Origin: Tubulanus polymorphus
Taxonomy: Eukaryota; Animalia; Nemertea
DNA length: 64,000 nt
Direction of reading: 5' to 3'
Assembly (NCBI RefSeq): GCF_964204645.1
Contig: NC_134035.1
Coordinates: 248,001-312,000 of the forward strand
Shown here: positions 1-64,000 of the stretch, piece after piece
Numbering within the stretch: the stretch's first letter is position 1
Layout of the letters: each line of letters starts with the position of its first letter
The notes under the pieces: model-generated
Databases searched by the model: none
Told to the model about the DNA's origin: nothing
The model's input: only the letters and a program-made list of their open reading frames with translations
Position numbers and translations under genes: made by a program

Positions 1-1660
1 TAACAGAAAATACGGTTTTCGTTATCAGCCGTTTGTTCCCGGGTTCCTGATAGAAACAGTCAGCGAAAACCGCCGTGAATCCGTTGTATATATACGAGAT
101 ATTACTACTGCACGCAGGTATTTTTCTATGAAGATTACAAAATAACCACTATTCTTACTGGTTGGATTCAATATAGCTTAGAGGGGTCGGGGTTCAGTTG
201 TTTAGTCGAACTGTTTCCGCAGTTGGTATTAACCGAGGTTTTGTAACTAATGGTAAACAGTTATGCGCAACTATCAGAAAACAACCCTTGAACAACTGAC
301 CAGTCATTTATGATAATTTGTTATATCGTATCGTTCTATTGTCATCGGTCGGCAATTTATATTTGAGTGGAGTATTCAGATACTAATGAGAAAAAAAAAA
401 CGTTATTGTTGATTCTTAAGTGTTAATGGTAACTATTAATATTTAATAGTAAACAAACTTATTTATAATTAAACTATTTCTGTATGGTGTAAATGATATA
501 TTTGTGTTAAATGAATGATGAATTGAAGAACAAACACTTGATGGAGAATAAAACCCGGCTGGGCACCATGTTGTTTAAGAGTTGTGCATGGAGTACGTAT
601 AATGGCCAGGAGTTACACTTCGAGCCAACGACTTCTAAATGCATTCGACTCCTTTAGATGTGTGAAATTGTATCAAATAAAAAAAGGAATTTTAAATCAC
701 CACATTTTACGTTATTTTTCTTTAATCAGTGATGACAGGAACAGAAATCATTTTGAAAAATGTCGATATGAAGTCCACCTCATCAATAGTTACTAAATAA
801 TTAACCATTTATGACTTGTAATTTGAACTTGGATAAAATTCAAAAATTCTTGAAGCTTCTCAAATTATTTTTTATCCATTGAAAAACAATTTCTATTAGC
901 AATATCAGGAAATATGTATTTTTAGGGGGAGAAGTGTTTATTGATATTGCCCGGTTTGCAGGATACCTTTTTTGTTCCAGAATCATCTGTTCTACTTCCA
1001 TCAAAGAGAGATGATTAGTGCAGTAAAATCAGTTCTAAAATAGTCAGGGACCAGCGATCGAAGACGCAGTTTGCAACCTGCTAGGTTCAAGTATTTTAGT
1101 ATGGTCATGGACTAGTTTATACGTCCATGGTATGGTGAAGCATCCGGTCCTCCACAGATCAATACCAGTTTTTTTCTCATCGAAATTACCTGGCATGCGC
1201 AGCACAAAATGAACAACCCTAATTGTGTATGGTAGTTGTCTAAATTTAGTCTGAATACAAGTTGTTGTTACAGGTTCCCTACAACCCGGTTTGTAGAACG
1301 ACGGCTAGGTACTAGACTAGTCTAAATTATACCTGGCCCCAGTTTGCCGCGAACGAATCTACTTCCTCGAAAGATAGGACATTCATAGAACTAATTAGAA
1401 CAAATTATTGAACATATATCTAAACATTCTTAGCGCCACTTTCATTTAGAAAAATTCGGAATATTTTCGAACCGTAACCAGTCTGCATAAAGACAATAAA
1501 GAAAATTTGGCTTGATTTTGTAAGCGGTAACCAGTCTCTATATTTGCCTGTGGTCAGTTTTACTAGGGTAATTCACCGTATTAAACCTGAGGCCTAATGA
1601 ACTGAGATTCGACTGATTAATCATACAGATTTAGAGAATCTCGCTAACCAAACGAGGATC

Positions 1661-4600
1661 ATGTCGAGAGCGATGAATCCTAGTCAGCAGAAGCTGGCAG
1701 AGCGTCTAACTATACTGAATACCCGCGGTAAAGGTATGCTGACCAGGATTTATAATATTAAAAAGGTAAGTATTTTTCTTTTCCCCCACCCACGGCCACA
1801 CCACCGCAGCGCAGTCTCAGTCAGTGTCAATCCAGTCTCTTGTTGATAGAGAGTCTTGTTCAGAATTGAGTGTTTTTTACGATTGTTTCAGATGCTCGGG
1901 GGTCCAGATTCTAAACCTGGTTTTATGACCGATAAATCATTAGACGCCGCGATGAAAACAATAACCAGAAAATTTCCGACATTTGACAGTCGAGGGGTAA
2001 GTGTAATGAGTTCACTCTAGAAATGAATAGTGTTCTGAAGTGTTTGTTCTGAATATGTTTTTTTCTCCTTTACAGAAAGAATCGAATCACGTGAACGTGA
2101 TTAAAACTGATATAGTTAAAGCGTTGGCGTTGTATTACGATACGTTCGTAGATATTCTATCATTTAAGGTGAGTTTTTTGAGTTCAAATCAATGTAGTGC
2201 AGTTTAAACACTTCCTTATAGGGTTAAGCAGCCTGTCTGTGTTTGTGTTAAGTGATTGGAATGACAGTGAGCAAAAATGATACATTTTTGAGAAAGTATT
2301 GAAAAATTCTAAAAGTCAAAATGAAAGTAAAAAAAAGTCTTTCATGAAAGTTGCAGGGGAAGGGCATACTGTCTACACCGGTTTAATATGGTAGTTTCTT
2401 AAATTGTTTTATTGATTGTTATTTTAGGATCACGTCAGTAATTTATTGACTACATTTGACGCCTGTCAAGTTCACTTGGATATTGTAAGTAGTTTCTATA
2501 AAGTGTTCGTGATAAACTCATCATTTGCCTAGTTTTCACAGTCTGGACCGGGATCTACTTACTCATAGGCCTAGTACTTTTGTTTAAATCAATCAGAGAC
2601 TTTAAGAGTTAAAGTATTGGAAATTTAATTCTATAAGAACTGAGAGGACTGGGGTGTTGGAGAATGTTTCTATTTATTTGTTTGTTTAAATGATGGCTAT
2701 TTATTTTTCAGTCTTTGAATTTCAATTTAACGATGGGATATTTGGAGCTGATATCGATGTATGTTTCGATCATGTTGTTATTATATCGTATTGAAGATCG
2801 TAAAGCTGTTATTGGATTGTATAATTGTGCTCATGAACTCCTGCACGCTAAATGGTGAGCACAGTTCGCTTTGATATTGCGCATCCTCAAGTTCAATAAT
2901 TTTTTAGTGAGGATTCAGTTAAGATGTGATTAGTTAATTAGCGTGTTAGTTAATTAACGTATTTGTTAATTTATAGCGCTGAAAATTTTCCACGATTGGG
3001 TCAGATGATCATCGAATATGATCCACCTTTGAAAAAAATGTGCGAAGAATTTGTTCCACACAATCGGGTACGTAGAGATCTTACGTGTTTCCAATCTATA
3101 AATCAGGACCTAGTTCCACAGTTCTGAGTCAAATTTGACTCTACAGTTAAAACAATGAAAATCAACTAACTTTAACTCGGAGTTAACTCAAACTCACAAC
3201 TGTGGAACCGGGACCAGAGTATTGTTTGTACGTGATGATCAGAGTTCAAGATCTCACATGTTTCGGATCAATAAATCAGTGTATTGTTTGGACTCGTCCG
3301 ACATCCGATATTCATTTCAATATTTCTGAATTATCATGAAGTAAATCGGTATGTTTGTGTTATTGTGTTTTAGTTGGTAACTCAAGCGTTGCTGTCTCTG
3401 GAACAAGTTTACACGAGACGTAACCTGACCGCGGAATATTGGCGTAAAAACCAAATACTCAGCTTACTCTCCGAACCAAACAAATTAATCTCCTATGTTG
3501 AAACGGTAATTTCAAAAGAATTCTTTATTTTCCAATCTATTTTTATATCAGACACTTAAGGAGACTCTGTGATGAAAATGTATTCGCTTTCGGAAGTAAA
3601 AGTTTGTTCAAGTTAACCAAAGAATGAATACTAAATCGAACAATGCAGTTTTAAGTGTTTTGTTGTCAATTAACGTATCATTAGCTTTAACTCTCATTCC
3701 TGATCGGAACTTTCATTAATCCGCGTTGTTTATATTTCAGAACCCTTGTGAATACGTTTCTATTGACGCGATGGAGAAATGGATTGTCTGTAAGTAAGAG
3801 TTGTAATCATGCATTTTACCGGAGCTCCTACTGTTATTTATGATGAGATATATTTTTGCGTATTTCAGTTGGATTTTTAGTGTGTAATTCACAACTGGTA
3901 AATAATCCACAGGCGAATGAATTATGGAAAGCTGCTTTACATAGTAGTTACATTCTACCTTTATGCCGCGATGAAGTTCTACACACTCACATGTTCATCA
4001 TGAACTATTTTGATAACACAAAGGGGTAACAATCATTTCACTTCTATTTATAAATGTCACCAGTAGAAAGTGCTTGCCGTGGAGCTGATTGTCTCGGATT
4101 ATTGCGTGACAAAATGTGTGACAAGCAATGAGTGTAATTACACCTTATCAAACAAACTGAAGAAAATGAAGCAGAGATGATCGTCACTTTGAATTCTTAT
4201 TTCTCAGACCGAAAAAAAACTTGAAATCCGCCCTCAGTGGTGAAATTTGCCCTCAGGCAATGGACCGACTACGACGGAGAGACGTGACTGCACTGGTGGT
4301 CGCTTGAGTTACCTTAGTTAGTTACCTAAACTTAACTAACTTACATATAATTTATATATATTATATTAATATACCGGTAATGATAATCCATAACTTGATT
4401 TTTAGGCAAAGTAGACGTGTGAATGAAATCAAAGAATATCACGCGATTGCTGTTCAGAACGCGTAAGTTTTTATATCATCAAATCTTGCTGTAAAACTAC
4501 AAACAATGTTAACTATTTCACCCAGTCCTGGTTGTTTCTGTCTGTGGTACATCAGACATTAAGGTTCTTGGTGAAAGTAACTATATGTTGATGTATATCT

Positions 4601-7600
4601 TTAACAGGCCGGCTATTCACAAAGACAGACGCAAGTATCTACGGACGAGTATCAAAGAGTTAGCGTTACTATTCACTGATCAGCCAGGTTTACTCGGCCC
4701 AAAGGTACAGTTACTATATATGTTTATTACATTTTGATAAAAGTTGAATATTCCCTCCATTGAGTTTAGTATTAATGTGGTTATAATGAAAAAGAACAGA
4801 TTTTGGATTAATTTATTGGGGGTAGTGTACGTATATAGTTTTGAATGAACTGCTAGGTCTATTGTTTTCGCTGAATTTTGACCAGATTTCTTATGATTTG
4901 TTTTCAGGCACTTTATATATTCATGGCATTGTCAATGTGTAAAGACGAAATTGAATGGTTGCTCAGACATTACGGAAATCCACCCCCTAAAAAACTAAAC
5001 TTGAGAGTGTCGGCTGAAGATTTTGTCGATCGTCAACTTCCTGAAATGCTGTTTCATATGGAAGAATTAAGAGGTAGGTTTACACAGATTGATGACGTAC
5101 CAAAGGGTTTGGTTCCGCGATATCCTGCATACTGTGTTTGCTTGGAGGATATCCTGCAGGATTTGGTTTCAGGATATCTCCACATGTTGTAGTTTCAGGA
5201 TATCCTGCTGCAGAGTGTAGGGTTCCCAGACTGCAAATTGTTCTTTGCTACATCATTGATATGTAATCAGCATTTAGTATTTTCTAATGTCTGTGATACT
5301 TTGCTCATTCTCTAGCGCTAGTGAAGAAATACAACCAGGTTATACAGAGATATTACATTCAAATGATGGCTGGTTATGACGCGCCGGCGTTAAATGAAAT
5401 CATACAAGTACGTCATGTTACGTTATTGGAATTTATCAATTATTAACGAAATTCTCGAATGTTATTTCATAGTGTTTTGGTATTTTCAGTCGTTGTCTGC
5501 CTGTCCAGAGGATGAATCAATGATTCTGTCTTCATTTTGTAATATAATGCAGTCACTGTCAGTGAAACAAGGTAATCACTTTCTCTCTCACTTCATAAAA
5601 TGAATTTCTATTTCATTTCACTCCGCTCAACTCAGATGTTTTGACTTGAGAGTGATATCTGAGTTGGACGGTACAGTAGACTCCGCTCAAGTCAGATGTT
5701 TTGACTTGAGAGTGATATCTGAGTTGGATGATACAGTAGACTCCGCTCAAGTCAGATGTTTTGACTTGAGAGTGATATCTGAGTTGGATGGTACAGTAGA
5801 CTCCGCTCAAGTCAGATGTTTTGACTTGAGAGTGATATCTGAGTTGGATGATACAGTAGACTCCGCTCAAGTCAGATCTTTTGACTTGAGAGTGATATCT
5901 GAGTTGGACGGTACAGTAGACTCCGCTCAAGTCAGATGTTTTGACTTGAGAGTGATATCTGAGTTGGATGATACAGTAGACTCCGCTCAAGTCAGATGTT
6001 TTGACTTGAGAGTGATATCTGAGTTGGACGGTACAGTAGACTCCGCTCAAGTCAGATGTTTTGACTTGAGAGTGATATCTGAGTTGGATGATACAGTAGA
6101 CTCCGCTCAAGTCAGATGTTTTGACTTGAGAGTGATATCTGAGTTGGATGATACAGTAGACTCCGCTCAAGTCAGATGTTTTGACTTGAGAGTGATATCT
6201 GAGTTGGATGATACAGTAGACTCCGCTCAAGTCAGATCTTTTGACTTGAGAGTGATATCTGAGTTGGATGATACAGTAGACTCCGCTCAAGTCAGATCTT
6301 TTGACTTGAGAGTGATATCTGAGTTGGATGATACAGTAGACTCCGCTCAAGTCGGATGTTTTGACTTGAGAGTGATATCTGTGTTGGATGATACAGTAGA
6401 CTCTGCTCAAGTCCAATCTATTGACTTGAGAGTGATATCTGAGTTGGATGGTACAGTAGACTCCGCTCAAGTCAGATCTTTTGACTGGAGAGTGATATCT
6501 GAGTTGGATGGTACAGTAGACTCTGCTCAAGTCCAATCTATTGACTTGAGAGTGATATCTGAGTTGGATGGTACAGTAGACTCCGCTCAAGTCCAATCTA
6601 TTGACTTGAGATTGATATCTGTAGTGGATGGTTCATACTATCATAAAAATATTTCTACAAATATCTGACAGACTACTAAATGTATGTTGATTGGATCTGG
6701 CTTGAGGATAGTCTACTGTTTTACTATCAATATCTTTCTAAACTGCCTCAGATTTTACATGATGTTTTTGTGTATTGTCGTTTCAGTTGAGATGAATGAG
6801 TTGTTTGATTTTCGCGGGATCCGTCTGGATTGGTTCCGACTGCAGGCGTATACCAGCGTTAGTAAAGCTGCGTTCAGTTTGTGCGATTATCGTAATCTCG
6901 CCGTTCACATGAATATGGTTTCATTTCACACTAAAATGGTCGACAGTCTCGATGAAATGTTGCTGGAAACATCAGATCTATCGATTTATTGGTAAGATTT
7001 CAGTAGATTGAGCTCCTCCTCACAGGTATCAGCCTGTCTAGTCCGAGCTCCTCCTCACTGGTATCAGCCTGTCTAGTCCGAGCTCCTCCTCACTGGTATC
7101 AGCCTGTCTAGTCCGAGCTCCTCCTCACTGGTATCAGCCTGTCTAGTCCGAGCTCTTCCTCACTGGTATCAGCCTGTCTAGTCCGAGCTCCTCCTCACAG
7201 GTATCAGCCTGTCTAGTCCGAGCTCCTCCTCACTGGTATCAGCCTGTCTAGTCCGAGCTCCTCCTCACTGGTATCAGCCTGTCTAGTCCGAGCTCCTCCT
7301 CACTGGTATCAGCCTGTCTAGTCCGAGCTCCTCCTCACTGGTATCAGCCTGTCTAGTCCGAGCTCCTCCTCACAGGTATCAGCCTGTCTAGTCCGAGCTC
7401 CTCCTCACAGGTATCAGCTGTCTACCGGTATCTTTCTTTCACATACTGGCTTCTCGTTAATCTAGGGTTCATGGTTTAAATCCTGATGGGGGCAGATTTT
7501 CTCACTTATCTCTGGTCTGTCTCCCTTTCAATGAAAGAAAGAAAAAAGCTTCAATAAATCCTTGAATGGCACTCGGCGGGGGTGGGAAGAAACCTCAAAC

Positions 7601-10600
7601 CTGATTGATGCTCAGTGAGTCCCTGAGTTAAGTTCAGCGGGTTGAGGCTAATATTGCAGATTTTTCATTTATGTTTACAGTTTCTATACGAATATATTTG
7701 AACACCAGTTTAAACAGTGTATGGAATTCCCTGCACAACATCGTTACAGCATCGCATTTCCGATGATCTGTTCGCATTTCATGAATGCTACGCATCCTCT
7801 CTGCCCGGAGGAACGACATTCGATCGGTACGACCAGCGTGCAGTACGCTCATTGGTTTATTAAAGAGATGACTGAAGAGGTTAATCAGGTCATCACAGCC
7901 GTTTGTGAGGAACAGTGCAATATGGCAGATAAGGTAATATAACAACCTTTAAAACACTTCTATTGATGACTACCCAAAAGTGCTGGTGATAATTCGAAAA
8001 TTTTAGAATATTCTACCCCAGTTTGTTGAATAACGTCCATACCCCTATAGTGCGTCTAAACCACAGCACGGTGTATGTTTGTATGTGCTGCCATCATTCA
8101 ATAGAGATAAGAACTAATTGCAAATAACATCGATATACCGCAATGCGGTTTACTAGCAAAGTCCATCTCCAATTTATACACCACATTGAAAGGGTAGATT
8201 TAAGAAAATTTACATCCAAAATTAGAAAGGAAATTCTATAAATTGCTTTTGGGTTTTTTATTCATAGAATGAACAGTGTTTTTCACATGTGTCTCATGTA
8301 TATTTGTAGTTGTTGCCGAAGAACTGCGCGGCTCACATCGCCAACGCCGTCAGTCGTAAGAAAAACAAAGATCGACGAAAACTACTTCCCGAACCTGAAA
8401 AACCCGGCACGGAAAGTTACCGCAAACATCGCGAAGAATTCAAAAAGTACGATTTCAGATTTCAATGTCTACAATCTACAGTTAGATCCTGTGCAACTGG
8501 ACCCAGTTCCACAGTTGTGAGTTAAGATTTAACTCTTGAGTTAACTAATTGAAAATTAACTAATGTTAACTCAGAGTTAACTCGAACTCACAACTGTGGA
8601 ACTGGGTCCTGGATCTTACAGGGTAATTGTCATTTTGATTTTAATCTTCAAAATCTTTTTTTCATATTTCATTTCATAAAGAATTGATAAGTTGCATATG
8701 GCGTTGACGGAACTGTGTTATGCGTTGAACTACTGTAGCGTTATCACAGTGTGGGAACATGGTTTCGTACCCAGGGAATTCTTTGTCCAACATTTAGAAG
8801 CCAGATTCAATAAGTAAGACAAATTGTTTTTAAATTCTACTCGCGAAGTAACGAAGAAGAATGAATGCACTTTTTATTTGTTTCTGATTTTAGGGCGTTA
8901 GTCGGTTTGATGATGTACAATCCTGAATCGAGTGAAATCGCTAAACCTTCGGAACTGTTAAACAGTGTACAGGCTATCATGAGTGTATTGCAGAGTCTGG
9001 AAAATTACAGTTAGTATCAAACCTAAATCTTAGAAAATCGAACATATAATTTTAAGAATTTAAAAGTATTTTACAGTAGACTCATCCTTAGTCGGTAGGT
9101 AAACTACTGAATTTGATGAATTTAACTAAAAATCTTTTAGGAAAACCTTTTTGCCTTATTTTTACTTGAGTCAGGGGCGGATCCAGAATTTTAAAGGCTG
9201 GGTGCTCTAGCACTCGGAGCACCCCTTCCTCTGGATCCTCTCCGGTCAGTTTCCCATCAACTGAAAACTACTGGTCCCAAAACTACCGGTACTGAATAAG
9301 CTTTAGTCTACTGTTAATAGTAAGGCATACCATATCAATTTATGTGATTTCTTGACTTCTAGCCCACTAGATCACATAGACCCTGTGAGTTCTATTGTCT
9401 ATCTTATCATTATATTGAGTTTTGATGTTGTATTATTTTCTAGTTCACGTTGATATTACTCGCGTATTCAATAACGTTTTACCGCAACAAACTCAACCGA
9501 CAGATAGCATCAGCGGAGAGAAAACCATCACTTCAACTTATACTACGTGGTACGTTAAACAATAATTACTGTAGGAACTAGCAATTCAAACAAGGGCTTT
9601 ATATCATTAAGGCAATTATTAATTCGATAATTCACAGGTATTTAGAAGTATTGTTACGGCGAGTGAGTAGCGGTCACATCGTTTATTCACCCAATCAGAA
9701 AGCATTTGTGAGTCTAACGGCTGAAGGACAATTACCGTTTAATGCAGAAGAATATGCTGATATTATGGGTAAGTTGAATAATAAAGAGTGAGTTGATCAT
9801 TCGTGCACAGATCACCGGTCAGTCTCGTAATTTTTTGAATAACAATTTGGTTAATTATCTACGTAGAAATGCGAGCGATGGCAGAATTAGTCGGTCCGTA
9901 CGGTATGAAATATTTAAATGAAAGATTGATGTGGCATACCGCTAGTCAAGTCGAAGAGCTGAAGGTCAGTGCTACTGAGTTCTCTGTTCAACTTTAACCC
10001 ATACACCGAGAATATAAGAATTTAAACTGCATATTTGAGTTTTATATTTATGGTTAACTTGGGGACTAATACAATCAACGATGGCTGACTGATGGCCATT
10101 TTAAGTTGAGAGATCTTTTGACTTAAGAGTGATATCTGAGTTGGATGATACAGTAGACTCCACTCAAGTCGGATCTTTTGACTTGAGTGGGATATCTGAG
10201 TTGGATGATACAGTAGACTCCGCTCAAGTCAGATATTTTGACTTGATGAGTGATACCTGAATTGGGCGATATTTCTAGTTGTGTTTATTTCAATCATAAC
10301 CAATTGTTGATGTTTATTGCAGAAATTGGTGATATTAAATAAGGATATACTGTCTAGTTTACGCAGTAGTTACGACAAACCTGATCAAATGAGAAATCTT
10401 TATCGTATGCTGCAGAGTAAGTTTCATCGCGGCCTCCACAAGTCGTCCTCCACTTAAGGTTTAGATACATGTAAAATGATTGAAATATTTTATATATTGC
10501 TATTTTTAGATGTTGATAACGTTTTACAAAGGATGACAATAATCGGAGTTCTTCTTTGTTTCCGAGATATTGCGCAGGAAGCATTGAATGATGTACGTTC

Positions 10601-12526
10601 ACTTAGATACTACCGATATCATCTTGAAAAAAACGCAATTATTGAAATTCTTAATTCATGATTTTCATTTTAGGTTTTAGAAAATCGAATACCGTTTTTA
10701 CTGAACTCGATTCATGACTTTCAACAGCACGTTCCAACTGGACAAGATTCAATGGTACATAATTAAACCACGTAACAATAAAACTGAGCGTTATTTAATC
10801 TAAAATACTATTCTATCTAAATACATTACTCAGTTTCTCCATGTAATCCAATAACAATCAACATTTCATCTTTCCATTTCATAAATAGCTGTCATCTATA
10901 AGGAATCAGGTAAATGTATTATTGAATGCAATGAGACTTCACGTGTATATGATTCGTATGCTTGTATTTACCTATATCTATTCACTTACCCGCAATGTTC
11001 TTATTTGGTTGTTTAGATTGTCAATGAAATGGCGTCAGCTGCTGGGTTGAAATGTGATACCGATCCTGTACTTTGCGCTGCTCTTAGATCGCAGAAAACT
11101 GCAGGTAAGTTTGGATCCCGGGTAGTTTGCAGTATTTTAAGACTTTAGGAGATGAGAGTTACACAATTATCCCCGAGGCCAATATTGGCTGTTCTTTTTA
11201 GCCCACTTAGGACTTTAGACCCGGTGTGAATATTGAAATTACTGGCATCATCAGATTGAAAAGTATTTCTCTACAAAATGGGCATGGTGTCCCTGGGCGC
11301 AATGCCAGTGCTCACTTAACGCAAAGTTTATTGCAAGAATATGTCACCCGAACCTAACTCAAATTCAGACATACCCATTCTTTACGTTGTCATGTTTTCT
11401 TAGTGCTAACAGTGATGTTATAATGAGTTTTAACTGTATATTATATCACATCTTGGTGTATGTCATGTATTTACAGAAGTTGGATCTGAAGATGAACACA
11501 ATATTGCCTGTCTGTTAATGGTGTTCGTAGCGGTTTCGTTACCAAGACTCGCAGCCAATCCTGAATCCCGTTACAAACCAGCTCTCGAAGGTCATCTCAA
11601 TAATATGCATTGTATTTCTAAAGCTGTGAACACGTTAGCGGCGGCATTGTTTACCATTTACGGTAGAAACGATGTTGAAGAAAGACTCAAAGAATTTTTG
11701 GCGGTAAGTTTCAGACTTTTACTTGATGGTTTTGAAAATTTGAGAAAATTCATACAGCTTTAGTTGGTCTACACAGACCGAGTTAGTTAACGGTATTTCA
11801 ACATGTTTGACAGGCGCTGCCATCTTTCAATATAGATAAAACTAATTACAGTGAACTCGCCCGATATACCGCCCTCCCATATACCACGACCCCCACCTAC
11901 CGCCATGTTTTCTCAATGTACATCTCTATACAAATACATAGTAAAACACTCCCGATATACCGCCAGAATTGTTCTGCACCTATGTGGGCGGTATATCGGG
12001 GGTTTACTGTCGTTCTGCACCGATGTGGGCGGTATATCGGGGGTTTACTGTCGTTCTGCACCGATGTGGGCGGTATATCGGAGGTTGACTGTACTAATTA
12101 AATCAATACATCGCACTGCGGTGTAGATGCACAGCACTGAAAGGGTTAATTTCACTGATCTATAATTGTGTATTGTTTCAGTTGGCCTCGTCTAGTTTAC
12201 TTCGACTCGGGCAGGAGCCCGACAAGGAAGCGGTGAAAAACCGAGAATCAGTTTATCTGTTATTAGATCAAGTGAGTTGAAAATCTCATCATCTCGGCGC
12301 AATGGCAGATCCAGCCTAGCGATACTCAGATTTGACCCCCGGATCCGCTACTGCAGCATATTCTTTGAATGTTCGTATATTTATGTAATCTAACATGTAC
12401 ATGATTTTATATTTCTAGATTGTACAGGAGTCTCCGTTTCTTACAATGGATCTTCTTGAATCGTGTTTCCCGTATTGTTTGTTGAGGAATTCGTACCACG
12501 CTGTTTACAAAGGTTCAGAGAATTGA
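1661..12526 (+). CDS. NCKAP1: Nck-associated protein 1 / Nap1 / Hem (WAVE regulatory complex subunit), 29 coding exons, ~1124 aa
   Basis: N-terminus [35 protein letters not shown] and C-terminus [31 protein letters not shown] match the NCKAP1/Hem family. Exons, all GT-AG and phase-consistent: 1661-1765, 1892-1996, 2076-2168, 2428-2484, 2712-2854, 2977-3067, 3374-3505, 3741-3789, 3869-4025, 4406-4462, 4608-4704, 4908-5073, 5316-5407, 5490-5571, 6787-6991, 7681-7933, 8310-8446, 8682-8813, 8894-9009, 9444-9549, 9638-9768, 9867-9964, 10323-10416, 10510-10592, 10674-10754, 11017-11104, 11477-11703, 12182-12271, 12419-12526. Total 3375 nt. Confidence 0.96.
3106..3215. mobile_element. ~110-bp MITE, family A (Harbinger-like, CWG target duplication)
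   Basis: TIRs GACCYAGTTCCACAGTT / AACTGTGGAACCGGGAC, flanked by CAG...CAG. Other copies at 8500-8608 (CTG...CTG), ~60093-60200 and 63086-63193 (CAG...CAG). Confidence 0.8.
5620..6630. repeat. 60-bp satellite, ~17 copies, in NCKAP1 intron 14
   Basis: Unit TTGACTTGAGAGTGATATCTGAGTTGGATGATACAGTAGACTCCGCTCAAGTCAGATGTT. The same family occurs at ~10105-10270 and ~53865-54055. Confidence 0.97.
7010..7424. repeat. 35-bp minisatellite, ~12 copies
   Basis: Unit GAGCTCCTCCTCACTGGTATCAGCCTGTCTAGTCC. Confidence 0.95.
8500..8608. mobile_element. MITE family A copy
   Basis: GACCCAGTTCCACAGTTGTGAGTT...AACTCACAACTGTGGAACTGGGTC, flanked by CTG on both sides. Confidence 0.85.
10105..10270. repeat. 60-bp satellite family, ~2.5 copies
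   Basis: Same unit as 5620-6630. Confidence 0.85.
11849..12091. mobile_element. Tc1/pogo-like MITE with TA target duplication and internal 41-bp repeats
   Basis: TA|CAGTGAACTCGCCCGATATACCGCC ... GGCGGTATATCGGAGGTTGACTG|TA. Confidence 0.7.
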
Positions 12527-13039
12527 ACAGTATAAACCTACTGACAGTATACACTGTCCTGTGTGCAGCGAAAACTGATCGTAATTACTTATGAATTATA
12601 CGCAAGTGCTTCTTCTTACTATCAGGCAAACTTTATTTCATATTCGAATAATGTATTTAGAAATTACTTTTATATATTTGTGCATGATTTTTATGCTATT
12701 TCCATTATTGTATTCGTTTATATTATTTATTTACACCGAAGAAATTGAACATTGTATATTAGGAGCAATGAAAAAAACATTCTGTCGCATCAGGACCAAA
12801 TTGTTTATAAAATTGGAAGATTAAGAATAGACTATAGCAGTCCATAGTGTACAAGAATTATAATCTACAATATTCTAAAAACAAAGTTGTCAACAAAATA
12901 ATGAATTGATTTTATGAGTTTGTATTAGTGATAAACCAATCGATCGATTCATGTGTGTGTATTCTTCAATTGAATATATGTTTGTAAACTTTATAATCAT
13001 GTAATTGTGGACAGAATGTTTGATTCTTGTTAATATCTG

Positions 13040-13045
13040 AATAAA
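13040..13045 (+). terminator. Probable polyadenylation signal of NCKAP1
   Basis: AATAAA ~510 nt after the stop, followed by GT/T-rich sequence. Confidence 0.55.
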
Positions 13046-13599
13046 AACAAGATTTAACAAATGTGCTTGTTAATGAGTGCCTTGTTTTTGGCATGAGGAT
13101 CTACTAGTCACCATCGACAGGGGATGTGTATGGAGTAGCTGTAGGACCTGCCTTCCTGATATCAGGATCATCATCATTTATGAAGGATCTGTGGCAATAC
13201 TTTTTGGAGAAAGACCAGAGACTCCTTTCTCAGGTTATAAGACACGCGGAGAGCATATGAGATATTTGATAACCATTGATGAACACCAAATCCGTCGTGT
13301 TGAGCTCAATGATACCGGGTAGTGAACAATTATTGAACTTTTGGACTTTATATTATTTTTTTCATTATTTGTGGGTTTTTCTAGTGATTATGAGATGATT
13401 TTCATTCTGGGAATTGGGCACCCTCATTTGCCAGGGCTTGTCTATTAATTCCATGCGGTGGTAATGTACTGGTACGGTATTTGTATACGGTACCGGTACA
13501 TGCATGATTTTACTCAATTTGACAACTACTATAAATTAATTTGGTTGATTGCCTGCCCTGGAAAGCGAGGAAGTGAAATCTCAGAGGGATGCGAACGTA

Positions 13600-14034
13600 A
13601 CAGCTAGGCAAAGCGAGTGACACAGCGGAGGGGATGTGCCGCGACCGGATCGACCAATCACGTCACTCGTTACAAATAGACCACGTTTGGAATCTATTGA
13701 TTGTTTATGCTTTAAATAACACCCGATATTTACTTTGTTTTACGTTCAAATAAAGCATCGTTCGTAATGAAATAATCCCAAATATTTAAAATATAGAACA
13801 ATAAGACCCTGATATGCGTCCTGAAATGAGTATGAAGTCGTTTTTGAAGCTGAATCTATGATGTTTACCGCCAATTTGTCTAATAAACGGAACATCCAAT
13901 CAGCGCCTCTACTATGAGAGTGAACCATCATGGTGGATCATATTCTACTCACATATTACTGATCACTGATATTACCCTGTATTTTAACTATTACTCGGAT
14001 ATAGTGCGCTTTATTCACGTATCTAGCGGTAAGT
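13600..14034 (+). promoter_or_regulatory. Candidate promoter and non-coding first exon of the DDT-BCL9 gene
   Basis: CpG-containing stretch with CCAAT boxes (~13654, ~13897) and a TCACGTCA CRE-like motif, ending at a strong donor CG|GTAAGT (14028/14029). A further candidate 5'UTR exon lies at 19297-19378 (TTTCAG|...GAG|GTGAGT). Confidence 0.4.
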
Positions 14035-14884
14035 TAAGTTGTATTTATTAACTATATTTATCATCGCGTTGTTGAAATCGATTGTGAGTCGCTGTCATTC
14101 AGTGTTTCTAAATACTTCAAACAACCATTTCACTTTCTTCTCTTTCAACAAAATCAATCCAATCCAATGCAATGCTTGGAATGATATAAAACGATTCAAT
14201 GAAATCATTACTGAGGTTCTGTTATAATGTCATTTTCAATGATTACAATTTATACAACATTTTGTGCCGTTTAACTTGAATTTAAGGCCGCAGTCGTTTT
14301 GAGTCTGGGAGAATTTAAATAAAGTACCCAGAAGGATCTCGACTCGAGTCTAAGACATTCTCTAAGATATGTTTTGAAATTCTTGGTTATTTGAGAAGCC
14401 TAAAGGTTAAGGCCTATATTGAGACATAACGCTGATTAGTTAACCCTGAACTAATGTTGTTAGTAGGCCTAGATAATTCTTCCTGTACTGTGTAGGCTAG
14501 GCCTGCCTGGTAGGCCTAGTTTGGGGGACAGGCCCCATATGTCTGGGCCTAATCTGATTATCTTAGGAAAATTGAAAAGAGTTCAGAATCTGTTCAGGCT
14601 ACCAACCCCTACTAGACAGCAACAGCTCCACCTTTGTTGTTGATGGCTATTGTAGGGGTTTTAGTATGTAAGGCTTATGTAAGGGTTTTAGGGCCACTAC
14701 AGATAGTCCTAGAGAGGGTATGGGTAGCGTATAAGCCTATTACCTTTTAGGGTTTCTAAGGAGGCAGTTCAAATTGACAATTTCTTGCCCCCCTCAAATG
14801 CATTTAATCAAAGAATTGATGGGTTGATAATCAGCACGTAGGCCTACTTTATGAACTTAGTCATTTTTGTCTCACTGCAATAAG

Positions 14885-15354
14885 AGAAATGAGTATCAGG
14901 CGTGATACTAGAAATGAGTATCAGGCGTTATACTAGAAATGAGTATCAGGCGCGATACTAGAAATGAGTATCAGGCGTGATACTAGAAATGAGTATCAGG
15001 CGTCGTGATACTAGAAATGAGTATCAGGCGTGATACTAGAAATGAGTATCAGGCGTCGTGATACTAGAAATGAGTATCAGGCGTTATACTAGAAATGAGT
15101 ATCAGGCGCGATACTAGAAATGAGCATCAGGCGTGATACTAGAAATGAGTATCAGGCGTCGTGATACTAGAAATGAGTATCAGGCGTGATACTAGAAATG
15201 AGTATCAGGCGTCGTGATACTAGAAATGAGTATCAGGCGTGATACTAGAAATGAGTATCAGGCGCGATACTAGAAATGAGTATCAGGCGTCGTGATACTA
15301 GAAATGAGTATCAGGCGTGATACTAGAAATGAGTATCAGGCGTGATACTAGAAA
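14885..15354. repeat. 25/28-bp minisatellite with an internal hairpin, ~18 copies
   Basis: Unit AGAAATGAGTATCAGGCG(TCG)TGATACT; AGTATCA pairs with TGATACT. Confidence 0.95.
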
Positions 15355-15428
15355 GTTCAGGTTTTGTATTATGAATGTTGTTAATGTGGTGTAGGGGTAT
15401 TTATATCACCCACGTACTGTACTGCAAG

Positions 15429-15429
<1 letters not shown>

Positions 15430-15498
<69 letters not shown>
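15430..15498. repeat. (CTG)23 microsatellite
   Basis: Pure triplet run. Confidence 0.95.
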
Positions 15499-15500
<2 letters not shown>

Positions 15501-16175
15501 TTGACTCAGTGATTGACCAGAACAGGTGGAACTTTCTTCTACTACGTCTTATTAATAAACAACACTCCTTTTTAATATAAGTAAGAGCGTTCAGTCTGGG
15601 TTCGTGTCAATTTATACCTATAGTCAATTGACTGATTTCATTGAAAGCTACTGACTTTTGAACAGTCATGCGTAGGCTAGGCTAGATCTGCTGATTAGCT
15701 TGTCCGGAATCTATTTTTAGCAGTCCTCTCTAAACACTTCTGTACCCCTGGGGCTGGTTGTGTTGTCACAGTTAGACTTAAAACCGTTCTAAGACCAACT
15801 TAGTTCGATAGCCATCTAACAACTATAGAAAGTGCTTTAAGATTTAAGACCACTTTTGGACTTAATCCACAACTGTGCCACTGGGTGCAGAGTTTTTGTA
15901 AGTTTTACTAGTTTTGAGATCTATCTCAGGATATCTCTCAACTATAGTATGTTCATAAGGGTTTGTGTTGAATCTTGGGTGATTAGGCCTAATACAATAC
16001 ACTACTGAATGCACCTGGCTTAACCTCTTATAAGCTAGTGATAAGTTTGGATACAAGTGTATTTTTTTGCCCAGTTGTGACAATTGAATTTGGCACATGT
16101 AACAATCAGTATTGATATATCGATGGTATAGATAGAATTGATCTCTGACTTAACTGTGGAGATTGAATGGAGTAC

Positions 16176-16497
16176 TGTGTACCATCACCTCAGTACAGGT
16201 GCTAGTATTCAACCAACCGACGACCAGACCACCACAGCGCTGGTGTGTACCGTCACCTCAGTACAGGTGCTAGTATTCAACCAACTGACGACCACGACAG
16301 CACTGGTGTGTACCATCACCTCCGTACAGGTGCTAGTATTCAGTCAACCGACGACCACCACAGCGCTGGTGTGTACTGTCACCTCAGTACAGGTGCTAGT
16401 ATTCAGTCAACTGACGACCACGACAGCACTGGTGTGTACCGTCACCTCAGTAAAGGTGCTAGTATTCAGTCAACCAACGACACCACAGCGCTGGTGT
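16176..16497. repeat. 63-bp minisatellite, ~5 copies
   Basis: GGTGTGTACCGTCACCTCAGTACAGGTGCTAGTATTC... recurs at 16242, 16305, 16368 and 16431. Confidence 0.9.
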
Positions 16498-16862
16498 ATA
16501 TATATGTCGTAGTGTTATGAATTTTGATGTAGAACGTGATGTGTTTTATCAATCAGTAGTAAGTGCACGGTGACCGTTACAGCAGCTCTGATGAGCGAGC
16601 GGTAAAAACTGAGAGAGAGAGAGATCATTAACTCAAGTCGTTTCTTAGTCCATTTACCAGAGTGAGGGAGTCACTAGTCAGTTGCTAGTCAGTCCAGTCT
16701 GCGGCGGTGGCTGCTGCTGCTGTGCTATTAGTAATGAATACCTAATCGGTACAAACCAGTCATCCATCCATCGCAATGGAAATTGTCTATTGTAGCTAAC
16801 AAACATCTTACACTCGGTGGACAAGAGGCATGTGTTAGATTCGACCCAGAACTGACACATCA

Positions 16863-17398
16863 CCCGGTACTGGTACTGTTGTAACCCGGTACTGGTACTG
16901 CTGTAAACCTGGTACTGGTACCGTTGTAAACCCGGTATTGGTACTGTTGTAAACCCGGTACTGGTACTGCTGTAAACCCGGTACTGGTACTGCTGTAAAC
17001 CCGGTACTGGTACTGTTGTAAACCCGGTACTGGTACTGCTGTAAACCCGGTACTGGTACTGTTGTAAACCCGGTACTGGTACTGTTGTAAACCCGGTACT
17101 GGTACTGTTGTAAACCCGGTACTGGTACTGTTGTGAACCCGGTATTGGTACTGTTGTAAACCCGGTACTGGTACTGCTGTAAACCTGGTACTGGTACTGT
17201 TGTAAACCCGGTATTGGTACTGTTGTAAACCCGGTACTGGTACTGCTGTAAACCCGGTACTGGTACTGTTGTAAACCCGGTACTGGTACTGTTGTAAACC
17301 CGGTACTGGTACTGTTGTAAACCCGGTATTGGTACTGTTGTAAACCCGGTACTGGTACTGCTGTAAACCCGGAACTGGTGCCGTTGTAAACCCGGTAT
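16863..17398. repeat. 23-bp minisatellite, ~23 copies
   Basis: Unit AAACCCGGTACTGGTACTGTTGT. Confidence 0.95.
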
Positions 17399-17759
17399 TT
17401 TATGTAATGCTTATGGCACTGTATGATTAGTTAAAGTACTGATGGTGACTACATTTCGTTCTACAATTGCTGTGACACTTTACCCACCGCTGCCGCAGCA
17501 GCAGTGAAGACATTTATATCACCGTTGACAACTGACACTCACTGTTACCGATGTATGTGGTGGTCGTCGTTGTCGCAGTGGTGTATGTCGATTGTTTTCA
17601 TTGATGTAATCAGTGATAGTGGATATTACACAGTATCAGAATCAGAAACTGCACCGTTTGTTCCATCAGTGTCCAGATTCCACAAAGTTTGGAAGTTATC
17701 GCGCAGTGAATTTAAATTTTGATTGAAAGTACTTTTACTCGCGGTCTCTTAGAAATCAG

Positions 17760-17897
17760 GGGCCAGTTGCACAGTCGTGACTTAATTCAAAAAGTGGTCT
17801 TAAATCTTATGACTGGTCTTAAGTTGATAGATTGGCTATAGAACTAAGTTGGTCTTAGACTGGTCTTAAGTCTAAGCCATGACTATGCAACCGGCCC
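17760..17897. mobile_element. ~140-bp MITE, family B
   Basis: TIRs GGGCCAGTTGCA / TGCAACCGGCCC. Copies at ~15749-15885 (reverse), ~49072-49206 (RPL15 intron) and 57170-57308. Confidence 0.8.
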
Positions 17898-18569
17898 CTC
17901 AGGAATCAGTTGCACAAACTAGAACTAGGACCATCTTAGTTCTACTACTTGAGACCAGTCGTAAGATTAAAGACACCATTTTTCGAACTTAAATCATGAC
18001 TACACGATTACTAGGTCCTGATGAGAAGAATGTTAGTCACAGTTGGTGGTGTAATGAATAGATGGCCTCGAGACCGGTTTCTAGAGAAACACTGTGCGCT
18101 GTTTCACAATGAACATATATATGGAATAATGCAGTTGAAGTAGCGTGCTTATCACCGCAAAATACTGAATATAAAATCATGAATATTCAATGATTTATGA
18201 AAGTAGTATTATGTGGTAGTTGACTGCTGCGGTTCATGTACGGCTGACTGCCGTGTCGACTGCTGCCGCGGCGCTGCGCGATTGTCTCATCACACGGGCG
18301 CCGACGACAACCAGATAGATTGTTGCGAATATCGTCACTAACGACCGACAAACTTAGAGCAGATGATTAAGAGACTTTGTCGCTGAGAGGCTGTGATGTG
18401 CGGGAGAGCTGTGTGACCCTCTCTCTCTCTCTCAACTCGTCTCTGTAAAACCACTGTTATAAATGACTGTACTGCAGCACTTGTAGCCAGTGATCAATTA
18501 ACTGTCAGCCCTGAAGCAGTTAGATTATTGTCACCTCTTCCAGTCTTATCTGTACAGATACTGCCCGAG

Positions 18570-18880
18570 TCCTCTCACTCTCCCCTCTCTCCTCTCTTTC
18601 TCCTCTCACTCTCCCCTCTCTCCTCTCTTTCTCCTCTCACTCTCCCCTCTCTCCTCTCTTTCTCCTCTCACTCTCCCCTCTCTTCCTCCCTCTCCCTCTC
18701 ACTTCCCTCTTATCTCACTTTCTCCCCTTACTCTCCTCTCCCTACCCTCGCTCTCTCCTCCCTCTTTCCCTTGTCTACTCTCCCTTTTCCTCTCCCCTCT
18801 CCCTCTTTCTCTCCCCCTCTCCCTCTTTCCCCCTCTTCCTCTCTCCCTCTCCCTCTCCCTCTCTCCTCTCTCTCACTCTC
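18570..18880. repeat. Low-complexity polypyrimidine (CT-rich) tract
   Basis: ~310 nt almost entirely C/T. Confidence 0.9.
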
Positions 18881-19423
18881 TACGGATTAAACATCATATT
18901 TTACGACACGCTCAGTTTTACTGTGAATAATGTTCATCGTACAGAAATCATTTCCAGTGATTTTTTACTCGTTTTATCGCGAACAATTCTTCGATTATTT
19001 TTCGTTCGGATTTCGTTATTTAAAACAAGTTTTATTCGATAGATACTGTTTCCATGGTGATGTAGAACCCGTTTCTTGCACCATTTTAAGTCGAACCTTT
19101 CAAATGTCTTCATCGATAATATAAAAATAATCGTCGAATCAATTGAATTGAATTGAATTGTCTGATTGTTAGTGGTCGCTGTGAACCGCTAAACCTGTTT
19201 CAACCGTTATTCGTTTAGATTGAGTTCAAACCAGTTGATTTTCTAACATGCCCCATCCAACAATTCATGATGATTTTCAATTGTTTTTTTTTTCAGGCTG
19301 TTGTTGTCATGATGTGTTGTTTTTGTTGGTTAACGTTTTCCTGACTTGGGATTATTTTATTTTACAATAATTAAAGAGGTGAGTTCTGTGTGATCTATAT
19401 ATCTGCTGTTAGGTCCTAGATGC

Positions 19424-19710
19424 GTTCACTGTGTCCAGCCCTGTGTGTAGTTCACTGTGTCCAGCCCTGTGTGTAGTTCACCGTGTCCAGCCCTGTGTGT
19501 AGTTCACCGTGTCCAGCCCTGTGTGTAGTTGACTGTGTCCAGCCCTGTGTGTAGTTCACCGTGTCCAGCCCTGTGTGTAGTTCACCGTGTCCAGCCCTGT
19601 GTGTAGTTCACCGTGTCCAGCCCTGTGTGTAGTTCACCGTGTCCAGCCCTGTGTGTAGTTCACTGTGTCCAGCCCTGTGTGTAGTTCACTGTGTCCAGCC
19701 CTGTGTGTAG
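19424..19710. repeat. 26-bp minisatellite, ~11 copies
   Basis: Unit GTTCACYGTGTCCAGCCCTGTGTGTA. Confidence 0.95.
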
Positions 19711-19988
19711 ATGTAATGGAAATTTTGACACTTACATTTGATTACATTGTAATTAAAGGAGACACTGTTAGAACTATAGATAGATAAGTGTAACAGTATT
19801 ATAGATAGATAGAATAGCTGAAGGGCATTCATTCATTCATTCCTTCATTCATTCATTCATTCATTATACAGGGAAATAGCAGGTTCTATGTTAAATTCCT
19901 TGACAGTTAGAAAACACCCCAATAGTCAGAGCACGGTGTATACACTAGATCAGTTCAGTTATTCATACCTCATGATCCGGTTCAAACA

Positions 19989-20037
<49 letters not shown>

Positions 20038-20800
20038 CTTTCATTCTTTGACGAGGTGAATTCAAACAGATTGCTGCATGTTTATTTGTCTAGTACAATG
20101 ACTACGATGTTCTGTATTACCGGGTCAAGGGACTAACGACTACAACCGGGTGGTTACCGCTTTCACCCACCTGCCAACTGGGCAACCACATCGTGACTTA
20201 TGCGATGGATTGTTTTCATAGACATTCCATGAAATCTTGAGAAACTGATTATTGAAGTCTTCATAGTACCCAAGGTGGCTGCCTGTAAATTCATGTTCAT
20301 TTTGGGGCTAGACCTGGTAGGAGCCCCTATGGTCTTCACCTTTCTGTTTTGGCCAGGCTGATGATGGTCGGCCATAAACCAGGTCGATGTTGCCCTGTAC
20401 GACAAGAGTCAGAGATGAAAACCTGGTTGAGTTAGTTATCAGTATTATACGTGAGTTAGGCCACTTGGTCCGCGATGCTGAGCTCATCTCGTAGGCCTAG
20501 CGTGCTTACATTTTATAATACAGATAGTTATAGGTAGTTATAGTTATAGGTAGTTGTAGATAGTTGTGAGTGATGTCAGTGGATTGTGGTATTTGATGAA
20601 TGTTTAATTCTAATGTAACCCTCTCCTCAGTTAAAGAGAGATAGAGAGAGATAGAGAGAATGAACGGCCTTCAACCAGATCATCTACAGTCTATGTGTAC
20701 AAAACAGTTTTCTATGGTTTTCATCTATTACACCACATTTTATATCGTTTCCACAGTCACGTAAATAGTTTACTTCCCTCCTCACGCAAATACTCCAGTA

Positions 20801-21117
20801 CAGTCTGCTAGCTCCTCCGGTCTGCTAACTCCTCCAGTCTGCTAGCTCCTCCAGTCTGCTAACTCCTCCAGTCTGCTAACTCCTCCAGTCTGCTAACTCC
20901 TCCAGTCTGCTAACTCCTGCAGTCTCTGCTAATTCCTGTAATCTGCTAGCTCCTGTAGTCTTCTAATTCCTGCAGTCTCTGCTAACTCCTGTAGTCTGCT
21001 AATTCCTGCAGTCTCTGCTAACTCCTGCAGTCTGCTAATTCCTGCAGTCTCTGCTAACTCCTGCAGTCTGCTAACTCCTGTAGTCTGCTAATTCCTGCAG
21101 TCTCTGCTAATTCCTGC
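20801..21117. repeat. 17-19-bp minisatellite
   Basis: CAGTCT(CT)GCTAAYTCCTS units. Confidence 0.9.
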
Positions 21118-22206
21118 TTGTTTAAACACCAACAATTCATCAAACATTCAACCGGTTTGATTAATAGTATATTTATTCGCTATATTTTGCTTTGATCTAT
21201 CAAAGTTGTGAAGTTTGATCTCGATGTGATAATCTGTATTGAGCTAATAATAAAGTATTAATTTAGTTTTGTTTGATATTTGCGCGGATCGTGATAGTTC
21301 TACTATCCAGTTAGTGTGATGTACTGTGAGAACACAACCTCCTCTTTATTCTCTCTCTCTTCTTTCTCTATAGATCTTCAAATAATTACAATTTATGGCA
21401 TTTTTGTCATGAATGAATCATGTTTTACACCAGATTATCGCGAGCATCGTCGAGTCATTTAGAACCATCTTTTTTGGGCAAAGTTTGGGTTTGGTTCCTT
21501 TGAAACGAGATGATTCATTGGACCAGTCGCTGGGGTATAGTTACTGAGATACACGCCGCTGTATAATAAAAACTGACCGTCTCAATTTCACTAAATTAAA
21601 CTAAAATTTAAGGTTAACTAAATTATAGAAGAGATGAAAAAGATTTAAAAGTAAGGCTTTCTCGCGAAACTGGCTGCGGAAGAAATAGAAAATAATTTTG
21701 TTTTTGACCGATACGGTGAACAGTGCGATATAGACTATGATCAGTTACTCACAGTTTTACCCGGTTTCTACCCTCGCTCTTTGATCGAACTAAAGCTTTT
21801 TGTTTTTCACTGGCGGTTAGTTTTTGATTCTTAGAAAAATCGGCTCGCGGTCCGGGATCAAAGTGTCGATAATTCCATATCTGACCTAGATAACGGATCA
21901 ATTCAACAGAAACCGTCAAAGAGAACACCAACTTCCGTCCCCGACGTTCGTCTCTTGCTGGAATATTTATAGTAAACGTATATATATAACATTAATTTAT
22001 CGGGGTCATTTAAGTAAGACTATTCACTGACTATATAACTGTGTGTGTGTTGTACTTGGTTATTTATTATCTATAAAGTGTATATGAACAGTAATATCAC
22101 AGTACAATATAAGTAAAAGTTCAGGTTTTTTCCTCTCACCGCACACAACACAACACAACTAACTCTCACTGCTCTTACTCTTCCTCAATATCTCCATCTT
22201 TCTTAT

Positions 22207-22780
22207 GGATCCCGCATCACCTCAACCCCTAACCGGCTACTGTGGACACACTTCTCTCTAGGATTATCTCAAACTCTAACCTGCTTGGGATGCCGCAATG
22301 TAGACCAATGTGATACACTTCTCTAGGATTTATATCTGAACCCCTAACGGCTGCTGGGGCACTAGTGTAAACCGATGTGACACACTTCCCTAGGATTTAT
22401 ATCTCAACCCCTAACGGCTGCTGGGGCACCAGTGTAAACCGATGTGACACACTTCCCTAGGATTTATATCTCAACCCCTAACGGCTGCTGGGGCACCAGT
22501 GTAAACCGATGTGACACACTTCCCTAGGATTTATATCTCAACCCCTAACGGCTGCTGGGGCACCAGTGTAAACCGATGTGACACACTTCCCTAGGATTTA
22601 TATCTCAACCCCTAACGGCTGCTGGGGTACCAGTGTAAACCGATGTGACACACTTCCCTAGGATTTATATCTCAACCCCTAACGGCTGCTGGGGCACCAG
22701 TGTAAACCGATGTGACACACTTCTCTCTAGGATTTATATCTCAACCCCTAACGGCTGCTGGGGTACCAGTGTAAACCGAT
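22207..22780. repeat. 67-bp minisatellite, ~7 good plus 2 degenerate copies, each containing a 3' splice-site-like motif
   Basis: Unit GATTTATATCTCAACCCCTAACGGCTGCTGGGGCACCAGTGTAAACCGATGTGACACACTTCCCTAG, starting at 22327, 22394, 22461, 22528, 22595, 22662 and 22731. Confidence 0.92.
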
Positions 22781-22797
22781 GCACCAGTAAAAATGCA

Positions 22798-25700
22798 ATG
22801 TTGCTTTATCAACATGTAGACGCATCTGATACTGAGCAACAAACCGTGCAGTTTGTCGCTCAGAAAGGTATGAATTTTATCTCAGTTCATCAGATTTTGA
22901 GTTTACCAGTTTAGATGCATCTGGAGTGGATATCACGGATGGATGGAGTGTCATCGATCCCGGGTTCATTGGCTCAAATCCTAACAGGTCCGGGCCCGAG
23001 TCGCTGAAAAGTTGGTTAGAGTTAATCAGTGGATAGTTGACATAGTGACGATTACAACTTCACTGTTACGACGGTATTTATCCGTTGGTTTTCTTTAACT
23101 GACATTTTGACCACCACCGGGCCTCTGACGACGCCGTCAACAAACAGCAGCCGTCACGGTTACTGTTATTACAACATCAAACAATTCACCGAATTCTAAA
23201 CATCAAACACACAAAAAACAAGACACGTTTTTATCGTTTGAAGTTTGTTTTTTACGAGGAAGAAAATTTTATGAAGAATTTGACCTCGTGAAATTTTTGA
23301 AATGAAGTGAAACTGCAGACATCGTCGATCTGGTTTAACCTACTGATTCATAGATATTGTAGTCTGCTATTAGAGAGGTTGTCCGCTATTAGAGAGGTCG
23401 TCCGCTATTAGAGAGGTTGTCCGCTATTAGAGAGGTCGTCCGCTATTAGAGAGGTCGTCCGCTATTAGAGAGGTTGTCCGCTATTAGAGAGGTTGTCCGC
23501 TATTAGAGAGGTTGTCCGCTATTAGAGAGGTTGTCCGCTATTAGAGAGGTCGTCCGCTATTAGAGAGGTCGTCCGCTATTAGAGAGGTCGCTTCTGTTGT
23601 TGATATCGACAGATGGACAGATGGAGAGCAGCTTCTCGCGATAATATCATCATTCGAGGAGTCGATGACTCAAACGACTCAACGACTGACGACTCAAAAT
23701 GACTCCGTCTCTCCGAGTAATTGTTGTTTATACGGATTATGATCCCGACGTTTTGATATTTATCAATAATCTGATAATATCCGTCAAAATCTCATCTCAT
23801 CTCGCTCAGTTTCTCGCTGATGATAGGTTGTGTATAAAGATTCGAGAATTGTTGTTGTCGTTGGAGACAATACCTGGCCATGTGTTGCTAGCCTACGGCA
23901 GTCGTCGTGACGATGATTCTATTGTTGGTTGTAAATCGGTTGTTTTACGCAGTTTTGAGTGGGCTGACTGATGAAACCGGTGCACGCGCTGTTCGAATAA
24001 ACTAATGAACCATGAGTGTAAAAAATGGCTCGAAAATTATCTTTGAAATCGTTTGTCCGGAAAGCGTTGTAATATTACAGTCCTGTATCATCCAGAAACC
24101 CGAGGGGCTCTAATACTAAACTTACGCATTTGCGTCTAGAAGATTCTTCAGTAAATTCTTATAGATTTGTGTATGATTCTCTGATTACAGCTCACCTCGA
24201 GGTCCCGTTACATCCAAAACCTCCTGCACCCTATTCTTCAATAACTACAATAGATAGTTTTCTACTCATTTCAGGTGCTGGCCAACAACTTGATGCAATG
24301 TTGGACCTTCCATATTTGATGCACTTTTTGCACATTCATCGGCCAAAGTTCAAGTTTATCAAGTTGACGATAAGGGTAAGTTTATACAGAGAAACTAGAC
24401 AGATAGAGTAGAGAGAGGAGAGAGAGGTGTTTATCAGTTTGTGACCCACACATCACACACTCATCAGCTGTTAGTACTGATCATATAGAAAAAAACAACT
24501 CTAGAAAACTGTAGTTTATCATTTACCAATGAGAGGTGTCTGACTGTATACAGCGAGAGGCCTCTGTGGGCAGCTGAACCGATGATCACTAACCGTGTAG
24601 AATAGATTGGATTAGCACCTGTAAAACTGGTTATTGTTGATTCATCGATGGATTATTGAGAGAGATTGAGATTCGATCAGAATCTGGATACATATCCATC
24701 GACTATTAGACTATATCAGTGTATCTCTGGATGAATCGGTTAGTGTTGTTAGGATTCATGGATTATTCACTATGAGCATCTTAATCAGCAGCAGTAGCAG
24801 CAGCAGCAGCAGCCGCAGTGTGTAAACTAGAGTTTTCTCTGCCATTATTCTGTGAGTTAGAGTAACTGTGTAAAAGTTTTACAACTCCAGATGTTACTTG
24901 CACTCACCTTATGAGAGATATAAAAATTCTATCTTTGATTTCTCATATTCTGGGGTCAGTTGCTGCTCAATGCCGTAGTAAATACTCTACAGGACTATAG
25001 ATTTAGAACATTGAAAATGAATCTCGCAACTGCGGTACCGGGCCCTGGGCCCAGTTTCACAAAATAGTTTAACTCTAATTTTTGGTGTAATTGCCATTGG
25101 TTACGTCATGTTTTCAATGAGGACAACAATTCAAACTTAACCGTTTTAGGCTTAAACTTTTTCGTGAAACTGGGCCCTGGTATTAGTCTGGCTGTTAAGT
25201 CTTTTGAGCAACTAACCCAGGCCCCAGTTCCATAGTTCTGGGTTGAGTTAAGATAGGTTTGTTGTTTAACCGATGTACTGATGAACTGAGTCCAGTAGAA
25301 CTAACGCAGACTGCTGCTCCATTCTCATAGTACACTAACAGGATGTATCACTCGGTTTATAGGTCGCAGTTTTATAACATTGAAACTTTTCTGGAAAAAA
25401 ATCAAAGAACTATTCTGAAACCACTTGAACATTCGTTAAAAACTCTAGGTCTGGTTCATCGTGTCAGACTCTTAGATAGATAAGACTAAACCGAGCTTAT
25501 TTTCATCCAGTTGTACAGATAAGATGAAACCGGACCCAGTAGAGTTGGCTATTTACACATGTCATTGGTTTCTTTGTAGAAATATGAGTCAGTTTGATGG
25601 ATTTGAAATATATCCGTAAAATTGACTCACAGCAGCGTGGTGCTGTCGCTGTCTGATTGACCTACTCACTGAATACAGGGACAGCGTGGTGCTGTCGCTG

Positions 25701-28700
25701 TCTGATTGACCTACTCACTGAATACAGGGACAGCGTGGTGCTGTCGCTGTCTGATTGACCAACTCACTGAATACAGGGACAGCGTGGTGCTGTCGCTGTC
25801 TGATTGATCAACTCACTGAATACAGGGACAGCGTGGTGCTGTCGCTGTCTGATTGACCAACTCACTGAATACAGGGACAGCGTGGTGCTGTCGCTGTCTG
25901 ATTGATCAACTCACTGAATACAGGGACAGCGTGGTGCTGTCGCTGTCTGATTGACCAACTCATTGAATACAGGGACAGCGTGGTGCTGTCGCTGTCTGAT
26001 TGACCAACTCACTGAATACAGGGACAGCGTGGTGCTGTCGCTGTCTGATTGACCAACTCACTGAAAACTAGCCTTTTTAATTCTTCTTTTCTTTTGTCTT
26101 GTTATTTTTATAGGAACTTGAACAGTGTATTCGTGATAAAGACAGTTTAGTGACACCAGATATTTGCGCACGTATTTTACGTTATGTAATTCCCGATTCC
26201 AATATTCAGTAAGTAACAACCTCGAGTTCTCAGTAACAGTCTAAGAGTTCCTCGGAGGATCGCACCAGTTCTCATATCTATTTGACTTGGTTTGAGAGGT
26301 CATCGGGTGACCTCGTTAAGTCAGTTTTGCCTGATAGATGTTTTTAAACTTTAAATTAAAGGACCAGAATGAACTAGCTCAGTTGAATTAAAACATTGAT
26401 TTTTAATCCATTTTACATCGATACAGCGTAAAATGGATTAATAATCAGTCCTTTCTGGTTCGTAAAAGACATCAGGTATATACAACTACTGGAACTGACT
26501 GAGCTGGGTTACACGATGTTATCTGAAGCTTAGTTGAAATAGACATAAATGAATCTGTTGTAATCTGTGTATTAGATAAAATATAACAGTAATTCAATTA
26601 ATAGTATTATATATTCGAATGTAATACCGAACTGATTCAATATGAATTTCAATTTTTCCAGACATTAATTATATCTCTGAGTATCAGATCTTCGGTGTCA
26701 TTATTTATTCAACTGTTAATATAAACTGAATTAGTTCCGTATTCGCTGAGCAATTACAGCTGTATACAGAGGTCCGTCCGTAGAAATCTCATCAAAGATA
26801 ATCATTTCATATTTTGTTGTTGTTGCAGAATAACGAATTTCGAGTCGCATCTGACAAAGTTATTGAGCGAGAAACGTAAAGATTTGAATCCCCTAGCAAC
26901 GAAATCTTTTATTGAACTAACTGCTGAAGAGAAGGTGAGGTTGCTAATGGTTATGATACCCGCGGGATCCATCCCGGGGCTCTTTAACTAGTCCTATCAG
27001 ATCCCGGGGCTCTTTAACTAGTCCTATCGGAGCCCGGGGCTCTTTAACTAGTCCTATCGGAGCCCGCGGGTTCTTTAACTAGTCCTATCGGATCCCGGGG
27101 CTCTTTAACTAGTCCTATCAGATCCCGGGGCTCTTTAACTAGTCCTATCAGATCCCGGGGCTCTTTAACTAGTCCTATCGGAGCCCGGGGCTCTTTAACT
27201 AGTCCTATCGGAGCCCGCGGGTTCTTTAACTAGCCCTATCGGATCCCGGGCCTCTTTAACTAGTCCTATCGGATCCCGGGCCTCTTTAACTAGTCCTATC
27301 GGATCCCGGGCCTCTTTAACTAGTCCTATCGGATCCCGGGCCTCTTTAACTAGTCCTATCGGATCCCGGGCCTCTTTAACTAGTCCTGGGTCCCGCGGGT
27401 TCTTCCCTGATGATATTGTTCAATGTGAGCTGAGAGACACTGTCAACAGCCTCTTCCTACACTGTCAACAGCCTCTTCAACTGTGATTTAACTCCAGTGT
27501 ATTGTGTAGAGATACACCTGTGCCTAGTTCCACAATGAGATACTGGCACTGCTACTGTGGCAAGTGAGGATTCCAGTTTGTGATTAGTAAATCAATGTTC
27601 AGTGAAATCTATACCATACACTGAGTGTGAAAGTCAATCTTATATCTATTCGATGATTTGTTTGATAATATTTCGGATTCAGCAGCCTAAAAATCAAGTT
27701 CAAATTTCATCGAAAATTAACTAATTTTCATTACATTAATGCAGTGAATGATTGCGCCATCTGGTGAGTGCCGTTACCCGACTGGACGGAGGCGGCATTT
27801 GTCTGGATGAAGTTTATATGTTAGTTTGTGTTTTATTATAGGTTGATATATTGAAATGGTTAATAGAGTATACTTACGATGAGAAAGATGAAGATTTGGT
27901 TGATTCCGTTAATGACACGTGTCCCGCCACTGATGACATGGTTTGTATATACAAAATCCCCTCTCAAAAAACTTCTCCATTCCGCTAGATACCACTGATT
28001 TCGGACACATACTTAAAAGCCTATGATGAAAGGCGAGGATGGAGTCTCGATGATCTGATATTATTCATGCTGTGTATTTATATTTTTCAGCGAGCGATCA
28101 ATGCCGGACAGGACGCTGCAGGAAATACTTACTGGTATTTTGATGGTAAGAGTTACTGTGAATTTGTGCAAATCGACTGGAAATTTTCCATTTCTTCACA
28201 AGCTTGAACTAATGCAGGCCATGGAACTGGAAATGTACAAACACGGGGCTGAGGCGAAGGGTCGAGATAGTACCCAATTCTCCATATGCATATAATGTTT
28301 GTGAACATTGGATGGAGATGATTGAAAAATGCCACATTCATCACTATAAACTGGTTGTCTAGATATAAATTCTGACTGCAACAAATCCTTGGTTTGATCA
28401 CCATTAACAAACACTCGCATGTCTATATTATAAAATAATATAGAACTCCAAAATTGTCAGAATTGTTTCCCTTCCTTCAGCTAATATTTGATTCGACGTT
28501 TTGGTTATATCCTAAAAGTCATCATCATCATAAATACTTTTTACCCATCATCCAGCAGATTGGAGGGATATTATCGTCACCTTCGTCCATCCGGGCGAGC
28601 GGGCGGGCGGGCGGGCCAGTGGTAGGACGTCTAAGAGAATACTGCTCCTATCAAACAGTATTGTATCCATATCTAGTTTTACATCGAGCCTTGGTTTAGT

Positions 28701-31700
28701 AAATCTGGTTCGAGTACTCAGTAATGTAGGGATATTTTATCTTGCACAGATTTGAGATTATACAAAGAGATCGCCAGTAAGAAACTGATCACTCGTAAGG
28801 AATGGGAATGTTGTTGCGTAACGTTGAAAGATTGGATCGATTTGTTGGGTAAATATCGCGCGGTGACGAACGCCCAGGAACGAGAACTATTCGAATTCTT
28901 AAACAACGAAATTTTCCCCATCATTCAAGTGCAATTGCAGGTAAGTTCAGTATCGGGCTGAGCAGAGTTTAGATTAAAAAATCAACTCCTGAATTGAAGT
29001 GATGAATAAGTTTAATAAAACTCGTGAATCCGTTTAGGAGGAAATCAAAGCTGCCAACTGTTCCTGATTCCTGAAGTCTTACTGTTGATTACTGATTAAT
29101 TTGAACAGAAATATGAAAGATGTTACTGAGGGTCTTAGTGTTGATTACTGATTAATTTGAACAGAAATATGAAAGATGTTACTGAGGGTCTTAGTGTTGA
29201 TTACTGATTAATGTGAACATTTTCTTTCTTTTTTCAATGAAATGTAAGTGAAAAAATTCAATTAGTTACTAACGTTGGCAGCCCTGGTTTATCCTTTTTT
29301 GAAACAGGACCCTGAGTTTTAGAGGTTAACCCTTCTCTGGATCTGGTGTTTCTCAACTTGCAATTATTTTCTATTTTACAGAAAATCGAGAAAGGTGAAT
29401 TTCTGTCACCTGTGAATCAGGATTTAGACAATGCTGTGATTTTACAAAAAGAACTCTCCGATTCAAACAATACCGGATTATCATTGTTATTATCGGATAA
29501 AGTTGCCACGACGACATCGACAACCGGAGCGACAGCGGGGAGTGATATGGTGCTGAAATCGGAACCGGGACTCGAGACAGTTAACGGTGGTTCAAAGGAG
29601 AATGATACAGGTGGCGCTAGTGGTATTCTGAATGACGAAATTGGTGCTAATATTATCAATATTAAACATGAAGGTAAAATGACTAAAACACTTTTTGTAG
29701 TTTTACATTTATAAGATATTTTGCAGTTTTGGGTTTGTAGGTTTCAGTGTGGGGTTTGTAGTGGGGAGAGGGAGACCAAGAGTGGGAGGAAAGTAAGGGA
29801 GAGACTGGCAGGGTACGGAGTGGAGTGGAAGGAAAAGGGATTTGTATCTAATAGTGATTATTTCTGGTTTTGTTTTTAAGGTGATATCAAACAAGAGATA
29901 AAGTCTGAGTTAGACGGTCAGCAGACGGATATGACTGGTTTTAATGGAACTATGAGCGGTGAGTTTTAGGAACTGATTTGTCTCCTCGTTGAGGAAATCA
30001 CAGTGGACCCTCCTTTATACAAAGGAACATCGTTGATACAGTGGAACCTCAATAATACAAACCTCGTGGGCATACGTGAAATTTTAATTTGTGTAACTTT
30101 TCAGGTGATAAAGATAAAACACATATAAGCGGACAGATAGGAATAGGGACGACCCCTAATCAACGTTGTTCTCAGCAGGCGGAGAATTCAAGCCATTTCA
30201 TGCAGCAGCACAGTCAGATATTCGTATTCTCGACTGCGTTAGCGAATAAAGCGGCTGATTCTATACTGAGACGTCAGTGTAAATCTCTCATACAATATCA
30301 CCTCGATCAACCGCAAACAAAGGCTTTCTTACAGGTAAATAAATATTGCCATTTCATCAATGTTTGAAATTTGTAAATATGGGCGTACTCTTTTATGACC
30401 TCCGAAGTCTCCATCCGAAATCTCCGGTTGGCTCCACACAAAATCCGAATCACACCACCTCAACAGAAAGGAGGTTTCGGAGACTCCACAATGCCACGTG
30501 ACCAATTAGAGAGTACGATTGGAGGCAGACGGATTCTCCAATCTGATAAAAGAGTTCGCCCTATGAATTTAATCACGCTCACTGTCATCGCCTAAGTTTG
30601 ACTCTTAAGTTACTTCATTTCAACGGATATTTACTGAGAAGTTGGCCTTGTGAAAACTTTAAACTTAAAAATTTTGTGTTTCAATGAATACATGATGCCA
30701 CAGCCACTCAGAGACTATTCCTGCAATATTTCACGCGATTGATGGCATTACAATGTTGTACAGAATACTGTACATTGGGTCTCAGCAGTGTTAGATGTGC
30801 TTCCTGTGAATGTGAACTCATTTCTAGAATTGTACCGAGGGCCGTAGAGGCTATAGCCAATCTCTTAGACTTTTCGACTGAAGTAACGTCTGTAGAACTG
30901 GATCCTGGTGCTTGTATTACCTGCCTAAATGTAGTACATTCTAATTACTCAAACTTTATACCAATTGTCACAAAGTGTGAACTATTTCTATCTTTCTCTC
31001 GAGATGACAGAAAAAATATTCATTTCATTACAGAAAAACCCGATGAATGTGAAAATGAACCAATTTAACCAACACCAACAGAGATCTCAGGGTTTCGCGA
31101 CGATGTACAGCGGTAACATGCAGAAACCAACCGGTCCTCCGGGTCAGGGACAATTTAGACCCAGTATGGATTCAAACAATACGGTCGCGCAGTGGGTCGA
31201 TCAACAAAACATGAACTTACAACAAGCGGGAATAAACCCGATGGGCGGAGGAGGTCCCGGACCTTATAACGGCCCGCCGACACAGCATAATCAAGGATTT
31301 CCGCAACAAAGTCCGAACGTTAATATGGGAACCTGGCAACAGCAACAGAACGCGATGATGCATCCGATGATGCAACACGGGAATCCCGGGTTTAATCCGA
31401 ATAACGCTTGCCTACCGATGGGTGTTAGTCCGCATAATCTATCTCATACTAAAGTTCCTAATGAGAATCTTACGCCGGAACAATTACAACGAAGAGAAGA
31501 ACACCTAGCGAGTCTACGCAAAATACAACAGATGTTGTTTCCCGAACAGGCCGGAGGTGACGGTCAGCCGATGAATGTACCGATGGGTAGCCCCGGAGGA
31601 GGTATGCCCGGTATGCCTCCCGGCGCTATGCAACACAATCCCAACATGCAGATGCACATGCTGCAGCATAAAATGATGGGTCAACGCGGTATGAGTCCGA

Positions 31701-34700
31701 ACTATATGGGCCCCGGTGGTCCGCAAGGTCCGCCTGGTCCGCGAATGATGGGTCCATCCCCTCACGGTATGATGTCCCCTCAGCCGATATCTCAAGCCGA
31801 TTTACAGAATATGACGCCGAATCAACGCGAGTGGTACCGGTTACAGTGCGAGTACTACGACGAAAAACGCCGTCAACAGCATCAACAAATGAACGCGATG
31901 CGCATGCAAGGACCGGGTCCGGGCCCGACGGGGCAGGGTCCGGGGCACGGCCCGCCGCCCTCGTACTCGTATTCGTTAGCCCAGAAACGTCACGTGATGC
32001 CCGGTCAGTTGCCATCGCCGACGTCACCGGGTTTTAACGGTCCGATTCCTTCTCCACATTTACAGCCATCACCGAATCCACCTGAACTGATGCAGCAGTA
32101 TCCCGCACCTCCAACATCTGGCGGCCAGAAACGACCTGCTGAGAACTATATCGGTCCTGGTGGTGGTCCGGGTGGTGGTGGTGCTAATGTAGGGGGCAAT
32201 GGTTACGATCCTATGATGAACCTTAACAATATGGGTCAATTTGGCAGCAATGATCCAAATTTAATGCAACAGCAGCAACGTGGTCAGCCTGGATTACAAG
32301 GGCCAGGAGGTCAGCCTGGATTACACGGTCCGAGTGGTCAACTAGGATTACATGGTCCAGGTGGTCAGCCAGGAATACACGGGCCAGGTGGTCAGCCGGG
32401 AATACACGGGCCAGGCGGTCAACCAGGAATACACGGGCCAGGCGGTCAGCAAGGACTTCATGGCCCAGGTGGTCAGTCTGGTTTACATGGTCCAGGTGGC
32501 CAGCCAGGATTGCCAGGCCCAGGTGGTCAGCCAGGATTACCGGGCCCAGGTGGTCAACCAGGATTACAGGGCCCAGGTGGTCAACCTGGTTTACATGGTC
32601 CAGGCGTCCAGCCAGGATTACCGGGCCCAGGTGGTCAGCCAGGATTACCGGGTCCAGGTGGTCAGCCAGGATTACCTGGCCCAGGCAGTCAGCCAGGGTT
32701 CCATGGCCCAGGTGGTCAGCCAGGGTTCCATGGCCCAGATGGTCAGCCAGGATTACACGGCCCAGGTGGACAACCAGGATTACATGGCCCAGGTGGACAA
32801 CCAGGATTACAAGGCCCAGGTGGACAACCAGGATTACACGGCCCAGGTGGTCAGCCAGGATTACACGGCTCAGGTGGTCAGCCAGGATTACACGGCCCAG
32901 GGGGTGATGTTTTTATTCAGAAAGCGCAAAGTCCAGAACAATTTCTCGATTCGTCGTCAGGTGGGGCCGCTAAACCTCCGCCTAGTTACGGGCAGGCGAC
33001 AAAACGACGAAAAGTGGATAACGGACAAATGGACGATATTTATAAACAATTACAACCGACACCTTCCCCTCAACAGATAAACTATTTAACTCAGTTCGAG
33101 GGCCAGGAATTAACGATTACTAAACAAGCAAATTTAGCATATCATGACAACCAGGGGGCGCTGGGGGCGGCTAATGATTCGAGTCTTCCATCACAGAAAA
33201 CTACATCGTCGCAACCGGGCACCCCGGCAACGCCTCAACAACACAACAATAACAACAACAATACCGTTACCACGCCGACTTCAACGATCAATCAGAGTCC
33301 GATAGGACAGCAATCGACCAATCAGATGCCGCCGAGTCCGTTCTCACCGGGTATCGTACAACAGAGAGGACTGTCAACCGTGGCAACCGGCGCTAACGCT
33401 TCGAATAATAGTAAAAACACGGGCGCAGCGAGACCGCAGCCGAGTCCGATGTCTCACAGCGGCCAGATGGCGTCACCTCACACGCCGAACCCGGTACCTT
33501 CTCGTACTACGCAGCAACCCGGTACTCCGCTTACAACAATACCCGTTAAATCACCGTTATCGACTCATAGTCAAAAATCAATATCGAGTCCGTTACCGAT
33601 CAGTCAGAAACGACTGAGTACCGACTCTAACGCGACTACGACGAGTCAATCAAATCAGATCATCGTTAATTCTCCTTCCGTCGGCGCCACTCAACGATTA
33701 ACTCACTTCGATCCGCCGTCGTTAACAACGACGACCAGTTCGACTAACGCGTGTGTGTCCAACAGTAAACCGGCTACTCCGACTACGGGCAAGAGCGCCA
33801 CCATGTCGAATATAACATCGGCGAGTCTCGCTAATCTCGCGAAGGGCGTCGAACATCTGTCGAATCAGATGCAACAGAACATGCTACAAGGCGGTCCGTT
33901 TCATAACATACAAATACAGAGTCAAGTGTCCGATTCTAAAAATAACGGTTCACCGCAAACATCGTCGCAACATAGCATCCATCAACAATCACCGCAAGCA
34001 GCGCCGACTAGTGTCGCTCCGCATAGTAATAATAGTAATAATTCGAATCAACCTCCGAGTGTTAATAATACGTTCGTTAACGCGACAATGTCGATTCAAC
34101 AACTCAACATTCAAAGTGTCAATAACCCGGCAATGGGCGGGGCTAATATGCAAATACAACAGGCGAGTATGGAACAACAACAACAACAGCAACAACAGAC
34201 AGGTGGCGCTGTGAATATACCGGGTGGTATGTCCGGACAGATGATGAATCAGTCCATGAGCGGACAGACGATGCAACAGCACAGTCTGCAGAACTGTAAT
34301 ATACCACCACCAGGTGGCGCTCCTCGGATACATAATCAATCGCATCCTAACATGCCTCCCGGTATGCAAAATATGAATATACCTCCGGGAATGCACAGCC
34401 AACCGGGCATGGGTCCCGGTGGTGCGGGAATCAGTCCCGCCATGTCGATGAATCAACCCGGAATGAACCATTCGATGTCGATGTCCCAGAGTCAAACAAT
34501 GGGTAATAATTCGGCTGCAATGTTTCAAAATCAACAGCAGCAACAGCAAGCAGCTGCAGCTGCGCAGTTTCAGCACCAGCAACAACAACAGCAACACGGA
34601 CCGCTTCCATCGATGGCGTCAATGGCTTCGAGTATGCAGCAGCAGCAGCAGCAGCAGCAGACGACAGTATCGAGTTCTAGTTCTAATTCAGCCGCTGCAT

Positions 34701-35593
34701 CAACCTCTCGTACGTCTGGTAGTGTTAAACCTATCACTAACGCTAACGTTCAAATACAAGCTAAAGCACCGAATACGATACAATATTTACCGGCGAATCC
34801 ACCAGTTTCACAACCAACGCGATTCCCGCCTAAATTACCCGATTTCGCCGACATCAATCGATATCCGGCTCCGTTAGAAGGTAAAATGGCCGCTGCGCGC
34901 ATGCAGTACTTCCCGCCGAATAACGACATGCCCCAAGGCCCCGGTCCAGGTATGGGTAATATGGGCCCGCACATGTCCATGTCTTCGCCCGATCAAGTGA
35001 TGAGTCCTCAACAGCAGATGATGATGAGTCAAGGACACCAGCCTCGTTCTCAAATGTATCCCGGTAACATGCAGCCGGGGATTCCCCCGCACGGGATGTA
35101 CGACAACATGCATAATATGCCGACGCAACATTACGGTAACCATGGTAATGCGGGAATGATGCCGCAAGGTCCGTGCGGACATCCTCACGGGCAACATATG
35201 ATGGGCGGCCCGGGGGATTACCCCCCGCACGGTGGACAAATGGACGCTTTAATGAATTCTCAATCGCCGACCATGATGGGTGGGCCGGGACACGGGCCTC
35301 CTATGGGGCACAGTCAAAATCCTCATGGGCACATGATGCACGGACAGCATATGCAGCAGATGCAGGCCCAACAGATGTCGATGCAGGGCCCGGGTATGGG
35401 TATGCACCACGGTCACGGCGGTATGGGCGCACCGGTTGACGGTCAGGGCTATCTACGACCACCGCCTCAGCAGAATTACAGCATGCAGTATCAACAGTTT
35501 CAACAACAGCTTTACTCGCAGGGCCGACCGAGACATCCGGGTATGGGTAACATGGGCATGAATCAGAATCCTCAATTCCCGGGTATGATGTAG
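22798..35593 (+). CDS. BCL9: BCL9/Legless homologue with an N-terminal DDT-WHIM (CECR2/RSF1-like) module, 11 coding exons, ~1958 aa
   Basis: Exons 22798-22867, 24275-24375, 26114-26208, 26829-26934, 27842-27940, 28091-28145, 28750-28940, 29382-29673, 29881-29958, 30105-30334 and 31034-35593 splice in frame (5877 nt). HD1 IFVFSTALANKAADSIL...LIQYH, HD2 NENLTPEQLQRREEHLASLRKIQQMLF, HD3 QREWYRLQCEYYDEKRR. The BCL9 identity of 30105-35593 is very secure. The start codon and the link to the DDT exons are inferred. Confidence 0.8.
23362..23590. repeat. 19-bp minisatellite, ~12 copies
   Basis: Unit CCGCTATTAGAGAGGTYGT. Confidence 0.95.
24275..28940 (+). CDS. DDT + WHIM1 + WHIM2/3 (WSD) module exons, CECR2/RSF1-like ISWI-binding region
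   Basis: Spliced translation: LDAMLDLPYLMHFLHIHRPKFKFIKLTIRELEQCIRDKDSLVTPDICARILRYVIPDSNIQITNFESHLTKLLSEKRKDLNPLATKSFIELTAEEKVDILKWLIEYTYD...MRAINAGQDAAGNTYWYFDDLRLYKEIA...EWECCCVTLKDWIDLLGKYRAVTNAQERELFEFLNNEIFPII. It contains NPL-x4-F-x2-L-x4-K-V-x-IL-x2-L (WHIM1), G-x-D-x2-G-x2-YWYF-x3-RLYKE (WHIM2) and W-x-x-C-x-x-T-L-x-DW (WHIM3), in the CECR2 order. Confidence 0.82.
25048..25176. mobile_element. MITE with GGCCCAGTTTCAC TIRs and CTG target duplication
   Basis: CTG|GGCCCAGTTTCAC...GTGAAACTGGGCC|CTG. Confidence 0.75.
25633..26065. repeat. 49-bp minisatellite, ~9 copies
   Basis: Unit CAGCGTGGTGCTGTCGCTGTCTGATTGACCAACTCACTGAATACAGGGA. Confidence 0.95.
26971..27388. repeat. 30-bp minisatellite, ~14 copies
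   Basis: Unit ATCCCGGGGCTCTTTAACTAGTCCTATCGG. Confidence 0.95.
30218..30306 (+). other. BCL9 homology domain 1 (Pygopus PHD-binding)
   Basis: IFVFSTALANKAADSILRRQCKSLIQYHL resembles vertebrate VYVFSTEMANKAAEAVLKGQVETIVSFH. Confidence 0.9.
31451..31546 (+). other. BCL9 homology domain 2 (beta-catenin-binding helix)
   Basis: KVPNENLTPEQLQRREEHLASLRKIQQMLFPE resembles vertebrate NPDGLSQEQLEHRERSLQTLRDIQRMLF. Confidence 0.92.
32282..32902 (+). repeat. Coding 27-bp tandem repeat, 23 copies, consensus GQPGLHGPG
   Basis: Lies in the long BCL9 exon, in frame, with many synonymous differences between copies. Confidence 0.92.
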
Positions 35594-38008
35594 AAACAGC
35601 AGAATATTCATATCAACCACTTAAAAGAACCACCTGATATTTTGGGTAGGTGTCACTGGTCTGTTGCTCAATTTCTATTGAATTTTTTTGATGAAATGGT
35701 AAAAAAGGTAAAAATATTGTCAAAATAATTGAACACCATTTGTGTGAAATACGAATGGATATTTGTACGTATATGTGCTAAAAATCCTGTGCTCTGATTG
35801 GTTTAGTCAATCAGTACAGAACACTTTGCCATTACTCGGTTAGAATTAGAACCGAGTTGAATAAGAAACTGAACCCGATTCGACGGTTCTATTTTAAGTT
35901 CGACTTTGGAAGTGAAATAAGTTTGTTTCAAATGTTTTAACCCTAGAGTCAAACTGTATCGGAGAACTGTTTAATCGAGTCCTCAGTTTCACATTCACAG
36001 GCAACAGAAAATGTGAACGAATAGTTTTACCGTTTTGGGATGAGTTTAGTTTTTAACGGAAAGAAAACTTCATATCAACGCTACCGACTCGGTCGGTTCT
36101 GGATCGGAGTCTATTCTTATCAACTGAAACGTGTTTGATCTTGTGAATTTTTGGGAAGTGTTCACTGTGTAAATAGATCTACATAGAGATTTAGAATTTA
36201 GAATACGAAGGGCTTTAATTAAATAGTGCGTATTTCTATAAAGATAACTTTGTTACGTAAAAGCCCAGGGGGTCAGTTTCTATACGGAAACCAGTTTTAA
36301 GTAAATACCACTGAAGTGAACCGTGAAATTGTATTTTTGTTGTAATATTACTGGTTTCATGAATAACGCCTTGATTGAGATTGACACAGTTTTTTCTAGC
36401 GCCTCAGGTTTGACTGGTTAGTCTGTATTATATAGACTGCTAGAATTCTCATTTAAAACATGACAAGTAGTACGTGAGTGACTGAGAGAGTGTGTGTGAA
36501 TAAGCGTGTATAATGTAGAGTGATTGCTGGACAATGATGCTCTTTACAAACTGTTTAAATTACAATGATATGAGTAGAATTATGACACTGATTGTGACGG
36601 TCACAATATTTGAATCATGTATGACATTTATGTAAAGTTTTTGTCATTGTTTATTTCTGTGTAGTAAATGTAGTCTTAAGTTTGTCGCGACAGATCAGTT
36701 TCGTTTGTTTCGAAGTTTCATATCAATCGTATCTTCGCAAATTCAGTATGAATTATTTAGTTCATATTCGTAACTTCAGTTATTTTCAAAGACCAGTTTT
36801 GAATTTCAAGTTAACTGATATCGACGCGAAAATGAAATCGATTTCATGAGTTACGATTTTGATCTTTCTTGCTTGTAGAATTGAACAAAAAAATATCGAA
36901 TAATTGATAAGAATTCAGTGTTCTCCATATGCTGGGATTTTAAAGGTGCTTTCAATCCACCCAAAAAATACAAACAATTTAAGCTTAATTTTGGTGTGAT
37001 CTTCTATTTTTCACATTAGCTCAATATATTTCGAAGCAATTATCAGCATAAGTAGAATATTAAAATCCACTCTGGTAGTGGCAGAAGATATTTTATAAGG
37101 AGTGGCTTATTTTCAGAGGGGTGGATGTGAAAATGAAATGGTTGGTCGCCCCTCTAAAACATGTTGTGGAGAACACTGGATTTTGTCGTGTGTACATCTT
37201 CAGTTAGGCAGTCGTTCACTGTTCTTTTGTTTATGCACAAATATCAATGATTAAACCTCAATTATTAATCATTATTATTGATATTATTACTATTAGTTAC
37301 TTAATTATTGTATGCGAATTTGTGATTTATTTGGGCTTCCATTTCACTTGATTCAGAACCACGCGTAAAATGTTTAACAGTCGTCGTCGTTATTTTTAAG
37401 AATGACTAAATCATCAGTGATTGGAAGACAAGTTTTTGAATGGTCACTGAATTTTTAAAACTTGTTGTTGAAGTATTATTTGAACCATTGAAGTTCTGAT
37501 TCTATGGTTGTAGTGAAGTGTTTTTTTACACATTCAGTTGATTTTACTCAAAGCTGAAGGAATGTCTAATCCAGGGGTGTTTTCTGGAAAAGGGTATTTA
37601 ATTTTTCCTGTCTAAAAGCTACCACTGCATGACCCTGGGATCATGCTCCTGTTGTGATAGGTTCCACAGGTGCGACTTAAATTTTACTCTTTGAATTTTT
37701 GAAAAATTGGAAGAAAATTCTGGCCCCAACTATGCATATCACAGTTCCTCCATTTTGTGCGGCTACTACGGATTTCGTCAAAAAGTAAAAAATTTGTAAT
37801 ATTTCTGAAACATTTTGTTCATTCGTTTTCAATGATTTTGTAATATTTTTTTTTTTTACTCGTTTCACTCTGTGCTGATGTCTGAACTTTTTCACAATGA
37901 TTGTATAAATAGAATGTAGCCACACGAGGTTGTATTATAAATGATAAACACGTAGTTAAAGCTTATATTAAACATATAACCTCCTTCTCATCCTCGTCCT
38001 TCTCTTGT

Positions 38009-38052
<44 letters not shown>

Positions 38053-39956
38053 AATATTAATCACTTATTGGGCCGGCACTTTGTTATAACTACATGCTGT
38101 AATATAGTATAAAATAAAAACCCTAAAAACTGTTGTTTTGTAAATAGAAAAATGACCGGCATATTTGACAGCTATTTTTTATAAAGTCAAGACTTTACAT
38201 TAAAAGTGTAAAATGTAATTAATTATATTTTCTGTTTTTGTTTCTCATTTTTACTCAATGGAAAAGGTTTTGCTTTAATCTCAGTAGTTTCAATATAGTA
38301 ATCTCTAGAATTCGGTTACAAAGGATTTTGACGGGCCAAAGTACAGCCATTTCAATTCACATTTGACAAGTCTATGATGTTAGTTCATTAGGGTCAATCA
38401 CCCTTATATCTAAGTAAGTATCAGTAGTTTTATTTGCCAATTTATCTGTTGCTTTCTGACAGAAATTTAAGACATTTTTTCAAATTCCATGATCAAAATT
38501 GAATTTTTTTCTGCTAATTGCATGTAAAAAAATTGCCAGTTGCGTAAATAGGTAGTGTTTCAAGAATTCAACTATTTCTCGACTCCGACCCGCGATACTA
38601 CATGGCCGTGAGACCAGCACTTGCATGCGAGTCAATACTCGCCATCAGACCAGTGATAGTGGTAGTTTTAATACAAGAATAAAATTTAATTTGCTTGAAA
38701 TTCTTCCTTTGGCATGTGAGCCTCCCGCTTTACCGGATGCTAAAACATTCCGCAGAGAAAAGAGTTCTATCAAAAATAGTTTAAAATTCGTATTAAAAAG
38801 ATGATCCCCTTCAAAAAACCTTATACGATAGTAGAATTATTTATATACAATGGAATCGTATTAGATAATCAACGAAATTCTGCTAAGAAAAATATCTGTT
38901 TTACTCGCATGCCACAGTATGATAGCGAGGCTGGGAAAGATATCTACCGTACAGTGCTGTCCCTATGAATAACGATAGCGGAATTTCTGTGAACTAAAAT
39001 AATAGCGCATATTTACCGCCGGAATTTAAATGTCCTTATTACGTACAAAACGGACCAGTGTGTCGTCTAATTCTGTTTAAATATGATACTATGAATACGT
39101 TCTGAATTTTGTATGATATTTCCTTATTTTTTAGGTAACATATTTAATTCTTTTTAGCTAAAATTCACTTACTTATCAATGAATATAGTACTTACATACA
39201 GAATATATTATTCATTTACATTTTGAATGATGATTTATTATCTGAATTGACAAAATTTCCGTATTTCTTCTTCGATATATTCTATTTGCGCGCAAATAAA
39301 CAGGGAACATACAAACACCTGTCGCTCTCTCTTAAACCATACTAGAAATACCCCGATTCAAATTTACTTTTTAAGGCTCATTCTTTTATAGAACAATTGT
39401 TTGGTTCGAACGTTTCAGAGCAGTTTTCAGAGTTTGAGAATTTTCCTCGGAATCCGGCCCGCAAATCGATAATTAGTTCGTCCACTCCTGCCGTTCGAAG
39501 ACTCTGGCAAGCGAGTATTATGTTAGTTCAGGTTTTTCACACCAGGTCCGCCATTTTGTTTCTACTTTGCTTGTGACATGCTATCACGTGATCTCGACAT
39601 GTAAACACAATAACTACCGGTATACATAAAACATGTGTTCCTTATAAAACTGGAATATGTCGAATAACGAAACCCACTAAGTAACAAAACGAAAATTGCA
39701 GTCGAATAGAATAGAATCCTTAATTAATTATAATGTTAATAAAATTTGGGGAATTATATGCTCGATTTTATTAATTATAATTTATACTGAAGTAGACACC
39801 GCGTCCTCATCAATTATGCCAGATCCCAAAGAGTCCGAAGTCTAGACTTTTGTGTCCTTGTAAATAAAGAATTATACGGGGGAATATCCTCTTAGCCTCT
39901 GCAAGGAATCAAGTCTACGCCCTTGAGTTCCTTCTGAAGGGCCAAACAGGCCTATC

Positions 39957-40254
39957 CAGGCGTCGCCAGGACTTTTTTATGGGGGTCCGAATATCGGCAA
40001 TTAGTGAATCTAATTAGTAAGGCGGCGAAGCTGCCTTTGACGTCGACGAAGACCGAAGGTCCGAAGTCCCCATGAGGGGTTTGGGGGTCCTCCCCCAAGA
40101 AAATTTTGAAAATTAGGAGCGATTTAAAGCGTTTTCCCGCCACCTTGAGTGATTACCTTGTGGAAAAACACGAGTTTTTACACAGTGAAAACTGAAGAAA
40201 CCTAGCCGAAAAGGGGGGTTCGTTCGCACCCCCCGAACCCCCCTGACGGCGCCT
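39957..40254. mobile_element. ~300-bp MITE with GC-rich TIRs
   Basis: AGGCGTCGCCAGG ... CCTGACGGCGCCT. Confidence 0.6.
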
Positions 40255-41967
40255 ATGCTCTCTGCTGCCACCAGACTTCAGCACCACACTCAAGTCAGAT
40301 ATTTATCACAATTCAAACATTTATTTGCTAAACAAACAACAAGCCCAATCCTGGGCTTCCATACAATTTGTCAAAGAAAATATATTCATGAAAATGTAAT
40401 ACAAAATTAATAATTTTTTTACAAATACTGGTAGGGGTCAGCAGTATGACAGCCTCAGATTGTCACGAAGAGAGACAAATTATTATATTGAAATCTTTAC
40501 ATAATACTAATACATAAGAAACTATTTTATATATGTTGATAGTACAGCAGTTATGAAGAGTGAGACTTAAATGCAGTATCTATATACGGGGTGCAGCAGT
40601 TTAGTTACTAAAACTAACAGAATTGTCATAATTTGTCTGAATTTGGCGTGCATATTTTTAACCGATCATGCGCTCCGCTCATGAGGCTTGCGTGAGGGTG
40701 AAAGTATTAATATTCTGACACTCAATACACTTTTTCCCTTACACTTTCTAAACATCCAGCCGCGAAGCGACGCCTAAGGCTGGCTTTTTCTAACTTACAA
40801 GCATTTTCAAACCTCAAAAGAAAAGATACCAAAAGTTGACCGCAATTCAAGAATGGCCAGTGACCTACCTGCAATACCTTTTGAAATCATTCGGCCCGAA
40901 GCTTTTGTTATTTGTGATGCAACCAATCACCGGCTACGAATTTTAAGGGGGTCAGTTAAAAACTGGTGGGCGCTCCTACAAGTTGTCATTACACTTGGAA
41001 ATTCTACACGGTGACGAAGTCTCTGTCGCTGGTTATTGCTCAGATAGGACACGTTTTAGAAAAAGAGAATTTTCATTAAATTGTAACAAACGCAGCTGAG
41101 CTGATAAACTATTTATTATTAATACAACTGGATTTTGGCAACAGGACACGGAATTTAAAAATGACTTTAAGATTGACTCTTAAATAAAAGGATTACATTT
41201 TCAAATTGCTGCTTCATCCGCGTTACAAGGTTGCTGTAAGGTAGGTGGAACATTTATTTAACATTAGCGGTCGAAATTATGTTTTATAGGTTTAGATTTA
41301 GAAAAAATAGTTGCACTTTAGGTTAGGGTTAGGTTAGGTTTAATTAACAGGTACCGGTACCCAGTGTTACAGCTTCATGGAAGACTCGCCTACTGATGAA
41401 AAAAAGAATTGAATAAGGTAGGACATATTTCAGCGTGGACTTATCAACTAGAGTTGATACGTCCATGATTTCAGTGAGAAGAAAAAGACCCCCCGGGCCA
41501 CAGAAGATCGAACCCGAAGTTGAATGATGATGACAGAGTGGCTTGAAAAAATTCAGGTGCGACTTGTATGACATGTCTTATAGTTCTTGTAGAGAAATAG
41601 AATTTATGTTAGTTCTAACTAGTTATTTTACCCCCAATTAAAACATAATTTCAACCGTTAATTCTTAGGTATTTTGAATATATTTCACAATTATCCAACG
41701 CCCCTCCCCCCCACCCTCACCTCTCCCCTTAAAACGAAGCCTCCGCGATTTTGTGGGTTAAGCGTGACTTTGGTAGGATGAGGAATTGACGATTTGGACT
41801 TTTTTCTACATAATAGAAATAACATAAACGTTAACACATGTAGAGCTAGGGGGTTGGACTATTAACCCCCCAAAACACATACAGATAACAGTGATACAAA
41901 TATAAAACAATAGACAAATATACACTTATACAATATTACACATTAAAATGATAGAATTAAATTTTTC

Positions 41968-42130
41968 ACGCGCCATTTTATTTTGAAGTAATCTCACGCC
42001 ATTTAATTTTTCATCTCGCGCCATTTTATTTGAAGGTAATCTCGCGCCATTTTATTTACAGGTAATCTCGCGCCATTTTATTTTTCATCTCGCGCCATTT
42101 TATTTTGAAGTAATTTCGCGCCATTTTATT
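41968..42130. repeat. ~20-26-bp repeat with a CGCGCCATTTT core, ~7 copies
   Basis: TCTCGCGCCATTTTATTT repeated with short variable spacers. Confidence 0.85.
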
Positions 42131-42213
42131 TGTCTTTTTGCGCATCCCAGATACATCACTTATTTTGTTGTTCTGTAATTAATCATATATCAACTCACTC
42201 AGTTTTGTATTGT

Positions 42214-42245
<32 letters not shown>

Positions 42246-43395
42246 AATATGTATTGTATTATGTATTGTACCATGTACTATATTATGTATTGTATTGTAT
42301 TGTACCATATATTGTAATATGATATGTATTGTACCATATATTGTAATATGATGTGTATTGTAATATGTATTGTATTATGTATTTGTAATTACTCTTCTCA
42401 CTCGGTTCTCTCTAATTAGTGTCAGTCTGCCTATAAATACTGATTAGTAGCGAAAGCTTGTGCGTCAAATAAACCTATATTGTATACTTATACTTGTCTC
42501 GTTATAATTATTCTAAACCCGGTTTATACCCCAAGCTCTTCTACGGAATAAGGGATCATCATGTTTTAATTCCTGATTCGGACCCACTGTCGCAGCCTTC
42601 GTCAGTGGACACAGGACAACTCGGGCTGGATTCGAACCCTTGAAAGCAGCAGGCCCATTTTTCTTGGACATTGAGGAAAACTTCTAAGACTAAGATTCGA
42701 TTTTCAGCCTTCTTTGACGAAGAGAACTTCAGTGGGACAATACTCAGAATTCGAACTTGTGGAATGAACCTGTTTTGGAATTTTCTGCGAAAGCTTCATT
42801 TTTCTAGAGGAAAATAAATCAATTTCATATCGGTAACTATTACGACGAAAATAGGAAAAATTGTGTCGAAATTGAGAGTATTGAAACAAACAGCTAACCT
42901 ACACGGCTGTCTGGAATCAGTTGTTTCGGGATTTCGGAAAATTTGCAGAAAATTCCGAAACATTTTCATTCCATCACGAGGAGACTGAAATTGACTGGTG
43001 ACCCACGTTTACTGGGCGAACTTTGGTTATCGGAGCTAGTCGCGACTAAAGTTGAACTAAGTGAAACCGAATGTCAGTTAGTCGGAACCATCGTCCGGAA
43101 ATAGTTCGGAAATAAAGCGCATTCGGTTATTAGTTCCGACCACTAGTCGACTAGATACGAGAACTGAATTTGGCCCTTACTGAGGAACTAGGATTCTGAC
43201 CCGGCGGACACGACCATCAGCCAGAAACAAGATAGTCCCGACCAGTCTGACCAGTGTGTGGTCGGCGGATGAGAGGATTTAAGTACAAGGCAAGCAACAT
43301 CGGAGCCTCGCTTGGAAGGTCTCCACTGAAGGCGCTGCGATGCAATAATCTCGGTAAGTGGACTTTATTAGAATAACATGACACTAAACGCAGAC

Positions 43396-43831
43396 GCGAA
43401 TTTCTTTTTCACACCGTTCCGCCATTTTGTTTCTCAACATGTAAACGCAATATCTACCGGCGGTATACATAAAACACGTGTTCCTTATAAAACAGGAATA
43501 AATGGAATAACGAAACCCACTAAGTAACAAAACGAAAATTGGAGTCGAATAGAATATAATCCTTAATTAATGTTAATAAAATTGGGGAATTATTTATTTT
43601 TTACATTCTGTTACATAAATTTGCAGCATTTTTGGTTACTCTGTCTCTACTACGTACGACTACCTACGTACGACTCTTACTCTAGGCCATTTAGACCGAA
43701 GAGCATTCGAGATAAATCGTCACACGTTTGCACGACTGCTCTGTTGAACTGATTCATCATTCATGAACATGTAGACCGGAAATAAATCGGTGTTGCGCAA
43801 TAAAGCACTGATGGTGTGAAAAAAAATTCGC
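43396..43831. mobile_element. ~435-bp MITE whose left ~200 bp is duplicated at 39532-39757
   Basis: TIRs GCGAATTTCTTTTTCACACC / GGTGTGAAAAAAAATTCGC. Confidence 0.65.
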
Positions 43832-46598
43832 TTTCGCGGTATCGTTATACATAGCGGCAGCACTAGACGGTCGAGATTGAATTGATCGCGCTATTTTTAC
43901 TGTGGAGCGGGCTCAATTCAATCGCTAAATCTTTATATACAGTGAACTATTCCCTTCAATTGATAAAGACTTTAAAGCCGCGATGATTCTAAATGTACGA
44001 ATTTTGATATTGGTTAAAAATATAAGAATTCATAGTAAAAATAGCGCGATCAGTTCAATCTCAACCGTCTAGTGCTGCCGCTATGTATAACGATAGCGTG
44101 GAAAACGTGAACTAACATAATACTCGCTTGCCAGAGTCTTCGAACGGCAGAATTGTGGACGAACTAATTACCGATTTGCGGGCCGGATTCCGAGGAAAAT
44201 TCTCAAACTCTGAAAACTACTCTGAAACGTTCGGACCAAACAATTTTTCAATAAAAAATGAGCCCTCAAAGAGTAGATTTCAATCGGGGTATTTCTAGTA
44301 TGGTCTGGGAGAGAGCGACAGGTGTTTGTATGTTCCCTGTTTATTTGCGCGCAATTAGAATATATCGAAGAAAAAACATAGACATTTTGTCAGTTCAGAT
44401 GATAAACTATCATTCAACAATGTAAAAGAATACTTTATTATGTATATAAATACTATATTAATTGATAAGTAAGTGATTTTTAGCTAAAAAGAATTAAATG
44501 TTACCTAACAATAAGGAAATATCATACAAAATTCAGAACGTATTCATGGTATCATATTTAATCAGAATTAGACGACACACTGGTCCGTTTTGTACGTAAT
44601 AAGGACATTTAAATTCCGGCGGTAAATATGCACTATTTTAGTTCACAGAAATTCCGCTATCGTTATTCATAGGGGCAGCACTGTACGGTAAATATCTAAC
44701 TCAGCCTCGCAATCTTACTGTGGCATGCGAGTAATACAGATATTTTTCTTAGCCGAATTTCGATGATTATCTAATACGATTACATTGTATATGAATAATT
44801 CTACTATCGTTAAGGTTTTTTGAAGGGGATCATCTTTTTAAAACGAATTTCAAACCATTTTTGATAGAACTCTTTTGTCAGCGGAATGTTTTAGCATCCG
44901 GTAAAGCGGGAGGCTCACATGCCAAAGGAAGAATTTCAAGCAAATTAAATTTTATTTTCTAAAATAGTACCACTAACACTGTAACCAGAAAAAATGCTCT
45001 GAAACTATTAAAGAAACAATTTTCTATGATAGAATAAGGCTTAAGAGTAAATTTGAAGTCAAGTTCTCCCAATATTTGTTCGTTTGTTTGTTTATCCGCC
45101 CGGTGAGTTCTAACACTGCCAACACATATTTATCCAGTTCATCTGATGTAGTCTTGATCATCGAACACAAAAGTCAATAATTCCATCCGATGACAAACAT
45201 CCTAAAAGATATAAATGAAACTCAATAGATTGAGGCCACCAATCAGTTATACAGAGTTAGAGTTAAGTCTAGTTACCGGTGTATCAGAGAAATGGCAATC
45301 TAAGGTAGGCTACTCCCCCAAATGAGTGTCAGGGGTCAAATATTTTTTTGCCTCCGATTTCGATAAAATTTAGTATAGACATGTATTATGGGGTGCTGAT
45401 CACTAATCTGAAAGAATTTTTCGGATCCGATGCCCAGAAAATGAGAAATTCGAATTTTTGGGGGGACCCCCTAAATTTTCAAAAGGCATTGGACCCCAGA
45501 GTTTTCGAGATATTCAAAATCTGATTGCAGATTTGGAATCAGCACCCCTGACAATATAAATGACTGAAATTTCAAGCTAATCGAAGAGATTCGATTTTTT
45601 TGCCAAAAATGGCAAAAATCTAAGGTGTTAGTCAAGGAGTTTTTTTTCGGCGAAAAATTTTTTTTCTCTGATTCCTTCTAAAATTGGTAGGAATATGTAT
45701 TCTGAGGTGTAGATTCCGGATCCGCAATCAGATTTTGAATCGGAATTCATCTTCATGGGCAAATAAGGGTTTTAATGCCCAAAATATGCACCCCAAAAAT
45801 GGGGTACAAAGTCAAAATATTTTTTTGGCCCAATTTTAATAAAATTTAGTGCAGACATGTTTTTCGGGGTGCTGATTACGAATATGAGGTTAGATTTTGG
45901 ATCCGAGGCACCTTAAATGAGATATTCAGGATTTCGTGTTTTGACCCCCTTAATTTCGTCACAAATTTTGATGAAATTTACCTGGGAAATTCAGTCCAAA
46001 AATTATTTTTATTCAATGATGTCAAATATTCAATTAATTTTTAAGGTAGAAATTGATGCTTTTACTAAAACCCTGAATTATAATTCCTGCAACACAATTA
46101 CAGGCTGCTATAAATAACCCCATTGACAATTCTTATGAAATGCAGTAAACAGTGTTTACAGATAAACTGCTTTCTCATAATTGTTTTGGAAACTTATTAG
46201 AAATTCTACTCGCACACTCACTAGCCCTTGTCTAGCAGTAATGGTAGTCCACCGAGTTCCACAAATCCACATACAGAGTTCAACACCTCCTGGAGTCCAC
46301 CACTGACTGTATTTTTATGAGTATCAATCCACTTATAGTCCGGTTAGTTGACTAAATAGTCCAGTTAGTTCACATATAGTCTGGTTAGTTCACTAGTAGT
46401 CCAGTTAGTTCACTTATAGTCCGGTTAGTTGACTAGAAGTCCAGTTAGTTCACTAGTAGTCCGGAAGAAGTTCACTGAAGAAGTAAAACTGTGATGAATT
46501 TCAGTTGAAGTCAACATCCAGTTTCGTGATGAAGTTTACACGACAGCCCGAAGAAAACCTGAAATATAAAATTGAAATCACATTAACAGGAAGACTGA

Positions 46599-46907
46599 CT
46601 GAGAGGTTGAGGGAGGATGGGATGAGAGGTTGGGGAGGATGGGGTGAGAGGTTGAGGGAGGATGGGGTGAGAGGTTGGGGAGGATAGGGTGAGAGGTTGG
46701 GGGAGGATTGGGTGAGAGGTTGAGGGAGGATGGGGTGAGAGGTTTAAGGAGGATGGGGTGAGAGGTTGAGGGAGGATGGGGTGAGAGGTTTGGGGAGGAT
46801 GGGGTGACAGATTGGGGGAGGATGGGGTGAGAGGTTGGGGTGAGGTTGAGGGAGGATGGGGTGAGAAGTTGAGGGTGGATGGGGTGAGAGGTTGAGGGAG
46901 GATGGGT
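46599..46907. repeat. G-rich 23-bp minisatellite (G-quadruplex-prone)
   Basis: Unit GAGAGGTTGAGGGAGGATGGGGT, ~13 copies. Confidence 0.9.
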
Positions 46908-47390
46908 GAAAAGAGAGCAAAACAGCCAATTACTCTGACATAGTAAAGGCTTAAGCAAAAGTTTTCAGCAGTTTTCAGTACGGCACTGGATTAACAGATT
47001 CTCGTTTTACACAAGAGCCCAGCCTGTGACGTGGGAGAAAGCTGGTGTAACCTGCTAAACAAGATGTGGTGCTGGAGGAAGTTGAAGAACAGTTCATCAA
47101 GATTTGTGAAACTATCCCCTGCACCATGTGCAATGCAAGCAGCTAGGGTAGTGCGGCCCGTGTAGGTTAGAAAGTGGTTTTTGACACCGAGTGAGGTCCC
47201 TGTTAGCCTAGCACCTAGCCGTCGTTCCCCAATTAACCCGGAACCCGTAGTAACAATGACTGACTGATTCAGACTAAATTTAAGTAGGTCCCGACCTCCA
47301 CTGACTGTCGTGAAGTGTCTGCGAAGTCGCTGGAGTGAGGTCCCCCTTAGTGTGTGTACCTGAGGACATGAAAATGAAATATCATGCATC

Positions 47391-48446
47391 AATTCTTATC
47401 TTTTTAACCAATATCAAAATTCGTACATTTAAAATCATCGCGGCTTTAAAGTCTTTATCAATTGAGGGAATAGTTCACTGTAAATAAAGAATTAGCGATT
47501 GAATTGAGCCCGCTCCACAGTAAAAATAGCGCGATCAATTCAATCTCGACCGTCTAGTGCTGCCGCTATGTATAACGATAGCGTGGAAAACGTGAACTAA
47601 CATAATACTCGCTTGCCAGAGTCTTCGAACGGCAGGAGTGGACGAACTAATTACCGATTTGCGGGCCGGATTCCGAGGAAAATTCTCAAACTCTGAAAAC
47701 TGCTCAGAAACGTTTGAACCAAACATTTGTTCTATAAAAGAATGAGTCTTAAAAAGTAAATTTGGATCGGGGTATTTCTAGTATGGTCTGGGAGAGAGCG
47801 ACAGGTGTTTGTATGTTCCCTGTTTATTTGTGCGCAAATAGACTATATCGAAGACGAAATACGGAAATTTTGTCAATTCTGATAATAAATTATCATTCAA
47901 AAATGTAAATGGATAATTTATTCTGTATGTAAGTACTATATTAATTGATAAGTAAGTGAATTTCTAGCTAAAAAGAATTAAATATGATACCTAAAAAATA
48001 ATGAAATATCATACAAAATTCAGAACGTATTCATGGTATCATATTTAATCAGAATTAGACGACACACTGGTCCGTTTTGTACGTAATAAGGACATTTAAA
48101 TTCCGGCGGTAAATATGCGCTACTATCTTAGTTCACTGAAATTCCGCTATCGTTATTCATAGGGGCAGCACTGTATGGTAGATATCTAACTCAGCCTCGC
48201 AATCTTACTGTGGCATGCGAGTAATACACATATTTTTTGGCAGAATTTCGTTGATTATCTAATACAATTCTATTGTATATAATAAATTCTACTATCGTTT
48301 AAGGTTTTTTGAAGGGGATCATCCTTGTAAAACGAATTTAAAACCATTTTTGATAGAACTCTTTTGTCTGCGGAATGTATTAACATCCGGTAAAGCGGTA
48401 GGCTCACATGCCAAAGAAAGAATTTCAAGCAAATTAAATTTTATTC
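47391..48446 (-). mobile_element. Third, uninterrupted copy of the ~1.05-kb foldback arm
   Basis: Direct repeat of 44033-44956 and inverted repeat of 38678-39535 plus 43836-44030. It ends ~190 bp upstream of the RPL15 start site. Confidence 0.82.
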
Positions 48447-48635
48447 GCTATTATACACCTCACCCTTTAGTTTAATATTAGAGATATATGTTTCAAACGC
48501 GTTTAAGCCTAAAAAGAGTCAAATCTGCGTTAATGCAGAGTATTCAACAACTAAATAATTGAAATTATCCTCAATTCCATTCATCCGTTCAAACTTCTGC
48601 GTCGACCGTAAAGTGCTGCCATCTTTCTTCAATAT

Positions 48636-48664
48636 TTCTTTTCCGGGTTAGCTGGGTCGCCGAG
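48636..48664 (+). promoter_or_regulatory. TCT initiator / 5'TOP and non-coding exon 1 of RPL15
   Basis: TTCTTTTCC pyrimidine tract (C+1 ~48638), then donor GAG|GTACGT at 48664/5. The next acceptor TTTCAG is immediately followed by the RPL15 ATG. Confidence 0.7.
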
Positions 48665-48874
48665 GTACGTGTAATTTCTTCATCGTTTGAAAATCCGCTT
48701 TAATCTTTACTTTTGTTCGTCCATCAAACGAATTTTACCAAGTATATCAATTTCAGAGTAATAAAGAATCATAAATTGTCAAAATATTTGTTGCCAAGGG
48801 ACTGAAATGGCCGAATTTAGGATTAAGAAATCGACCGGCTCTGAAAATGTTATCGCTTATCGTTTATATTTCAG

Positions 48875-50477
48875 ATGGGTGCGTATAAATACATTCAAGA
48901 GTTGTACCGTAAGAAGCAGACAGATGTCATGCGATTTTTGTTGCGCGTGAGATGTTGGCAATATCGTCAACTCTCCGTGATTCATCGGGTTACGAAACCG
49001 ACCCGACCGGACAAGGCTCGTCGTCTCGGCTACAGAGCTAAACAAGGTTCGTAAAATGAATCATCATCATCAGCGCGTTCCATAGTAAAGGCTTAAGACC
49101 AAAAGTGGTCTTAAATCTGATGACTGGTCTTATATTGTTAGATAGGCTCTAGAACTAAGTTGGTCTTCGAACGTCTCTAGTCTAAGTCCCGACTATGGAA
49201 CCGGCCTCAGGAATTTAGAGGTGCATTTAAACATGAGTGGCTTAGAATGGGACCACAAAATGCTTAGGTTGGGCTGACTGATTGACGAAATGTCTCTGCT
49301 TTTCAATTAGTGAACTCAGAATATTCGGAGAGTGGTATATAATCGGCTCAGAGTCAGAGCGCTGGTTCAGTCAGTCGGACCGGTCCGGTTAATTTAATTC
49401 AGTCATCCCATCAACCCATGCGTTCTTGTGCTTGAATTTTGTCAACAAAGAATAAAATTCTTTGCCTTAAGAATTAACCATAGATTGCTGATCTCATCGG
49501 TTATGTGAATTCACCACCTGTTTGTTTTTTTATATGTTGTAGGATTCTGTATTTATCGAGTTCGTGTTCGTCGCGGTGGACGTAAGAGACCTGTACCTAA
49601 AGGTGCTACATACGGTAAACCAGTAAACCAGGGAGTTAATGAGCTGAAATTTGCCCGTAGTCATCAGTCAGTCGCTGAGGTAATTATCATTAGTTATGTT
49701 TCCACATACATTAGGTCTAGCCTTGGTATCCCTGGTTAGAATCCCCCCTTAAACTATCTACCTATCCTCAGAATCCCCCTCTAACTATCTACCTATCCTC
49801 AGAATCATCCAAACGATCTTATCCACCCATCTTCCTATGATTCGCTCTTGATCACCAGTCATCGACAACCAGTCACTCAGTCAGCTGCTGTCTACCCTCA
49901 GAAACCCCCTTAAACAATACCTCTAATCCCATCCTCCTCCTCAGCTGCCTACCCTTCCATTCTCAAAAGCTTTCATTCCTGGGTGGTCTGAGGAGTGTGA
50001 ACATAGTTCATTTTCACAACAGTGACATAATAATCCAAGGCAGGACAATCGGTGTACTATAAGCACTGATACCTTTCCCTTCGTAATCTGAATTATAAAC
50101 CCAAGAAACTCTGGATATGAATAGGATGGTTTTCCCGAAATAAAAATATTTTATTAATTTGTATTTTGTAGGAGCGTGTTGGCAGGAAGTGTGGTGGTCT
50201 TCGAGTATTAAACTCGTACTGGGTCGCTCAGGATTCAACCTATAAATTCTACGAAGTGATCCTCGTTGATCCGTTCCATAAAGCTATTCGTCGTAACGCG
50301 GATACCAACTGGATCTGTAACCCGGTTCACAAACACCGTGAACTACGCGGCCTCACGTCGGCCGGCAAGAAATCACGCGGCCTCGGAAAGGGACACAAGT
50401 TCCACAAGACGAAGGGTGGTTCGCGTCGCGCTGCCTGGAAACGTTACAATACCGTTCAAATGCGCAGGAAGCGTTAA
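48875..50477 (+). CDS. RPL15: 60S ribosomal protein L15 (eL15), 3 coding exons, 204 aa
   Basis: [32 protein letters not shown]...[25 protein letters not shown]...RRKR. Exons 48875-49046, 49543-49679 and 50172-50477 total 615 nt. AATAAA at 50557 and 50580. Confidence 0.98.
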
Positions 50478-51633
50478 TAATTTCTCGCCAAATTATTTTC
50501 GTTGTATTATTTTTTTTTTCGCAAGGTCATCTGTTTGTCATTCTTTCTTGAGTCTCAATAAATGAACTTGTTGTGGCTGAATAAATAATTAACTTGTTTG
50601 TTGTTTTATTTGATGTTTATGGCGACCATGGTTTCTGTTAGTATTAACCTTGTGGATCTCTTGTAATTCATATTTATCCTTGTATAACCCTACATAAGTG
50701 ATCGATTTCTCTGTTGCTGCTGCTGCTGCTGCTGCTTCCCAGGACTATGACTTAACTATGGACCAATGAAGTGGAATTTCGCCCTTTTGTTGTACATGTA
50801 TAACCCTACACAAGTGATCTCTGCTGCTGCCCTTCCCAGGACACTTGACTGGACTTGAGGAACAACCTGCGTGGTAATTCAATTTATTGATCGTATAATC
50901 TGTTCATACAAAGATTGTCAATGAACATAAAAAAGGAAAAGCAGTCAAAAATACATGATATACACAAAAATGAGACATAATGACAATGGAGCACCAAGTT
51001 GAGACTGTTGAAGATGCAACTGTGAGCGTGATAATGCCAATGAATCGGATAATCCAGAATTAACTCCTAATATGGGCTTCAGACATCAGAGGCATGCATA
51101 ATCACTCTACCCGTATTCCCTTCAATCCCTATTAGTATTTGTTTTGACATTACGTCGCTTCAGGCATACTGTTTGGTTTTTAGTATGTCATGGTGCCACG
51201 CGAGCTTACGCTCACAGGTGCATAGGTATAAAAGTCAAATCCACTCGTTCAGTGTAGGTGAAGCATCGCATGTCCATTCTACTTTCATATCTAAACCATT
51301 TTTTCATTAGATATTCTATAAAATTTTCACTATTTTTTGCTCGAGGAGTCAATAGGAGCATAGTTTACAATAATCAGCTCGCTAGTTATTAACTTACTAT
51401 GGTCGTCCCATTTCTATACATAAAAAAGTTTTGGTTTTTCTCCAGAGCACTAATGCCGTGATAGCGCATCTAGGGTGAAGGGTTACGTGTGGTTAGAGCT
51501 AGAGGCGATCGTGAGTCATTTGACGCCACTCCGATTCGGTACGCTCAATAGCGGACACACTGACAAGTTGAGGTGGATTACCTCAGATTAATGTGATTAT
51601 ATCTGGATTAAAGAGGATCAAAACGCAGTCAAA

Positions 51634-54600
51634 ATGCCGGTGTTTCGCACTAAGATGATGGCATCGATTCTGGACCCTGTTGCCCAGCAGGTAATTCTTT
51701 AAATAAATAGCACAGGCCTATCCGCATCCGTCAATCGCGAAAACCTGATGATAGATTTGTTTCGAATTGATGCATTTTGTGTGTAAAAAACTTCAGCCGA
51801 TTGAAGCATCACCAGAAGTTGTGTAACTTTGAAGCAAAATGTATTCATATCTATAAAAGTGTGGGCAGTATTTTAGATAGAGTTGTGACTCTTGTGTTGA
51901 CTTGTGTATGTTTGTTGTTCCCTCAACTGTCACTGGTATTTGTATTAAACAAAACAGCTTTTGAATTGTAGTTTGACTTTAGTCGTTAGGCTAAGTCAGA
52001 TTTTACCAACGAACCATGAAACTGTTTTATTCGACTCACTCTAAATATGCTTCCCTGTTGTTTGTAAACTATCCTGCACTTTAGGCTATAATACATTTGT
52101 ATTATTGTAGGGGCCTGAAACATAATAAGCCTCGGTCCATCAGACCCAGTTTCATGAAACTGTTTAACTCCTACTACTTGGTCTGGGGTCGATCTTAATT
52201 TAATTTTACGAAATTGGACCTGCTCTAGGTCTGGTTGGATAGATAGGGTTGTTTAAGATAGTAACCTGCCTCAGGTAGTCATATTCACTGTCTATATATA
52301 TCTGGTCAATTGATTGATATATAATGAAGTTTGTGGAGTTTTAAGAGATGAATCACAGAGTTTATATACAACCCTCCACACACATACAGTAGGCCTAACA
52401 GTGTTGAGCTGTTGCTCTATGTATAACAGGCTTTATGTGTGGAGGTAGAGCTGTTCCAAGAGTCTGAGTTATATAAACAACCAATAGAAACAGGTTTTAC
52501 ATTACAACTAATCAGGAGTTGGGGGTTCGATTGAATTGGAATTTAAAATTTATGAATTTAGAATTGGATCTATTTGAGTTTGTCTAATCTGAACAGATGC
52601 TAGGATTCCACTCCTCTGGAGAAGGAGAAGTGCCCTTTGAAAATTCTCTGCACCCCTTGCAACGCAGCAAATGTTAATTCATACATGAACCCTTTCATTA
52701 TTAGATCTAGAAAGCAGTTTAAAGGGTGAGATTTGAGGGGGGAGGGTGAGATTTGAGGGGGGAGGGTGAGATTTGAGGGGGGAGAATCGCTTAGAATCAT
52801 AATTCATTGATTGACTATTGGGAATTTTTTCATCAGTTCAGTCTCTGCTGCTGCTGTCGCTGCTGCTGCTGCTGCTGCCGCCGCCGTCACTGCTGCTGCT
52901 GCTGTTGTTGTGGCTGCCTCTCAATCTTATGAAGTATTTTCTTTTGACGACAAAATTCCGATTTGAATTATATAGATATCATATAGAGAGATGTCATGTG
53001 TGTGTGTTAATGCAATCTGTGTGTAGTGGTTTAATGTGTATCAAGTAGCAAGAGATGACAGTCTCGTCATCTGAAATAGATGAGAGAGAGGAGAGAGAGA
53101 TGAGGAGGATAGAGATTAGAATGAGTAAAGAGTGGGGAGGCAAGGAGAGAGACGAGGAGAGGGAAAGATGAGGACAGAGATGAGGAGTAGAGAGATGAGG
53201 ATGGGTGAGGAAAGAGTAGGAGAGGTGATGACAGAGAAGAGGAGAGGGGGAATGAGGAGTGAAATGAGGAGAAAGATGAAGTGCAATGAGAAGGAGAGAC
53301 AAGAAGAGGAGAAAGATGATGAGAGATAAGGAGAGATGATGATAGAGCATGTTGGGTAAATAGACTGCGTGGTATTCATACAGACAGTAGTCTGTATTAC
53401 TGTTTGTATGAATACAGTTATCTCTTCAGAAGTTTTTGTTGTGGAAACGAAACGTTCACAAACAACTCTTTAATAGAGTTCATCATATAGTTCAAACAGT
53501 TGGTAGATATTGAGAGAGCTCACTCTATAGGATAGTTTACTGGTACTCAGCTTTAGCAGTGCCCTAAAGGGGCTAAATGCTGTTTGCTTATGGCTCTGGT
53601 GTCACTAGACGCCCCATTCAGTTCCAGGGTGACCGAAATATGGCTCATCTATGAATGGCAGCTTCAGTAAACGATCGCTGAAAGTTGAGAGTGAGAGTTT
53701 AATGGTAGTGTATGAATGATGTAATACTAGAAGTGGATGAGTCAGTAATAAATGATTGATGCTGACAATATTTAATGCTTGATCAATGCATTCAATAACT
53801 CTTCATCAAATCATGATCAACTACGTTCCACTCAAGTCAAATCTTAATCTCAAAATTTGTCCATGAGTGATATCTGAGTTAGATGTTACAAAGTAGACTC
53901 CGCTCAAGTCTGATCTTTTGACTTGAGAGTGATATCTGAGTTGGATGATACAGTAGACTCCGCTCAAGTCTGATCTTTTGACTTGAGAGTGATATCTGAG
54001 TTGGATGATACAGTAGACTCCGCTCAAGTAAGACCCGTTTGACTTGAGAGTGATAGGCCTATCTGAAGTCAGGTTAATTTGCTGACTATTGCACAGACTG
54101 TAGCATGTAACATAAATCGCTTATAGTCTAATTGAAAGTGCCATCTGGTGGCAGTACAGTGATCAATAATTAGGCTAATAACGAGATGAATACAGTTTTA
54201 AGTAATTTTCAGTAATTAGTTGTGCATACGTTGTGTTTATGTGTGGTTGAGTATGAGAAGGGTGCAGCATACACAGTCAATGACTGTAGCCATATCTGAT
54301 ACTGCAAACCTGATTAATAAAGACAAAAGAATTCCAGGGATTTAAGCTCAATATCTTTATTGCCCTTGTTATATCTAACTTGAAAGTAAACTCGTCCTCC
54401 GCTATAGGACCTAATGTCGACGGTGATTTATGTTTGAGCGAGTTCCGACAATGGAAAATTAAATCGATATTTCTATTGCTACGGTTATAGGGCTCGGCGT
54501 TGACTGATCTTGAAACGATTCAAACCCTAGAAGAGTATCTACCGTAGTCGCCGCGACTACACTCGACCCATTGACGCCGCGACTAAACTCGACCCGTTGA

Positions 54601-57600
54601 CTTTCTACCGCAGTTCTGTCCTTATATCATCGAGCTCTTTGTTAAACGAATAATTACTGATTATTGGCCTCGATTTAGACGCGATGGATGAGAGAACGTA
54701 ACAAATCCGACAAATCCCTCGGATCAAACGCAACATCGTATTAATACATGTATTATAGTTGTCATCGGCGACGCACGTCTGCCGTTAGAGCTGCTTAACT
54801 ACAACCGTTAGAAAACAGCTAGAATGATCATTTGTATTCTCCGATGATTTGGACCGGCGAGAGTCGCGTCACTTGTGCGAATAATTCGTTGTGTTTTTTG
54901 TCAATGTAGTTTATACTGTGTTAGCATCGACAATTAGATTTCACTCAATATGTCTGCGATGATATAGGCCTAAATATGACAATATTCATTAGTCAAGGGC
55001 CGTGATGGGCAAACTTTGTCTGGATAGCAAACACATGAAAAGGGCGTATGTACTGAGAAAGACCTAGTATCCAGTGTGACTGGATGAATCGCAATTTCAC
55101 GGGATTTGAGTGACCTCATTTTAAAAAGAATATAAGCGTCTTAGGTAACAGACTGCTACTAAGGATGGAAAATTGGCTTTGTTTTTTTCAGACAGGCAAA
55201 GTGTGAGGGTACCCGATGCTCCCTGTGCTCCTATCCTATGATGTAATCTGGTGGGAGAGTGATGGTGGGGGTGAAAGATTGGTATACACTGTTTAGTATT
55301 GCGTAACACGTAGTTCCACCCTGCTGTCTGTGTTTAGAATGGCGTTACACGTAATTCCACCCCCCTGCTACTGGTAACTCTCATAAAACTGATTGGATAT
55401 TTTTAAGAGACAGGAGACAGAGGGAATGAGAGATGTATTAAGTTGATTGGACTGGGTCTTTTAGCTATACCTCTAGATACGGTGTAGTGATGCTGTTCAG
55501 TAGATTGGACCGGGTGTTTTACCTCTGGATACAGTGTAGTGATGCTGTTCAGTAGATCGGACCTGGTGTTTTACCTCTGGATACAGTGTAGTGATGCTGT
55601 TCAGTAGATTGGACCTGGTATTTTACCTCGAGATACGGCGTAGTGATGCTGTTCAGTAGATTGGACCGGGTGTTTTACCTCGAGATACGGCGTAGTGATA
55701 CTGTTGAATGATTTATATACAGTATGTCATCGTTTAGGGTTTCGTTGATGGTTTTTCTTGGTTGCGATTGTCTTGATGACGTTGTGCGTGTGTTATAACG
55801 ATTGAGGCTGGTATCATTAACAGTGTGCTGCTAGTGCACCGTTATTACCTAAATGTCACTGGCAATTCTCTCTCTCTCAGTGTCCGGCTACTTGTGTTCT
55901 ATACAGTCTCTACAGGGAACGGTTCATAAAAACGCTACAATTATGATTAGACCCTTCTTTCTAATGATGGGCTTTGTATATTGCGATCGTTTGTGTGAAA
56001 GTCTGAAGTTTATTTCGTGATATTTCGGAGAGCGATAGTTCAACCATTTGTCAACGACGTGGATTTTTAAATAAAATTAGTGAAATGTTGTCGAGCTCAA
56101 TAATTTCAGTAATAAGTAGGTAGTTAGTGGATTGTAAACATTAGATAACGATTAGTGAAATATTTCCTCTCTCTCGCTCGCTCATTAAACATATAAAAGC
56201 TGCTGCTGACAATGTTTCGACTCTAATTGGATTTAATAATTCTACTGTCGCCGTGTCAGTCGTATATATATAATACATCCCTCTACGGGACGAGAAGAGT
56301 GAGGATGAGAGAGGAGGAGACTGATGAGTGAAATTGATCTGTAGGTCCAAGAGGGAGAGAATGAGCCCGACGACGCGACGCGCCGCGCTCGCGCTCAGTG
56401 TAGTGATTATGATATGTTTAATTAGTATTTGTCGTTAGTTAGTCGTATTGATGATGAACGGATCTGTTGCAGCCGGGATTCTGCTGTAGAGATAAACGTT
56501 GGATCGGGTGCAGGATCGTTCGCCGGATCGTTCACTGGACATGTCGGGAATCGCGATAAGCAACAGTTGTTAGGGTTGTATTATTATTGAAATGTGATGG
56601 ACCCGGCGACGCAGGAATCGTAGTTTCACCGATATCGTGTTGTTCTCACCTATATTTATTCGTGTAGATAGAAAATGTCAGTGAAAGTTTTTTTCTGATC
56701 GGAGGAAAATGCGTGAATTAATTCAATCACAATTTATTCTTGAGAGAATTTTACTTATTGATAGTAAGGTAAGGGTGACAATCTGCGAGTCTCATTCTAC
56801 TGTTCAGTTGCAGTCAATTGCTGATTTTTTAAAGATTTTCGTTCTATGCCAAAAGCTTAACACCATAATTTGAGACGCTCATTTTGGTTCTATAACCAAT
56901 CTGACTTAACTTTAGAAGATCAAAAGTTATTAGGGTTGAGACCATTTTGTGACTTCATTTTTTATGAATGATTTATTTACTTATATCGAATGCAGCCTCT
57001 ATAATCTATGTATCTGTTTTTATCTATTGTAGGTTTCACAATTGGTGATTCTTCACGAAGAAGCTGAAGATGGAAACGCTATTCCAGATTTATCTAGTCC
57101 TGTCGCGCTGGTCGCTACAGCAGTTGATAATCTTATCAAGGTACGAACAACAGTCAGTCGCGACATCCAGGGGCCAGTTTCACAGTTGTGACTTAAGTCC
57201 AATAGTGGTCTTAAATCTTAAGACTGCTCTTAAGTTGATAGATTGGATATAGAACCAAGTTGGTCTTAGACTGGTTTTAAGTCTAAGCCATGACTATGCA
57301 ACCGGCCCCTGGTATCTCCAGTCAGATGCTGGTACTTTAACTCTACTAGGGTTTGGGTGTCGTAATGATTTAAGTTATTGAGTATTGATCTCGAACCTGA
57401 TGCAGATCGGGACCTGTATTTGTTTTAAACCGAATGTTGGAAACTCTGTGGGTATGTGTCAGCTGAGATGAGAATTAGAATTGATTGCAAATATAGTTTG
57501 AGTAAGAATCAGTAGATATGGAGGTGGTATTTGAAAGATGCAATAAAACATTGATTTTATGCTGAAAATTCCAGTTGGTCGGAGAGGGTGGTGGGGAGGA

Positions 57601-60600
57601 GGGGGGAGAGGGGGGTTTCTCCTCGCAGGAATTTCTTATCGGTAAATGATATATGTGTTTTACTGTAGCTATGCTCTACGAGGGGTATCGGCGTGTGAGG
57701 GGAATAATTATCCGCTTTTCTACGACTGGGATTCATAAATATTTCAATATATTACCATATTTTACGCTGGCGTCAGTTTGCGATAATCTGCTGCAGTCAG
57801 TTCCACAAAAAGTGAATTAGTGAAGAAATTAGATCCATTTCAGATTTACCACAACTGCACCTTCTCAAATATTGTGAGGAACTTGTCTTACCCCTTGCCT
57901 GTCAACGTCTTACCCGCTGCCCGTCAACGTCTTACCCGCTGCCCGTCAATGTCTTATTCATCGGGGTCTAGTTGTGTAGTGCAAAGAATCGGCCCAGTGC
58001 GATACCTAGCCGCGGAACTAGGCACTTAAGATTTTGTTTCAGCGACATGACATTGAAGATGACCTCATAACTGAGAAATGGGCTCAAAATTTAAAAAGTT
58101 GCCTAAACAAAATCTACCTATTGGCCCTAAGTAAAACTCTAAAATGCAATGGGCGATTAATGGATGGTAATTTCAGAGTCTGATCCTGTGAATTGTTGTC
58201 ATCTGTTGTTTATAGGTTGTTAAAGAAACGACGATTCAAAGTAAAGATGAGATTCTCAAACAGGATATGCCTCCAGCGATGATACGTGTCGAACAATCCA
58301 CTACGCTATTAATCGAGGCTACAAACATGTTGAAAGCCGATCCTATCTCGGTTCCAGCTCGGAAAAAACTCATCGATGGTTCAAGGGGTAAGTTGTGTCA
58401 GTTCGGGGGTCAAGGTGGGTCAGGGGTAGGGTATAGGCTACAAGGGGTAAGTTGTGAGAGTTTAGGGGGTTAAGATTGGTGAGGGGTAGGGTATACAAGG
58501 GGTAAGTTGTGAGAGTTAAGGGGGTTAAGATGGGTCAGGGGTAGGGTATAGGCTACAAGGGGTAAGTTGTGAGAGTTAAGGGGGTTAAGATGGGTGAGGG
58601 GTAGGGTATACAAGGGGTAAGTTGTGTCAGTTCGGAGGGTCATGGTGGATGAGGGGTAGGGTATACAAGGGGTAAGTTGTGAGAGTTAAGGGGGTTAAGA
58701 TGGGTCAGGGGTAGGGTATAGGCTACAAGGGGTAAGTTGTGAGAGTTAAGGGGGTTAAGATGGGTGAGGGGTAGGGTATACGAGGGATAAGTTGTGTCAG
58801 TTCGGAGGGTCATGGTGGATGAGGGGTAGGGTATACAAGGGGTAAGTTGTGAGTAAGAGTTCAGGGAGGTCAAGTCAGTTTGTTTATTAGTAGGTTAGTA
58901 TGGTATACAGTTAGGGGGATTGTAAGTAATTGCTGCATTGTTTTACTTTTCCCAACACAATCACTTATTATTTATTGCCTTAATCTAATACAAATGATCC
59001 ACCCGACCCGTGCATCCTCCTTATTTGTTTCTGTTTATGTATTTTTTGTTTATTGTACTATTAATACGTATATAGGTAGGTAACCTCCACCTGATACGTA
59101 TCTGAACCCATTTCATAGCCAACAATGTTTAAACTGACTGATATTATAGTCTATGGAGCTAGTCGACTGTGGGACCCACTCTTACCCACAGTGATATAAC
59201 ACCGGGGATCGAACCCCGGTCTCGTACGTAGAAAACAACCATGCTTAACCAGTAGACCAATAGAACTAGTCCGTGGTCACTGGTTTTATAGTTACATCGA
59301 GTAACTTCAATACAGTTACAGTGTGTATTTTCTGTATAGGATAAACACTGCTGAGTAATGCGTAGAGTTTAGTTTGAAGATGTTCTCTCTCTCCTGATCT
59401 TCCTTCTGTAGTCTACGCTAAATATAACTCATCACAACAAAACAACAAAACTAAATGAACTAAATGTTTTAACAAAAAGAACGACGGGTCTGAGATAATG
59501 TCAGGGGGTGATTATTATGATCGCTGATAGGGATAGGTAGAGGGGTAAGGGAAGGGTGTAGGGTGGAGGGGGTTATGATTAGAGAGGTCTGGTTATACTG
59601 GATGATGTGTTACCATGGTAGCGACATCGGTATCTCCACTCACACATTATAAACATATATTCCTGCGTCTGCCATGTCTGAGATCGGGGTCCGCGTCAAT
59701 CCTAGAAAAGCCTCATTAATTAAAAACAGAAATAACCGTTTGGCCTCAAAAACCTCTTGAAAACAAACCACCTATCTATTCCTGCACGGTTAGATGTAAT
59801 TTGTCCGAATATTATTTCAGGTATTTTACAAGGAACATCAGCTTTACTGTTAGCTTACGACGAATCGGAAGTTCGTAAGATTATTAAAGTTTGTAAAGGA
59901 GTTCTGGAATATTTAGCGGTAAATGAAGTAATCGATTCTATGGAGGATCTACTCACTTACGTAAAGGTATGTTGTAACAGTAGATCACGATGTGAACTAT
60001 GTCCCAGAAAAACAAGGCCCAAACATTGTTTGTAGCGAGTCTACTATCTGTTATGTAGTGCTACTTTTTGGAAAACATTTGTTAAGGCCTTGGACCCAGA
60101 GCCACAGTTGTAAGTTAAGATTTGACTCCGAGTTAACTCATCGAAAACAAACTAATCTTAACTCAAGAGTTAAATCTAACTCACAACTGTGGAACCGGAT
60201 CGTGATGATGTACTTACTTACTGCCAGGCACACGTCACTTCTGGGCACTAATGATGTTCTAGTTCTAATAAGTAATTTGCTCATAGGTTATTTTTATCGT
60301 TTAATAAATTATAATGAGCAGTTAGAATATCCTTCATGGGTGCAATTCACTTGAATTTTAAAAAGTGCTACTTTTACCGCACCAAAAGTGCTCACTTTTG
60401 CTTACTGCCTGTGAACCGTGCCACACAGCCCATTGAAAGTCTCCATGAACTGCAGCTATAAAGAAATTACTGTTTGCTTTATTTTTTGTTTTGTAGAATT
60501 TGACTCCAGGGTTGACGGCTATGGCTCGTCAAATTGACGCCAGACAGAATGAATTGACGCATCAGGTTCACAGAGATATGTTGATACGATCTCTAGAAAT

Positions 60601-63600
60601 AGTTAAACAAACAACACCAACTTTAATCAGTAGTATTAAAATATACATCTCTACAAAACAACAAGGTACGTGTCTCTGGTTTGGGGTGGGGGGGGGAGTG
60701 CACTCAGACCTAACTCTTTGAGTTCTAAACTCACTGTTCTATGGCTGGGAAAACCCTGACCCATCTTCGTGAGTTCTTAACTCGCTGGCTGGGGGAGTCG
60801 CTCACCGATCTTCGTGAATTTGAAGCTCACTGCTGGGGGAGATTTGGATCCATCTACGATATGAGTTGTAACGTGTATGTTATAGGTGGAAGTGGATTGT
60901 ATGATTGTATCTAATTTGTTTAAGTGGATTGTATGTTACAGGTGGAAGAGGATTGGCCGACAGTCAAGAGAATCGTAATTATCTCGCTAGTAAAATGTCT
61001 AGTGAGATTCAGGAGATAATTAGGGTTTTACAGTTAACGACGTATGATGAAGAAGAATGGGACGGAGATGATGTATTAGTGATGACTAAAGCTAAGGTAA
61101 ATAATGCCGTCCTAATTTACTCCTGGTACTCCCACGATACTACTTCCAGCGCTTTGGTCCCTCAAAACGTTCAAATTCCAAAATCCCTTTTTCAGGGTAC
61201 AAAAATCCTCAAATTTTGGGGCCAATTGCCTAAAAGTTGGAGTTAACAAGTGAATAGTTGACATAGTGACAATTAAAAGTTCATGGTTAATATGGTATTT
61301 ATCAGCCGGTTATCTTTAACCAACTTTTAAGCAACTGCAGCCTGAATTTTAGCACTTTGGCTCCTCAAATTCTGAAGAATGTGCCTTTGAAAGTTTAATG
61401 TCACACATTAGAAGATGATAATGTATTTTATTAACAGGTACCTATTGAAATACAAATCACAGACTTTTCTCAGCAATGAAATGTAATAATTGTAATTAGT
61501 AATATTAAGAGTTGTTTAATTACAGTACAGCATCGATTATAAATTCCCGGCCGCGATGAACTGGTTGCAGGATCCGGAAGCGGTCGCCGGGTCGAGCGCC
61601 GAGAAATCGTTACGACAAATCGTAGCTGAAGCTCGACGTATCGCGGATATCTGCGTTTTACCCGAGGATCGAGACGTTTTAATGAAAGCATGCGGTGATA
61701 TAACGACGATGGCGAATACGCTGGCTGAACTCAGATATCAAGGAAAGGTAACTGTTTAACTGCATGTTCAGGAAAAAAAACAATTCATTGAATCGATGTG
61801 GGATTGTTATATGCACCAATAATGTTTTCTCTGACCAAACATGCTACAGTATATTACACATTGTATCTACAGGAATCATAACCAAATTCTATTAATCACC
61901 CCCCGATGTAAAACACCCCTAATGTAAAACACCCCTAATATAAACACCCCTAATGTTAGCCCACTGAAACTTAGGAGGAATTCTTTGATCAACGCAAGTT
62001 TGCTTTCCTTAATTCATTTTCACTTCAGCAATCCTAAATAATTCTACATTTTCAGAGGCATCAAATAATGTATACATAGGAAGTTTTCTTATCAATTGCA
62101 TTGATTGTTGTTTTATTTAGGGAAGCAGTCCTCAGGCGATGGCGGTAGCGAAATCAATCAGTGAAAAACTGAAAGAATTACAAGCGGCGTCTGCCCGAGC
62201 CGTTTCCAATACGGAGAAGACCGGTATCGCTCGACCGGCCAATACCGTATCGGGAAAAATCGAACAAGCGCAACGTTGGTTAACGAATCCACACATGGAT
62301 GACGGAGGTGTCGGTAGGTACCATAGTAACAACACATTGTTACATTATTGTAGATTTTAGGTGTCTTTCGTTCAGTTGTAAATCTCGATTTGACGATTTC
62401 ATCATATTTCAGTTGTAAATTTCTTCTCGAATTTTTGCACCTTTTACGACGTTTTTCATTTAAATGAAACCGTAGAAAACTTTTAGAACGCGGTCGACTC
62501 TGCTCAGAACTAATAAAATAACCATTTAACTCGGAGATCACTATTGAACTTGAAATGTTTTTGGTGCAAATCAGAAATCGCTCCCAACTCTGACAATAAA
62601 GATTTCCAATTTGAGCGGAGTCTACTGTTATGAAATTTGTTTCCATAGATTTTACTTTTGAAACTGGTTAAATAATTTTCAGCGGCCACAGAACGTGTCG
62701 ACTATGTCACCACTATACTTCCCGCTCAGAAGTATCATCTGATTGGTCTAGAAGGTTGGTCACCTGTTCAGCGGCAGCCAATCACTAACAGTTATTCTCA
62801 GTTTGAGACTGGGGGGGATTATTATCTATGAATGTTACTTTCAGGTTCGCCTCAGTTCAGTCCCCTCTCTTTATTCTTTCAGCATGTTTCCAGCCTATTC
62901 TGACATTGTTTGATATCGTTCACTGTTATTTCGCTGCTTTTTAAATCAGTTTTTAGTTTGTTGTTGTTTTTACTCGCGGTGAATGAAATGAATCTCGCAG
63001 CTTCTGTTCCTCTCCGCATGAAATATCATCAGTTTGATTTTGCCCGGTTCCGATAGCTGTCGGTCGAGTTTGACTCTAGACATCAGGACCCAGTTCCACA
63101 AATCCGAGTTAAGATTTGACTCTGAGTTAACTCATCGAAAATGAACTAACTTTAACTCAAAGTTAACTCAATCTCACAACTGTGGAACCGGAGCCAGGGG
63201 CTGCAGTTGCTGAAAAGTTGGTTAAAGATAACCGCCGGATAAATACCGTAGTAACAATAGAATTTTAATCGTCACTATGTCAACTATCCCCTGGGCAACT
63301 CTAACCAACTTTTGAGCAACTGCAGTCCTGATTAGTTCATTATTTTCCAATGCTTTTCAACTGCAGAGTCAAATTTGAATCGCGAACTATCGAACTCTGT
63401 GCTTCATGCGCAAGTTGGTAAAGAAAGAATTTTTCCCTTTGCGGCTTTGAAGTCGTGTGTATATGGGAGCGGGTTGCGGTTAGTTCAGGACGGTAGTTCT
63501 AAAACTAGAGGGGGTTCGTAAACTCCTTATTGATTTAACATTAACTGAATTGATGAAGATTTTACCTTATCGAATGAAAATTGAAGTGAAATTGGTGCAA

Positions 63601-64000
63601 TCCAAACATCTCGTGGTTAGAAAGATCTTTAAGTTATGAAGGACCCTAGGGTTTGGGGTTATGGGTAAAAATTTAAGCTACGCATCTGTAAATATGAAAA
63701 AATTTGAATTTGATATATAGGTGTATATTGTTGTATTGTTGCTAGGTGAACAAGCGGCGCGAATGGTCGTAATCGAAGGACGTAAATTAGCCGATCGTAT
63801 GCAGCACGGGGCGCAAAAACAAGCTTTATTAGAATACTGCGACGGAGTAGAGCGATTAACCAATCAGCTGTCGGAATTGTGTCGTCGCGGTCTCGCTAAC
63901 ACTCCCGACGCTCGTAATATCGCTATGGAATTATCGCAGAAACTACAGGGTTTAAAACTTAACATTCAAGACTCGTTGATTAATAAAGTCGGCGATGACT
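51634..64000 (+). CDS. VCL: Vinculin, 5' portion (continues beyond the window)
   Basis: [39 protein letters not shown]..., [41 protein letters not shown]. Exons 51634-51690, 57033-57140, 58216-58387, 59821-59966, 60497-60665, 60942-61096, 61526-61747, 62121-62313 and 63746->64000 are all phase-consistent. Confidence 0.95.
53865..54055. repeat. 60-bp satellite family, ~3 copies, in vinculin intron 1
   Basis: Same unit as 5620-6630. Confidence 0.88.
55467..55705. repeat. ~53-bp minisatellite, ~4.5 copies
   Basis: TACCTC...GATACRGYGTAGTGATGCTGTTCAGTAGATTGGACCKGGTGTTT units. Confidence 0.88.
56709..56768 (+). CDS. Candidate alternative first coding exon of vinculin ([20 protein letters not shown])
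   Basis: ATG in an AAAATG context, 20 codons, then a consensus donor AAG|GTAAGG in phase 0, matching the phase-0 acceptor at 57033. CpG-rich promoter-like patch at ~56365-56400. Confidence 0.45.
57170..57308. mobile_element. MITE family B copy
   Basis: Nearly identical to 17760-17897. Confidence 0.8.
58382..58852. repeat. G-rich ~54-60-bp minisatellite starting at the vinculin exon 3 donor, ~8 copies
   Basis: Units begin CAAGGG|GTAAGTTGTG. Confidence 0.9.
59195..59266 (-). mobile_element. tRNA-derived SINE head or pseudo-tRNA
   Basis: The minus strand has an A-box TGGTCTACTGG and a B-box/T-arm CCGGGGTTCGATCCCCGG at tRNA spacing, but no acceptor-stem pairing. Confidence 0.45.
63086..63330. 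mobile_element. Two adjacent MITEs: family A (63086-63193) and family C (63197-63327)
   Basis: Family C has TIRs CTGCAGTTGCT...AGCAACTGCAG, with related copies at ~22995-23120 and ~61225-61342. Confidence 0.78.

What the first reader, a model, noticed from the sequence alone, without database searches (positions are those of the whole stretch)
22798..35593. BCL9/Legless fused to a DDT-WHIM ISWI-binding module: a possible hard-wired Wnt to chromatin-remodeller adaptor
Seen in sequence: six small exons (24275-28940), mostly invisible in the ORF track, splice with canonical GT-AG sites and matching phases into a CECR2/RSF1-like DDT-WHIM1-WHIM2/3 region. The reading frame continues through a linker (29382-29958) into BCL9 HD1, HD2 and HD3, giving ~1958 aa with no stop. 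Established: DDT-WHIM modules in CECR2, RSF1, BAZ/ACF1 and BPTF/NURF301 bind ISWI ATPases; BCL9 HD1 binds Pygopus and HD2 binds beta-catenin; ISWI complexes regulate Wingless targets in Drosophila. Vertebrate BCL9/BCL9L and fly Legless have no DDT domain. Inference: one polypeptide could recruit an ISWI remodeller directly to TCF/beta-catenin enhancers, with the Pygo PHD replacing the bromodomain/PHD reader that is absent here. I do not recall this architecture being described.
Basis: partly seen in the sequence, partly recalled or inferred. Interest (0 to 1): 0.92.

Follow-up and report, generated by a model that had tools for sequence, protein, structure and literature searches.

The report
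BCL9 gene with ancestral DDT-WHIM domain
The ribbon worm's BCL9/Legless gene (a Wnt/beta-catenin co-activator) really does begin with a folded DDT-WHIM domain of the kind that docks ISWI chromatin remodellers, and this is an old architecture shared by many invertebrates and amphioxus, which the known vertebrate and fly proteins are not reported to have.

Summary
The window is from Tubulanus polymorphus (Nemertea). Ten exons (24275-35593, + strand) encode one protein. It has an N-terminal CECR2-type DDT-WHIM module (about 212 aa), a linker, and BCL9 HD1, HD2 and HD3.

- **Gene model:** RefSeq already holds this model (LOC141912499, 1927 aa, "uncharacterized").
- **RNA:** One spliced transcript contig joins exons 4 to 10 through GT..AG joints, including the critical 28940->29382 junction.
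- **Domain identity:** The module aligns to CECR2 N-termini by profile-profile comparison (99.9%, E 1e-35). It folds at pLDDT 93.5, and its best solved match is Ioc3 of yeast ISW1a (Z 11.3, 210 of 215 residues).
- **Separate CECR2:** A distinct CECR2 gene with a bromodomain lies 3.2 Mb away.

The interpretation needs correcting. This is not a local fusion. The same architecture occurs in annelid, chiton, bryozoan, tapeworm, horseshoe crab, scorpion, sea spider and amphioxus BCL9 models. These modules form one clade (98/95) apart from CECR2. Two ichthyosporeans carry DDT-WHIM plus an HD1-like motif.

ISWI binding is inferred and was not shown. No paper in the searched library links BCL9 with DDT or WHIM. 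The scan's notes hold no earlier report of this on other DNA.

The parts
22798..22867 (+). It is unverified and is not in the RefSeq CDS.
   Evidence: The frame is open with a GT donor. It lies directly after a 67-bp x 7 tandem repeat at 22299-22781. The transcript contig has about 185 further letters 5' of E1, but I could not read them.
24275..24375 (+). E1: start of the DDT helix bundle. The RefSeq start codon is at 24298.
   Evidence: alignment with orthologues.
26114..26208 (+). E2: second part of the DDT domain (ELEQCIRDKD...LRYV).
   Evidence: (own-genome profile hit at 26087-26212).
26829..26934 (+). E3: region leading into WHIM1.
   Evidence: The loose end of the X2 contig before 27840 reads the end of this exon. 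WHIM1 scores 17.8 bits on P0001 residues 78-101.
27842..27940 (+). E4: WHIM1 helix (VDILKWLIEY...).
   Evidence: joint 27940->28091 in RNA.
28091..28145 (+). E5: WSD/WHIM2 core with the GxD signature (G132-Q-D134) and YWYF.
   Evidence: Weak Pfam WSD hit. G132 is invariant and D134 is conserved in at least 90% of 44 homologues. Joint 28145->28750.
28750..28940 (+). E6: C-terminal strands and helices of the WHIM module. This is the last exon of the module.
   Evidence: Best own-genome profile hit, 1.6e-26.
28941..29381 (+). Intron between the module and the linker. This is the critical junction. It holds a 56-bp tandem repeat that is high-copy in the reads.
   Evidence: Skipped with GT..AG in the X2 transcript contig.
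29382..29673 (+). E7: low-complexity linker.
   Evidence: no Pfam hit.
29881..29958 (+). E8: linker. A 12-bp in-frame indel allele lies at 29895-29906.
   Evidence: the indel is seen in runs X1 and X2.
30105..30334 (+). E9: HD1, the Pygo-binding homology domain. The core QIFVFSTALANKAADSILRRQCKSLIQYH lies at about 30215-30301.
   Evidence: Local HD1 HMM, 5e-28; alignment; joints.
31034..35593 (+). E10: HD2 (about 31466-31573), HD3 (about 31808-31879), a GGQPGLHGP repeat (32280-32905), the C-terminal BCL9 homology blocks and the stop codon.
   Evidence: Pfam BCL9 1.1e-12. BCL9 homologues at E 1e-68 to 1e-50. Alignment; tandem repeat.

Best explanation
This is a single gene, the Tubulanus polymorphus orthologue of BCL9/Legless. 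Its product keeps an N-terminal folded DDT-WHIM domain (residues 1 to about 212), paralogous to the N-terminus of CECR2. A disordered linker follows, then the short BCL9 docking elements: HD1 (Pygo PHD), HD2 (beta-catenin) and HD3 (ChiLS). The domain was inherited vertically with BCL9 since at least the bilaterian ancestor. The textbook 'all-disordered adaptor' picture drawn from vertebrates and flies would then be a derived state. Shown here: the gene structure, the spliced transcript, the domain's homology and fold, its distribution across phyla, and the separate CECR2 gene. Inferred (my odds about 0.5-0.6): like the DDT-WHIM modules of CECR2, ACF1, Ioc3 and plant DDT proteins, it docks an ISWI ATPase and possibly linker DNA. 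BCL9 would then couple the Wnt enhanceosome to nucleosome spacing or sliding.
For: - **Gene and transcript:** The exons match RefSeq P0001 exactly. One RNA contig splices E4 through E10 and continues into E3.
- **BCL9 identity:** Pfam BCL9 scores 48 bits. HD1, HD2 and HD3 align with named BCL9 proteins.
- **Module homology:** An exhaustive HMMER search gives 681 relatives, and most long hits are bromodomain proteins of the CECR2 type. hhalign against CECR2 N-termini gives 99.9%, E 1e-35, over 219 columns.
- **Pfam on orthologues:** DDT reaches 22.7 bits (cut-off 22) in P0127 and WHIM1 reaches 19.4 bits (cut-off 19.1) in the chiton. DDT is hit in 4 of 12 members, best E 8.6e-6.
- **Fold:** AF2 gives pLDDT 93.5 and pTM 0.80. 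The best solved fold is Ioc3 of ISW1a (2y9z_B), Z 11.3, 210 of 215 residues. ESM Atlas DDT/WHIM/WSD clusters match at TM 0.74-0.80 over the whole model.
- **Same architecture elsewhere:** Owenia, Liolophura, Bugula, Hymenolepis, Tachypleus/Limulus, Centruroides, Nymphon and three Branchiostoma species.
- **Tree:** These modules form one clade, 98/95, separate from CECR2.
- **Separate CECR2:** A distinct gene with DDT, WSD and bromodomain exons lies at C11:3.426-3.437 Mb.
- **Literature:** The CECR2 DDT domain is required for SMARCA1 binding (PMC7948406).
Against: - Pfam does not reach its own thresholds on the Tubulanus sequence itself (WHIM1 17.8 against 19.1; no DDT hit).
- No experiment or prediction here shows ISWI binding. 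The complex job gave no answer.
- The GxD signature is conserved, but its role in ISWI binding is unproven (PMC11789628).
- The RNA evidence is an assembled contig from one study, with no raw reads, so the isoform proportions and the 5' end are unknown.
- Many bivalve and gastropod BCL9 models, and one scorpion isoform, lack the module. Module-less isoforms may therefore be common.
Confidence: 0.8

Rival explanations
1. The architecture is real, but the DDT-WHIM fold in BCL9 no longer binds ISWI, or never did. It would serve another role, such as linker-DNA contact, docking a different partner, or stabilising the enhanceosome.
For: The module forms its own clade, diverged from CECR2 at about 25-30% identity. 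It falls below Pfam thresholds in Tubulanus. No BCL9 interactome in the paper I read mentions ISWI (PMC5352222), but those baits (vertebrate BCL9/B9L, fly Legless) are not described there as having this module.
Against: Every DDT-WHIM protein I know to have been tested binds ISWI: CECR2 (PMC7948406), Ioc3 (2y9z), and ACF1, Itc1 and plant DDT proteins from established knowledge. The fold matches Ioc3 over its full length. GxD and the YWYF core are conserved.
Confidence: 0.35
2. The main BCL9 product lacks the module, through an internal promoter or alternative first exon. The DDT-WHIM isoform would be minor or stage-specific. A short stand-alone DDT-WHIM product by retention of intron 28941-29381 may also exist.
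For: Centruroides RefSeq isoform X1 (1606 aa) starts just after the module of X2 (1859 aa). Many mollusc models start in the linker. Reading into the intron at 28941 meets a stop after six codons.
Against: The only transcript contig seen carries the module spliced to the rest. No spliced or start-site evidence for other forms was obtained. X3 pieces that cross exon borders are unspliced and could be DNA or pre-mRNA.
Confidence: 0.25
3. These are two neighbouring genes, a short DDT-WHIM gene and BCL9, joined only by read-through or by mis-assembly of transcripts.
For: A contig can span two genes. B. lanceolatum, Lottia, Strigamia and Bugula annotations split the module from the rest.
Against: A canonical GT..AG splice joins E6 to E7 in frame. 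The same in-frame architecture is predicted independently in at least nine phyla or classes. The module tree follows the species tree. No stop or start signal is conserved between the module and HD1.
Confidence: 0.03

Closest known systems
BCL9 / BCL9L (vertebrates) and Legless (Drosophila)
   Same: It has HD1, HD2 (Pfam PF11502) and HD3 in the same order, long Pro/Gln/Met-rich disordered stretches, and conserved C-terminal blocks. By sequence it is orthologous to proteins named BCL9 in molluscs, chelicerates and amphioxus.
   Different: It carries a folded DDT-WHIM domain of about 212 residues in front of HD1. Vertebrate and fly proteins are described as more than 90% disordered with HD1 and HD2 as the N-terminal elements (PMC5352222). 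I did not scan them directly for a remnant.
CECR2 (CERF complex subunit; Drosophila dikar)
   Same: The N-terminal DDT-WHIM1-WSD module is homologous over its whole length (hhalign 99.9%). Like CECR2, it sits at the extreme N-terminus.
   Different: It has no bromodomain, and I saw no AT-hook in the Tubulanus protein (not systematically scanned). It forms a separate clade (98/95). The genome has its own CECR2 with a bromodomain at C11:3.43 Mb.
Ioc3 of yeast ISW1a (PDB 2y9z chain B)
   Same: It is the best structural match and the only one that covers the whole model (Z 11.3, rmsd 3.7, 210 residues). Ioc3 is the solved example of a DDT-WHIM protein bound to the ISWI HAND-SANT-SLIDE region.
   Different: Sequence identity is 13%. 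Ioc3 is larger, with inserts. No sequence-level match to any solved chain was found.
KIAA2026/BRD10 helical domain (PF23450) and fungal or plant DDT-WHIM-PHD proteins
   Same: There are sub-threshold Pfam hits in 7 of 12 BCL9-linked modules. Atlas TM is 0.64 to KIAA2026 and 0.74-0.80 to the plant, fungal and chordate DDT clusters. Fungal relatives are found by HMMER.
   Different: Those proteins pair the module with a chromatin reader (bromodomain or PHD) in the same chain. Here any reader would have to come in trans, for example the Pygo PHD through HD1 (inference).

Membership tests
BCL9/Legless | HD2 beta-catenin-binding helix (Pfam PF11502 above its gathering score) | tested here: met
   48 bits against a cut-off of 25, at residues 553-588 of P0001.
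BCL9/Legless | HD1 (Pygo PHD-binding motif) N-terminal to HD2 | tested here: met
   A local HMM built from BCL9 homologues gives 5e-28 at residues 362-419. The motif QIFVFSTALANKAAD aligns with named BCL9 proteins. Binding itself was not tested.
BCL9/Legless | HD3 helix (ChiLS ligand) after HD2 | tested here: met
   NMTPNQREWYRLQCEYYDEKRR aligns with HD3 of mollusc, annelid and chelicerate BCL9. Its function is taken from PMC5352222.
DDT-WHIM module (ISWI accessory subunits) | Pfam DDT (PF02791) at its gathering score | tested here: inconclusive
   There is no DDT hit on the Tubulanus module itself. Orthologous modules reach 22.7 bits (cut-off 22) in P0127. Four of 12 members hit, best E 8.6e-6.
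DDT-WHIM module (ISWI accessory subunits) | WHIM1 and WSD (WHIM2/3) motifs following DDT in order, with the GxD signature | tested here: inconclusive
   WHIM1 scores 17.8 bits in Tubulanus (cut-off 19.1) and 19.4 in the chiton orthologue. WSD is only weak (E 0.18 and 0.018). The order DDT-WHIM1-WSD is kept, and G132-Q-D134 is conserved.
DDT-WHIM module (ISWI accessory subunits) | Homology to an accepted member over the whole module | tested here: met
   hhalign against CECR2-type N-termini gives 99.9%, E 1e-35, over 219 columns. HMMER gives 6e-10 to a mayfly bromodomain protein.
DDT-WHIM module (ISWI accessory subunits) | Fold of the Ioc3 DDT-WHIM module | tested here: met
   The AF2 model has pLDDT 93.5. 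2y9z_B matches at Z 11.3 with 210 of 215 residues aligned and is the top of 48,161 chains. Atlas DDT/WHIM clusters match at TM 0.74-0.80.
DDT-WHIM module (ISWI accessory subunits) | Physical binding to an ISWI ATPase | not testable with these tools
   The ISWI HAND-SANT-SLIDE region is split over several exons. A complex job with three single-exon pieces gave 'no answer'.
CECR2 (CERF) | Bromodomain C-terminal to the DDT-WHIM module in the same protein | tested here: not met
   There is no bromodomain in P0001 or anywhere in the window. The bromodomain exon (1.9e-9) belongs to a different locus at C11:3.426 Mb.
CECR2 (CERF) | Orthology of the module with CECR2 modules | tested here: not met
   BCL9-linked modules form their own clade, 98/95, apart from the bromodomain-linked ones.

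The most novel reading that the evidence does not exclude
BCL9 did not begin as a disordered adaptor. It began as an ISWI-type remodeller subunit: a DDT-WHIM protein with an HD1 docking motif, already present in unicellular holozoans (Chromosphaera, Creolimax). It acquired the beta-catenin-binding HD2 in animals. Most bilaterian lineages still have this hard link between the Wnt enhanceosome and a nucleosome-spacing machine, while vertebrates and flies lost it. The model-organism view of BCL9 would then miss an ancestral function.
Probability: 0.35. Interest if true: 0.8.

Novelty: new variant of a known kind. Interest (0 to 1): 0.7.

Why it matters
BCL9/Legless is a core Wnt co-activator and a cancer drug target. 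It is thought of as an unstructured string of short docking motifs. A conserved, confidently folded DDT-WHIM domain at its N-terminus, found from amphioxus to nemerteans, chelicerates and flatworms, changes the ancestral picture of the protein.

It gives a concrete, testable route from beta-catenin/Pygo to ISWI-type nucleosome remodelling. It also gives a natural experiment: lineages with and without the domain. The ichthyosporean DDT-WHIM plus HD1 proteins would push part of the BCL9 architecture back before animals. The public annotations can also be corrected, since they currently read 'uncharacterized', 'CECR2' or 'SPRR3', or split the gene into two models.

Tried and rejected
- **Pfam on single exons** found only a weak WSD hit.
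- **Foldseek against PDB** found nothing. A profile against PDB sequences gave only chance beta-lactamase rows.
- **Word-limited region searches** were nearly blank. P0001:1-212 returned two proteins, and P0125:440-830 returned only amphioxus. Vertebrate, insect, echinoderm and cnidarian BCL9 proteins were therefore not scanned directly for the module.
- **The complex prediction** used the module with three single-exon pieces of the Tubulanus ISWI SANT/SLIDE region as separate chains. The result was 'no answer', score 0.06 against a mark of 0.34. It counts neither for nor against binding.
- **The protein atlas search on P0127** did not reveal its organism.
- **The nested-gene idea** (BCL9 inside an intron of CECR2) is rejected. 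No bromodomain exon lies in the window, and CECR2 lies elsewhere.
- **Joined exons:** one local script concatenated candidate exons only to compare them with P0001. It found nothing because of an off-by-one border.
- **MPRK start:** a search for a conserved 'MPRK' start upstream of E1 found none.
Full report
**What is in the window**

The window is from the nemertean Tubulanus polymorphus. The 4.6-kb exon has a 100% match to RefSeq protein LOC141912499 (P0001, 1927 aa, "uncharacterized protein").

Mapping P0001 onto the window exon by exon gives ten coding exons on the + strand:
- E1 24275-24375 (RefSeq ATG at 24298)
- E2 26114-26208
- E3 26829-26934
- E4 27842-27940
- E5 28091-28145
- E6 28750-28940
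- E7 29382-29673
- E8 29881-29958
- E9 30105-30334
- E10 31034-35593

All have AG/GT borders and consistent phases.

I sent no joined sequence of my own to any search tool. The full-length protein was used only as the database entry P0001. One local script concatenated candidate exons for a comparison with P0001 and returned nothing.

**RNA evidence**

Three runs of one study hold the stretch 27800-32200.

Run X1 is continuous through the introns and so behaves like DNA. Run X2 holds one contig of 7417 letters that lies on E4, E5, E6, E7, E8, E9 and E10. Its joints are 27940->28091, 28145->28750, 28940->29382, 29958->30105 and 30334->31034, all with GT..AG ends. The E7->E8 joint is blurred only by a 12-bp in-frame indel allele at 29895-29906, which the DNA-like run shares. 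The contig's loose end before 27840 reads the end of E3.

The junction that decides between one gene and two (28940->29382) is therefore seen spliced. Two limits apply. This is an assembled contig, not raw reads, from one study. It says nothing about isoform proportions or the 5' end.

The contig extends about 185 letters beyond E1, so an upstream exon exists. That exon begins right after a 67-bp tandem repeat, and RefSeq does not use it as coding. The residues just upstream of RefSeq's Met ('QQLDAM') align with conserved residues of the orthologues. The true start is therefore probably upstream of 24298.

**The BCL9 part**

Pfam BCL9 (HD2) scores 48 bits against a cut-off of 25. HD1 (QIFVFSTALANKAADSILRRQCKSLIQYH, in E9) and HD3 (NMTPNQREWYRLQCEYYDEKRR) align with proteins named BCL9 in oysters, scallops, snails, horseshoe crabs and amphioxus. 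According to PMC5352222, HD1 binds Pygo, HD2 binds Armadillo/beta-catenin and HD3 binds ChiLS. That paper also describes BCL9/B9L as more than 90% disordered.

**The N-terminal module**

Single exons are too short for Pfam. On P0001:1-215, Pfam gives only sub-threshold WHIM1 (17.8 bits against 19.1) and KIAA2026_hel. The orthologues do better:
- DDT reaches 22.7 bits (cut-off 22) in P0127.
- WHIM1 reaches 19.4 bits (cut-off 19.1) in the chiton.
- In the chiton orthologue the hits fall in the order DDT, WHIM1, WSD.
- DDT is hit in 4 of 12 modules, best E 8.6e-6.

An exhaustive HMMER search with three BCL9-linked modules finds 681 proteins at E <= 0.001. The long ones below the top group are mostly bromodomain proteins of the CECR2 type. 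Profile against profile, the BCL9-linked modules align to CECR2-type N-termini with probability 99.9%, E 1e-35, over 219 columns.

AlphaFold2 with a 44-row alignment gives pLDDT 93.5 and pTM 0.80. Foldseek against PDB finds nothing. The Foldseek-independent search ranks Ioc3 of yeast ISW1a (2y9z_B) first, at Z 11.3, rmsd 3.7 and 210 of 215 residues. It is the only row that spans the whole model; the following rows match only a CH-like bundle in residues 1-114. In the ESM Atlas the model matches DDT/WHIM1/WSD clusters of plants, fungi and chordates at TM 0.74-0.80 over residues 1-215.

I conclude that this is a genuine DDT-WHIM module. It is divergent enough to escape Pfam thresholds in this species.

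**It is not CECR2 itself**

The window has no bromodomain exon. The same chromosome carries, 3.2 Mb away (C11:3,425,889-3,436,642, minus strand), a second set of module exons followed by bromodomain exons. There, DDT scores 21.9 bits, WSD has E 4e-4 and Bromodomain has E 1.9e-9. The genome therefore keeps a separate CECR2.

**It is not a local fusion**

The same module stands in front of BCL9 HD1/HD2 in gene models from many taxa:
- Owenia fusiformis (annelid) and Liolophura sinensis (chiton)
- Bugula neritina (bryozoan; the protein is named 'CECR2' but has HD2)
- Hymenolepis diminuta (tapeworm)
- Tachypleus and Limulus ('protein BCL9 homolog')
- Centruroides scorpions and Nymphon (sea spider)
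- Branchiostoma belcheri and B. floridae. In B. lanceolatum the gene is split into two models.
- Fragments in Lottia and Strigamia

In a careful ML tree of 49 modules, the 11 bilaterian BCL9-linked ones form one clade (UFBoot 98, SH-aLRT 95). Its internal order is close to the species tree, with amphioxus set against protostomes and the chelicerates grouped together. The clade is separate from the CECR2/bromodomain clade and from the fungal DDT-WHIM-PHD clade. The domain has therefore travelled with BCL9 since at least the bilaterian ancestor.

Two ichthyosporeans, Chromosphaera perkinsii (P0138) and Creolimax fragrantissima (P0256), have a DDT-WHIM module, a charged coiled region and an HD1-like motif. 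An unnamed ENA sequence (P0156) has a partial module with the same arrangement. For Chromosphaera the motif is KYVFSTQLANAAAAAVYNGHSKSLVQFF, with BLASTP 8e-9 to Tubulanus HD1 and 2e-9 to amphioxus.

Many bivalve and gastropod models lack the module, and Centruroides has RefSeq isoforms with and without it. Module-less isoforms or incomplete models are therefore common. I could not scan vertebrate, insect, echinoderm or cnidarian BCL9 directly because the word-based searches were exhausted. Their lack of the domain rests on the literature and on their absence among the top 150 HMMER hits.

**Mechanism**

Shown: one polypeptide carries a folded DDT-WHIM domain together with the Pygo-, beta-catenin- and ChiLS-docking elements.

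Inferred: the domain binds an ISWI ATPase. The grounds are as follows:
- CECR2's DDT domain is required for SMARCA1 binding (PMC7948406).
- Ioc3 is solved in complex with the Isw1 HAND-SANT-SLIDE region.
- DDT-WHIM proteins in fungi, plants and animals are ISWI partners (established knowledge).
- The GxD signature and the YWYF core are conserved here.

Against over-reading: the role of GxD is unproven (PMC11789628). My complex job used single-exon ISWI pieces and gave no answer. I put ISWI binding at roughly 0.5-0.6. The idea that the Pygo PHD substitutes for the missing reader domain is plausible but untested.

**Novelty**

Full-text searches for BCL9 with 'DDT domain', 'WHIM' or CECR2 gave nothing relevant. 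Reviews and the enhanceosome paper describe BCL9 as disordered. The gene models are public, but the domain is unannotated and, as far as this library shows, undescribed.

I rate it a new variant of a known kind. The models exist, but the recognition of the domain does not.

Noticed in passing
window 32280-32905: A 27-bp unit repeated about 23 times inside the BCL9 coding exon. It encodes a collagen-like GGQPGLHGP nonapeptide array between HD3 and the C-terminal blocks. Pfam Collagen is only weak (E 0.004). The repeat drew many collagen false hits in the homology search.
   Followed up: partly
window 29895-29906: A 12-bp in-frame indel allele (loss of EIKS in the linker exon E8), present in both the DNA-like run X1 and the transcript contig of X2, together with several SNPs.
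   Followed up: partly
P0138 (Chromosphaera perkinsii), P0256 (Creolimax fragrantissima), P0156 (ENA): Unicellular holozoan proteins (and one unnamed ENA sequence with a partial module) that combine a DDT-WHIM module with an HD1-like motif but have no recognisable HD2. They may be pre-animal precursors of BCL9.
   Followed up: partly
G000:C11:3425889-3436642 (-), loci L010-L012: The genuine CECR2 orthologue (DDT, WSD and bromodomain exons) lies on the same chromosome, 3.2 Mb from the BCL9 gene. A weaker third module-like hit lies at C9:13892575-13892835.
   Followed up: partly
P0283 (Bugula), P0124+P0287 (Branchiostoma lanceolatum), P0140 (Lottia), P0129 (Strigamia): Public annotations are probably wrong or fragmented. 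A bryozoan BCL9 is named 'CECR2'. The amphioxus gene is split into a 479-aa module protein and a 1618-aa 'SPRR3'. Lottia and Strigamia list module fragments as separate small proteins.
   Followed up: no
window 22299-22781, 23362-23588, 25633-26065, 26971-27387, 29076-29219; also 28976-29269 and 30299-30592: The introns and the upstream region are full of tandem repeats (units of 67, 19, 49, 30 and 56 bp). Two intronic stretches have read depths in the thousands, so they are high-copy interspersed repeats.
   Followed up: no
window 5613-6668: Long ORFs on both strands over the same stretch (327 and 340 aa) are products of a tandem repeat and not genes.
   Followed up: no
P0125 (Branchiostoma belcheri): In this model an HD3-like element (residues 649-677) precedes HD2 (779-807), the reverse of the usual order. 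I did not examine whether this is real or a model error.
   Followed up: no
P0127 (Logan contig of SRR15101703, L009): A 988-aa protein of unknown organism with a DDT-WHIM module above the Pfam DDT cut-off, an AT-hook-like RGRP motif, an HD1 very like the vertebrate one and an HD2-like stretch. It falls outside the bilaterian BCL9 clade in the tree.
   Followed up: partly
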